Of a stretch of DNA of 64,000 nucleotides, positions 1 through 64,000 are shown piece by piece (position 1 is the first letter of the stretch; each line of letters opens with the position of its first letter). The position numbers and the translations under genes are program-made. A model generated the notes under the pieces. It was not told the origin of the DNA. It saw only the letters and a list, made by a program, of their open reading frames with translations, and made no database searches. This stretch comes from Spizellomyces punctatus DAOM BR117 (taxonomy: Eukaryota): the NCBI GenBank assembly GCA_000182565.2, contig KQ257453.1; one strand, given 5' to 3'.

Positions 1-665
1 CCCAACAACATCAACTACAATGAAAAGCTTATGCACATCTACATCAACAACATTGTTCCTATTATTTGCAAACCCGGCGATGATTCAAATTACGGTTCGG
101 CCGCCACTAAAGATGTTGAGGCCTTGCAGATATTATCGAGAAGAATACACTTCGGTATAGTGACATCAGCATGCAGATGTTCACCACCGCGGCAGGCAGC
201 CTAATGAGCCTGTTTAATGTAGGCAAGTTTGTAGCTGAAGCAAAATTTAAAGATGCGAAAGATCACGACCAATATGTAAGTCTCATCAAGGCAAGAGATC
301 GTGAAGGCATAATGGTAAGGGATAACTTCTTTCAGTGGATTTTCGATAATTTTGAAGAGTCCATTAAATGACGCCATGTTCAGCAACTGTTGACCAATCA
401 CGCGGTGGAGGAGAAACTGCTTCGCCGCTTGAGACGAAAGGCTTTGGTCTACGGGCAAGAGATTGACGACGATGCCGGTGATGCAACGTCAGGGCAGCAG
501 ACCAAGGGCCAGGGACAGCCACGAATTCCGCACGATGTAGTGGCAGATATGTATGAAAAGTACGTGATCCCGCTTACCAAAGAGGTAGAAGTAGAATATC
601 TCCTCCACCGGCTAGATTATGGGAACTTCCAAACCAAGGGATTAACCCGAAATGGGACACAATGA
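1..665 (+). CDS. ARO7: Chorismate mutase (eukaryotic AroQ type), 5'-truncated by the window edge, 2 introns
   Basis: Spliced translation gives NYGSAATKDVEALQILSRRIHFG|KFVAEAKF ... LTNHAVEEKLLRRLRRKALVYGQ ... YEKYVIPLTKEVEVEYLLHRLD, which are hallmark Aro7 motifs. Confidence 0.93.
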
Positions 666-871
666 CATATCGAACCTGTGGAAGCAAGGAAATTCTTGTA
701 ACATCCGTGTTTCACATCTCACCGTTGGGAGATAGCTGGCCTGACCGTAAATGACGATAACAGACGTAAACAGTGGGAACGGCATACCGCCCTTCTTCAA
801 TTATGTAACAAAGGCAAACCCGCCAGACGTAAATACAGAAACCTCGTTCCACCCACAACTACGGTCGCGCT

Positions 872-2717
872 TTCAGCTACTGATGCCTGCAGCAACGATT
901 TTCCCATCCATTCCCGCGCTAAGAACATATCGAGCGTCTGTCCCAAACTTGAAATCCGAAATGTTTGCAGTGTGGTAGGACAGATTGCACAATTCGTCCC
1001 ACTGTTTCACCAGGTAGATTCTGTGCGTCACAACGTATATGGTTAGCATGGATCGTGCACTGCAGTATTCTTATTCGGAGCAAACCCTACCTCAATTCCT
1101 GGCCACATGCTGCACCAATGTATTGTCCACTGAAGTCGAACTGGACGCTTTGTACTCCTGTGCCTTTCGGAGCTTCAATTTCAATGGTCTGGAAGTTTAC
1201 CAGTTTTCGCAAATCCCAGAACTTGACAACAGCTTCGTCGGCCGCTGAGGTTGCCAGATAGTACCCATTCTCTGAGAAAGAGATCCCGGTGATCTTGCCC
1301 TTGTGGCCCTCAAAAGAGCGCACATTATTCTGGGACTTGACATCCCAAAGTCGGACAAGTGAGTCATTCGTACCAGTTGCAAGGATGAGGCCATCAGGGT
1401 GGAACTGCGCCGCGGTGTAAGCTGAATCAACGCAGAAAGTATGTTAACAATCCATTGTGTCTGGGACCCGGAAACACCCGGAAACACACCTTGTCCTCCT
1501 TCAGATTGTGCCACACGGAACAGAGATCGTCCAGTATCAACATCAAGGAATGCCCATGTACCGTCGGCAGACGCAGACACGATGTAATCTCCAGTTGTAT
1601 GCAACGTCAGAGCGTTGACTTCGGCTGAGTGGGTCTTGCTGGTATACTTCTCATCAATATGGAATGAATCGTTTCCCCCCTGTTCCACACCGAAGAATTT
1701 GACTGTCTTATCCGCACTTGCTGTGAAGAAGTGACCAGAGCGAACGTTGTCTCCATGGCTGTGCCAAATTGTATCATTGATCTTCTTCTTATGTGCAGGC
1801 GTCTTGGCAATAAGGTGGTTTCCGTTGCGCCAGTCCACTATGTGTGCTTGACCACTTTGTAGACCTGCAAGGGCCCACTCGCGTGTCTCGCCAGCAAGCT
1901 TTCCAGAATATAGATCTAAGCTAAGTGGAGCTTTTATTTCTACTTCCGTAATCTTCGTGAATCCGCGCACCTCGTCTACGGACGCACAGGATGACGCTGG
2001 TTTGCGCTTCCGACGAACTTTCGACAGCGCTGCCGCCTTTGCATCCAATTTTGCGTGAACATCTTTGATCAGGACATCATCAGCACCGTGGTGCTCGTCC
2101 ACTTCCATTCGATCCTCGGGCGCGGCCGACGTTTGGCCAAAGTTGGCCTGAACAGCCGCCAGCGCGGCCCTTGCCTCGTCCCGTTCTTTAATCAAGCGAG
2201 CAATCACACGTTTTGCAGCATCATTTTCGTATAACGCATTTGAAAGTTCCTGACGGGCATTATGATACTGTTGCTTGAGTTGGAAGGTCTCCAGCATGAC
2301 AGAGTCCCATTCGTTTTGCAGAGAGAGAAGAAGGTTCGGAATGGAGCTGGCGGTCGGTGGACGAGGTTTGACAACCTTGTTTGCTATTATATTTTGTCGC
2401 AAGTCAGTTCACAATGTTGGGTACGTGGACAACCGGATAGATCTGGCCCCACAGTCTATACTTACTGAGGTTGAGAGGAAGTAAGTCATCCGCACCAAGT
2501 TCTTCGCCATTGACGGGATCGCGCCCATTATCGGCAATGTACTTCAGAATCAGCCTCTTTTCGAACAAGTGGCCGGACTTCTTCGAAGCCACCGGCTCCT
2601 CAGGAGTTTCACCAGAAACTAGCGGTTGTTGGGTAAGATGCGCGAATGAGTGGGAGTTCCACAGATGATACCGCTAGATAGTATACAACAGCAACGAACT
2701 TACGTGCACAGAACATG
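872..2717 (-). CDS. PRP19: Pre-mRNA processing factor 19 (U-box, coiled coil, WD40), multi-exon
   Basis: MFCA|..[36 protein letters not shown]-box; [51 protein letters not shown] repeats such as [30 protein letters not shown]. Confidence 0.95.
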
Positions 2718-3131
2718 GTTAACGGTAACCGGACGTCAGAGGTGGATGGTGAATTATTCGAGCGCGATCTCTTTCCGTCTGCACTGTTGGTGTCTCCTCT
2801 GGACTGGTTGTCATGGCAATGCAGTAATACGCGCTTATATTGAGGTTATAATGAGATAAGATTTACAATTTTAAGGGATCTTAACATTCCGTATAACCTC
2901 ATGAATCTGCGACTACAGCTTCAAACGACGGCGAGTAGAGATATCCGCAGGGAGATCAAGCCGTTGACGTTGAAAGGAAACCTATTAAAAACAGAAAAAA
3001 AAAGTGAAGTAATCCCCACCGCCCCCAGAGTATTACACCGACGCTATATATGCCTCCCAGAGCGTATCCAATCAAACACATTTCAGTCATCCCTCATTAT
3101 CCCTCATCACGAGCTGCATCTGTTTCAGCCA

Positions 3132-4584
3132 TTAAAACACCGGCATTTCGTCTGGCAGCAAATCAGCCCACGGGTCTTCAGTAAACGATTTCTTGTAATA
3201 AGCTTCGACCCCGTCTTCGATTACCACATCACCACGATCCCGCCCACGCCTCTGGGCACTGCGAGGCATGTCCTCGTCAAATTCATAATCACCAAGATGG
3301 CGATGATCGCGGTCATCCGTTCTACGACGCTAATAACAACTCAAGACTCAGTATTTGAACCGCCACGCCACCGCAGGCATATACGCGTACCACGCTTATA
3401 TGCCCTGCACTAAAAAGGGTTCTCACATTGTATCTCACCTTCTGTACCCCTCCTCCATATTCGCCGCGATCACCATACGGTCTCTTTTCAAATGCAGGAC
3501 GACCATCATATCCACCACGATGACCCCCACGGCCTCGCTGAGGCCCAAAATCAGAGCGACGATCATGCCCATAGCCAAATCCTCTGTCACCATATCCACC
3601 ACGACGTGGTGGGCCACCACGGTAACCCATTCTGTCATCATATCGATCATTGAAACCGCCACGCCCCCCTCTGAAGCCTCCACGGCCCCCGCGTGGTCCC
3701 CGATCATCGCCATAGCCGCCACCTGGGTAACCACGGTCGCCTCGATACCCACCTCGAGGTTCATGAAAGCCACCTCTGAAACTATCCCGGTCTCCTCTGG
3801 AGCCGCGAATACCACCCCTATGAGCCCCACCAGGAAACTGAACATCGGCTCTTGAGCTGGAATCGGGCTCATTTTGAGGCGCTCTGGGAGGCATATTCCC
3901 ACGAGGATCATCGTCCTTCATAACACCAGAACGACCACCATCATGCCGTTTGGCACTTCCCCTACCTCCTCTTCCACCTCTATCTCCTCGGTAGCCTCCA
4001 AATCCGCCGCGATGACCGCCGCCACCCCGAGCTCCCGGAGGCAAAGGCAATGGACTGAATGAACCCTCCGATGGGACGCCTTGTGGAGTTGGATATGGAT
4101 GGGACTGTCCGTAATACCCACTGGCTTGATGATATTGTTGTGCACCTGCTGCTTGGTATCCGGGTGCTGGTTGTGCTTGTTGCGGGAAGCCGGTGCCTAC
4201 CTGCGACGCCTGTACTGGGTATTGTTGCTGATAGGGTTGATACTGATTTGCGTACTGCTGTTGATTAGGTTGAGAAGACGGTTGCGGATACTGGACAGGT
4301 GCTTGGCTGTATTGGTAAGTGGGAGCCGACGCTGCACCTCCCGTGTGAACCTGTGAATATGTCCCTGCCCATTGTCCTTGTGTACCATATGAAGGAGGAT
4401 AGTTGGCAGGCTGCTGGGGGTAGTACGGCTGTGGTTGTTGAGTTGGAGTACCATACGCAGAAGCTTGAACAGCAGCTTGGACGGCTGCTTGGCCATATGC
4501 AGTTGCACTCGGAGTTTGTGGTGTAGCATAGTAAGACACAGGTGGTGCAGATTGCTGGGCTGCACCATGCTGATAGTAACTCAT
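3132..4584 (-). CDS. Low-complexity Q/Y/P-rich plus RGG-repeat protein with a C-terminal MPLKIP/TTDN1-like motif
   Basis: ORF 3322-4584 has a QYP-rich N-half and an RGG-rich C-half. A phase-0 intron (~3331-3438) joins a last exon [32 protein letters not shown]. Confidence 0.75.
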
Positions 4585-4834
4585 CTTGAATGTCAGCTAT
4601 GCGAAAATCAAATGAAAATCGATGGTGGGCAAACAACACCATCAATGGAGGGGAGGGGGATTTTGGAGATTGTTTTGGATCACGTGTGAGAGCTAAGCCA
4701 TTGATGTCAGCAACGAACACTTTCCCAAACCTTCAACTCCACCCGCATGTTTACGCCCCGTTCCATCATCATTCTTGAATAGATTGCCGACAAGTATTCC
4801 ACCAAAAGTCCTCCGTGTCAGCGTTGGTGCGGCA

Positions 4835-6124
4835 ATGAGTGACCTCCTTCAACCACCTCCGGGTGGCGGGCCGCCTGACGAGTTTCGGTGCGAACTCCTA
4901 GATGGTATACTAGAGGAGCGGTCGCTTACGAGAGTGCCTTGTTGACATGACATATACTTCTATCGCAAATATAGGATTTGCTGTAGTCATTCAAGTTGTA
5001 ATGGCAAGCATCGCCTTGAGTTCACTCATTCGTATGTTAGTCTATCTTGGTTGTTTACAACCTTGGCAAGGTCACTTACTAGAAATTCTCATAGTTAAGC
5101 GCCAACGAGAATACCCTAGAAGGCCATTTGTGGTTTGGTAGGCAACCAAGTCTTCAGTCTTGAAAGGGACCTACCTACCTTAACTTTGAAACCGTAGGGC
5201 TCTTGACACAAGTAAGCAAGCTGTGGCGGCTGGGATGGTCCATTTTGCGAACATCGCTATCGCCTATGTATCGGATTCGAAGGAATCCGACAATCCCTGT
5301 ATCTGGTATTTTCTAAATGTATGTAGCCCATCATGCACCTCTCCCGGAGAGATGACGCTAATGATAACATGTGATTCCAGATTTTGTTGGACACAACCCT
5401 TGGTGTGGGGATCCTTGCTCTTTTTCTTCACGGCCTCCATTACGCCGTCGACTACCTCAAGATTCCAGATATGAAATCAGGCCATTACGGCAATCCACCA
5501 AGAATATCAGCTTGGTTTCGACAACTCCTTCTGTTTATCACTGCTTGGTTTTTTGTCAAGCTCACCGTCGTGTTCCTTCTCAAAATATTCCCCTTCTTTG
5601 CTGTGATCGCCGGTTGGCTATTGGATCCGCTGGTGCACTCTGGAGATACACGACTACAAGTCGTGGTCGTAATGCTGATATTTCCTCTGATAATGAATAT
5701 CATCCAAGCATGGCTGATTGACATGGTGATCAAGGGAAAGTCGCAGAGAGTGAGATTGCGGTCTGGAAGTGTGGGCAATGAAAGTGAGGTGGATAGCTTG
5801 GAGGATAATGAGGACTTGGTGGAGGATGTTGAAGACCACCTGGGCGATTTTGTACGGATTGGTGGGGAAGATACAGAGCGTGGAATAGGGCCGGAGGAAA
5901 GAAGAGGCCGATTGACGAGGCATTCAAGTGGCTCAAGCCAACCTTTACTCAAGGTGCATAAATCACCAAGCAGAAAATCGCCAACGCAAAGCCATCCGGG
6001 AAAGCGAACACCATTCGGGAGTCCTAGTGATGGCTATTCACCCGTCGAAAGGCAGGATAACACCGTGGAATATGTTGATTTGGATGAGCCGGTGGATGTG
6101 GATTTTGATGTACCGAGAGCATGA
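4835..6124 (+). CDS. STIMATE/TMEM110 (YPL162C-like) multi-pass membrane protein, multi-exon
   Basis: CELLD..FAVVIQVVMASIALSSLI..KRQREYPRRPFVVW..DTSKQ..HFAN..NPCIWYFLN|ILLDTTLG..SGHYGNPP..VMLIFPLIMNIIQAWLIDMVIK. Confidence 0.85.
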
Positions 6125-6301
6125 GTTTCATTAGATATTTCGGAAGGCTGGACCTCATAACGCCCGTATCGATAGATAGTTTGTTTGGTAAAAGCCAAAA
6201 GGAACATTCTCGTCACAGTGTATCTAAAAGAATCTTTCTATTTTTACATTACAGCTAAGGAATCAACAATCCTTCCTAGGGTATGCCCCTTGCTCATCTA
6301 T

Positions 6302-9300
6302 TTACAACTGCTTAGCGAACGCTAGCTTCACGCTTGAGCCTCTGCGAGGGCTTGAATGTAGCCATTGCCTCTCCATACTATAAAGAAGTCGCATGATTGT
6401 TGGCAAAGAACAAAATAACAGTCCAAAGTCATTTGAAATAACCAACAGCATACCGTGAATAGATCCAGGTCGGTCATCTTGAGCTGGCGATAAGCTGGCT
6501 ATTGTGCCCTCGAAATTGGGATCTGGATTCCAACTAGCGCCAATAACCGGTGCCCTGTTGTGACACGTTACTAAGTGTCCATAGTTATAAAAGCACAAAC
6601 TGACTGCCGGCTGCATACCCGTGTAGAACATGTCGTTGGACTACTTGTGGCTTCTATTTCGTACCATGGACGATAAACACGAGTTTTCGACAATCTAACG
6701 AAAACGCCCATAATAGAAGTTGTTACGCTACCTCCTTATGGTGAATAATCACTCTCCCGTCCGTGCTCGAGGACAAAAATATATCCTGCAGATGCGGGCA
6801 CCACTCAACGGCTGTCACTTTGTCATCGTGGGTAAACTGCTTCACGGGCTGAGATTGAAAGACAATGTTCATAAGAACAGATCAGTCATCACATGTGGAG
6901 CACTTCGGAGTCTTAAAGTGCACTCACCGTGTGCTTGCCCCTGATGCCAGATGTTACGAACAGAGGAAATATATTTAGATGTGATTCGTAACAGCGAACC
7001 AAACACAAAGGAAATGGTCCCAAGAGTTGAATGGTTCACCCTGTTCTCAAAAACGACATGATCACGTACCTCATGTCCCACATTCTGACAGTGCAATCAT
7101 CGGAGCCTGAGAGGACGAGATATTCAGTCCTGGGATGACATTGCAAGGCAGTGACGTAACCTCTGTGTGCCCCTGTGATCTAGCGACGGATGGTCAGGAA
7201 TATCAAGCATTACATTTAAGCATTGGAATGCAGTCAGGTAGTATTACCAAACTGCTAGCGCTGCTCCTGCCCATTCGGATATCTATACAGTTCAGACTTC
7301 CCTCGTCCGTTGCGGCGGTTATGACTCTGGCGGATCGGTCATGTATACTTGTGCAAGTAATCCTTCCCGGCAAGCCGACATCATGGCTGGCCACGGGTAA
7401 CATGGCATTACGGTGATGAAGCGTGTCAGAGCCGTCCACGTCCCAGATGTGCACAAAACCATCACTTCCTAACGGAGGGAAGAAGCTCTGAATTTCCGAA
7501 ATGTGAATCGAAAGACTGTACTAGTGCCGTACCTCCACTGACTACCTTTCTTTCACCGACGTCTATGCGTCCTGAGAGTTGCCCACTCTTTATCTTCAAG
7601 CTATTTACATTGGCATGTGAGTGCATTGCTCGATCCGTTATCGACTGTGGGCCTACCTCATGGTAGTTTTTGCGTCGTTCGTAGTCCGAAAATCCCACAC
7701 AGACAGAAATGAACCTTCGTCGGAGGTTATAAGCAGGTTTTCATTCGGCAGACACCTATGATCAAAAGATTCTTAAGCTTCAGCAACTCGGCACATGAGA
7801 CAACGATTGGGCTGACCTAATGCTGACCATGGGATGCTCAGGACACTTTATGCGCCCTTTATTGCGAATGTGCTTTACACTTCATTACTTACAGCTCGAC
7901 TGAAACCATTAATAGCTTTACCCATGGCTTACCAAAGTTTGAGAAGTGACGGTGCTGCGGAAAGCGGTATTAAGGGTAGATTGCAGGTTTTCTGCTCGAC
8001 GAGGTCGGTAAAGCTCAGAAGTGAAAATGCCCAGCTGAGGATATGGTGCGCCTTCGGCTGGAAGAACATTTGTACTTAGGTCAATATTAAGCCAAACACA
8101 ACTATAGATATTACCAACGAAAATCTTCTGCTTAACAGGATCATCCATTAGCTCCGGAGCTCCCCACGTAATACATTGGAAACGATCTTGCTGCAAATCT
8201 TGGCAATAAAGAAAATTATAGGCAATTGGTGCTATCAATTGGGGAGTAGGATGACGGGACCTATCCACTAATAAACATTTGCTTCGCAATTGTTTTATTG
8301 TCAACTCCACATTTGCTAATTGCGGATTGGTGGCAGTCGGTAATTCGCAATGTTTTGTCCGGAAAGTTTCGGCTTGAGTGCTCTCCAAAGCCGCGGTTCC
8401 AACTGTAGCAGGAGCGGAAGACGTTGAAAGTGATTCCGGTATTGACGAGACTTTCTTTTTGTCCTCGGAAACTACAATGATCCTCTTTGACGGTATCATT
8501 CCATCATGCGGTCTGCGGAGTTGCTTACGCCTTTCGCTCTGGTAGGCCAAATTTGGGGGTGGGGTTTGGGCATGAGACTGAGATGTACCAGCAGGCCCCA
8601 AAGGAGGCGCACGGGCAAATGCCGGTGATGGTCCTGTTGATTGCCCACTTCTCTGGAGGTTCTGAATAGCCCGCCCGGAAATATTCTGCGGCACAGAAAT
8701 GCCAATGGGCCGGACCGGTCGCAAGCCTCTGGGTTCCGCATACAGTGCTGGTCTCAACCGGCCGTTTCGAACAAGAAGTGAGGTCGTCTCCTGCAATCTC
8801 TGCTGAATACGGTATCGAATACCTCAATGAACATCAAAACTGATCCTGGGCTTACTTGAATTGCTCTCTGTGCGGCACTTGGTTCACTATACAGTACTTG
8901 TGCTGTGTAGTCTGGATAGATTTTCATTAAGAGAACTACTCCAAATCTTCGATAGATTTCCCATAGTTCCTGTACGCAGATACATCGACTGAGCTGTGTG
9001 GGTAACAACACGCTGGCCCTTGACAGAAACAGTACCTTTGCAGTAACGTCGCTGGGAAGTCCTGATATTCTGATTCTTCCTTCATCCGAGTAATCTTCGG
9101 GTCTGTACACAAGTCATACTGATTCATCTATATTGCTCGGCCCAACCATAGATGTGCCACGACATACCGCTCTACCTGTTGTCATCATATGTGTAAGGAT
9201 TACAATAAGAACTGCAATCAGCCGAATTTAGCAGTACCTCCAAGCTTATTATGTGATTGTCTATATCCTGATAGTTCAAGTCATTCAAGATTCTCATAGC

Positions 9301-9661
9301 CTGTCAGTCCGTAACAATAGATCGAGTTACTCGAAGTCCGAATTGCCAATGTATTGTCTTAGAGTTAAGGAGCAGCCACCTCAGATTTCTGTAGCGTCAG
9401 TACTGCCGTATAAGCGTCGCCAGATTCCTCTCGCACAAAAAACTCTGTCTGTCGTGGGCATCGCAGTAGCCCTTTGAGCCTCTCCATGGGAAGACCTTTT
9501 GGGACATTGCGGACCAATAACGACGTGCTAATCAATAAGGAAGTTTGCTGCCGCTTCCATTTCTTGCTCATCGGCGGGCGTCTGCCGTCATATCTTGTTG
9601 AATATGGTCGGTGCGCCCGGGACGAGCCGCGCGGTGGGTGATGTCGCGACGGACGTTTCAT
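6302..9661 (-). CDS. Putative multi-exon protein with N-terminal RRM-like domains and C-terminal WD40 repeats
   Basis: RRM-like segments LLVRNVPKGLPMERLKGLL and IRISGLPSDVT..ELWEIYRRFGVV..AQVLYSEPSAAQRAI. WD exons GYVTALQCHPRTEYLVLSGSDDCTVRMWDMR (~7070-7165) and THDDKVTAVEWCPHLQDIFLSSSTDGRV (~6735-6850). The single-gene model is inferred. Confidence 0.6.
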
Positions 9662-9731
9662 ATAGTCATTTGCGAGATCTCTCGCGATGACGAAGGAGGT
9701 GAGGTCTGAGGTGGTGCTTGATCATGTGATA

Positions 9732-12700
9732 ATGGCACAGTCATCATCAGTTATTGACGAGGTAAGCCTCAACTCAGCAGTATATCTCAAGCTTACGGAT
9801 GGCCATCTGCACCTGATGAAAATAGCGGGACTTGTAGCAAAGGGCGATATAGTGGGATTGCGGACTATACTGGAGCAGAAGCGGCGTTTTGGAAAAGACC
9901 AGGCGACCGATGATGAAGGCGAAGATATTAATCGGTCAACAGCTGACGGGCGAACCGCGCTACATGTTGCCGCAAGCACGTCAAATCTCGAATGTCTAGA
10001 GCTCCTCTTATCACAGGTAGGCCCCCTTGTATGCTACGTATATTGTGTAAGTGCTCAATATGATGCTCTCTTGATAACAGCCTACAGTTAATGTTGACGC
10101 GCAGGATGTTAACGGCTCAACCCCACTACACTTAGCCGCGGCTTGCTCAGAGCTGGCAGCGGTACGGTCATTGGTTGCTGCGGGAGCCAATGTTAATGCC
10201 GTTAATGTACACGGGAATCGGTGTGTTACAGGTCGCCTGCATGACGGATAGCCATAGTATTGTTGACTTGAGAATATTCTCGTAGACCTGTTGACTATGC
10301 AAAAGATTCGGAAGTCGAGGCATTCTTGACAGGCAAGTTGTGATGTATATTGGATCCCGAAAAGTATAGAACCATCTCTGAACCTATAAGTCTCACCATG
10401 CAGGGAAAATGGCAGCAGCAGCGCCCCCAGTGCCACCACAGGTGCGGTTGCGGTCTCACCGCTGCAATTAGATTCCAGACCTGGTGTTACAGTACTGACA
10501 GAGTGTCTTGGGGACTTTGTAGCGAAAGAGCTCCCATCTTATCGAGCTTGAGTCTGAATTACCTGAGGACATCACTCGGCTTAAGGGATTTTGCATTGAT
10601 TTGATTATCAGTCAAAGCGTGTTCAGAGAGCGCTGCAAGGTCCGTCTGGGATGGAATGGTCATAAATTTTGAATTATACTCACCGTTTTTATCTAGGAAA
10701 CCATCAGGCAACTGATAGAGGAAAAGCACGTCGCATTGCATAAGAATCGACTTTTGGAGGTAGCGTATCAGCTCTCTCAAATTGTTGATGGAGCTCCATG
10801 GCTTACATCACTCATTCTCCTAGCAAGCAGCGGGAATTCAAGATAGGGAGACAAGCGAGCGATTCATTGATCAACTCCAATATCTACAAGATGAAAACGA
10901 ACGACAAGCTGCCACTATAGCTTATCTTAAGGTACTCGCACGCCAACCGGCGGTGCATCCCATGACAGATCAATTGATACCACGAAAATATCGTGCAGTT
11001 TTCATTCATCGTCATCCTTCTCTTCCTTTATGAAAGAAAAGATCAGTATACAAATGTTCGAGCATGCAGCCGCACAGCAGGACGAATATTATAGAAAGAA
11101 CCTTGCAGACCTGACGAAGCAACATAACGAGCAGCTGCAGGCAATTTTTCGCCGTAATGAAGAGACGGAGAAAGCATTTCTGGTATGCATCCGCCCCGTG
11201 CATATCCCGCTCCGGATTTCCTCATTGACCTCCCTTCTTGGGATTCAGGCATATCAAAAATCACATTCTGAGGAGTTGGCTGAGCTTGCCAAATTGCGAA
11301 CCGAAGTAGCTTCAGGCAAAGGAAAGCCAATAACCACGAAAGGCAGCAATGCTTCTTTGGAGGTAATGTTGAGCGCATCTACGTTTCAGACTACTCCTAT
11401 TCTAATATATTTACCGGAAGGCTGGGCTGCAAGCAGAAGTGCAGAGTTTACGGAAAGAGCAAGCGAATACCGTCGCCGAAAAGCTAGCGCTGGAAGAAAG
11501 GTTGAAGGTACCCATCTGTCTGCCCATCGCGTAGTTCACTGTGAATGATCTAATTTCATGAATTCAGCTAACAGAGAAGCTGAAATCTATGGCAGAGCAA
11601 GAGAACACCAATCTCCGCAACGATATAGGCAAACTGCGAAAGCTGATGCAAGAAGAGGTATCCCTGTTATTGTCCCGTATCTTTGGCCGGCATCGATCTT
11701 ACGTGTACTATCTGCATGATGACGGATAGATGCTAAAGCAATTGCAAGAAGCTCGTGAGGAGCAGGACCAGATGGACGAATCGAGTGGCAATATCGTCTT
11801 TACTAAAGGAGAAGGTGGACAGAAGCGGCTGAAAGGTGCAACACCCACAAAACTTCTTGAGCGGCTACTAGATCCGGCGGTGCATGGTATGGCATTACAG
11901 GCGGACATACGCTGGCTTCCTGAGTAGCTTAACTGACCCTTGTGTTAGACCACCACTTCCAGCAGACAATTCTTTTGACGCATAAAACATTTATAAGTAG
12001 CGCGGCCCTATTAGAGTCTATTGTTAGCCGGTTCCGTGAGGCTGCGTCCGGACTACCCGAAGAAGCGCGATCCCAATCTCCCGTGTTAAGTCGGTATGTA
12101 GTGCATCTTCGGTTTATGACTATCAATAAAATTTTGACGTTTTGGTCGATCAGGATCATTAATGTGCTCAAGTTTTGGGTCGAGCATTACTGGAGTGACT
12201 TTGCCGACGATGCTTCTTTAATGCAAGACCTACGAGCTTTCACCGACGATTCTACTCATAATGAAAATCTGATATCTAGTCTACGAAGCGCAATTAAGCG
12301 AAAGGTGCGGCTGTGCTTCATTTTACACTTGAAGGGCACCTTAATAATGGTAGAGGCTACTGTTGACAGTCAAATTCTGATACTCCCGTTGTGGACCCAA
12401 CTACTGCGCCGCCAAAACCTATCCTCCCCCGCGCGCTAGCAAAGCGGTACTCGATTGACGGTGCACTATTTACCGGCCGCCCGATTTTGATGGGTGGTTT
12501 GACGGTCGGTCTAGGAGTGGATCGACCGACCAGCTGGGCTCCTTTCAGTGGCAAGGGCAAGCTTCCGGAGGGATTTGAGGATGTGAAGATCAAACTTCCC
12601 GATATGGAACCGTTGGAAGTTGCACGACAGTTGACTTTGATTGAATTTGAGCTTTTTCGGGCTATTAAGGTAGGACTGTGATCCTCCGTTCCATCGGCGT

Positions 12701-13632
12701 TGGCCAATTTGCGGTCCCTCATCCTCTTCTACTTGTTTTAGTCAAGAGAGTTTCTAGATCTTGCCTGGATGAAGGACAGTAAGGAAACTGAAGCACCGAA
12801 TATCTTACGAATGACGCGCTGGTCAAATCATGTTGTGCAATGGATCGTTACGGAGATAGTTAGCGTGAAGGAAAGCACAAAGGCGCGGGCGGCCGTTTAT
12901 GAGAAAATCATCATGCTTGGCCACGTGAGGAGCACTCTTATCTTTGACAATTATGTCTTCTACTTGTCTAACGCGCCGGTTCACAATGGCTTATTAGTAT
13001 TTCCAAAAACTCAAAAACTTCAACGGGGTGAAGGAGATTGTAGCTGCGCTCCAATCTGCGTCTGTTTATCGTCTCAAGAAAACCAAAGAGGTAAAATGTA
13101 TCAGCGATGGTTGCCAGTGAGAAGGTATTAAGACGCTCCCTAGGCAATGGGGAGCAAGCACCTCCGAATCTACGATGAGCTGGCAAGACTGGTGTCGAGT
13201 GAGCTCAATTACAAGAACTTGCGTGCCAAGGTGCGAGCGACAGATCCGCCGCTAATCCCATTTCCAGGATTATACCAAGGAGATTTGGTATTGTTTAGTA
13301 CACTGCGTCTAGATTCCCCATCTTGTGCTTATGACGCATTTGACAGGTTTTCCTTGATACATGCCACAAGGATAGACTTGATGGCGGCCTTGTAAATTAT
13401 CACAAACTCGAAAGTATCGCTCGATCTGTCCTGGAGCTAGAGGTTTGTAAGACTCTTTTTACCTATTCGCCACATGCATTAACAAACCGGATTCGATGTG
13501 TAGGCATATCAGCAAGTACCTTATTCCCTAGAACCTATACCCGAAATTCAAGACTATATACGCCATTATCAACTGCTGGACGACGATCAGGCATATAATG
13601 AGTCCTTGGCATGTGAGGCGAAAGCAAACTGA
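9732..13632 (+). CDS. Ankyrin-repeat plus coiled-coil plus RasGEF (REM and CDC25 domain) protein, many introns
   Basis: Ankyrin motifs DGRTALHVAA and NGSTPLHLAA. REM: LKGATPTKLLERL, ILLTHKTFISS, INVLKFWVEHYWSDF. CDC25: PLEVARQLTLIEFELFRAIK, APNILRMTRWSN, NFNGVKEIVAALQSASVYRLKKT, PPLIPFPGLY. Confidence 0.88.
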
Positions 13633-13929
13633 ACAGTGTAATTTTATGGAATCAAGTATCTATCCTTCTTTAGAGCAACGTTTCTATTCATGACTACTTT
13701 AACTACAATGTATATCAAAACCACTTTCACGATGAAAGGAAAGCACTATCTAACAAAAGTCTAACAAGAAAAACATGAGGCCACAGGCACAGGATTACAT
13801 AGTCAAAGTGAGAGAAGTGTACGGGTGAAGTGGAATATGAATGGGGAAGGCGGACCAAAGGGGAAAGTAATGCCAGCATCATCTAGTTCCCCACCATTTA
13901 CCTTTCTTGATGCGTAGAAAACAGGTGGA

Positions 13930-15942
13930 CTACATGATCGTGCAACCACAGCACCCTTTCTCAGTCTCGTTAGTGACTGATCTGTTTTGTGTTGAACGAG
14001 GTCCAGGTGCAACTTTTGCATCGGTAGACATAGAAGGAGATGTTAGTGATGGAACTGACAGGGTGGAGGCAATCTCAGAGTCATTTGGAAGTCTCGGTAG
14101 GTCATTCTTTGCATGTTCAGCGCGAGACTTGGCTTCCTCTGCCGCCATGAGACGCTCCAAGTCCGCTCGCCACGCATCCGAGTCCAGGAGCGCCATGTCT
14201 TTGACTGTCTTTTTGCGTTGTAGCGCTTCCTGGAGGGCCAATTCGGCAGCCTCTTCCGCCAGGCGTTGCTCCTCTTCCTCTCGTTGTTTACGATCTTGGG
14301 AAGTTTCAGATCGGGGGTTAGATATTGTCGAGCGCGTTCGTTCCGCTTCCGCTTCGCGTTGAGCGGCTTCCATTTCCCGCAGCTTGCGGGCTTCCGCTTC
14401 TTGTTCCCGTCTCTGAGATTCGGCAAATTCAGCCTCAGCGGCTGCTCTGACACGCTCGGCCTCTTCCCTCGCCCGTTCGGCAACCGCCTGTAGCAGAGCC
14501 TCTTGCTCAGGGGTTAGTTGTTCCTTGGGTTTGGGCTCTTCCGGCTGTTGCTCGGCTGCCGGTGCCAATATTTCGCCACTGTCCTTCTTATCTTGGGGAA
14601 TGACAGGAAGATCCTTCTCAACTTTCGGTTGTGCTCCTGCGTGGGCGGCGCGCTTTGTTATTTGTTCCTCCTGTAATCTGCGCGCTTCTGCCTCTACTGC
14701 ACGCTGCTCGGCAAGCTTTCGCTCTTCTGCTGCGTGACGCGCTTCCTCTACAGCTCGCGCTGCAGCTAACTTGCGCTCTTCTTCAAGCCGGAGGGCTTCT
14801 TCCTCTGCCTCCTTCTTCTTCCGTATAGCTTCCTCTTCGGCATGCTTTCTTGTCAGGTAGGCCTCGCGCTCCGATGGCGACATTTGCTAACAACTATTAT
14901 TAGGGACAATGCACGTGATTACCTATTGGTGAGAGTACGCACCTTGACTCTGCGTTCTTCCTCGAAGCGGGCCATAGCTTCGTGCTGTTTTCGCAGCTTC
15001 TCCTCACGTGCCCTTTCTTCCTCCTTACGAATTCGCTCTTGTTCTTCCTGCCGAGCACGCTCTTCTTGGATCTTCTTCTGCTTGGCTAGCTCCAATTTGG
15101 CGAACGCTTCCTGCTCTTTTCGCTTCAACTCAGCCAGCCGCTCTTCTTCTGCACTAGATGCATCAAGATTGTTCGATGAGCAAACAACAAGATGGCACTT
15201 GACAGTCTTAGCTACGTTACCGTTTGGCTGCCTCCATTTTCTGTCGCTCAAACTCCGACATTTTTTCCTTCTGTTTCAACAAGAGCCTCTCCCTCGCCGC
15301 CTCTTCCTCCTTCCTGGCCCTTTCTTCTTCGTCTTTTCGCAACTTTTCCTCAGCCTGGAGTTTCTGTTTCAGAATTCTCGCTTTCTCGAACATTTCAGCC
15401 TCCTGCCGCTTCTGGGCTTCCAGAGCTTCCTGTTGTTTCCGACGAAGTTCCTCCCGTTTGGCGATTTCGAACTGGTTAAGAGTTTGGGTGCGAGTGGCCG
15501 GTGGTATGATTTTCGAATCACTGTATATCCCATCTGTCAATTATGCCACACAGTCGTTTTCGCTCTTACGCATTCGCAACCTTGAAAACCTACCCAGCAG
15601 TCGCATTATCCGTCACCGACGGGACCGTCCGCTTCTCAGCATGCTCGCCCTCTGGAGCGCCCGCTAGAACACCGCCGTCATCTTTTGGCGGAGTGTGGGG
15701 CGGCAAGACTGGCAAGTCTTTGGACGCTATTGGTTCAACCAGCGCTGGGGTGGCAATCCCACTGTCGGTCGGCACCGCAGTCATCTGAGTTTCCTCCTCA
15801 AGCGTGATCTCAGAGATGGCAGGTGTTATCACACTGGTCTCGGTCTGGTATGAACTTGTATGAGCTTTCCACGAATACACTTTATGCGGTGCGCGGAGGT
15901 GTGACAACGGCGGCAACTGATTGCGCTCTTTTTACTCACCAT
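13930..15942 (-). CDS. Charged E/R/K-rich helical protein with a C-terminal CaaX box (GCCGCTIM)
   Basis: Consecutive minus-strand exons (ORFs 15590-15916, 15217-15540, 14919-15251, 13930-14883) with GT-AG borders. The ATG at 15942 is followed directly by gtgagt. The protein ends KGCCGCTIM*. Confidence 0.75.
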
Positions 15943-16446
15943 TGTGCCTTGTGCTGTCCTGTCGCAGGAGCTCCCTCACGCCCTTGGAAAGACCCTTTGA
16001 GGTATGAACGAACCAAGCCGAAATGCCCCTTCGTCACAAAAGCTCTCAGCAAGGGCACGGTCAACAGGTGCGTTTTGCTTTGGGCCGTTGGATCTTAAAC
16101 GGTTTCCTTTCCACCAAAAAGGGTGCAAAATGCGCGTCAGTCACGTGTCAGCGGAAGCCAGCGATTTTTTGCTTAGCTAAGCAAGTTTCCAGGGTCTCTT
16201 TACGGGGCATTTTGTTTACAACCTAAAAATGCTTTCAACTCGTCGTCTTTTGATGCCGACGTGTTGGAGGCATTGAGGGAAGCGACGGGTCAACAGCCTC
16301 AGAAATGGAATTCATGAAAACAGTCTTTGAAAGAGACAGGACGATCAAAGCAGGTTGGAGGACGTCTCGACTACCAACCATTTTACAGTGGAGGCAGCCA
16401 AATGGGCAAAAACGGTGGCCGTCGTAGCAAAATGTCAACTCTTCGT

Positions 16447-16518
16447 TGGAGTAGCGGAGGATCGAACTCCGGGCTTCCTGCATGCGAAGCAGACACTCTA
16501 CCACTGAGTTACTACCCC
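16447..16518 (-). tRNA. tRNA-Ala(CGC)
   Basis: Reverse complement is GGGGTAGTAACTCAGTGGTAGAGTGTCTGCTTCGCATGCAGGAAGCCCGGAGTTCGATCCTCCGCTACTCCA: cloverleaf, anticodon CGC, G3:U70 alanine identity pair. Confidence 0.96.
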
Positions 16519-16606
16519 ATTGGAGCTTGGCGAAATCTTTTGTAGCTTGTTTTGCTGTCTTTCACAACATGTACACATCAAAAAAATGAGTCTCGAGAAG
16601 ATGAAA

Positions 16607-16678
16607 TGGAGTAGCGGAGGATCGAACTCCGGGCTTCCTGCATGCGAAGCAGACACTCTACCACTGAGTTACTACCCC
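16607..16678 (-). tRNA. tRNA-Ala(CGC), identical tandem copy
   Basis: Same 72-nt sequence 160 bp away. A T7 Pol III terminator follows it (A-run at 16580-16586). Confidence 0.96.
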
Positions 16679-16992
16679 ATCACGAGAAATCCCTGCTCAA
16701 CGAATTGATGACAATTTTCTAATGAGTAATGGAAATGCATAGAAAACCATCGAACATTACGCCTATGATTCGAGTGCATTGTACTGAGCTTAGCACTAAT
16801 TAACGCGATTTTCCTCGAACCTCCTCGAACCTTTTTCTGCGAGATTCCCCTGTTGGCCCTTCGTAATAAAAAGGAGGCCTTTGACCGTCGCCCCCTCCTC
16901 TTCCCAGACTCTAGAATTTCCTGCTAGCTCATCTCTAGCTTTCTTCCCTCCAATCCGCTTTTTGTTTATCCCCCACAAATACACACACCACA

Positions 16993-19177
16993 ATGTCTGA
17001 GACAGAAACCTTTGCTTTCCAGGCTGAGATCTCTCAGGTAAGGATCGACATCACACAAATGTCACACTTTCTGCGCACGTCACACTTGCCGATGCTGACT
17101 TTCTTTTGTTTGTTCACAGTTGATGTCCCTCATCATCAACACCTTTTACAGCAACAAAGAGATCTTCCTTCGTGAGATCATCTCCAACGCGTCAGATGCC
17201 CTCGACAAGGTCCGATACCAATCCCTCACAGATCCATCTGTGTTGGACTCTGAGAAGGAACTCTTCATCCGCCTTACCCCTGACCGTGAGAACAAAATCC
17301 TTGACATCCGCGACTCTGGTATCGGTATGACAAAGGCTGATTTGGTGAACAACCTTGGTACCATTGCAAAGTCTGGTACCAAGGCGTTCATGGAGGCCCT
17401 TCAGTCTGGTGCCGACATTTCCATGATTGGTCAATTCGGTGTCGGTTTCTACTCTGCATACCTGGTTGCCGACAAGGTACAAGTCATCACCAAGCACAAC
17501 GACGACGAACAATACATCTGGGAGTCTGCCGCTGGCGGTTCATTCACCATCACTCGCGACACCGAGAACCCATCGATCGGCCGCGGAACCATTGTTCGTC
17601 TCCACATGAAGGAAGACCAATTGGAGTACCTTGAGGAGAAGAAGATCAAGGACATTGTCAAGAAGCACTCAGAATTCATAGGTTACCCCATCCAACTTGT
17701 TGTCGAGAAGGAGGTTGAGAAGGAGGTTGAGGACGAAGAGGCAGCTGAAGAAGAGAAGAAGGATGAGGAGGACAAGCCCAAGATTGAGGAGGTTGAAGAC
17801 GAAGAGGAGAAACCCAAGAAGAAGAAGACCATCAAGGAGAAGACAAAGGAGACTGAGGAGCTCAACAAGACAAAGCCCCTTTGGACGCGCAACCCCGATG
17901 ACATCACCAACGAGGAATACGCTGCTTTCTACAAGTCGCTTTCTAACGACTGGGAAGAGCACCTTGCTGTCAAGCACTTCTCTGTTGAGGGACAGTTGGA
18001 ATTCCGTGCTATCCTCTTCGTTCCCAAGCGTGCACCTTTCGATCTTTTCGAGACCAAGAAGAAGCGCAACAACATCAAGCTCTACGTCCGCCGCGTGTTC
18101 ATCATGGACGATTGCGACGAGCTTATCCCTGAATGGCTCAACTTTGTCAAGGGTATTGTTGACTCTGAGGACTTGCCTCTCAACATCTCCCGTGAAATGC
18201 TTCAACAGAACAAGATCCTCAAGGTCATCCGTAAGAACTTGGTCAAGAAATGCCTTGAAATGTTTGCCGAAATCGCAGAAGACAAGGAGAACTTCACCAA
18301 GTTCTACGAGGCCTTCTCAAAGAACATCAAGCTCGGTATCCACGAAGACTCTACAAACCGCACAAAACTTGCGGAGCTTCTTCGCTTCCACTCCACAAAG
18401 TCTGGTGATGAATTGACCTCATTGAAGGACTACGTTACCCGCATGCCCGAGAAGCAAAAGAACATCTACTACATCACCGGTGAAAGCCGCGTCGCTGTGG
18501 AAAACAGTCCATTCCTTGAGGTGCTCAAGAAGAAGGGCTTTGAGGTTCTTTACATGGTTGACCCCATTGATGAGTACTGCGTGCAACAACTCAAGGAGTT
18601 TGACGGTAAGAAGCTCATGAGCGCCACCAAGGAAGGTCTCGAGCTGGAGGAAGATGAGGAGGAGAAGAAGCACATTGAGGAGCTGAAGGCTGAGTTCGAA
18701 GCGCTCTGCAAGCAAATCAAGGACATCCTTGGTGACAAGGTGGAGAAGGTTGTCATTTCGAACCGTATCATCAACAGCCCTTGCGTCCTCGTCACTGGCC
18801 AATACGGCTGGTCCGCGAACATGGAGCGTATCATGAAGGCACAAGCCCTCCGCGATTCAAGCATGTCCGCTTACATGGCGAGCAAAAAGACACTCGAACT
18901 CAACCCTGATCATTCCATCATCAAGGCCCTCAAGTCAAAGGTGGACGCTGACAAGAACGACAAGACTGTGAAGGATCTCACCCAGCTGCTCTTTGAGACT
19001 GCTCTATTGGCTTCTGGGTTCTCTCTTGAGGACCCCTCTGGCTTTGCCAGCCGTATCCACCGCATGGTGAAACTTGGTCTTTCCATTGACGAGGAGGAGG
19101 CAACAACATCAGTGGATGATGACCTCCCACCATTGGAGGAGGCAACTGCTGAGAGCAAGATGGAGGAGGTTGATTAA
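16993..19177 (+). CDS. HSP90: Cytosolic heat shock protein 90, one intron (17038-17119)
   Basis: [47 protein letters not shown]-terminal MEEVD. Confidence 0.99.
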
Positions 19178-19612
19178 GTATGGTCGATAAAATGAACATA
19201 CAGTGGCGGGGGGTGTGTGATTGTTCTTATTTGGGGTGGTTGAGTAGGTAGATATTGTAAATGTTATTCGCGGTCGAAAGTCCCAATGTCGTTTGGGAGA
19301 TTTTGTTAATACGATATCGCATTTCCTCTTTATGTCTTTTTTAATGTGGGAATGGAATGGCCGTTTAGCATTTGAAAGGCGCAGCAGCAGTTCAACCGCG
19401 TTGCTTGAACAAAAAGGACAGATCTCGGGTACGCTTAACAAACCATAGAACTATCACAACAAAAGTTTACCGCCAACAGCAGAGAAGGGTAGTCCAACGG
19501 TAATAAGACTAGCACTCTTTGCTTCGTCACGCACTCAACGTCGAGTTGACTGCAAGCACAACCAATTCCGCAAATCCGCATCTCTCCCTAAAACGTCCAC
19601 CGAATCGCATAA

Positions 19613-19960
19613 ATGTCCGCACCAGCAGATGCATCAAAAACCCTTGCCTCCGCCAACCGCTTCTCCCCCGTAGCCCTTCGCAACAACGCAGGAGTCCTCC
19701 AGTATGCGCGTTCTTCCCTTGCCTTTATATCCGGTGCCGCAGCCGGCATCCTGGGTCTAGAAGGCTGGCTCCACGGATTCCTCTTTTACGTAGCCTCTTC
19801 CCTCGTTCTCTCCCTAATCTTGTGGCTAAAGACCGGATTTAACCCAAAGCGCTACTTTCCCACACCGGATATGTTGTGGGTACATGAAGTGGCTGGAAAT
19901 GCATTCAGTTACTTGTTGTTTTGGACGCTGGCGTATGGACTGGTGCATGTGTATGATTGA
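19613..19960 (+). CDS. EMC6: ER membrane protein complex subunit 6
   Basis: 115 aa; NNAGVLQYARSSLAFISGAAAGILGLEG..GFLFY..FSYLLFWTLAYGLVHVY. Confidence 0.92.
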   Translation: MSAPADASKTLASANRFSPVALRNNAGVLQYARSSLAFISGAAAGILGLEGWLHGFLFYVASSLVLSLILWLKTGFNPKRYFPTPDMLWVHEVAGNAFSYLLFWTLAYGLVHVYD

Positions 19961-20123
19961 GAGTTGTTTTCTCTGGGAGGGGTGTGGCTGGATGTCATAA
20001 AACGGTGCAATATATCTTACATCTCAAGGTTGCATTCTCTTCCAGACATTCACGAGTATTGCTCAAACCGATTGGATTGAAATTTTCTACACAGCTAACG
20101 GCCCCAGCAAACATTTACATCAC

Positions 20124-21372
20124 CTATATATCCTCATCCATATCCTCATCCTGCAAGGAAGCCTGGGTAGTAACATGAGCGTTAGAAGGCAATTTAAAAA
20201 AGTCTGTGGAATGAACAGGAAACCTACTTTTGCCGCCCTCTCTGCCTCAGCCGCAATCTCTTTCGGTACAAACTCATGCCTCCCTTTTGACTCCTCGCAA
20301 ACCCAGCTGAGTTCCAATTCAAAGTCCTTGTCTTTTACGTCGTCATGAACAGTGTAGATACTGTTGTAACAGAAAGATAGTGAGAAACATTCCATAACTC
20401 TTTACTCATTTTAATTCTCACTCACATTCGGGCGGCTTCCTTCACTGCCTCGCGGCAGCTCAACTCGGTGAGTTTCAGCTTTTCAATTTCCGTTTTCGCG
20501 ACCTGACGACCCTTTCCTATTGCGCACCCATAAAAGCCCTTACAAAACGAGCGGATTAGCATACGTGATGTAAGATGGTTTGTTCTATTGGGGTACGCAC
20601 ATAGTATACTCCTGAAGGTTCGATATTGTACATCACAGGGCCGTCTTTGTCCACCGTAGCAACAATGGTACTAATACCAAAAGGTCGCACACTAGAGTAT
20701 AATGTGTATGCTTGCACATACTGTCCCAACCGGTCCGCAATCATCTAAGAGAGTTTAAGGTTGATACATGGCATGTGCTACAGATACGGCGGGTTTCATA
20801 TGCTTCGAACCTTTCCGGGAATCGGTGATCTGTAGATGTCTCGATAACTCTGCGCCTCTTCTCTCGCCCGATTCACAAGGTGTCGTGCATCCGCTAAAAA
20901 TCCCGCAGTTGCCTAAAGAACAATTTGATAAGCTCCATCCAATATGTTACGCGAAGCGGCTGGCAACGTACAATTCCTATGTGAGTGTCGGCTGTTTGAA
21001 TGCGTTTGTTCGCCCCAGGCACAAGTAGCTTCGACTGGATAAGCTTCTCTACCGCCAGTACTACCCCATCTTTACAACGGATACCAATGCAGGTGCTACC
21101 ATAGAGCGAGTAAGAGCGTCAGAATTATTGCAATAGTTCTTTGTGCCACAATTTGGACCCAACGTGGCCTATACATATCCATGAACAGACACGCACCCAC
21201 TGTTCTCCACAGCTTTGCCAGCATATTCGACTTGGAAAATCCGGCCGTCGGGTGAGTACGTCGATGCGGAGAGATCGTACTGCACAACACGGTGCAAGGG
21301 TTAAACATGAACGGCGAGCGGCATTTTCAAAAGCGAAAAACAGCAACATACTCCTGTCCCAATGGATGTCAT
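20124..21372 (-). CDS. PRE10: 20S proteasome subunit alpha-7 (PSMA3), multi-exon
   Basis: [70 protein letters not shown]. Confidence 0.96.
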
Positions 21373-21609
21373 GACTCAATTAATGTACAGTGTATTCAAA
21401 AATGGAATACTTCGCACGACTGTCGATGCTTCAGTCGCTGCTGGATGTGATGGGTAGACGCGTGGCAGCAGAGTGCGCTTCATGCTGTCACGAACTTACT
21501 TGCCTTGAGCTTCAGCTTACGAGTCAGTCATCTTGTTGCTATGACAATGGACCGAGGTAGGCTATTGGGAAATCCTATTCTCACCAGAGATCTGCACCGA
21601 TCGCACGTC

Positions 21610-23988
21610 ATGTCGATAGAGATTGAGTCCTCAGAGTACGTTTCTTTGGCTAGCTTGTATTCATATGGTTATTGGAATCATTCTGTATGCATACATGGCC
21701 ATCGCTGACGTATTTTATCCTGATAACAGCGTGATTCGGCTGATACAGCAGTTCCTAAAGGAAAATAATTTACTGCGTACTCTCCAAACTTTACAGGTTT
21801 GTAGCGACCATGGCGTCCTTCCCTCGCCCTGTATATTAAGGAACTTGCAAATCTGCCGTTAGGAAGAAACGACAGTAGCACTCAATACTGTTGATAGTGT
21901 TGAGGCCTTCATCACAGATATCCACAATGGTCGTTGGGATATCGTCCTTAAAACTATATCACAATTGAAGTTGCCCCAGAAGAAGCTGGTGGATCTTTAT
22001 GAACAGGTACGAACGATCTCACTTCCTCTGTTTGCCAGGGGTGACATGAGTCTAATCTTCGAGAAACGGTATAGATTGTAATAGAGCTCATAGAAATGAG
22101 GGAACTCGGTGCGGCGAGATCCCTGCTCCGACAGACAGATCCCATGCAATTCTTGAAAGAGCATTATACAGAACGGTATCTTCATCTGGAGCACTTGTTG
22201 TCGCTGACGTTCTTCGATGAAAAGGAGGTCAGATCTGGTCACGGTTATGCGGGTGATAAGCAGTAGTCGGTAGTTAAATGCTTAAAACCTCTAGGCATAT
22301 CCCAACGATTCTACGAAGCAAAAGCGTCGGCAGATTATTGCTCAAGGTGCTGACGCGCCGATAGCAGATGATTTTGCAAATATGCTGACCATTATTCCCA
22401 GCATTGTCAAGTGAGGTTACCGTGGTGGCCCCATCACGACTTTTGGCGCTTCTCGGCCAATCCCTGAAATGGCAGCATTCGCAAGGACTGTTACCGCCAG
22501 ACGCTGCTTTTGATCTGTTTCGTGGCGCGGCTCCTGTGGCAAAAGCAGAAGAAGACACACCACCGACAGAATGTTATAATTCTATCAAGGTGATCTTCTT
22601 GGATATTCGCTGCTTATTGAAAGCAGAGCAACCTACTTACCCTCGATCAACCGGCTTAGTTTCCCAAGAAGCAACATGCCGAGTGTGTGGTGTTCTCTCC
22701 GGATGGGCAATTCCTGGCGACAGGGAGCGTGGATGGCTTCATCGAGCTATGGAATTACATGACTGGAAAACTTCGAAAGGATTTTAAATACCAGGCGGAG
22801 GTGCGATATTGCGTATTAAAGGCCAATATCCCGTTCTACATCACTAAATGACGTCACTCCTTCTTTAATTTGCCAGGACAATCTAATGGTCATGGAGGAC
22901 GCAGTTCTGACCTTAAATTTCAGTAGAGATAGCGAGCTGCTGGCATCAGGGGCGCAAGATGGAAAGATTAAGGTGAGAAATCCGCATGATTTACGGAGCT
23001 GTATGGTAGATAAGATGCTCATTGAGACGTACGTTCGTAAGGTGTGGCGAGTACAAACAGGACAATGCATACGAAGATTCGCCACCGCGCATACGCAAGG
23101 GGTGACCTCCGTCTGTCTCAGTAAAGATGGCACGCAAGTTCTGAGTTCAAGTTTTGACCAGACAATCAGGTTCGTTGTAAGCGGTCAACACACTGCTCGC
23201 TGCTCGTTGGGAAGTGATGGACAGAAGCTTACCGTGCCGCTAGAATTCACGGACTAAAATCTGGCAAAATGCTCAAAGAATTCCGAGGTCACACGTCCTT
23301 TGTAAACGACGCAGTCTTCTCCCTGGATGGAACGCGGGTCATCAGTGCGAGCAGTGATGGGACCGCAAAGGTAAGCTTTCAAAGATTCACTCGTCGCTGA
23401 ATCTCATTTGATCAAAACCCCGTTCTGTAGATATGGGATACAAAGACTACAGATTGTGTTGTGACCATAACGCTGCATGAGGGGCGGGCCGTTTCAACAG
23501 GTGTACATAGTCCAACAGTTAACCGGATTCTCCTGATGCCTCGAAATATGGATCAATTTGTTCTTTGTAACAAGAGCTCGTACGCTTATGTTCTGAACTT
23601 GCGAGGACAGGTGTGTACATGGTTCTCTCAGCCATACTTTACATGCACTCATATCTGTGACACTTGATAGGTGGTAAAAAGTGTCAGCTCGGGTAAAAAG
23701 GAAGGTGGAGATTTTACAAGTGCCACGCTGTCGGCCAAGGGGGAGTACATCTATTGCGCAAGCGAAGACAATCACATCTACTGCTTTCACTCGGAGAGCG
23801 GAAAAACCGTCACCTCCTTCAAGGTTAGCAAGATGCTACTGTCGTTGGTATTTTATACTGAAAATTTGACTAATGCTGTGATCCTGTAGGCGTCCGAATC
23901 GGAAATTATTGGCCTCTCACATCATCCATTTTCAAACATCATCGCTGTATACGGCGATGATGGGGTGGTGAGCCTTTGGAAACAGTAG
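21610..23988 (+). CDS. SMU1: Spliceosomal WD40 protein SMU1, many introns
   Basis: [87 protein letters not shown]. Confidence 0.96.
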
Positions 23989-24196
23989 TACATTCTTATT
24001 TCGTCACTTTAGTGTAGATGCGACCGTAGTGGTCATGTACATAGTATTTTGATATTGGAGTGCGGAGGGTTCAGTCCATTACGACGTACCCTAGTGTAGG
24101 TAAGGAGTTGGTACTTTTGCCTTCTATGACCAACTCTTGGGGGGGCAATATCTACGAAGATAGACATACACCACCACAGAGGATACACAACCAATT

Positions 24197-27100
24197 CTAT
24201 TTGATATTGGCGTTGGGGATAGATGCTGCCTTGACAACTCCTTTTGCAGTTCTGAATGGAATACCCTTCCAAGTTGCCACGAGGTCGTCTCGTGATGAGA
24301 AGTCCGGCTGCACTGCCTCCCAAACTTTCTTCTTGGGATTTAGTTGCAGCTCAGGTTCTCCTTCGTGGCCCTCGAAATAAACTTTGTCACCAGGTTCGCT
24401 TCCTTCCGGCGGTATCAGGAATTCAACCTTAGTGTGTGCTTCGTCAGAGGCACAGAGAACCATGGCGTGCGACTTGATGCCGCGCATGCTATGCCAAGAG
24501 CAGTTGAGTAATTACTATCGCTTGCTATGCGGCTAGCTGAAACATACCTGACAGGTTTCAGGTTTCTCACAATAAGAACCAGTTTCCCCCGGAGTTCATC
24601 TTCAGTCATGAATTTTACCAAACCGCTTACAACCTCGCGTGGTTTTTCTTCTCCACAATCAATCTGCTCAACGTAAAGGGTGTCCGCGTCGGGATGCTTC
24701 TTCACGTCAAGGATGCGGCCAACACAGATGTCCACCTTGGCAATCAATGATGCTGTGAAGAGAAATTGGAAATTCAGAACCATGTAGATTCCTCAACGAA
24801 GGAAGCTTGATGTAGCGGCTGTACCTTCAGTAGTAGCTGGCGCAGTATGAGCGACCTTATCCTTCTTGTCGGCCTTTTTGTCGTCACTCGGCTCAGAGGA
24901 CACCGAGGACACCGCCACTTTTGGTGCACTCTTTTTCACCTTCCCATTTTCCTAAGAATGACAATGTTGGCACATATTTTTGCATTTCCTGATGACTTTA
25001 TATGCTCACCTCAGCATTAGCACCATATACGTTCTTCACCGGGTACATTTTGCTGACGGACGCAGGATCGATGTTCAGAGAGTCGTCATAAATTGGCTTA
25101 ACTTCGTACATTTTGATAGAGTTTGGTGAGCCCCTTCCGTCGGCCTTCCCATTCTTCTTTTTGCCCTCTTTCTTCGCATCCTTTTTAGATTCACGCCCTC
25201 TACTGCCTTTTCCGGAATTCGGGTCTTGCGTATCCGCTTTCGATTGCAGAGAAGCGGATTTACCATCCGGAACGTAGATGAGATGAATATGCTTGTCGGG
25301 TTTGGAGGCATCCCAAGGTTGATCGCATATGTAATATCCCCTTCGCTCCAGTTGAATGTATTCGCCCTTTTTCACGTTTCGAAGGTTGGCATCTCCGAGC
25401 GCTTCAGTCTGCAAGTGACAACTATGAAGCCTACTCTTCGAAGGTACAATGCTGATCCGATGTCCTTACCTGGAATTCGGACACGGGAGTCACAAAATCC
25501 TTCACATTGTCCTCTTCCTCCAACTTCTTCTTCGTGATCAAGTAATCGAAGTCGTGGAGCATGACATTAACAGGTGTACTCTCTAACTTTCCAGTTGCTG
25601 CCCGAGATAGCCAAGTCAGCTTCTTCTTTGTCTTCTTAAAATCGCCGTCAAGGTTGAGCTTGATTTTGATGAGCTCGATGTGGGATCCATCTGCGGACTT
25701 TGTGATGTCCTCAACGATTACATTTCCCCAGTCCATGAAAGTGACCTGCACAGAAGATTAATAATGTTTACTCTTCACCTTCTATGCTATCCCTTCTCAC
25801 CTCTTCACCGACTTCCAATGCCTTCGCGTCATCAAAGGCGAGGCAGAGCTCGCCAGAGAAGGTGGTGAGTTTTGTTCCCACATCCGGATTCTTCTTGTGC
25901 TTGGGCATCTCTTTGGTGTGGGGTTCAACAGTTTCCCCTACAACATTTACGGGTGTACTGATAGAGAGATATGAGTAAAAGAATGCGTGCTAAGCGAGAT
26001 AGATAGGTGCATACATGTTTTTGAGATCCAAAGCAGTATGTCTTGGTGCGATGGGATCAATGACCTTCTTGTTCAAAGCCCAAATTTTATCCCACTCAAG
26101 ATCGAGATTCTTTTGAGAAGCTCCCTGCATAAGAATGTATTGCCGGAGTGCCTCAATCGTCATACCACGTCGACGAATGCCTCTGATGGTTGGGAAACGT
26201 GGGTCGTCCCATCCGCTCACGAGACCCTCGTTGACGAACCATGTCAATTTGCGCTTAGACAAGAGAGTATACACGAAATTGATACGACTGAGAGCGTGCT
26301 TGTTAGATCTTAATCATTGATTTCACACAACTAACTCACTCACCTGTAATCCCAAATGTGCACCCATCGCAAATTCAGCGTCTTCAGTACCCATTCGTAC
26401 TGTGGGTTGCGGTCACGGTACTCATTGGTACGCAGGGCATGCGTTACACCTTCAATGGAGTCGACAACGGGACACGCGAAGTCGTAAGTTGGATAGATTT
26501 TCCACTTATCACCAGTTCGATGATGTGGGATAAGGTTACAGCGGTATAGCGTAGGGTCCCGAAGCGCCTTATTCTTATTCTTCATGTCCATTTTAGCACG
26601 CAGGCAACATTTTAACCCCTAGAGGAATGGGACACAGGTCAACATCTTGCTGTTGATCACGTGAGCTCTATTGGTACTCACAAACTCGGTGCCATTTTTC
26701 ATCTCGTCAAATCGCCTCAGATTTTCCTCCACCGATAGATCCCGGTTCTTCGATTCCTTTCCTTCAAAGCGCTCAGCCCGCATCTAATTGAATTGTCAAT
26801 GAGAGAGACATCTGACTATGAAAGTCTCCAATCCAACGCTTACAGTATCAACATCCGTGTCATCCACATAGGCCTTCCCGAGTTTGATGAGATCAATGGC
26901 GTACTTGTAGATGGTGTCGAAACTATCTGAGGTGTATGTAATGACATCCCCTTTAACACCGATCAGCAACAGGTCCTCCTTAATCGACTCTTCAAATTCG
27001 CTCTTATTTGGCATTAAGTCATTAAACCTGCGTTTGCTCATAGGGAGAGAGTAAAACACATACCTTCTCCTTGCTTGGATTTGTGTCATCAAAACGAACG

Positions 27101-27279
27101 ATAAGTTTGCCTTCGTAAAGGCGAGCGAAATAGTCGTTCAACAAGGCAGCTTTGGCGTGACCGATGTGGAGGTAGCCACTTGGTTCGGGAGGAAATCGCG
27201 TTACAACTTGGCCACGCACTACATCTTTGAGGCCAATATCGAACGAGCCTTGATCCTTTCCAACTGCTTTGGCGGCCAT
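24197..27279 (-). CDS. GUS1: Cytosolic glutamyl-tRNA synthetase with a fused C-terminal Arc1/EMAPII-like tRNA-binding (OB) domain
   Basis: [62 protein letters not shown]. In-frame introns then lead to [59 protein letters not shown]. Confidence 0.92.
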
Positions 27280-27478
27280 GTTGGGAATTCTAGAGTAATT
27301 CTGCAACAATTTACGATTAGCTCAGGTCAAAAAAGTGGGTGAGTCACACGCACAAATGCAGTTCCAATCACGATTCGAACCCTGTCCGAACGGGTCTGTC
27401 ACGTGCTGTCCGAATTGCCTGTTGCGTCCCAGCAATCTTCCAAGGTCTCCCCAGCGAACATTCTCCTGCAACAACATA

Positions 27479-29355
27479 ATGAAACGCACCAGAGAAGAGA
27501 GCTTGCCGCCCGTTAATACAGATGTATATGTTGACGACTGCTCCCACCAGAATAGAAGGCTGCGACCCGAACCCGCACCAAATTCCATTTCCTCACCACC
27601 TGCGCGGGACCTGACACCGACTCTAGCTGAGAAACCACAACCTCTACCACCTGGAAAAGATGAAATTCTGAGTTCGCTCAGACTGAGACGGATAGTCAGA
27701 GAAAACCATGGTAGCTGCATCAACCAATGTGTATTTTTTCCTTCAACAAGTACGGTTGCAAGTGAGCAGGATGCAGGGACAGCAAATAATGTACTGGCAA
27801 CAATTGGAGGACCACAAGTAAATAGTTTGCCATTCTCTTTGCGTATCGCTTTTCTTCAAAACATACTAACTAGCATTATGTGTGTAGGCAAATTTCTATG
27901 ATAATGAACACTGCGGCGATCATCTAGATATCATGTCGCATTTTGTGGTCAATGGAGTGGGATACTGCAAGGACGCAGAGGAATCGCCAACCGAGGTAGA
28001 GTCAAAAGTCCTTTATATGATTAATAACGGCAACCCGAGCACTTACATGGCATTAGACACCAGAACTACTAACGTGCTGCTGGCTTCATGTGGATCAAGA
28101 CGCTGTCCTAGCCGCCGCTGGAACTGACAGTGACATCCACATACTGAGCGTGACCCGCTCCGAGGAAATTGCCAGACTGAAAGGTCATACAGGTACGTAC
28201 GTCAGATCTTCACTTCTCTCGTTGTCTTTGTTTAATGTATATATATATGCCAATTCATCATCTTGAACAGATCGCATCCTTGACCTCCAACCACATCCCA
28301 CCGACGTAAATCTGCTCCTATCCGTTAGCGATGACGGAAACGTCAAGTTATGGCATGTGCGGGCAAAAAAGTGTTTATGCGTGTACTTCGTCAAGGCCAC
28401 TGCTGCTGTATGTCTTTTATTATGTTCATCATCAGTCCTCCAACGCTCATAGCGTCCTCCTGCACTAGGCCTTTCACCCAAACGGAATGTCCTTCTTGAC
28501 GTCAAGCTCCAAAGGTGTGGTGGTAGACTGGGAGATTCCTGAAGACCTGCTCCACTTGTCCGAGAATGAAGCTATAGCGGCTCCAGTGGAACACATTGAC
28601 GAGGGGCAACAGGTTGTTTGGAGTGATCAATTGCATGGAAATAATTATATCGGTAGACTTGTGAAAGCGTTGAAATCAATCGTGGGCATCTCCTGAACCT
28701 TTATTGACTAGACTGCATACGATATGTGGATGAAAAGGTCTTATCGAAGTCTGTTAATGGCAAGGTTGTTTTCTGGGACCCAATATCTGCAGAGGTGGGT
28801 ATCTGAACATCCGCAGATTTAACCTGCTGATAGTAAACTTACACGGTTACTATGGTCAGATTATCCATTCTTTCACAATAAAAGGAAGTGGTGGTAGCAA
28901 CTACTGTCGTTTCGATGTGAGGTTGGTAACCGATTGAAGCTAGGTGCGCGCGGTCCGCGATTGCAGTATTAACCTACGTCATGGCAGCTCCTGCGGACAA
29001 TATTTTTGCATCGGGAACCCATCAGGCAACGTTTTTATCTATAATCTAGCTCAGGGAGAGCTCATATCAACGTTAGACCATTCGAGGTCAACCAAAACCG
29101 TCCGTTGTTGTGCATTTTCTCACGACTGCCGGTGAGTTGTCAGACACCCTTGCCCTGCGGTGATTGAACTACGCTAATAATCCGCCGACAGCAACATTAT
29201 ATACGTCGGGGATGACGCATTAATATGGAGGTAACGCGCCAAAACACAAATCAACATTTGTATAAGCTGGCAACTAATGAGACCCTAATTGTGTCAGATT
29301 TGATTACATCAGTGAAGAAATGATACAAGAGTGGAACGACGAAGAGTCTGACTGA
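27479..29355 (+). CDS. EED/ESC/FIE-like WD40 protein, multi-exon
   Basis: ENHG, LKGH..ILDLQPHP..LLLSVSDDGNVKLW, HGNNYI|DCIRY..LSKS, CIGNPSGNVFIYNL, VRCCAFSHD, VGDDALIWR|FD match the EED-family motif order. LRWD1-like is not excluded. Confidence 0.7.
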
Positions 29356-29362
29356 ACTTACA

Positions 29363-31010
29363 TCATATTACTCGTGAAAGAAACCATACTCCGGCCATGA
29401 ATCCCATTAGACCCAATACAAATGGTAGTGATACTGCCCCACGTTCTGAATGCACTTGCAGCGCGTTATTACGAGAAGGGGGAACCATGGACTTCCGCTT
29501 TGCGCTACCGGATTTCGATGGATGATGCTGCTTTGTCAACGTCTGACTCTGCAGGTTACCGGACTTCAGCTTATACCCCGCTGTTGTTAGTTGTACGTTC
29601 TGGACTCCGCCGAAGAAGTCCGTGACCAAAGCCTGTATAGAGACGGCATTAACATGAGTGTTTGAAAATGAGAGATACGTCGACCCTACATTTTCTGGTC
29701 TCCGTGGGTATAAATCTGTTCTTATGCCGGGGGTGGACGCAATCGCCTGTGTGTTATAAGTACTAAACTGTAGGGGGACGAATACATTCAGTGTGAAAAT
29801 TTTTTCCCAGTCACAGACAGTAGAATAATTTACCAGTTGCTGCAAGGTGGACTTGTCTTCCCCCTTGAGTTTTTCCAGTGTCTCCAGATTGTAGTATGTA
29901 AACCGATCAATAACCGCTACACCTATGTCGGGATCGACATGATGAGAGTACGAGTTTTGTCCAACCTCAGCCGATGCCGCTGCCAAAATGTTTGGAGAGT
30001 AGATGCGCTTGTACATAGACGCTGCTTGGCAAGTGTCGATCATGAAAAATATCTCATGATATCTACCATTTCAAACATTTTAGATTACGCCAAAACACCA
30101 GTTTGCAAATATGGGACTTACCGATTTTTTTCATACATCTGAGCAAAAGCATCTGCAATGTCATGGCTGCCGATTTCTTCTGCGTCCTGGAACTTCAGGA
30201 ACTCATCGCCACCATGGCCTGTCATGTAAACCAGGACATTGCTCCGGTCATCGGTCAAAAGTCGCTTGGATCTGGGCACGTCGGGATCATGCCGTCCTGA
30301 TTCATGCACATGCATAAGTGAACCAAATTAAGGATGAATAATGCATCGACATACCCGTCAACAATCGAATGAAGTTCTCCACAGTTACTTCGTACCCTCT
30401 ATAATCGACTTCCACGTTGCGCCCGTAGAGATCAATGAATCGACCAGCATTATTATATATAGTGGCTGGGAAGTGATTTCTTGGGTTACATGCGACGTCG
30501 TCAGATAGCATGAGAATGATATTCGAGTCAGGTATGCCCAAGCGTTTCACAGTATGGTATATGGAAAGTGTGTTTGCGATGTGCCTGGGAACAAATGGGT
30601 CAACTATCAGGTACTTGTCACAGACGTCTTTTCTAGTCAGCAATTACCTGTAGTTAAACCAGAAGCGGGAAGTGCAGACCTACATCAGATAGGTTGTCAG
30701 ATACAATAGAGAGTCCGTTCGTTCAGATTCAAGTTCTCACCAGCACAGCCCAATTGTTTGTATGCCCACTACTAGCAAAAAATCCCTCTATCGCAGCCTC
30801 ATTTATGTCCGGCTGCGGTGACCACAGCGCCAAGGAAAGGTTGGTAGGAGCATCTGAGGTTATGGAGGATGTCGCTTGAGTGTGGGTTAGGGCACAGAGA
30901 GCGGAAAGGAATGCAAAAATGTAAGGTATCGAACGGCGATGAGCCCTGTCAAAATAGTGCGTGAGATCCTGCGGTAGAAACTGTGTAGGAATGACAAAGG
31001 TTACCTACAT
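29363..31010 (-). CDS. GPI8: GPI-anchor transamidase catalytic subunit (PIG-K), multi-exon
   Basis: [46 protein letters not shown] (catalytic His), IDTCQAASM (catalytic Cys), C-terminal transmembrane helix. Confidence 0.97.
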
Positions 31011-31409
31011 TGGATCTATTCTAGGCGTCTTTCTAGAGTGAATCTCCAGCGCTGCTGACGGCACACGTTATTCGAGCAATGACCATGCCAACAACTTGTG
31101 GAACCGCCCGACTGTGCCATCGGCGCGTTTGGTTCAGAAGTTCCGCCAAAGAAGTCTCATTGCGATGATAAAGCAGCAGCAAAAAGCCTATGGTTTTACA
31201 AGATTATACCCCAACCCTCCAAAGCTTTGCTTAAGAACTTTTTGTCAGGAGAAAGAAACCAAGCAATACGAAATACTCCAACAATGCCAGTGATAGGTAC
31301 AAGTCAAGGCCCAAGGAACATCCTATCGTCCTGCTAACTCATGGCTTTCGGCAATGACAACAAAACCGTTCCTATTTTCTTACAACCCCAGTTGGTTTGC
31401 CATATCATG

Positions 31410-32348
31410 TTAAATGAATGGAATGTTCCTATAGCCGACAGCTAATCCCGCGTCGGGCGTTGACCCTTCTTCATGGGTGTCACTGAAAGTTGGGTGCCAT
31501 CTACCTGTCGATCCACACCGTGTGCAGAAGCTTTCTGCTGAGCCTGATGGTTCACCTTCCCATCCGTATACGGGATCAGAAGGCAGTTGCGCTCTATGTG
31601 CAACATACAACGGCTCCAGAGCCTCCTCAATAAATGCCATAGCAGATAAGGCAATGGCATCATCCATGTTGTGGGTTAGGCCAGTCTGCCCTTCAGTCTG
31701 CAATGTCCAAGCCACAGCTTGGGCTTCGCTCCAATTCCCAAAAAAAACCTCCACTCCACATCGAACACTTCTAACTATAGATGGAAAAAGTCTCCCAGAT
31801 CAGTGCAAAGGAAGTCCCACTTCTCGGTGCTAATGCAAAGACTCCTGGCATTAACAGAATTTTTGGCAAGCTTAAGGATTGGCCAAGCGCAATATGGCCA
31901 AACATCTGCCATATTGACATCCATCATACTGATATCCGCTGTCAATGAGCAAATATGAATTAGCGTGTAAGATGTGCATGAACAATACTCTCCTGCCCTT
32001 ACCTTGACTGAAAAACCTAGCCATGGCCGATTGCTCCAATTCGTGGTCACCTTCAGCAGATATTGGCAGCACAAGAGATTTGATTAACTGTGCTTGCGAG
32101 ATAAAATGCTGAGCAAGGGCCGGCGTAAGCCAGCAGGAACTCCAACGGACACGCTGTACATGTGCTCGCGTGCTCTTGGATACACGTTCAAGGCGAGCCA
32201 TGAGACGATACCAACTTTGAATGTCCTGATCAAGAAGTTCGGCGCTGAATCGCAGATAACTTCGCGGATTTGACATTTGGAAGACCGTGGGAAATGCGGA
32301 AACAACACATGGAAAGAGGTCAGCTGTGAGTACTAAAGACTTGGTCAT
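31410..32348 (-). pseudogene. Hypothetical protein with an apparent frameshift near 31795
   Basis: Exon 32002-32348, intron, then an exon reading ADISMMD..TDLGDFFHL*. A shifted frame continues GRLFPSIVRSVRCGVEVFFGNW.. to 31410 with no obvious intron between them. Confidence 0.35.
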
Positions 32349-32697
32349 GTTAATGATTGTACCGTCGAAATTGGGTTCGTTCGACTTTGAGGTAGAAAGA
32401 CAACAATTGCACTAAAAAGCTACTTGCAGAATGACCGCGACCATCAACGACAAAAGTAGACTCTCTGTTTCCCAGGCTATGTGAGTCATCTACGCGCGCT
32501 CTTAACATGGAAGCTCCTACTCTAATAAATACGCTCCAGCAACCCTTCAGTTCCTATCTGACACTGCATAGGGCTGCAATATCAACGCCGCTGTTTAACG
32601 GTCTCGGTGGCCACGATTGCCCGTAGTCCAAAGGAGCTGATGGACATTTTCAACATCCTCTAAATCCCACTCTCCCACCTCCAGAGTCCCAACACGC

Positions 32698-33075
32698 TCA
32701 GGCCGTTGCTCGTTTCACACACCCTCTACATATATGATGCTTCAGCGTTGGCTGCCCACAAAACGGACATGTTGATATATTGCGCAAAGGTTTCAGCCAT
32801 TTCGTTGCCATTCGCAAACGCTGCATGTCCAATCAGTCCGATCGCTCAAATCTTTGTGCAGGACCACATAATGACCTTACCTTTTTCCTGTGTGTTGTCT
32901 TCTTCTTTGGTACAGCCCATAAAAGTCCGGACAACCATTCCAATGCAGCTCCTGCGGTCCCCGTTATTCTTGTTGGGATGGCGAGGGGAAGAGGTAGCCG
33001 CAATGTCGGGAGAGTTGTGCGGAAAATGGAAGTTGAAATGGCAGGGAAGCGGGCGGGTAGAGTGAGGGATGTCAT
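32698..33075 (-). CDS. MRPL32: Mitochondrial ribosomal protein bL32m, one intron
   Basis: Presequence followed by WAVPKKKTTHRKK|RLRMANKWLKPLRNISTCPFCGQPTLKHHICRGC. Confidence 0.92.
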
Positions 33076-33487
33076 TGTGCGACTAAATGACAAGGATTCA
33101 AGCAGCAAATGCCCGTGGTGACCTCTGGTGTCGTTGCCCAAGGTCTGAATGACGGCAAACACGATTGTTCAAAATGCTGTTTGGGCGATTCAAGTTCGGC
33201 CTGGTCGTCAATGGCAACATGGAAGTCATGTGAACTAATCAAGTAAGCGCATTACGTAATGCGTGATCGTTGCTTGTCTTCCCCCGTCTAGTGACGTAAA
33301 AGGCGGAGGATTCAGTCACAAGCCATCACGTTCAGAACGCTTCTGTCATATAAATAGTGCGAGCTGACAAGTTGGGGCATCAGAAGCTCGCTTGCGCCCT
33401 TTTGCTTCTGTTTTTTGCCAGAGCACCCTACTGCGTCTAAAATAATATCAGTTTGATTCCTTCCTTCCTCCACAAGACTTTACCAAC

Positions 33488-34583
33488 ATGGGTAAAGGAG
33501 GTGCTTATCCAGACCAAATGTTCAAAACAGCAAAATGGGCGACCCTTGCGGTCAGCTTTTTGACTTCGGTATGTTCAGAGTGATGAAAGATCAGCGTCTG
33601 GATGAGCGTCGACGCTGATTTCCTTCCTTGTTGGTAATCATAGCTGCTAGGTGCAGCGCTCATCGGTTTGGGTGTCTACGGGCTACTCAACCCTCTAGGT
33701 GAGTAATCCACGTCTAAAATATACATTATTAAGAAATTTGCTAAGTACGTTCTTCACAAGCGTAGGCTCGGCACTGGTGCCGATGACACTCCCAATAGTA
33801 GCAATTGCAGTGGGAACGTCGGTCTTCATCCTTTCGATTTTAGGATGCTTCGGTTCAGCTATGGAGCATCGTACCATTGTGTGGGTTTATTTTGGAATAA
33901 TGCTGGCTCTTGTCATCTTGCAATTTGTGGTTGGAATCGTTGCGTTAACCAACCGCGGTGATACCGTAAGCAAGTCTAGTTTCACTTGATCTTACTTTCC
34001 ATCGATCTCACCTTCCTGATTTCCAAAGATCAATGAATTAGTCGACAAGCGGTGGGACTATCTTTACCACAACAAACCGCGACACATCCGCGATATCGAA
34101 GATCAGTACGAGTGCTGTGGACTAAAGTACCTTAATGACCGAGCGTGGCCCAAATATGGCGAAACATGCACTGAAAAGTTTGGCTACCAGCGCTCGTGTT
34201 TGGGCCCTGTAAAGAGGGAATGGGATGAGAGGCAAAAGCAGTTCGGAATTGGTGTTTGCGTGCTGGCGGCCCTGCAGGTAGGCCTTCATTTGAAGGTGTG
34301 AGCTGGCATTGGTTTTAGATATTGAACTCTCTTACAGCTTCTGGGGCTTATCCCAACGTACTACCTTGCAAGCCGACTTCCATCTCCTGAAGAACGCGAG
34401 AGGGACCTGCTTGAAGAGCACCGCCGTCTCCTACATGAGACGCAGAATCGAGGAGGATATGGAACCCACGGTCAAGGTCCATGGGAAGGTGCACGCCCAG
34501 GTGGAACTCTCCAGCATCCCGTTGGTGGACCTGCAGGAGCTTACACGTACCCTACCAACCGTCCTGGTTCGCGAGGTGCCTGA
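33488..34583 (+). CDS. Tetraspanin, multi-exon
   Basis: Four hydrophobic helices, ILGCFGS in TM2, and a large loop with YECCG plus two further Cys. Confidence 0.9.
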
Positions 34584-35094
34584 AAAAGATGTAGTGTAGT
34601 GTAGTTGTCGACAGTTCGAAGTTTGTGATTAACGTTGTTGTGCTCCCATGGGGACGTATGCAGTTCCTGTCTGCAAACATATCGTTCGAAGTGACGAAGC
34701 ATGAGTGAGAGGTAAAAAGCGTGTTGTTTGTATATTCCATAGCAATCTTAAACAGCTTATAGTGCGCGGAGAGGGTGAATTTGTATTGATGTGTATTGAA
34801 ATTCGCACGGTTTAGTTTACCATTAGCATCTTGCGCGAATATCAGATTGGAATCTCTCTTCCTAGTCCAATGGTCTCAGGGCGACACTTCCAACCTGCAA
34901 TAACAATTATCTACAATATATTCCACATCAAATAGAGACAATTTACACACACATCAGCAAAAAGTCCCATAGCGCAACACTTGAGCGAGCCCAAAGGCCT
35001 TGAACCCCACAACGAATCCAAAAGATGCCAAGTGTTCCGCCAGGGTAATACTGCACGGCATTTTTGCAATCCCGCCCCATCGCAGTCATTCCAA

Positions 35095-35918
35095 TTAACC
35101 TCCTCGTCCTCGTCCACGGCCCCGACCACGCCCCCTTCCTCGTCCTCGCCCCCGACCCATTGGTGCTGTGACAATGAAGAGCAAATGTAAACACAAGCGC
35201 AGAAAAAATGAAAACAAACTGACTGACAGATACCTTTTCCATCTTTCTTCTTCCCTTTGCTCTTTGGCGAGTCATCAACCAACAGGGTATCAAGTGGCAA
35301 AGAGTCGGGCAAAATGAAATAACGTATGTTGTTACCACGGATGGAGAGTGTCTCGAGATTTACAGGGTCCTTGTTCCGGACAGTCATTTTGACTGTCTTC
35401 AGATGCGTATTCATTTGCATGTCCACGCCGGTGATTGTGCCATGTACTATGGTGCCATTTTTGAGCTCGATCGTAACCGTCTCGTTGTTACATTTCATGA
35501 GAAATCTAATATGATAATAACGATGAGCATGGTGATTTGAAGCGAAGAATGGGCCAGGTACGCCCGCTTCAACGCAAGCAGCAGGTTCATACGGCCAATA
35601 GAGCTCGCTGGAGCTCCGCTTTAACATAGCGTTTTGATAACCCTAATTTGTCGCATTCCCTAATGGTAGCCCGTTTTCCGAGATCATTTCGTAAGGCTAG
35701 ATCCGACAATTCCTTCCCTCTAGCTATGATCTCTCTCAGTACCTTTCCAAACATCTGGCCGTCGCCAACCCCACTATCATAGGTCCTTTTCTTCAAGTAT
35801 TCCAAATTCGCAAGTCGCCAACATTGACAACCGCCCGAGATCTCCAGATGGCCCTTGCTTGACCATGCCCTCCAAGATGGCCGACTTCAAGGGACAAAAC
35901 TAACCTGACGAGCTTCAT
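35095..35918 (-). CDS. SMD1: Small nuclear ribonucleoprotein Sm D1
   Basis: [50 protein letters not shown], with a GR-repeat tail. The first intron is 35506-35904. Confidence 0.97.
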
Positions 35919-36160
35919 CGTGTCAGTTTCTCAGTGGATATGGCTATTGGGGAGGTGCTGGAGAGGATGGATGGATAGATGGCACGATGCACGGGATGGA
36001 TGGCTTTGGATGGCCTGCGGGTGATGGGGAGTTGGACGTCTGCTGGGATTCACGGGCTGTGGGAGTGTCAATTTCGGTCGGTGAGTCACACAACGACAGC
36101 GCGTCGATCCTTCGACTTCGACGCTCCGTCCCAGTTTTCCAGAATTTTGCAATTTTCAAC

Positions 36161-36715
36161 ATGCCCATATTATCAAACGATGCAGTAAGTACAAAGTACA
36201 ATATCTAGTCTATTCTGAGGTGTAATAGCAATTCTGAAATTTCCTGCTTTATGACAGTTCCTGTCCCAACTCACTCGCCTCTACGAAAGATCAAAAGAAT
36301 CGGGAACCGTCTACGTAACAATGAAGCGATGTATGCTGTCATGTCTTCCTCAAGTTGCGTCCTCTAATAGTCCTAAATACGAATATTTCTCCTTATGGTC
36401 AAAGATGCGTATGATAAGCGAAAGGATAGTTCAGCTTTAAGCGATCCCGACACAGAATACCGATGTCTAGTTCGGGCTGTTGGCGGCTCGACGAAGATTA
36501 GTACTCTGGTACGTTAATAGGACTCATTGGGATGGACGAGATAATTTGAAACGTACTGACACTTTCAATAATATTCAAAGGTCAACCCGCAAGATACCGA
36601 CAGATTCCACGACGCCTACACAAATATCATCAGGTTACACATGGACTCTCTTAAAAAGAAGGAGCGTACGAAAAAGGTCAAGAAGCCAAAAGGCGCGGTA
36701 GCAATGGAGTCCTGA
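36161..36715 (+). CDS. SRP14: Signal recognition particle 14 kDa subunit
   Basis: MPILSNDA|FLSQLTRLYE..GTVYVTMKR..CLVRA..KISTL|V..FHDAYTNIIRLHMDSLKKKERTKK. Confidence 0.9.
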
Positions 36716-37412
36716 TGGCCCGGATACGTATTATAATAATTCGAGAGGGGAAATCGGCGAGAAGCAAATGTGTGGGAAGAGCAGCCTCTTAGGGTAACTG
36801 CTGGTACTCGTTATTTGTAAATAGATACGGTTAGATTCGCATGTTCCAAGATGAAATAGCACACCTTGTAGAATAGTAGATCCTGGATGGATCACAATGT
36901 ACAGGGAACCTACTGTCCCGATTCCATTACAACGTACCACAACAACACACACTGTACGAACACATTGCTCAATATCTATCCCACTATTTCTCATCTCTAA
37001 GACTGAAAACCAAAGGAAAAAAGTCCATCTATCGGGTTCTCTCAGCCGTGATCTCACCACTCGCTCGCCCGCCCTTTTCCCTTTCTCGCCGCCGATGCTG
37101 ATGCCGTGGGCGACGATGATAGAGGTCGGAGAGCGATATTTTCAGTGTACTGCAAGGGAGATGTGGGCTGCAGTGGTAATGGTACGGTTTAGCTGGCCCT
37201 GCAAGAGTTAAAATCCGTTTCATCTTGGAACATACCGGAGAGAGGACAGCAGATCGGGTTGTTGGGGTGCGTTGTATACGTGATGGGGGCGTTGACGGTT
37301 GGGACTAGACAGAATAATGTAACAGAGGACATGTAGAACTATCCACATCCTACAGGAGCTACATGCAAAACACTTACCGTAGGCATGAAAATTGTCGCCA
37401 TACCTCCTATAT

Positions 37413-38213
37413 TCACTCGTCGCTTCTTTACAGGTGTTTGAGGGATGACCGACTGTATGAACAGCAAAATGATTAAATGGTTAGAAGCAGCTAGATGTCT
37501 CTGCTACGAATTTTCAACTCACATCACCACTCTCGGTGCCGCTGGCCGAACTTTGGTGACCTTCGGCCGCACGTGCAATGACGGAAGGAGACCGTTTGCG
37601 TGAGTGACTGTTTTTAACCGCAAAGCGCCCCGGGGATGCTGGTGTGGATACTGAGGCAGACTTTGCCGTTGTTGTTTCTACATCAAGGTGAGGGTGAGCT
37701 CATTATCAGAATGATCAAAAGATTTGTTGCGTTAGCGCACTTTGTGGTTTTGGCGAACGTGCAGATGCGAGGAGTTTTGCAAACCGAATCTCCGCTATAG
37801 AAGAATAAGAATTATAGTTAGTACTTGACTTCTTCCAACAAAAGCCAACCAAAAATCTTGAAGCAATCTTTTTTCCCACACGCACAAAGCATCGACAATT
37901 CTCCCTCGAGTCTAACCACAACCCCCTGTCTCTGCTCTGCCTTTGCATTCATATCTCCGGCCAACTCGCCGGCATATCGGCCAGATGACATGCGCAACAC
38001 AACTCCAGGGCCTGATGGACGGTTAGGATGCTGTTTAGTTCGCGGCATGATACTAAAGATGGTTGTTTGAACCTAAGTAGAACAATCACGACCACTATAT
38101 TAGATTGCTAAATTCAACATCAAGGCGAATACATAAATAAACGTTACGTTGGCGGAGTCTTCCTGTCCTTGATCGAAGGATTCAATCGCGTGGGTTGGTA
38201 AAGTATCAAACAT
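37413..38213 (-). CDS. Hypothetical S/T/P-rich protein (~165 aa, 5 exons)
   Basis: Phase-compatible GT-AG introns join MFDTLPTH..SAN|VQTTIFSIMPRTKQ..SML|SEIRFAKLL..|..SGTESGD|SVIPQTPVRSDE*. No recognisable family. Confidence 0.4.
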
Positions 38214-38681
38214 CGCGGATGCGCGTCCTTCGTAAGCAGCAAAACGTGCCAGTCTACCTCACGTGTGGAGAGGAAGCTATGGGAGACAGCCCATGGCAAT
38301 GGCTAGGTTTATAGCTAGTGCATGACTGGATGTCCTTGCTGGAATAGCCAAGTTTTATACGGAAAGAATGCTGTTCGCAATATAATGCAGTAGAAGCGGT
38401 GGAGCACGACCAGTTTGCATATCACGTTGAAAGAAAAGCTGGTTCGGCCAGGACATTTATTTGGGCGGGAAGGCCACACCAAGTCGAGTCATAAACTAGA
38501 CGATATAGACTTTCTGCGATCTGAGCATGCCGCATCATAAGCTTTTATACGTATAGAGGTTACTCTTTCCCATTATTTGGCTTGTTTCTGCGGACCATAC
38601 CAAATACTTTTATTCGCAACTCGCTTCAGTTCAAAATCACATCCGTTGCACCTCCCATACTTGTACCATTTGCAACTGATT

Positions 38682-39040
38682 ATGCCAACAATCAAGAAGG
38701 AGAGTAAGGTGCAAATATTCAAACTGTGTAGTAGCTCCTGTCCTGTTTACTATCCAGTTATACTTTTCATCCCTAGGACGAAGACGACCTAGCAGCAAAT
38801 CGCCAGGACATTTACGACTATGAGGAAGAATATGCCAACCACCTTGAAGACAGCAACAGGCGACCTCGCCGACCACCTCGTCCTTGGACAGTTAAGGAGG
38901 TAGACAAGCTGCTGGACAATATCACCTTGTCTTTAAAGGGATCTTGGAAAACGGTCGCAATTGAGAACCGGTCGGTTGGTGATGTGAAGCGAAAGTGGGA
39001 TAGCATCCGCAAAAACATTGGTGGGTGGGCGAATCGCTAA
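38682..39040 (+). CDS. Small Myb/SANT-like domain protein (3' end uncertain)
   Basis: MPTIKKESK|DEDD..RPWTVKEVDKLLDNITLSLKGSWKTVAIENRSVGDVKRKWDSIRK has three regularly spaced Trp residues, as in Myb/SANT domains. Confidence 0.55.
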
Positions 39041-40009
39041 AGTTCGATTTCTGTGACACTTTTGAAGCGATGGAGGAATTGCTTAACGTTCCCAAGTGTG
39101 TAGAAAATGCAATACTGCACATAAGCATGTCTTGCTGTACATAATCAATCATTGCCAGTTTCCCTTGTCAACAACACTCACCGAGATGCTATGAATTGTA
39201 CCTGCTGAAATGGTGAAACTATTTGATGAAAAACATGGTTGTTAACGGAATAACTCCCTGCACATGAAAGACTCTGATCGTTCATATTTTCAATGATCCT
39301 TGCTGTTGTGAACTTGCTTTTTGATTTGCTTTACGAGTTAACCTTATTTCCTCGTCAGCCCCAAAAAACTCATCAACCATAAATTCCGGGGATAATCTTC
39401 CATACGACAAAAATAGATTGCGTTTCCTATGTGCCGCTTGTACGAATTATTTTTGAATGTTTGAATGGAAAACACACCAGCGCGTTTAGTGTAAATGCCA
39501 ACCAAGCCTTGTTGTTGACAAGGGTCACAAATGTGTTTTTTTGTGCGTATGGGCAATGTTTTGTAAAGAGTTTACGAATATCATCACAAAAGTTAGTTTT
39601 TTGTTTCGCTTCATCGTTTTAAACAAGGTCACTTTTTTGTCGTAACACATTCAATAGTTCGAAACTTCCTCTTAAGCTGCCGCTGAACACACAAAAGTCG
39701 GGGCCTCCAATTCCAATTGATCCCGTAAGCCAAGGTTCCGACCATTTGGCGGAACCCGTATCCGTCGGGTTACAGATGTGAGTATGTGGAGTATGGGTTG
39801 AAAGAGTTTTGAACAGTCCTGTGACAGACATGTGTCTTCGTTGACTGGAAACTGGCAAGGTTGTGGTTGCTTATTGGGAATAAGCGACAATGCTAACCTG
39901 AACATTCTCGGCTTTTTCGTGCATACTAGAAACCAATTACAAAACTCCTTCAGTGCGTACGTCATCTTTCTAGGCACTCTGCCTCCTTACTTTTCATCAG
40001 CTACACAAT

Positions 40010-41291
40010 ATGGGGGGCTGCTCCAGCTCACCAGAGGACATTGAAGCACGAAACCGAAGCGTGGCGATTGACCGTCAATTGAAAACTGAAGCTCGGGAAA
40101 CGGAACGATTCATAAAACTCCTCCTGCTGGGTGCCGGTGAATCCGGCAAGTCCACGATTCTCAAGCAATTCAAACTTATTCATGGTGTCCCATTCTCCGA
40201 TGCGGAGCGGATGTCGTATCGTCCCGCCATCCTGGGGAATCTCATGTCCTGTGCCAGAACGCTGATTGAAGCCATGGCAAGGCTGGAGGGTTTACAGTAC
40301 GGGGATGTTGCGACGCAGTTGAAGGCCTCGTCAATAATGACAGCACCGTCTTCATATGGTGAAGGAGAACAAGTTCCACCTGCGGTGATAGATGCGATAC
40401 AGGCGCTATGGAAAGACTCTGGCATTCAAGAATGTTACAGACGATCGAATGAATACCAACTCATTGACTCTTGTCAATAGTATGTTCAATCATTTGTTCT
40501 TCCCGACCATCCAATATATCATCTAACATCACACGTTGTTCTATAGCTACATGGACGAAGTAGGCCGTATCTGCGCTGCAAACTACGTACCAAATGACCA
40601 AGATATCCTGCGAGCACGAGTCATGACCACCACCATCACCGAAAACAAATTCTTGATTCAGGGAATGGTTTTCCGTATCTTTGACGTTGGAGGACAACGG
40701 AGTGAACGAAAGAAATGGGCACCCTATTTTGATGATGTCAATAGCATAATCTTCCTCGCTGCCATTAGTGCCTATGATCAAAAGTGTTTCGAGGACAATT
40801 CGACAAATCGAAGTAAGTACCACCAAATGAGGCGGATTTTTTGACCCATCTACTAATATCATGATGTGTATCGTCAGTGCTCGAATCTCTCAATTTGTTC
40901 GACTCTATATGCAACCATCCCCTCTTCCGCAAAACATCCATCATCCTCTTCCTGAACAAGGTCGATCTGTTTCGAGAAAAGATAAAAACCGTCCCAGTCA
41001 AAAAGTATTTCCCGCAATATGACGGTAAGTCCTTAAACACTGGGATATCAACGACACTTTCAACTTTATCCTTTTACTGATTTGGATTCCCCCCTTCCGA
41101 AAAAAGGACCAAATACCTTTGAGGCCGCCTCAGAATTCTTTGCCCATCGTTTTGTAGCTCTCAACAAAATGCCCGAAAGAAAAATCTATATACACTATAC
41201 GTGGGCAACAGACACCAATCAGATCAAAACAGTCTTTGCGACAGTGAATGCCATCATACTAAGGGAGAATCTTCATGCGTCTGGCTTGTAA
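40010..41291 (+). CDS. Heterotrimeric G protein alpha subunit, 3 introns
   Basis: MGGC acylation site, [39 protein letters not shown]. Confidence 0.97.
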
Positions 41292-42020
41292 GAGCCGTAG
41301 AAAAGAAAGTCATGTTGTAGTATGGATACAAATCTTTAGAGCTTTACAATCCATTGTAAAGATCCGGCAGGAAATATTATTGTTTTTGGACATGTGCTCA
41401 TTTACTTTCTTTGAATGCCGTGTCATTACCAAAGTCACGAATACACCAACTTGGAAAACGTGTACCTCCTGCCGGCGAAAACGAACAGGAAGCAAAAAGG
41501 TATCTCAACTAGCGCCACTTGCTGGAGCGTTCCACGATCCTCAATGAGCCATTGACGAATGTATGAACAGAAGGACGCGCCCGTGCACGCGGACCATCAA
41601 TACTGACAGCTTCATGTCAAATAAAGCCCCATTTTTGGGAATTGCGGAAATGGCTTTCCATATCCATTGCAAATCAGGATAGGCAAAGGTGCTGCCATGT
41701 CGCAGGCCGCAAGACCCGTGTCAAGGATGCTGATCTTCCATGTCCGTTGGGGTTTGACGGGTGCAACGTAATGTTGCGATTTGTTAGCTTGTTCCACTAG
41801 ACCATGCGTTTATCGGCATTCCAAGAGTTCAGCATTCCCTCCCTCCAAACTGCCTTTATCACCATACTCGTGTGCTTAGGGCTCAGCGTCAACGATATGG
41901 ATCGCAGACCAACAAAGATGGGACTAGCAGGCGGGTATTGGCCATTAATGATGGATCTGGTGACATTGATGTACTGGGTAAACTCGGAGCTTTAGCCATT
42001 CACCTCATCGTCCGGTACCA

Positions 42021-42680
42021 TCAAACGCCTCCAACCTCTCTGGCATGCTCCAGACCCTTTTCTCGTAACCGTTTGGCAATATCTCTTGCAAATGTTAGCT
42101 CCTCCTCGACCACCTCCGTAAGCGACGAATCAATGCATAAACAATGTTCAAAGCTTTGAGCAGCAAGTACGGGTTCACCAAAAGCCATCTGCGCCCTTCC
42201 AAGTGTCTGCCATGCTTCTGCCCACTGTGGACATAATTGACTAGCGGTCTCTGCGGCCTTTACAGCCTCGAACCACTCGGTTCGTTCTAAATGTACTTGC
42301 GCTCGCATTTCGTGCACTTGAGCAACCTCTCTTACATTGAGAGAATCTGTTACGAGGGTGAGGGCCTGCGACCAGCGTGACAGTGCTTCGGCGTATCTCC
42401 CCTCAGACGCCAGAAAGCTGCCTTCGTTGTAGAGAGTTCTGAATTGCGTAAGGGGATCCAGAAGGAGCTTGTGTTTATGGGTGGTTAGTGAGTACGTAGG
42501 ATCGTCGATAAATGGTTGCACGTCTTCGTCAGTGTCGTCGTTCGCCGGTGTGAAAGGGAGGCACGATCTAGTTGGCGTGCCAAGTACATTTCTTGTTTTA
42601 CGTGAGCGCTTCACAGAAAAGGCAACCGATGCTGGCCGCTTCCTTTCTGGTTCGCCTGACCCTGGCGGCATACTTTGCAT
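42021..42680 (-). CDS. TPR-repeat protein, TTC33-like
   Basis: EGSFLASEGRYAEALSRW..HEMRAQVHL..AVKAAE..PQWAEAWQTLGRAQMAFGEP. Confidence 0.8.
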   Translation of the reverse strand: MQSMPPGSGEPERKRPASVAFSVKRSRKTRNVLGTPTRSCLPFTPANDDTDEDVQPFIDDPTYSLTTHKHKLLLDPLTQFRTLYNEGSFLASEGRYAEALSRWSQALTLVTDSLNVREVAQVHEMRAQVHLERTEWFEAVKAAETASQLCPQWAEAWQTLGRAQMAFGEPVLAAQSFEHCLCIDSSLTEVVEEELTFARDIAKRLREKGLEHAREVGGV

Positions 42681-43321
42681 AATGCCACAGATATTTGCCT
42701 GGAAGCGTAAAGAGCAAACGTCACATGCGACCACCCCGTTGGGAACTTGTCAAACTCTAGGCTCCTGGTAAGAGGACAGCATAAACGTACGAGAAAGAAA
42801 CGAAAAGGTGGTAAGTATACATCCAAGAGCTCTGTTGATGCGCCCCATCTGACAACGAAATTAAGTTGCTGCCGCTTTCGGACGTATTAACGTATGGACA
42901 ATTCGTCCACGGCGCGTTAAAATCCTAAAGGAATACGGCTGCCTGCTCTGCTTTTACCGACCAAAGCAGAGACCGGATCGGGTCAGGGACCAGCGAAGAC
43001 GGCTGACTGGACGTGGGACAAGGGCCTAGGTACCGACTTGTCACGCGGACGAGGCACTCGTAGCTCACGCAGCTCAGCAATCATCGTCGCAGGTCCTCCA
43101 CCCTGACTGGGTGCAGTAACTCTCTTTCTACCAATTTATGGAAGTAAGAAAGACCTGCTGAGTCCGGTAAGGCGCACATAAGGTCTACCGAGAGGTAGAC
43201 TTTGAACCTATTGCCCGGTTATCGTGCGTGCCTCAGGGAACCAACTCTCCCCACAGCTACGTCGCATGATTTGGGAGCCACGAAAACAAACTCACCTTAC
43301 TGTTCCCTTGGCGTGACGAGA

Positions 43322-43374
43322 GCAGATGAGCGAGCCAGGTGTCCGGGAAGAAGTGCAGATGAGCGAGCCAGGTG
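43322..43374. repeat. 20-bp perfect direct repeat GCAGATGAGCGAGCCAGGTG x2 (13-bp spacer)
   Basis: Copies at 43322-43341 and 43355-43374. Confidence 0.9.
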
Positions 43375-44088
43375 ACGGGGCAAGTACCAAGTCCGATCAA
43401 ACTGCGGATGACGGAGATCGTGGTGGAGAAGCGGTGTTGCAACGTGCCAACAGCCTATGAATAAACGGGATGCCTTGTGGCGAATTTGGGCACTGAGGAA
43501 AAGGTTGGTGAACAGCTGCGAGTGTCATCAAGATGTGGGTCACGTGCTAGCCGCGCGTTCTAATGTCGCTCTTCTACCACATCGGTTTGCCATGGCATGG
43601 ATTTTAATTCAAATATACAAAATGAAGGAAATCATACAAGTAGCGGGGATATTCCTTTTGCTTGAAGCGTTTTAATTCCCGACGATAGCCAGAAACAGTC
43701 CGACAAGCTATTCATTCCCTTTAGGCATTCCATATACTTGCATCATTGTCCAGCCAAATGTCCCCCCCATGGGACCCCACGCGACAACAGAAGAAATCCA
43801 ACTGCTTTTTTCATTCAATTCCCTGAATGCGGGATGAACGAGCCGTCGGTAAGCGGCTTCCGATCGCTTTTCAACAAAACAGAGCGATTGCTGCCAGCGA
43901 TAGCGTTGAAATAAACAAGCGCGTTTGGTCTTTTGTTTTTAAGAAACTTTCGTCCATGTCCCGGATATTCTGCCATTACAACGCATCATCGTATTCCGCA
44001 AATGATTGCGTCTCATTCTAGGCGCTTCGGTCTCAATGTATCCCTTTCTTCCCTTGGCTCTGGGTCCAACCGTATATAACAGTTTTTT

Positions 44089-45594
44089 TCAGTCTTTCCA
44101 AACTGTTGCTGCCTTTCCTTCCAGTGGGACGTCAAAGTCGGTAGATGACGTCTCTCGCAGCAAGGCTGCCACAGGGATAGGTCTCCCTATCCGTGGCGTG
44201 CTTTGCCGCACCAACGGACCTGCCTGGGGCAGCGGAAGTTGCAAATGGTTCGACCATGCGCCTCTGACTGGCGATATCTCTAATCGGGTATTGGGTTTTG
44301 ACGTTGTGATATAAGATGGTTGATGTGCGGGCGCGGGGGGAATCGAGGGCGGAGATGCATGTGGAGAATAGCGTGACATTGGGGCTGTTGTGGTTGCTAG
44401 TGGCGGGTACGCTGACGGTAGAGGCGTATGCGGAGAATAAAGTGACATTGGTGTTGTTGTGGGTGCTAGTGGCGGGTAAGCTGAGGACGTGTGTAGCGGG
44501 GAGTGTGATGGAAAGTGATTTGGCCTAGCGAGCGGTCTGCAGCAGCTCCTGGTACAAGGAGGTTGCGGATTGGGTTGTGCTTTATGATAAACGTCTGTAC
44601 ATTGGGGCAACATAGGATAGGAATATGATGACGGTGCGACATGTCGCGGTGCAGGCGATGCATACGTCTGACCAACATCGTTGCTGCTATGATGCTTCCA
44701 TCCGCGCTGAGATGCACTAAACGGGCGTTGACTTGATGACGGTGCCTGCGGCCCGAATGCATATGGTTGATATCGTCGAGTTGATTGAGACGGTCCATCA
44801 GGTGAATGCGTGCGACGATGTGAGCTTCCTGATGAAGGCATTGATCCCGCTCTGTTTTGGTGACGTTTCGCCAGCTCTTGCATGTGAGAACGCATGGAAG
44901 GGGATGAGTCTGTCCATGTCAATACAATATCCGGGTATCGTCGGTAGTCGACAAACACTGACGCCAGATCAGGCTGTTGGGAAGGTCGAGGCAGTTTTCC
45001 GGACCGAGCATCCTCCTCTGAATAGTACGCCACCAGATGCTGCCGGCGACCATCAGTAGTTGTAACCGCCAAGCACCGCTTACAGAGGCCACCTTCTTTT
45101 CGCTTGTACATGGACACATCGCCGTCCTCATGAGTGGAATTTGTCTCCTCCGAGGTTCGTCTATTGCGAGCAGCGCCGTCAATCTCATAGTATATCAAGA
45201 AGCGCTCTAGGAGGCGACGAGATGGGGACCAAGTACGGCCGTCTGTCCATCGCCGGATCTGTGCCTCCTCCTCGTCCCATATCCAAACAGAACCCGACTG
45301 TATCCGGACCTGTAAAAAAAAAGCACCATGTATGTCTTGTACGTTGTCCCAAAAACGGTGTTTGAAATCCAAGCGCCACGCTTACCTTTTCATTTTCCGT
45401 CAATCTACGTTGGTTGCGTCTCAAATATCCCTGACGACAGGCCTAAGTGCGTGTGTCCATCGAAAGGTCAGTCAAGGACAAGGAACTCGGTTTTACCGGT
45501 TTGGGCCCTGAGGACGCCGGCGAATGAGTGCGCATACCTCGAGCAGCAAGACTGCGTCCTCGAGCGTTTCGACAAAGCCATGCCAGGTTTCCAT
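44089..45594 (-). CDS. Gti1/Pac2 (WOPR) family transcription factor
   Basis: METWHGFVETLEDAVLLLE|ACRQG..RRLTENEK|..IQSGSVWIWDEEEAQIRRWTDGRTWSPSR..FLIY; GLCKR..HLVAYY; Pro/Ser-rich tail. Confidence 0.93.
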
Positions 45595-45613
45595 GGCGGA
45601 TGGGGGCGTTTGC

Positions 45614-45633
45614 TGTGTGTGTGTGTGTGTGTG
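45614..45633. repeat. (TG)n microsatellite in the WOPR 5' region
   Basis: About 10 TG units. Confidence 0.9.
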
Positions 45634-46963
45634 CGTTGCCCGACTGTTACTGCCCGAGCGTTCGAGTTCAAGCTTCTGTGTAGAAAAATGGGTGAAGAAC
45701 ACAAATCGTCTGGTGATGCGGGCAAAGGACGTGAGATATTTTAGGGGAAAACTCTCTTCTTCAAAGTACGGAGCTCCCCCAACAGTCTTTCAGGGTATTG
45801 CAAATGCACGGGGGCAAGTGTGCTTGTTTAACAAAACCATGGAATAACTGCTACCTTTATTTAGGGTTTAATTTACTTCCAAACGCATAGAACGCATACC
45901 ATGGCAAAATGTTTGGCTACGACGACGATGGAGACGATATGAAAACAAGAATACCAGAAGCCATTTATTATTTTAAACATTCAACTGGTATGGCATATTC
46001 TTTTTTATAATGTTTTGCATTCTCTTTGGGACTTTTCCTGGTTCCTTTTTGGAGGGAAAACTTCCGCCTCCAACGAGGATATCGAATATCCCAAATGTCT
46101 TTATGCTACGACGCTCTCGTCGGTCTCTTCGCCCCCCGCCGTGGATTTTGAAAAGTTCTTTTAACTTGCATTTGTCATTTTAAACGGCCGCGGAGTTGCC
46201 AATATGTTTTATTCATTCCTCCATGGCCGACTTTCGTGGGAAGAGCCAATACCTTGGGCCGATTGTTCAGCATTGTAAGCGACCCCCCTCCGCTGACACA
46301 AGCACAAAGCGCGCGCGTGTGGGTTTTTTTTCTATTTTCACCTGTGGATGTTCCGCGATTTAGCCCTCTCTCAGCCCCCCGCAGTCCGCCGTGAAAGTTG
46401 AACAATTAAACTTTGTTGAAGACGGTCGGGCTGCTGGGGCTGGCGGAGGGCGTGTTATTCCATGCATATGGCGAATGGCCAATGGTTCTAGGCTCGGTAA
46501 TGCATCCGGCCTTGTGCTGCCTCGTACCTTTACAATTCTCCGCGTTAAGAGATGAGGGGCACGAGGGCAATCCATGCAAGGACGAGACCCATTGTCGCTT
46601 ATTTTTGTGGTGTCATGTTGCTTATCTAAAAATGTTGCGTTGAACCCTTTGGGTGACAAGCCCTCATCATTTAAGGGATTCATTTGGACGTCATATTTGG
46701 GATCATTTGAAAAGGATTGCCAATACTACTACCATCGACGTAATCATCATTATTGAGCACCGGTTAGATTTCAACTATACTCGCATAGGAAATAAATAAT
46801 AATATACTGCATCTTTTGTATTTATCAGGTCTTTTATCAAGTGCGTTGCACGCATGCGTTCCCACTAATTAACATATATGGCCAGTCTTCAATCTGCCCG
46901 CCCGTACAATATGTATGCATTCGAACCACTTGACTGGTGAATACAGTCCATCGATACGAGCAG

Positions 46964-46981
46964 TACACACACACACACACA
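46964..46981. repeat. (AC)n microsatellite
   Basis: About 8-9 AC units. Confidence 0.85.
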
Positions 46982-47698
46982 TTACCACACACTAGGCAAT
47001 AGAGTCATCATTTTGTTCAAAAGTTGACAACGACACAAAAAGATAAATGCTGTTCATACTGGGAGTAAATGCTGCCTCCCAGAGAAAACCTTTTTACTAA
47101 TGTCCATCCACCTCCATCCAACCTCATTCCACCTCGGCGGCCAAAAGCTGGAAATTCAAAAAGTCAGCCCTGGATGCGAATCTACAAATACAAAAACGAT
47201 CATCCTGTTTGAGAATAAACGGCATTTTCTTATTTTTTCCTTGATTTTTTTAATGTCCATTAGTCGCTTGTCGTTGTCGTTGGTCACAGGGTCGTTTCCA
47301 CCATGGCTGCGCATTTCAAACTCCGCGTCTGGTGACGTGTAAACTGGACTTTTTGGGGCTGCCCGCGTGCTCTAGCCGTTTAACCGTGTGGGGTAGCAAG
47401 TGAGATTTCGAAAAAAAAAGGCATTTCGAGTGCGTTTAAATAGAGGCTGAACGGAACATTACCCTCGCACCTGTTCGCCAAAGAGTCGCAGCCAACGCTT
47501 GTCAACATTCACATAAATAGGACCTGCTCAGACGGGCTCCTCATCGTGTTTCTTTAGCTCGGACATTTTCACCTGTAGCGAACGAGCTGAATTTTATACT
47601 TTTACGACATTGTATCTGCACGATAGCCATCACCAACAGCTTTGCGCTTACAAGTCTGAGCCGGTTCGTCTCCCATTTCACATAAAGCTCATGGCAAC

Positions 47699-48459
47699 AT
47701 GTCGACAACAAGGACCTCGACTGTAACAGCCATGGAACCAGTATCCCCAAAAGCACACCTAAGCCTCTCTCCCAGCGACTTGTATTTTACGCCCACCCGC
47801 TCGCATGTGGGAGTCATTGCCAGAATCTCGCTTCAAAACAATCACCCATCCAAGCGGCCAGTAGGATACAAATTGAAGACGAATGCACCGGCCAGATATT
47901 CTGTTAAACCTGTGTTGGGTGTATTGGTGGCTGGAGCGACTGTGGATGTCCTAGGTAATGGCAGGTTGATTATTTGTTAAAAAGGAATCCTATTCTCATG
48001 TAGGCTTGCTTGCTTCCTTCTGCAGTTAGGACTGAATCAGCTATCCATCCTGACGATCGGTTCCTCCTACAAACCATTTTCTTGACAGACGAAGAGTCCG
48101 TGGGGCTGGATGCTGCCAAGGTAATAAATGCATGTTGACTGGCCCTATACTGTCACTCGACTCACTCTTTTGTTGAACCGCAGTGGCGCACATTAGATCG
48201 CCGACGGATGGCCGACACCTTTATCGACTGCAAACCCGCCACCAGCCGTCCACGCGGCCTATCTGCTGCATCTACATCCTCGTCATCATCGACGGGCACC
48301 TCTACCACATTACGACCGTCACCCACAAAGAACCCAGTGGACGTCTCGGTACGAGTGACGCCGCTTGATGTGGTTGTGTTTTCATGTCTCTGCCTGGTGT
48401 TGGGAATTTTGATGCCTTACAGAAGTCTAGCACATCTGGTAGATTTGACGTTGGTGTGA
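47699..48459 (+). CDS. MSP (major sperm protein) domain membrane protein, VAP/MOSPD-like
   Basis: LSLSPSDLYF..ISLQN..VGYKLKTNAPARYSVKPVLGVL..DRFLLQT, with a C-terminal hydrophobic segment. Confidence 0.85.
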
Positions 48460-48889
48460 CAAGCAAACGTCGTGCTATAGAGTGTGGGGAGGCTGCTTTC
48501 TTGTATATCCTTAATTTTCTGTTATATAATTTTAGATAATATTTGACCCTAGAATAAAACCTCTTAATGTATTGATTTAAACAAACTGGGGAGTTTGATG
48601 GGAGTTTATAACCAGTTTAGCCATGAAGGACAACTCGAAAGGATTGTTCTAAGACAAGTTTTGGTGCAGCGGAACGAGAGTTGCCGCTGCCGTTTCTAAT
48701 GCATGGTAAAGAATATCTATACTGGAGATCATGAGGATCAAACATCGTATTTGGAGGCTGCTTCAACCGCACCTTTTAGGATGCAAGACCGTCTCAGGAA
48801 AAAGTGTTAGATAGAGCACTGAATGCATTCTCCGAGCCCTTCAGTAATTAAATGATTAGTATTTCTGATAATTATTGTCCAATAACACA

Positions 48890-48961
48890 GGGGTAGTAAC
48901 TCAGTGGTAGAGTGTCTGCTTCGCATGCAGGAAGCCCGGAGTTCGATCCTCCGCTACTCCA
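48890..48961 (+). tRNA. tRNA-Ala(CGC), third identical copy
   Basis: Same 72-nt cloverleaf, with a T6 terminator at 48983-48988. Confidence 0.96.
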
Positions 48962-48973
48962 TTAGCAAACCTG

Positions 48974-49332
48974 TCCGCGGAGTTTTTTGAACCTCCCGTC
49001 CAGAAGCGAATGCGCAAGAATGTTTTAAGATATCTGCTGTCTTTTTTGTTCAAAACAGTTTTAATATGTAGGAGTTGTATGTATCATTCATTTTCATTCG
49101 TTGCATCTTTTGATCAAACAGATTATCTCTCGGGGAGCGGGAGATAACAATCTTTTTGCTTCCGCGACATTCTGCCCCAATTGATAAGACTGCCCGTTAT
49201 CTTCGCTGAAATGCCCTCAAGAGAGCTCTCTCCAGTTTTTTTGCCTGTGCAGCTTCTTTTGTCTCCCTCCATTGGCCATTGGCTGGTGGTAAATGGCATC
49301 TTATCATGTCTCCATGCGGGCTCCTGTTATCT
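48974..49332 (+). promoter_or_regulatory. Putative nitrogen-regulated promoter: six WGATAA sites plus one TCCGCGGA / CTCCGHGG-type site
   Basis: GATAA on either strand at 49123, 49142, 49182, 49197, 49301 and 49327; TCCGCGGAG at 48974-48982. All lie upstream of nitrate reductase. Confidence 0.6.
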
Positions 49333-49542
49333 CCCTTGGGGGAATCAAAAAAGAAAACGTCCCCCCACCACATTTTAAAATCGACAGTAGGGCAAAAAGT
49401 CCCCCATAACAGATGGTTAATGTCCATGCAATTGCCCTACTCGTTTGTCCATCGAGGCTTGAATCGCACGTAAATACACATCTCTTCTTTTTTTTTTTAT
49501 TCAACGCAGTCGATATTGCCATCTGTTCTGTCTTACGAAACG

Positions 49543-52460
49543 ATGGCTCCACCGAGTGTTCCGGAATATAACCCATATGAGCTGCAAACAGTTGAAGACG
49601 CCAATGGAAGGGTTTCCGATCCCAGCCCATACTTTGGCAATTTTCAAGTAGATGAAAGGGATAAAAAGACGCCTGACGAATGGATTAGGCGGAATCCGGA
49701 TTTGCTTAGACTGACGGGACGGTGAGTTTTCTTGCAATGTGCATGGGGGTCTAAAATATAAACGTTGTTTAAGAATGTGCTCATACTTTGACATCTAGCC
49801 ATCCTTTCAACTGTGAAGCACCTTTAGAAAAACTAATTGAGAAGGGATGGATCACGCCGACTGATTTACATTATGTGAGGAATCATGGTGCAGTACCTAA
49901 ACTGGAATGGGGCAAGCATCGGTTGCATGTCGGGGGGTAAGCGTACGCAGGTATTTTTGTTGTCTCTGCATGAGACTGACTGGCTTTTCTTTTTTGATTC
50001 AGACTTGTATCATCCCCGCAAACGTTTACAATGTCAGATCTTGCTGCTCTCCCATCCGCAACCTTTCCCATCCTCCTCGTCTGTGCTGGCAACCGGCGTA
50101 AAGAGCAAAACATGACTCGCCAAACGATAGGCTTTAGCTGGGGTCCTTCGGGATTGTCCAATTCCATTTGGAAGGGCGTCCTGCTAAGAGACCTTTTGTT
50201 GCAATGTGGTGCACCTGATCCCTTGGGAATTGTCGAGGACGGAGTCGTCATGCCAAAGTGGGTCATATTCCAAGGGGCCGAGGATCTGCCAAAGGGAAAA
50301 TATGGGACGAGCATCGCGTATGATGTGGCCATGGATCCTAGATGTGATCTGTTGGTTGCGTATGAGCAGAATGGGGAGGTAAATAAACACATCTTTCTTA
50401 AACATATCCAAAGTATGGCATGCTCACTTTTATGGAAAACTTTGGTAGCCATTAGCTCCCGATCATGGTTTTCCCGTTCGTATCGTCATCCCAGGTCATA
50501 TCGGCGGCCGTATGGTAAAATGGCTTGCGCGCATCATTGTCAGTACAGAAGAAGACTCTAGTCATTACCATTTTCACGATAATCGGGTCTTGCCCCCCAA
50601 CGTTGACGCCCAAATTGCAACGGTATGTCTCGCAGTATGAATCTGGTCATTCTATCCTTTGCCTCCGCCTCACACTCTGCTTCCAGGCCGAAGGATGGTG
50701 GTACAAGCCAGAGTATATTATCAACGAACTTGGAATCAACAGCGTCATCACCTCCCCTACTCACGATGAGCTCATCCCCATCACTATAGATGGTGGATAC
50801 AAGTTCCGTGGATATGCATACACAGGAGGTGGCCGAGCCATCACCAGGGTAGAAGTGTCCTTCAACCATGGTGAACGATGGGAATTGGCAAAACTGCTGC
50901 CCTACCCTGTTGAGCATATTCGACGGGGAAAATATTGGTCATGGTTTTGGTGGGAACTTGATGTTAAGGATGTGAGAGACTTGTGCGGATGTACACAAGT
51001 TTGGGTTAGAGCATGGGAGGGACAAAACACACAACCTGAAAAACTGACTTGGAATGTTATGGTACGTGATGCTCTGTCGAGTGCGCCTTGATAGTCTTCA
51101 TATCACTCACGGTAAATCAACTTACAACAGGGTATGATGAACAACTGCTACTTTCGCCTTCACGTTCATGTGCAGAAAACGGCCACGGGCATATCACTCC
51201 GTTTCCAGCAACCCGCCCCGGTAGTGGGTGACGGATGGATGATCAAGCCACCAGAAGATCACCAGGCGGCAGCAAAACCAACCATCAAAAAGGATGAGAC
51301 AAAGGAGTTACGAGTATTTTCCATGTCGGACGTTGAAAAACATTCTTCAGAGGAAGACTGTTGGATTGTCGTCAATGGAAATGTGTATGATTGTACAAAG
51401 TTTTTAGATGATCATCCTGGAGGTAAGCAAGTCATCCTATTCCTTGTGAAGGATTTTTGGTATTCATCCATTCTCCATCGACGCAGGACCAGAGAGTATT
51501 GTTATCAGCGCCGGTACAGACTGCACCGAAGAATTCGATGCCATTCATAGTTCCAAAGCCCACGATATGCTCAAGGACTACCTTATCGGCACCATCGCAA
51601 AAACCCCTTCAGCCCCGATACCTGCTTCAACGAAACCTGTTGCGCCCGTTGAGGAACTCATTGCCCTCAACCCCCGTGTCTATGCTCCCTTCAAATTGAT
51701 TGAGAAACAGAAATTATCTCATGATACCCGGCTCTTTCGATTCGCTTTACCTTCACCAGACCACCGTCTTGGCCTTCCACCTGGCAAACACATGTACATA
51801 TCCGCACAGGTTAACGGCAAGTTGGTGATTCGAGGTTATACCCCCGTTTCAACAGACGAAGAAAAGGGCTTTTTTGATCTAGTTGTCAAGATCTACCTGC
51901 CAGATCGGCATCCATCCTTCCCAGAAGGTGGCGTCCTTACTCCATGGCTCGATGCTCTCCCTATCGGGGCTGAGATAAAAGCCAAGGGTCCATTAGGCAG
52001 CATTGTCTACCTGGGTCAAGGAACATTTACACTTCCCAAACACAAGCAACCCAAGGCCGTGCAACGAATCAGTTTAATCGCAGGCGGTACCGGCATAACC
52101 CCATGCTACCAGATTCTCCGTGCTGTCCTCTCTGACCAATCAACCGCCGCTCAAAACATTCGTATATGGCTTCTCTACGCCTGCCGAACCGACCGGGATA
52201 TTCTGCTTTTGAAGGAGATTAACGAATTGGCCGAGAAATGGAAGGGACGAGTGAGAGTTTGGTATACTCTCAGTGGTGCCTGTCCGAATGGCTGGATGTA
52301 CGGAACGGGAAGAGTGAATAAGGACATGGTGGCCGAACGTTGTGCGCCTGGCGGGGACGGGAGTTTGGCGTTGGTGTGTGGACCGGATGGAATGGTCAGT
52401 GCGGTCATGGAGTGTTTAGGTGAGGCGGGGTACGCAGAAGACAGCCGCTTTGCATTCTAG
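49543..52460 (+). CDS. niaD: Eukaryotic assimilatory NAD(P)H nitrate reductase (Moco, dimerisation, cytochrome b5, FAD and NAD(P)H domains)
   Basis: TPDEWI.R.P.L.RLTG|HPFNCE, LHYVRNHG, LVCAGNRRKEQN (Mo-Cys), PDHGFPVR..GGRMVKWL, WNVM|GMMNNC, b5 HPGG, RGYTPVS, GGTGITP, CGP. Confidence 0.96.
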
Positions 52461-52634
52461 ATGGATAACAGCGTGGATAGAAAATGGACATGGGGACCTA
52501 ACTATCATTGATCACGATATCAAAATATGCCATATAAACCTGGAATGAACATATACATGTATGCAAATATTTGACAACAAAACAATCTATATACATTGCA
52601 CTTCTACGTGTAACAAAAAATTCTCGAGTATTGC

Positions 52635-53405
52635 TTAAAACCCATCGCCAAATCCTCCATCGAATCCGCCGTCAAAACCACCATCCCATCCACCATCATC
52701 ATAGTATCCGTCATCAAAACCATGGTGATGATGATGATGATGTCCGAGAGAACTCAACGCCAAGAATCCTAATCCGCCCGCCAGCGCCCCAGCACCTAGC
52801 GCTGCACCGGTATTCATACGACCAGACGACTGTTGCGTTTGAGACGATCCAAAAAACGACGGTCGGTTAAAGAAGCTTCGATTTTGTTGAGGAGGTGGAG
52901 GAGTGTATTGTTGCACCGGAGCATATTGTTGCACCGGAGCCTGATATCTTGACGATACAGCCGCTGCTACCGCTGCATCTTCTTCGGCTTGCAACCGTCG
53001 AGCAAACTCCTCGTCTTCCTGTTCTTGCCTTAGCCGCTGCGCAAGCTCAGCGTCTGTTACTGTTTCCGCTTTAGTGTCTGCACCGGATTTCAAGCCAGCG
53101 ATAGGTTGTGTAGGTTGAGTTGTTGGCATTGAAGCAGCAGCAAGGAAAGGATTGGTCGTGGACGGTGTAGAGCTCGATGGTGTGTAAGGCGGTGGAGCTT
53201 CTTCCGGACTTGTGGTTATAGTTGTCTGCGGGAATTCCCACTGGGACACGCCGGTTCTCGTGTCTACAAATGCAACGAGCATTATTGACTGGAATCCTGG
53301 AACCATTTATGAGTGCAACCAAGTATTACCAACGTAGTAGTTTCGTTTGTAATTGCTATCAAACTGGACTATCCAGTGAGGCGGAAGGGGACGAAAATCA
53401 GTCAT
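52635..53405 (-). CDS. WW-domain protein with PPxY, UIM-like helices and a Gly/His-rich tail (Wwm1-like)
   Basis: MTDFRPLPPHWIVQFDSNYKRNYYV|DTRTGVSQWEFP; APPPY; DAELAQRL..DEEFARRLQAEE; GALAGG, H7, DGGF repeats. Confidence 0.85.
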
Positions 53406-54459
53406 GGCTTCGAGATGTTTTTCAGATCCTTGTCAGTTGCTTTGAGTTCTTTATTGCTGTAGAAATTGGATTGTCCTCTGCTTGTCTTTTTAAAAGATTG
53501 TGCAGCTCGTCGTGGATTGAAATCTAATTGCCAAGTCAAACTGCGAACGCAAGTGGGGCTTGCAAGTTGCCCTTTCGGTGTGGCTATGATGCAACACCTG
53601 ATTCTAGCCGGCTCCAACCCATTAACGATCTGGCTTTTGGCTTGCATTAAGATGTCCATCCTACGACAATAGGAATTACAGTGCATGACCGAAATCTTGC
53701 GCATATGTGTGTATATGCCATCCCGAATGAGTTGCAGTAATCCTTGCATCCCATTATTTCCCAAATCAACCAGAATGTACGTCCATAGTTACTAAGAAGC
53801 GACGCACGAAAAAAGAGTGTGGCAAACCAAACCCTAGCGCCAGCCTCTACTCTCACGGACAGTGACACCTCCTATTAGAAGTCCTCAAAACGAGGGTATT
53901 CAAGTCGGAACGGTCCTACTCTTCCACGATTGTAACGGGTAGTCGCCACGGGGACAACGGCTCACGCCGTGCAGTGCGGACTACTCTGACTTAATCGTGG
54001 GGCTAAACGGATTGGATTACCGCGGCGGCGAAAGGATGCAAACGCTTGTCGTCGTCGTTGTTGGGTTACCTTTCGGAGCCAACGGAACCCGGCTCTTTAA
54101 AAGCCATCCTGTTGAAGCATTGGAGTTAAAGAACGCAGTGCAGCCGCCTTTATAAATATCTGAATATATCACGTGCATCCAGAGTTCTTTTTTTCCGTTT
54201 TTATGACTGTGCCAATTCCATCGTCGTCAAGGTCACGACGCCTGTTGCGAAACAAGCTGCTGCGAACGAAGTGGACGTTGAGATCGGTTTCTGGGGACGG
54301 TGTATTGGGTCATTGTTCACGGCATTTGGTAAGTTAACCCAATGAGGCCCTTGCAGTATGAAAAGTTTACAGGGCTTACCTTTTGCTCAACGCGCTCATC
54401 GTGCAGGTAGGTCCTCCTCCCATAACCTAGCATCTCCCCGCTCCTGAACAAACCCAACG

Positions 54460-56555
54460 ATGGCTGAGAAGCTCACACGTATCGGTATGTAGCAAAGAAT
54501 TCGCGCACATGTCCATCAAAGGTTTTTGTTGAAGCTAGCATTTTAATACGATTCTCATCCCGCAGCTCTTGTCAGCACTGACAAGTGCAAGCCAAAGAAA
54601 TGTCGGCAGGAGTGCAAAAAGTCGTGCCCCGTAGTCAGGATGGGTTAGTATTAATTCACAAAAGCGTAACCAGCGGAATGGCTGGGTCGAAGAGCGAGGG
54701 ATCTAACATGTGTATCTAGGGAAACTCTGCATCGAGGTAACACCCAACTCGAAGATCGCCTTCATTTCCGAAGAGCTATGTATAGGTTGCGGTATCTGTG
54801 TGAAAAAGTGTCCCTTCCAGGCTATTCACATTGTCAACTTGCCCACCAACCTCGAGAAAGACACTACCCACCGCTACTCGGCAAACTCCTTCAAGCTTCA
54901 CAGATTACCAGTGCCACGACCGGGGCAGGTATTGGGGTTGGTGGGTACCAACGGTATTGGCAAGTCGACCGCATTGAAGATTCTTGCCGGACGATTGAAG
55001 CCGAATTTGGGGAAGTTTGACGACCCACCAGACTGGGAAGACATTCTCAAATATTTCCGGGGTTCTGAACTCCAGAACTACTTCACCAAGATTCTTGAAG
55101 ACAATCTCAAAGCTATCATCAAACCCCAGTATGTCGATCATCTCCCAAAGACGGTGAAAGGAAAAGTGAACGAGATCCTGACGGCAAAACAGGAGCTAGA
55201 CAACAGAGACTTCCTGATTGACCAGCTGGATTTACAGGACGTTTTGGAACGTAACATTGAGAATCTCTCTGGAGGAGAGCTGCAGCGGTTTGCCATTGCA
55301 GTGGCCTCAGTGCAAAGAGCGGATATTTACATGTTTGACGAACCCTCGTCCTATCTCGATGTCAAGCAGCGTTTGAATGCCGCCCGGGTGATCCGATCCT
55401 TACTGCACCCAACCTCGTACGTCATTGTCGTGGAGCACGATTTGTCCGTTCTCGACTATCTATCAGACTTTATTTGCGTCCTTTACGGTATGCCGTCTGC
55501 GTACGGAGTCGTCACACTGCCTTTCAGTGTGCGGGAAGGTATCAACATCTTCTTGGATGGGAAGGTTCCAACCGAAAACTTGCGGTTCCGTGATGAATCA
55601 CTAGTGTTCAGGTTGGCAGAAACGGCTGAGGACAACAGCGAGAACGAAAAGATGCGCAGGTTCCGCTACCCACACATGAAGAAGACTTTGGGAGACTTTT
55701 CTTTGGAGATCGAGGCGGGGCAGTTCACCGATTCGGAAATCATTGTCATGTTGGGACAAAATGGAACGGGGAAAACCACGTTCATTCGTATGCTAGCTGG
55801 TATTCTGCCTGCTGATACTGAAGAACAGGTGCCAGAGTTGAAGGTGTCTTACAAGCCTCAGAAGATCAGTCCTAAGTACCAAGGCACCGTAAGGATGTTG
55901 TTGATCAGCAAGATCAAAGGCATGTTTATGCACCCACAATTCCAAACGGACGTCATCAAGCCTTTGCAAATTGAAAACATTATTGACCAACAAGTGTTGA
56001 CCCTCTCTGGTGGTGAATTGCAACGTGTCGCTATTGTGCTAGCGCTTGGTCTTCCCGCGGACATCTATTTGATCGATGAGCCGTCAGCCTATCTTGACTC
56101 TGAACAACGTATCATTGCCGCTAAGGTGATCAAGAAGTTTATCTTCCACTCCAAGAAGACTGCGTTCATTGTCGAGCACGATTTCATTATGGCAACGTAT
56201 CTTGCCGACCGTGTAATTGTATACGAGGGTCAGCCTTCCGTCAAGGCCAAAGCCAACAAGTGGGTGTCCATTATCAACAGTACTAATGGTTGTATCATTT
56301 TTATCTAATCCGCCTCATGTTTCAGGCCCGAATCGCTATTGACCGGAATGAACAAGTTCTTGGAATCGCTTCAGATTACCTTCCGCCGTGACCCCACCAA
56401 CTTCCGGCCGCGTATCAACAAGTCTGACTCAATTAAGGACAAGGAGCAGAAGGTGAGATCTTGTCTCTGATTAATGTTGTCTTCCTACATGGCCGATTTT
56501 AACATTTTCGTTTTAGTTGGCTGGTAACTACTTCTTCTTGGAATCCGAAGCTTAG
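54460..56555 (+). CDS. RLI1: ABCE1 ribosome recycling factor
   Basis: Fe-S domain [15 protein letters not shown] / [13 protein letters not shown], and two ABC domains ([26 protein letters not shown]). Confidence 0.99.
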
Positions 56556-56931
56556 AGATATCTGAGCAATTAAATATATGGCCATTGTCCTGAGATCGTG
56601 AAGTAGGAGGGATTTGGAAGATGCTGCCGGCCTTGTTCAGGGTTATAGGGCCATAATTGCCTACATAGAATGCCGGCATGGTAGGAAGGTCATGGACAGG
56701 ATGTTGTTGATAGCGTAATTTTTTCCTGATGCTGAGGCTATGTTAGCCATTTTCATATATCATCTTAAATGCATCATGGGGTAAACAAGGATATAGTAGC
56801 GTAGACCTTCATGCGTACGTATATCCAAGTTCAAATAGCTGATCATGGCGAAAGAGTCAACTTTGAACATTTCAAGATCCGTATGGTACACTTTCTATGA
56901 ATCACTACCGTCTCATGCCCCCCGGCCCTTT

Positions 56932-57543
56932 CTACAAAATCAGACACCCCTTCTTTGCCTTGCCTCCGCCGGCTGATTTTCCTCCACCTTTTGCCTCCTT
57001 TCGATCCCTAATCTTTGACATCAACATCTGATATGCTTCTTCCACATTTTGTCTAGTTTTCGCACTCGTCTCAATGTATGGACATCCCCACTCTCTTGCT
57101 TTAGCCTCCCCTTCTCGTGGTTGGACTTTCCGAAGGTGCGCCAAATCGGCCTTATTCCCAACCAAGACAAACGGTACCTCCTCATCGTCGAGCACTCGAC
57201 AAATCTGATCTCTGAATTCTTGGGTATGAGCAAAGCTCTCTTGCTCGCAAATGGAAAATACGCAAAGGAAACCTTCCCCAGAACGATAGTAGTTGTCTCG
57301 GATCGCCGCATACTCTTCTTGACCGGCCGTGTCAAGGATATCAATGAAACATTCGGTTTGTGTGCCACCCGAGTTGAGGACAACTTTCTTTCGATACGAA
57401 TCAGCTTTTGTAGGGTCGTATTCCTCAATGAAGTCGCCGTACATATATTGGAGCGTTAATGCGGATTTTCCGACACCTCCTGACCCTACCATAATTATCT
57501 TATGGAGGGGGAGGTCGTTGCGGTTTGGTTGCTTTTTACCCAT
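56932..57543 (-). CDS. RAL: Ral-type Ras-family small GTPase
   Basis: [68 protein letters not shown], with a polybasic tail and CLIL CaaL box. Confidence 0.9.
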
Positions 57544-57895
57544 TCTGGGAACCTGCAATTGGGGGGATACACGCTGGCTATGCTGCTTTCAAGCGAAAGT
57601 TTACAAGTCTGCTCATTAGCCGATAAGCGCCTGCTTCAATGTATATCGCTGGGCCCGATCCTCTCCAAACTCCTCAGCTTGCTGACGAGAAGATTTGGTC
57701 ATCAGTTCCTCCATTAATCCCGTTTAGGTTGTTCAGGGGAATCGGACAGGCTTCCCAAGTGAACGCGCCCAAAAAGTTTCCTAGGCTTTTGCTGCAGATC
57801 CTGGAGAACCCGACCCGCAGGTCGCCCGGCGTCGTATGCCTCTTCGCTCGTAACAACGCTCCCAAGAACGCACTCCCCACTATAGCCCTTCGGCC

Positions 57896-60800
57896 ATGGC
57901 TAATCTCAGCCATGTTCGCGTCGCCCTGCAGATCCATGCTGACAACCCTCACATAACGCGCAACGACGATAATTGCGTAACTTACCAACCGCCACCTACA
58001 AAAACTCGTACCCCAGACCCGCGCAAGATCCACTTTGACGGCTGCTTTGATGCGCGTGCCACGTCGACCGAAATTTACACGCAATGTGGCGTAGGTGCAT
58101 TCATTGACAGGGCGCTCCAAGGATATACAGCTGGGGTGTTCGCTATAGGATCCGGGAAGCTATCGGCACAAAAGCGGACAGGGATATTTGAGCCGCTTGT
58201 TAAAAAGTTGAAAAGTGCAGCAAAGCTAAATGGCGATATCACGGTTGAGATGGTTCACTTAGGGATAACAGATACGAAATGCATTGATCTGGTTAATGAT
58301 CGACCGGCCGACATTTCCGACGGCTTGAGGACGCATTTCAGAAATGTTGGAACATGGGCTCCGGTAGAAGAGGTGATTCGCAAGGGGTGCTCCCTGCCTT
58401 GGATTATGGATCTAAAGTTTGAGACAAAGAAACAACACCGAACTGTGGGTCACTTGGTTCTGGCAGATCTTGGAATGGTATGCTTTGATGAGGAGGTCAA
58501 TGAAAACGTTTTCCGGCAGCGTGGACCCGGTGTGACAAAGTCCGTGTGGATTATGAAAAAGATTGTGCGGATGTTGACCCAAAATGGTGCGGAAGGGACT
58601 ATACCATTTGCAGACAGTACCTTGACGTCGATTTGCCGGGATTTCTTGGGTGGCAAGGCAGCAACTAAGTTTATCATACATGTGGATGGTAGAGACAGTG
58701 TGAGCGCAAATGAGATTGCGGGCGTCGTGGATTTTGCAGAAACAATGAGGAAGATCAAGACGTTAGAATGTGTAAATGATGTAGACCCACGGGTTGCTGA
58801 GCTGCAGACAGCTATCAAGGAGTTGGAGGCACAGGTTCGCGATCTTCGAGCTTTGACAGAAAAAGAAGCGTTGAAGTTTGAGTTCAGGATGAGGGAGCAA
58901 ATAGAAGGACACAATGCAGCACTGGCGGAATTGGAACAACAAAAGGAAAAGGAAGGGGAGGAACGACAAAAAGACTTCGACACACGGTGCTTAAGAATGA
59001 AGGACGAGTTTGCCGCCACCCTATTGGAGTGCAACAATTCATGGAAGCAGACAGTAGTGAAGGCTCGCAACGAGAAAGACGACGCAATTCAACTGGTAGG
59101 AGCTCGGCAGATTTCATTTGTACATTGAATTAAGCCGTAAAAGTAATTCCAATTTCCATGATTCAGCTGAAAGAAGAGCTGGAAGAAGCTCAGTTAACTG
59201 CACGCGTTGAAGTCACGAAAGCCTTGCACGATAAAGCAGCCGTAGATGAAGCATTGCGGAAGGAGCGTGTTCAAATGCGTGCGTGGCTCTCTTCTTGTTT
59301 ATTGCGTTTGGTGAAAGTGCTCATATTCGTTCTTTAACATAGTGCTTATGTCGCATGATTACCAGCAACTTCGGTTAGACAATGATGAATTGTTGCGAAA
59401 TTCTGAGAAGATGAAGGTGAGGTTTGCTTTAAAGAAGAATTGACCGATCTTTCGGAGTTGCTGACGACACTCCGCATGTAGACGAGTTACATCGACTTAG
59501 AAAAGGCACATCAGGAGCTTGTTACCGTCAAGGAGTCACTCGAGAACCGGTGCATTGAATTACAAGCAGACCTGGACACTGAGAGAGCGAACGCGCGGAA
59601 GACAATGGAAGAGCTGGAAATCACCAGAACGGCATTAAATACCTCAAATGAAAGTCTTGAACGCGTAAAGTACCAGCTTGAAATCGCAGAAACTGAAAGT
59701 CGAGACAAGTCGGTGAAAATCGATGAGATCGAAAAGCTGCTCTCAGAGAAGCAACTAGAGCTGGTCGAACAAAGTACGCAGGTTGATCGTTTGGAAAAGA
59801 AGTTGGTAGGATCTGAAGCCAGATTAGACGAGGCTCGGCTTGCATCTGATCGGCTTAAAGAGGAGAGAGATGCTGCGACTGCACGCCTGGAAGTGATGCG
59901 GGATCAAGCTAATTCCGAAGTTGCGAGTATCCGAGAGCAAGTTGACAAATCCCGTGACGAGACTGCTGAGACTCGGGATGATCTCTTGCAGGCGAAGGAA
60001 ACCATTAAGAATCTTCGTGCGGAGAAGACCAAAATTGAAGCCGCATCCCGTGATGAAGTGGCCAAAATGCAGAAAGAGGTTGAGAACCTCCGCAAAAATT
60101 CAGAGAAGGTTGCACGGGAGCTGGAGAGGGCTGAAGGGCGATTTGAGGGTGAACGAGAAGGATGGATACGGGAAAGAGAATCCTGGGAGCGGGAGAGACG
60201 CAGATTGGTTGATGAGGTGCAAGAACTCAAGATGGAAGCTATGAGAGCGCGAATAAGTGGGAGCGAGGAAGGCGACAAAGTCAAGGTATGCCTCATATGA
60301 TGTCGAACTATTGACACTGCCGTTGCTAACTATTTTGTCATGTCTGTGTCAAGGCGTGGTTTGAGAAGCTGGAATTAGAGAACCGTCGACTTCGGGACGA
60401 GATTGATCATGTCAAAGCGTCCCGGCGGGAGGACCGGACGGCTGAAGCCGAAAGCGAACGTGTCCGGATGCATCTGGCCCGTCTTGAATCAGAGAACCAA
60501 CGAATGGCGGAAGACGTAGCTCGGAAAGAACGTGAATTGGCCCACGAGAAAGCTAGGTTAGAAACCTTGGCGAAAACCACTGAGAAAGCTGTGCCTGCTA
60601 AGCGCAACCGTAAGAAGCAACCGGTAGAAGTTGTTGAGGAAGATGTAGATGACTATGGCGCTGAGCAGGAAACCGCCGAACAGGAGGAAATTACGGTCCA
60701 ACGTAAGAAAAAGGCTAGGGGACGAAAAAAGAAAGATGCACCAAAAATAGAGAACGATGCACCCTTACTAAATGGTGCACATTCGGACCTCGACGATGAT

Positions 60801-61919
60801 CATCAGGAGGATGAAGTGCGGGAAGTGGCATCACAAGGGAAGGAACGAACTTCGCATGGAAGAAAAAATGCACGGAGCCCTTCTCCCTTTGTCGAAGAGA
60901 TCGCGGAGATTGCGGAGGTGAGCCAAAACGCCGTTGTCGCAAGCGTCAAACCGAAGGCAAAGGGTCGTGCGAAAAAGGGCGCGACAGTGGCAGCTAGCAA
61001 AGTAGCGGATGTTCCAGCTGGACGCAATGAGCCTTCAGATCTCCTTAATGTGGGTGACGAGCCGAGCAATGTTGAGTCGGCATCTAGACCTACGGCACGA
61101 AAGAGAAAAAATGCACCCAAAAAGTCTGATCCCGAGGTGCCTAGCCATGATGCGAGCCCGGTGCATGCAGAACCAAACTTTGAATTTGCGACAGTAGGTA
61201 AGGAGTCAGGAAATCAAACGAACCATCGAGAACCGGAGACCGTGGTGGAAACCAGATCAGATGTGACTGCCACAGAGCCTATGGTGGAAGTAGCAGTATC
61301 ATCAGGATCAACAAAGAAGCGAAAGAAAATGGCACCTATCGAGACGCCTTCCACGCCACCTCAACAATCTGGACAAGTCTCTGTGGATGATATCTTAGGA
61401 ATAACGACCGGAGTCGGCGAAACCATTGAATCTGAGAAAGAGAACCGGGCGAGCAAAAAGGGGAAAGGAAAGGGAAAGGGGGCGACAAAAGAGTTGTTGG
61501 GAGAGACTCTGAGCGAGAAAGAGAAGGACACGAAAAAGCGAAAACTGAATCCGAAGCGAAAAATCTCGCTGGAAGTTGTGGAAGAGGATCAAGTGGAAAA
61601 CAAGGAGAAAAAGAAGTCGGTGAGTGACGGCACAATATTTCTTGAGCATCTCATACGACAAGTGAGAAACTCATTTGTGATATCTTTGTAGCAATTCGCC
61701 CCAGCCGTCCAACCAGCTGCGACTGGGCCACCCGTACTCAGTCTTTCCCAACGTGCTGCGGCACTCTCAACATTAACAACCGGCGAAAACCGATTGGGCT
61801 ACCTAAAAGCCCGTATACCCAACCTAAATGCAAGCGGACGCATGGAATTCAAGAAGCGACCCGGTTTGGATCCGGAGAGGATGAAAACTATATTACAGGG
61901 ATATGGTATAAGTGATTGA
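57896..61919 (+). CDS. Kinesin-like protein with a degenerate motor domain, long coiled coil and a basic/acidic disordered tail
   Basis: HVRVALQI, IHFDGCFD, ALQGYTAGVFAIGSGK, LVLADLG, IPFADSTLTSICRDFLGG. Heptad-rich exons span 58800-60600. Confidence 0.8.
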
Positions 61920-62484
61920 ATGGCGTGGGGAGGGATGAGGCGTCGTGGTGAAGGCACATAGTACATGTGCAGTGTATAATAGTGAGGGTTTGGTAGCTTG
62001 TTTCCTTTCTTTTTGGTACATAATGTAGTAGCGTGAATGATAATATCTATTAACGTCAGTTGCTTCCAAAACTGCGGCCTAAGGTGCGCGAAATTAACTA
62101 TGTGCGCAAAACCATGAAGCCATGGTGCGTTAACTACTCGATGGTTTCACCCATTCCAAGACCCATTTGGTGTATGAAGAGGGTATCTGTAAGGCATGTT
62201 ATAGATGAATGTTTCCGCGAAAGGGCAACTTGCAGCTTGCCGCATTTTTACTTTTGTATTTTCTACTTTTGATATACATTTGATACACATGCAATTTTCT
62301 AAGACAGATACAAGTCATATAGGTTACATTCCAAACCCACAACCTTCCTCTTACGCATGAGGAGCCGCATCGCCCACTGAGGAAGAGCACAATGGCACTT
62401 GTTCTGGAGGATCCATTTGCTATCCTACTCTGGCATTGCAAGAGCTTGCTGGCGCCGTTGCCCCCATCGCAGAAAGTGAGACCA

Positions 62485-62926
62485 TCAGTTGGTTGGTTTG
62501 GAGGCTTTACGGGTGCGCGTAGGCTTGTGGGTCGCCTTGTGCGTAGGTTTGTGTGTCGCCTTGTGCGTAGGCTTGTGCGTCGCCTTGTGCGTAGGCTTGC
62601 GGGAACGAGTGGCGGTCGGCTTCAGACTCTTGGTTACGTTACAGAATGCCGCATATTGAGGTACATTGGCACAGGGTTCTTGACAAGTGTTTTGGACAGT
62701 CCAGTTTCCTATGCAACAAGCAAAAGTTAGTCCGCGCCGAAATGGAGTTTTGTACACGCGAGAAATACATACCTGTAGCGGCATTGCATTGAAGAAAGTC
62801 CTTGCCTTTGCACGCGTAGGTATCTTTGCTTGGAGTGCATTTACCGCCAGCCTTGACCGCGTTGCTACCGGAGATCAAGAGAGCAATTGCCGCAAGGGCG
62901 ACCAAAAGAGTAGTGAAGGCGTGCAT
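62485..62926 (-). CDS. Small secreted Cys-rich protein with a (KPTH-KATH)n tail, one intron
   Basis: Signal peptide MHAFTTLLVALAAIALLISGSNA; six Cys (CTPS..YACK..FLQC..|GNWTVQNTCQEPC..FC); repeat tail. Confidence 0.8.
62518..62599. repeat. Coding tandem repeat (24-bp unit built from 12-bp subunits)
   Basis: Repeats of GCGTAGGCTTGT / GCGTCGCCTTGT encode KPTH/KATH on the minus strand. Confidence 0.9.
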
Positions 62927-63554
62927 AATGTCTTTTCAATAACACGAATTTGATAGAGGAGATTTGGCGTGCAAGACGAGAGAAAACCTGTTTGGTGACG
63001 AGGGGGAGCTGAGAGGAGTCGTCCTTTTATGCACCGAGCGAGGAAACCCAAGAGAGAAGCAGGTTCTTCTTTTCAGAACAATCCATCCCACAGCCATCCA
63101 TTGAGAGAAATCCTTTTGGAGAAAAACAGCTGTTCTTCTTGGCATTTCGTGCTTCGATATGACGCGCGCATAGGTAAGGAACGTGTTTTCGAACGTTCTC
63201 CACCAAATGTAAGTATTATGAAGAACAAGAATATTCGATGGGGATAAGACGTTGTGACCGCGCGATGGAGGAACTCCAAATGATATGCGAATAGGCGCGG
63301 AAAGAACGCTTACCTAAATTCAAAGTCCGCAAGACCGGCTTAGCATGCGCGCGCGCGTGTTAAGATTGGAATTAGATAATGAAGACGAATGATTCAACGT
63401 AATTTTGGGACGCCAATTCTAACCCTAAGGTATTATGACATATGGACATGATCTGAGCTCAAAATCCGTAAAGGGCTCTGCTAATGACAAAAACATTGCA
63501 AAAGCAGGGAGGTGTAAGCATCCCAATTGACTTGTTTGATGCTCTTGTCTCTTG

Positions 63555-63751
63555 CCGTCGTCCACGAGATTGCGTGTGTATGGTTTTGAGGGATCAAAGT
63601 GTGCGTATGGCGCATAGTCATCTGGAGAGGGTGCGTAAGACTGGAGAAGGCGGGAGATGGCGGGGAGGGAAAAGTCTGAGCTAGTTATTTCTCTGTGGAG
63701 AGTTTGTATGAGTGTGTCAAGATCTTTGGGTATGGGGAGTGGGCTAGTCAA
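63555..63751 (-). pseudogene. CDO1: Truncated cysteine dioxygenase N-terminal fragment
   Basis: PKDLDTLIQTLH..ISRLLQSY..DDYAPYAHFDPSKPYTRNLVDDG matches the CDO N-terminus. An in-frame TGA precedes it, and no downstream NGKFNL/H-x-H exon was found before the next gene. Confidence 0.6.
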
Positions 63752-64000
63752 TCAGAGTGTGGGTAAGTTCCCTGTTAATGCCGGCTTTCTATATTGTCAA
63801 TGGGGGTTCGTCACAAAAAGAGATATCAGTTTGTTTTCCCTGTGGACTCTCAATGTCTTCAAGCGTGTCAGCGCTTGGAGACATTGAAAGCAGTGGATCA
63901 TCAGGGAAAAACAAATCTGTGCGTTCCCCTGCCGCTTTCCAAAGTTGAGCTTTTGCTAACTCAAATCGAATTAGCCCCATCATTCCGTGCAGGTTGACTA

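What the first reader, a model, noticed from the sequence alone, without database searches (positions are those of the whole stretch)
24197..27279. GluRS lacks the GST domain but carries an Arc1/EMAPII tRNA-binding domain in cis
Seen: the catalytic domain starts about 25 aa after the Met, and only 200 bp separate it from the divergent EED-like gene, leaving no room for a ~200-aa GST-like domain. After the anticodon domain, in-frame introns (~24953-25008, ~24754-24825) lead into a full OB-fold EMAPII-type domain. Known: yeast GluRS binds Arc1p via GST domains, Arc1p supplies this tRNA-binding domain in trans and also holds GluRS in the cytosol. EMAPII domains are typically found on AIMP1, metazoan TyrRS and some MetRS. 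Inference: this lineage may have replaced the Arc1-GluRS interaction with a fusion, or this may be a specialised paralog.
Basis: partly seen in the sequence, partly recalled or inferred. Interest (0 to 1): 0.72.

Follow-up and report, generated by a model that had tools for sequence, protein, structure and literature searches.

The report
Chytrid GluRS fused to EMAPII domain
This chytrid fungus's glutamyl-tRNA synthetase gene lacks the usual docking (GST) domain and has, fused to its tail, the tRNA-grabbing domain that yeast supplies on a separate protein; the fusion is real but shared by all chytrid-type fungi, so it is an under-described evolutionary variant, not a one-off.

Summary
An 11-exon minus-strand gene (27279-24197, ten GT..AG introns of 55-72 nt) encodes an 826-aa protein. 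It is letter-for-letter identical to the public Spizellomyces punctatus model XP_016610350.1. The order is GluRS catalytic domain from residue 24, two anticodon-binding domains, a ~115-aa disordered lysine-rich linker, then a complete EMAPII-type tRNA-binding domain. No GST domain is present, and none is encoded anywhere in the 64-kb window.

The EMAPII fusion is not special to this lineage. It occurs in GluRS across Chytridiomycota, Monoblepharomycota and Neocallimastigomycota, usually together with the GST domain. In Neocallimastigomycota it also sits on intron-free contigs that hold nothing but the whole ORF. The GST loss is a later, apparently single event in one clade of seven sequences around Spizellomyces and Powellomyces. 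The gene looks like the ordinary cytosolic GluRS, not a special paralog, but the genome could not be searched.

The likely function is a built-in tRNA-capture cofactor, as Arc1p provides separately in yeast. No read spans the three fusion introns. The only strong poly(A) end lies downstream of the EMAPII stop. No searched paper describes the architecture. Interest is moderate.

The parts
27064..27279 (-). Exon 1: start codon at 27279-27277, 23-residue leader, then start of the catalytic domain (HIGH at residues 38-41)
   Evidence: in-frame TGA at 27324-27322 upstream
26844..27002 (-). Exon 2, catalytic domain
   Evidence: the intron 26784-26843 downstream of it is skipped in a contig of run X2
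26682..26783 (-). Exon 3, catalytic domain
   Evidence: the flanking introns are both skipped in contigs of X1 and X2
26344..26618 (-). Exon 4, catalytic domain
   Evidence: junction 26681/26617 (63 nt skipped) seen in an X1 contig
26015..26287 (-). Exon 5, end of the catalytic domain (LSKRK loop) and start of the anticodon-binding domain
25801..25957 (-). Exon 6, anticodon-binding domain 1 (tRNA-synt_1c_C)
25470..25745 (-). Exon 7, anticodon-binding domains
25229..25408 (-). Exon 8, first part: end of anticodon-binding domain 2 (tRNA-synt_1c_C2), up to about residue 546
25010..25228 (-). Exon 8, second part: lysine-rich disordered linker with two MYxVxxVY motifs (25111-25088 and 25048-25025). 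It ends at the donor GAG|GTGAGC
24952..25009 (-). Intron 8 (58 nt, GTGAGC..TCTTAG). If retained, the protein ends 3 codons later at the TAA at 25000-24998
24825..24951 (-). Exon 9: lysine-rich linker next to the OB fold. It contains no in-frame ATG
24548..24752 (-). Exon 10: first 59 positions of the tRNA_bind OB fold
   Evidence: (E 1.7e-18)
24197..24488 (-). Exon 11: rest of the OB fold, the EMAPII-specific C-terminal subdomain, and the stop at 24199-24197
   Evidence: on the 97%-identical P0001, residues 662-823 align to residues 6-166 of human EMAPII 1EUJ, E 8e-51
24008..24196 (-). 3' UTR with poly(A) addition at about 24008-24013
   Evidence: 14 and 5 reads of RNA run X9 carry unaligned T runs just before 24008 and 24013 on the + strand. 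Depth is 134.8 in the bin 24000-24130
27280..27478 (.). About 200-bp interval shared with the divergent WD40 gene. It is the presumed bidirectional promoter and has no room for a GST exon

Best explanation
This is most likely the ordinary cytosolic glutamyl-tRNA synthetase gene of a Spizellomyces chytrid. Whether it is the only copy was not tested.

One mRNA of 11 exons encodes four parts in order: a class I GluRS core (catalytic domain plus two anticodon-binding domains), a ~115-residue disordered lysine-rich linker carrying two conserved MYxVxxVY motifs, and a full EMAPII-type tRNA-binding domain.

The appended linker plus OB fold has the same make-up as the middle and C-terminal parts of yeast Arc1p. 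By inference it does in cis what Arc1p does in trans. It captures tRNA (the OB fold holds the 3' CA end, the basic linker holds the body) and raises the local tRNA concentration for the synthetase, which lowers the Km for tRNA-Glu.

The fusion arose once, before the split of Chytridiomycota, Monoblepharomycota and Neocallimastigomycota, on a GluRS that still had its GST-like domain. The GST domain was lost later, once, in the ancestor of the clade holding Spizellomyces, 'Phlyctochytrium' arcticum, Fimicolochytrium, Powellomyces, Thoreauomyces and Geranomyces. By inference, the enzyme in this organism no longer docks into a GST-mediated synthetase complex.
For: Shown:
- Gene model. All 10 introns are canonical and the single ORF of 826 aa is identical to the independent public model P0245.
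- Enzyme identity. TIGR00463 gltX_arch scores 545 bits (cut-off 401.75). glnS scores 371.6, below its cut-off of 425.8. The best solved relative of the 97%-identical ortholog P0001 is a GluRS, 7WRS, E 1.2e-181.
- EMAPII domain. P0001 residues 662-823 align end to end with human EMAPII (E about 1e-50), the TyrRS C-domain 1NTG and Arc1p 4R1J. In the fold of P0245, the GluRS core and residues 662-826 reach pLDDT about 85-95, and residues 547-661 stay below 35.
- Conservation of the fusion. 38 of 120 listed hits carry PF00749+PF01588 and all 31 named ones are chytrid-type fungi. Neocallimastigomycota members of the P0035 cluster sit on contigs of 3009-3313 nt that encode 999-1010 aa, which leaves no room for introns or a second gene.
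- Linker motif. 44 of 48 fused proteins have 2 or more MYxVxxVY motifs. Among 220 other collected proteins, the only hit outside this family is one chance N-terminal match.
- GST loss. HIGH lies at residues 37-46 in the short forms and at 177-432 in the long ones, with three intermediate models at 103-104. GST_C or Arc1p_N_like hits are found in the 7 long forms scanned, mostly below Pfam's cut-offs, and none in P0001 or P0007. The 7 short rows form one clade with SH-aLRT 99, and Gaertneriomyces, Rhizophlyctis and Borealophlyctis (long forms) lie outside it.
- RNA. Spliced contigs in X1 and X2 confirm introns 2 and 3, and one X1 contig covers exon 11. Poly(A) tails lie at 24008-24013. Minus-direction depth of 135 there falls to 5.9 by 24393-24523. 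No comparable 3' peak exists anywhere over the GluRS core, where depth is at most 2.1.

From the literature:
- Arc1p needs both its lysine-rich middle domain and its OB fold to bind tRNA, and the OB fold captures the 3' CA end (PMC11286949: abstract and section 10 read).
- Arc1p stimulates GluRS and MetRS (PMC4394549: passages read).

Inferred:
- The window protein has K727-x-V729-x-M731-R732-x3-S736-x2-M739. This is the same spacing as the Arc1p residues K269, V271, M273, R274, S278 and M281 mutated in that paper. The residues are read, and the equivalence is inferred from spacing only.
Against: - No read or contig spans introns 8, 9 or 10. The only raw RNA run looks strongly 3'-biased, and depth is 0 on the gene's strand between 24655 and 25047.
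- A small hump of depth 1.5-2.1 at 25179-25440, just upstream of intron 8, could mark a minor transcript end. It could equally be oligo-dT priming on the A-rich lysine codons.
- The own genome is not held. A second, GST-bearing GluRS, an Arc1 homolog or a stand-alone GST partner in this species is therefore not excluded.
- The cofactor role is inferred from homology. No kinetics or binding data exist.
- The structure model shows no contact between the EMAPII domain and the core.
Confidence: 0.8

Rival explanations
1. Two adjacent genes wrongly merged. GluRS would end at the TAA at 25000-24998, and a small stand-alone EMAPII protein would be made from its own promoter, for example from the ATG at 24783 inside 'intron 9'.
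For: No read spans introns 8-10. Strand-matched depth is zero at 24655-25047, and there is a small hump at 25179-25440. A 212-aa stand-alone EMAPII protein is annotated in Caulochytrium (P0143).
Against: Exon 9 continues the frame with no in-frame ATG and with canonical splice sites on both sides. The linker and its motifs are conserved in frame in 44 of 48 family members. Intron-free contigs of 3009-3313 nt encode the whole 999-1010-aa fusion in Neocallimastigomycota. The public model and six independently annotated relatives give the same join. In the RNA run, which looks 3'-biased, the GluRS core has no 3' peak of its own. Its depth of at most 2.1 compares with 135 at 24000-24130.
Confidence: 0.04
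2. A specialised extra copy. The housekeeping cytosolic GluRS with a GST domain would lie elsewhere in the genome, and this GST-less, EMAPII-bearing copy would serve a side role.
For: The genome could not be searched, so a second copy is not excluded. The first-stage reader raised this possibility.
Against: The GluRS core tree broadly groups related genera together, and the window sits 0.03 substitutions per site from its sister species. Each species name appears once among the named fused rows, apart from two Rhizophlyctis rosea entries. In the exhaustive search, the named unfused best hits are Smittium, Diphylleia, Letrouitia, Cryptococcus and Rigifila. None is a chytrid, although only 6 of the 12 unfused representatives looked up carried an organism name. 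The catalytic motifs are invariant across the 36 aligned fused proteins.
Confidence: 0.08
3. A regulated two-isoform gene. Retention of intron 8 (stop after 3 codons), or polyadenylation near 25000, would yield a plain 623-aa GluRS beside the fused 826-aa form. This would tune how much enzyme carries the tRNA-binding tail.
For: An in-frame TAA lies 3 codons into intron 8. Depth is 1.5-2.1 at 25179-25440, just upstream of it, in the RNA run that looks 3'-biased.
Against: Nine of the 10 introns have in-frame stops, so the stop is not special. The hump is about 1-2% of the main 3' peak, and it lies just upstream of an A-rich stretch at about 25150-25195 that could prime oligo-dT. No poly(A) loose end near 25000 was among those shown, although 86 loose ends were not shown.
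Confidence: 0.08

Closest known systems
Yeast Arc1p with GluRS and MetRS (Arc1p = GST-like N-domain, lysine-rich middle domain, EMAPII-like OB domain)
   Same: The lysine-rich segment plus EMAPII-type OB fold is the same as in Arc1p (4R1J, E 5.6e-38). In the domain tree the chytrid GluRS EMAPII sits beside the Arc1 EMAPII of Basidiomycota and Smittium, with SH-aLRT 83-91, not decisive. The client enzyme is the same, GluRS.
   Different: Here the module is covalently attached to the GluRS C-terminus instead of being recruited through GST-GST contacts. This species' GluRS has no GST domain at all. The linker carries two MYxVxxVY motifs that none of the Arc1 or AIMP1 proteins collected shows at that position; the one match outside the family is a chance N-terminal hit.
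MetRS with a C-terminal EMAPII-like domain (plants, nematodes, Plasmodium)
   Same: It is an aaRS with a cis-appended EMAPII domain that acts as a built-in tRNA-binding cofactor. Plant MetRS EMAPII is 47-59% identical to this one (best local alignment, covering about half of the query region). The nematode and Plasmodium cases are from PMC9136112 passages.
   Different: The host enzyme differs (MetRS, class Ia). Many of those MetRS also keep a GST domain. They lack the MY-motif linker.
Metazoan TyrRS C-terminal EMAPII domain and AIMP1/p43
   Same: The fold and sequence family are the same (1NTG E 2.3e-45; AIMP1 4R3Z E 1.2e-51).
   Different: The host differs. Their cytokine roles are metazoan-specific. 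Chytridiales also have a TyrRS-EMAPII, but its domain nests inside the chytrid GluRS EMAPII clade, so it is a separate event.
GST-bearing eukaryotic cytosolic GluRS (yeast GUS1 type; chytrid long forms such as Batrachochytrium P0013)
   Same: It is an orthologous catalytic and anticodon-binding core, 58-73% identical to the other aligned fused proteins beyond the sister species.
   Different: The roughly 170-200-residue GST-like N-domain is missing in the window gene and its six closest relatives.
GluRS-tRNA_bind proteins of protists (Ploeotia vitrea P0287, Streblomastix strix P0329, MMETSP transcripts in the P0276 cluster)
   Same: The domain order is the same, and most have a short N-terminus without a Pfam GST hit.
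   Different: They are only 42-48% identical. Their linkers have no MY motifs. Their EMAPII domains fall outside the fungal group in the best tree, although one common clade is not rejected (p-AU 0.27).

Membership tests
Archaeal/eukaryotic-type glutamyl-tRNA synthetase (TIGR00463 gltX_arch; Pfam tRNA-synt_1c + 1c_C + 1c_C2) | The whole-protein score is above the curated GluRS cut-off and the protein is not GlnRS | tested here: met
   gltX_arch 545.2 bits against a cut-off of 401.75. glnS 371.6 bits is below its cut-off of 425.8. The NCBI product name 'glutamine-tRNA ligase' is therefore a misnomer.
Archaeal/eukaryotic-type glutamyl-tRNA synthetase (TIGR00463 gltX_arch; Pfam tRNA-synt_1c + 1c_C + 1c_C2) | Class I signature motifs (HIGH and the KMSKS-type loop) | tested here: met
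   HIGH is at residues 38-41. LSKRK is at 260-264, with S261, K262, R263 and K264 invariant in the 36 aligned proteins. That LSKRK is the KMSKS equivalent is recalled, not tested.
Archaeal/eukaryotic-type glutamyl-tRNA synthetase (TIGR00463 gltX_arch; Pfam tRNA-synt_1c + 1c_C + 1c_C2) | Two beta-barrel anticodon-binding domains after the catalytic domain | tested here: met
   on the 97%-identical P0001: PF03950 at residues 331-421 (E 1.1e-16) and PF20974 at 437-515 (E 1.9e-12)
Archaeal/eukaryotic-type glutamyl-tRNA synthetase (TIGR00463 gltX_arch; Pfam tRNA-synt_1c + 1c_C + 1c_C2) | Charges tRNA-Glu with glutamate | not testable with these tools
   This needs an aminoacylation assay.
EMAPII-type tRNA-binding domain (monomeric OB fold plus C-terminal pseudo-dimer subdomain), as opposed to dimeric Trbp111/CsaA | Trbp-type OB fold (Pfam tRNA_bind) | tested here: met
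   PF01588 covers profile positions 1-96 of 96, E 2.8e-30 (on P0001)
EMAPII-type tRNA-binding domain (monomeric OB fold plus C-terminal pseudo-dimer subdomain), as opposed to dimeric Trbp111/CsaA | An extra ~60-residue C-terminal subdomain after the OB fold | tested here: met
   P0001 residues 662-823 align with residues 6-166 of the 166-aa human EMAPII, whereas Trbp111 (1PYB) aligns only to 663-759. The region is modelled at pLDDT about 83-95.
EMAPII-type tRNA-binding domain (monomeric OB fold plus C-terminal pseudo-dimer subdomain), as opposed to dimeric Trbp111/CsaA | Residues that hold the tRNA 3' CA end | tested here: inconclusive
   The K-x-V-x-M-R-x3-S-x2-M spacing of the Arc1p residues named in PMC11286949 (Fig. 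4 legend) is present at residues 727-739. It is invariant or at least 90% conserved at K727, M731, R732, S736 and M739. No residue-by-residue alignment to Arc1p was made.
Arc1p/AIMP1-type scaffold protein | N-terminal GST-like (or leucine-zipper) protein-interaction domain with no catalytic domain | tested here: not met
   There is no GST or Arc1p_N_like hit in P0001, and the protein has a full synthetase core. It is not a member, although its C-terminal two-thirds of the Arc1p plan (basic linker plus EMAPII) are present.
GST-bearing cytosolic GluRS able to join a GST-mediated multi-synthetase complex | [quoted passage not shown] | tested here: not met
   The catalytic domain starts at residue 24. 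tblastn with 15 GST N-termini finds nothing in the window. The same short start occurs in 6 related species. The 7 long-form orthologs scanned do have weak GST_C or Arc1p_N_like hits, mostly below Pfam's cut-offs.

The most novel reading that the evidence does not exclude
In the chytrid-type fungi the Arc1p/AIMP1 scaffold was taken apart. Its basic linker plus EMAPII module was welded onto GluRS, together with a new, strictly conserved pair of MYxVxxVY motifs that act as a functional element of their own (a docking or tRNA-handling site). The module was later copied from GluRS onto TyrRS in Chytridiales. In the Spizellomyces-Powellomyces clade the last GST link was dropped. This would leave a fungus whose GluRS works entirely outside any GST-held synthetase complex, and probably without an Arc1 protein at all.
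Probability: 0.3. Interest if true: 0.6.

Novelty: new variant of a known kind. Interest (0 to 1): 0.42.

Why it matters
Arc1p is the textbook case of a trans-acting tRNA-binding cofactor that also controls where GluRS and MetRS sit in the cell. Chytrid-type fungi offer a natural experiment in three states: GST plus EMAPII on one GluRS chain (most chytrids), EMAPII only (this gene), and GST only with Arc1 in trans (Dikarya, Mucoromycota, Smittium).

Comparing the three could show what the covalent link buys in tRNA affinity. It could show whether the GST contact is needed once the cofactor is in cis. It could also show how synthetase complexes are built and dismantled in evolution.

The finding also corrects a database name, since the protein is GluRS and not GlnRS. 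It flags a conserved linker motif of unknown role. It is a modest evolutionary and biochemical point, not a new kind of system.

Tried and rejected
- **Own genome.** The search for PF01588 in the window's genome failed because no genome is held. Arc1, a second GluRS and the MetRS architecture in this species could therefore not be looked for.
- **Sequencing runs.** No RNA holder listed. Only a same-species raw RNA run (X9) and two small-share contig runs guessed to be RNA (X1, X2) were offered.
- **Read laying.** The run gave no joint for introns 8, 9 or 10 and none for the other introns except 2 and 3, so the fusion junctions remain unseen in reads. The X3 contigs are unspliced, so genomic.
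- **Upstream open frame.** tblastn alignments of two N-termini (P0022, P0029) ran upstream of the ATG to about 27495 at 28% identity (E 0.011 and 2.4e-4). They cross the TGA at 27324-27322 and lie antisense to the first exon of the WD40 gene. I read the 177-codon open frame there (27322-27855) as an antisense artefact, not a GST remnant.
- **Chytrid Arc1.** Among the 120 best short EMAPII proteins (of 566 passing), none was a named chytrid with Arc1p_N_like plus tRNA_bind. This is too shallow to claim absence.
- **Atlas look-up.** A search with a Mucor Arc1 gave clusters whose commonest phyla were Chlorophyta, Bacillariophyta, Zoopagomycota and Streptophyta, which says nothing about chytrids.
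- **Motif scan.** The first scan used a wrong spacing and found nothing. It was corrected.
- **One clade for all GluRS-attached EMAPII domains, protists included.** The tree with them held together was not rejected (p-AU 0.27), so independent origins are suggested but not shown.
- **Supplements.** Supplementary files of papers were not opened.
Full report
**What is in the sequence**

On the minus strand between 27279 and 24197 lies an 11-exon gene. I read the exons from the sequence and joined them by coordinates in a script. The CDS is 2481 nt with one terminal stop and gives 826 aa. All ten introns are GT..AG and 55-72 nt long, and nine of them carry an in-frame stop if retained.

A third intron, 24547-24489, splits the OB fold.

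The translation is identical, letter for letter, to protein P0245. Its sources name P0245 as XP_016610350.1 / KND02311.1 of Spizellomyces punctatus DAOM BR117. It is 97% identical to the 823-aa model of Spizellomyces sp. 'palustris', P0001.

**Domains**

Exon-by-exon Pfam scans and scans of the near-identical P0001 give this layout:
- tRNA-synt_1c at residues 24-328 (E 2e-111)
- tRNA-synt_1c_C at 331-421
- tRNA-synt_1c_C2 at 437-515
- tRNA_bind at 667-762 (E 2.8e-30)
- no GST-type hit

NCBIfam calls the protein GluRS (gltX_arch 545 bits, cut-off 401.75) and not GlnRS (371.6 bits, cut-off 425.8). The NCBI product name 'glutamine-tRNA ligase' is therefore wrong.

Against solved structures, the core of P0001 best matches a GluRS (7WRS, E 1.2e-181). 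Its residues 662-823 align with residues 6-166 of the 166-residue human EMAPII (E 8e-51). They also match the TyrRS C-domain 1NTG and yeast Arc1p 4R1J, while Trbp111 covers only the OB part.

An AlphaFold model built on a 36-sequence alignment folds the core and residues 662-826 with confidence. It leaves residues 1-14 and 547-661 disordered.

**No GST domain**

- The catalytic domain starts 23 residues after the Met.
- An in-frame TGA lies 14 codons upstream of the ATG.
- The first plausible ATG of the divergent + strand WD40 gene is at 27479.
- tblastn with the GST-bearing N-termini of 15 related GluRS against the whole 64-kb window gave nothing beyond alignments that end in exon 1.
- Two of those alignments trail upstream at 28% identity, across the stop, into a 177-codon open frame that is antisense to the neighbour's first exon. 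I read that frame as an artefact.

**Is the fusion one gene?**

Evidence for one gene:
- Exon 9 has no in-frame ATG and canonical splice sites on both sides.
- The public model and six independently annotated relatives make the same join.
- The linker is conserved in frame across the family.
- In the Neocallimastigomycota cluster of P0035, proteins of 999-1010 aa sit on contigs of 3009-3313 nt. This leaves no room for introns or a second gene.

RNA evidence for this species is partial:
- Contigs of runs X1 and X2 are spliced exactly at introns 3 and 2, and one covers exon 11.
- The raw RNA run X9 looks 3'-biased. Poly(A) tails lie at 24008-24013.
- Depth on the gene's direction is 134.8, 79.6, 41.2, 5.9 and 1.3 in successive 131-nt bins. 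It is then zero up to 25047.
- Depth is at most 2.1 anywhere over the GluRS core.
- No read spans introns 8-10.

If GluRS had its own 3' end near 25000, a run like this should show a peak there. Only a hump of 1.5-2.1 is seen at 25179-25440, just upstream of an A-rich stretch of lysine codons.

**How widespread is it?**

I searched with residues 487-823 of P0001. Of the 120 listed proteins, 38 carry PF00749+PF01588, and 3 more are fragments with the anticodon domain plus PF01588. All 31 named ones are chytrid-type fungi. They include Batrachochytrium, Rhizophlyctis, Polychytrium, Chytriomyces, Nowakowskiella and Hyaloraphidium.

The unnamed P0035 clusters with Neocallimastix, Anaeromyces and Piromyces. 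NCBI taxonomy places these hosts in three phyla of the clade chytridiomyceta.

Most are about 1000 aa with HIGH at residues 177-254 (one model at 432), and three have it at 103-104. The 7 long forms scanned have weak GST_C or Arc1p_N_like hits in the N-terminal part, mostly below Pfam's cut-offs.

An exhaustive phmmer run with P0245 over 1.84 billion representatives collapses the fungal fusions into a few clusters. It also reveals GluRS-tRNA_bind proteins of 42-48% identity from protists: Ploeotia vitrea, Streblomastix strix, MMETSP transcripts and unnamed records. Those proteins lack the fungal linker motifs. Their EMAPII domains fall outside the fungal group in the best tree, but a common clade is not rejected (p-AU 0.27).

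**The GST loss**

In a tree of the GluRS core (35 rows, quick IQ-TREE), the seven short forms make one clade with SH-aLRT 99. They are the window, S. 'palustris', Phlyctochytrium arcticum, Fimicolochytrium, Powellomyces, Thoreauomyces and Geranomyces. Gaertneriomyces (988 aa, GST_C E 1.1e-05), Rhizophlyctis and Borealophlyctis lie just outside it.

One loss is enough to explain this. Two rows without a HIGH match (P0018, P0039) were left out of the tree.

**Origin of the module**

In domain trees the chytrid GluRS EMAPII groups with the Arc1 EMAPII of Basidiomycota and Smittium. The support is SH-aLRT 83-91, suggestive only.

The linker holds two MYxVxxVY motifs 19-21 residues apart. They occur twice or more in 44 of 48 fused proteins, once in 3 and not at all in 1. 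Among 220 other collected proteins they occur only in fragments or members of this family, plus one chance hit. M586, Y587, M607 and Y608 are invariant in the 36-sequence alignment.

Among the 120 best short EMAPII proteins, Arc1-type proteins came from Basidiomycota, Mucoromycota and Smittium. None came from a named chytrid. That is a hint of Arc1 absence, not a demonstration.

**Mechanism**

It is shown that the protein has an intact GluRS core and an intact EMAPII domain joined by a basic disordered linker.

The following is established for relatives:
- Arc1p's OB fold captures the tRNA 3' CA end.
- Arc1p needs its lysine-rich middle domain to bind tRNA (PMC11286949: abstract and section 10 read).
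- Arc1p stimulates GluRS and MetRS (PMC4394549: passages read).
- EMAPII-like domains on MetRS substitute for the scaffold's domain in nematodes, and perhaps in Plasmodium (PMC9136112: passages read).

By inference, the chytrid tail is a cis tRNA-capture arm that raises affinity for tRNA-Glu. Without a GST domain, the Spizellomyces enzyme would no longer be tethered to other GST-domain proteins.

**Prior description**

Seven full-text searches found no paper that describes an EMAPII domain on GluRS or treats chytrid synthetase complexes. I also read passages, an abstract or a section in four papers. The library lacks most subscription journals, and supplements were not seen. The architecture is visible in public automatic annotation.

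**Verdict**

The evolutionary reading needs correcting: the fusion is old and clade-wide, and the GST loss is local. The paralog idea is unsupported but not excluded. The finding is a new variant of a known kind (synthetases with appended EMAPII domains) and of moderate interest.

Noticed in passing
window 25111-25088 and 25048-25025 (minus strand; residues 586-593 and 607-614): Two MYxVxxVY motifs 21 residues apart lie in the disordered linker. The pair is present in 44 of 48 fused GluRS. M and Y are invariant in the 36 aligned proteins. The pair is absent from Arc1, AIMP1, MetRS and TyrRS proteins and from the protist GluRS fusions. Its role is unknown.
   Followed up: partly
proteins P0044-P0047 and P0050 (Chytridiales TyrRS, 517-595 aa): Chytridiales TyrRS also carries a C-terminal EMAPII domain, 61-66% identical to the window's. 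It nests inside the Chytridiales GluRS EMAPII clade. A tree holding all GluRS EMAPII domains together without TyrRS is rejected (p-AU 0.005; the group was named after seeing the tree). This looks like a copy from GluRS, separate from the metazoan TyrRS fusion.
   Followed up: partly
P0245 = product of window 27279-24197: NCBI names this protein 'glutamine-tRNA ligase' while UniProt calls it a probable glutamate--tRNA ligase. The curated HMM cut-offs support GluRS only.
   Followed up: yes
proteins P0276, P0279, P0287, P0307, P0315, P0329, P0366: GluRS-tRNA_bind fusions, mostly with short N-termini and no Pfam GST hit, occur in protists (Ploeotia vitrea, Streblomastix strix, MMETSP transcripts) and in unnamed records. 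Their linkers are unrelated to the fungal one.
   Followed up: partly
window 27322-27855, minus strand: A 177-codon open frame sits in the same frame as exon 1 and is separated from it by one TGA. It lies antisense to the first exon of the divergent WD40 gene and has no GST similarity. It is probably an antisense-ORF artefact.
   Followed up: partly
window 24000-24261: Reads of the opposite direction (depth 19.9 and 8.7) overlap the GluRS 3' UTR. They probably come from the 3' end of the convergent WD40-repeat gene whose last open frames end near 23889, which would mean overlapping 3' UTRs.
   Followed up: no
window 25179-25440: A small strand-matched read hump (depth 1.5-2.1) appears in the RNA run that looks 3'-biased. 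It lies just upstream of an A-rich run of lysine codons at about 25150-25195. It is either internal oligo-dT priming or a minor transcript end before intron 8.
   Followed up: no
protein P0002 (Phlyctochytrium arcticum): NCBI taxonomy files this species under Chytridiales. Its GluRS groups with Spizellomyces inside the GST-less clade, while P. bullatum groups with Chytridium lagenaria.
   Followed up: no
protein P0143 (Caulochytrium protostelioides, 212 aa): A short stand-alone EMAPII protein is annotated in a chytrid-like fungus. It falls on a long branch within the chytrid EMAPII group. It could be a split form or a truncated model.
   Followed up: no
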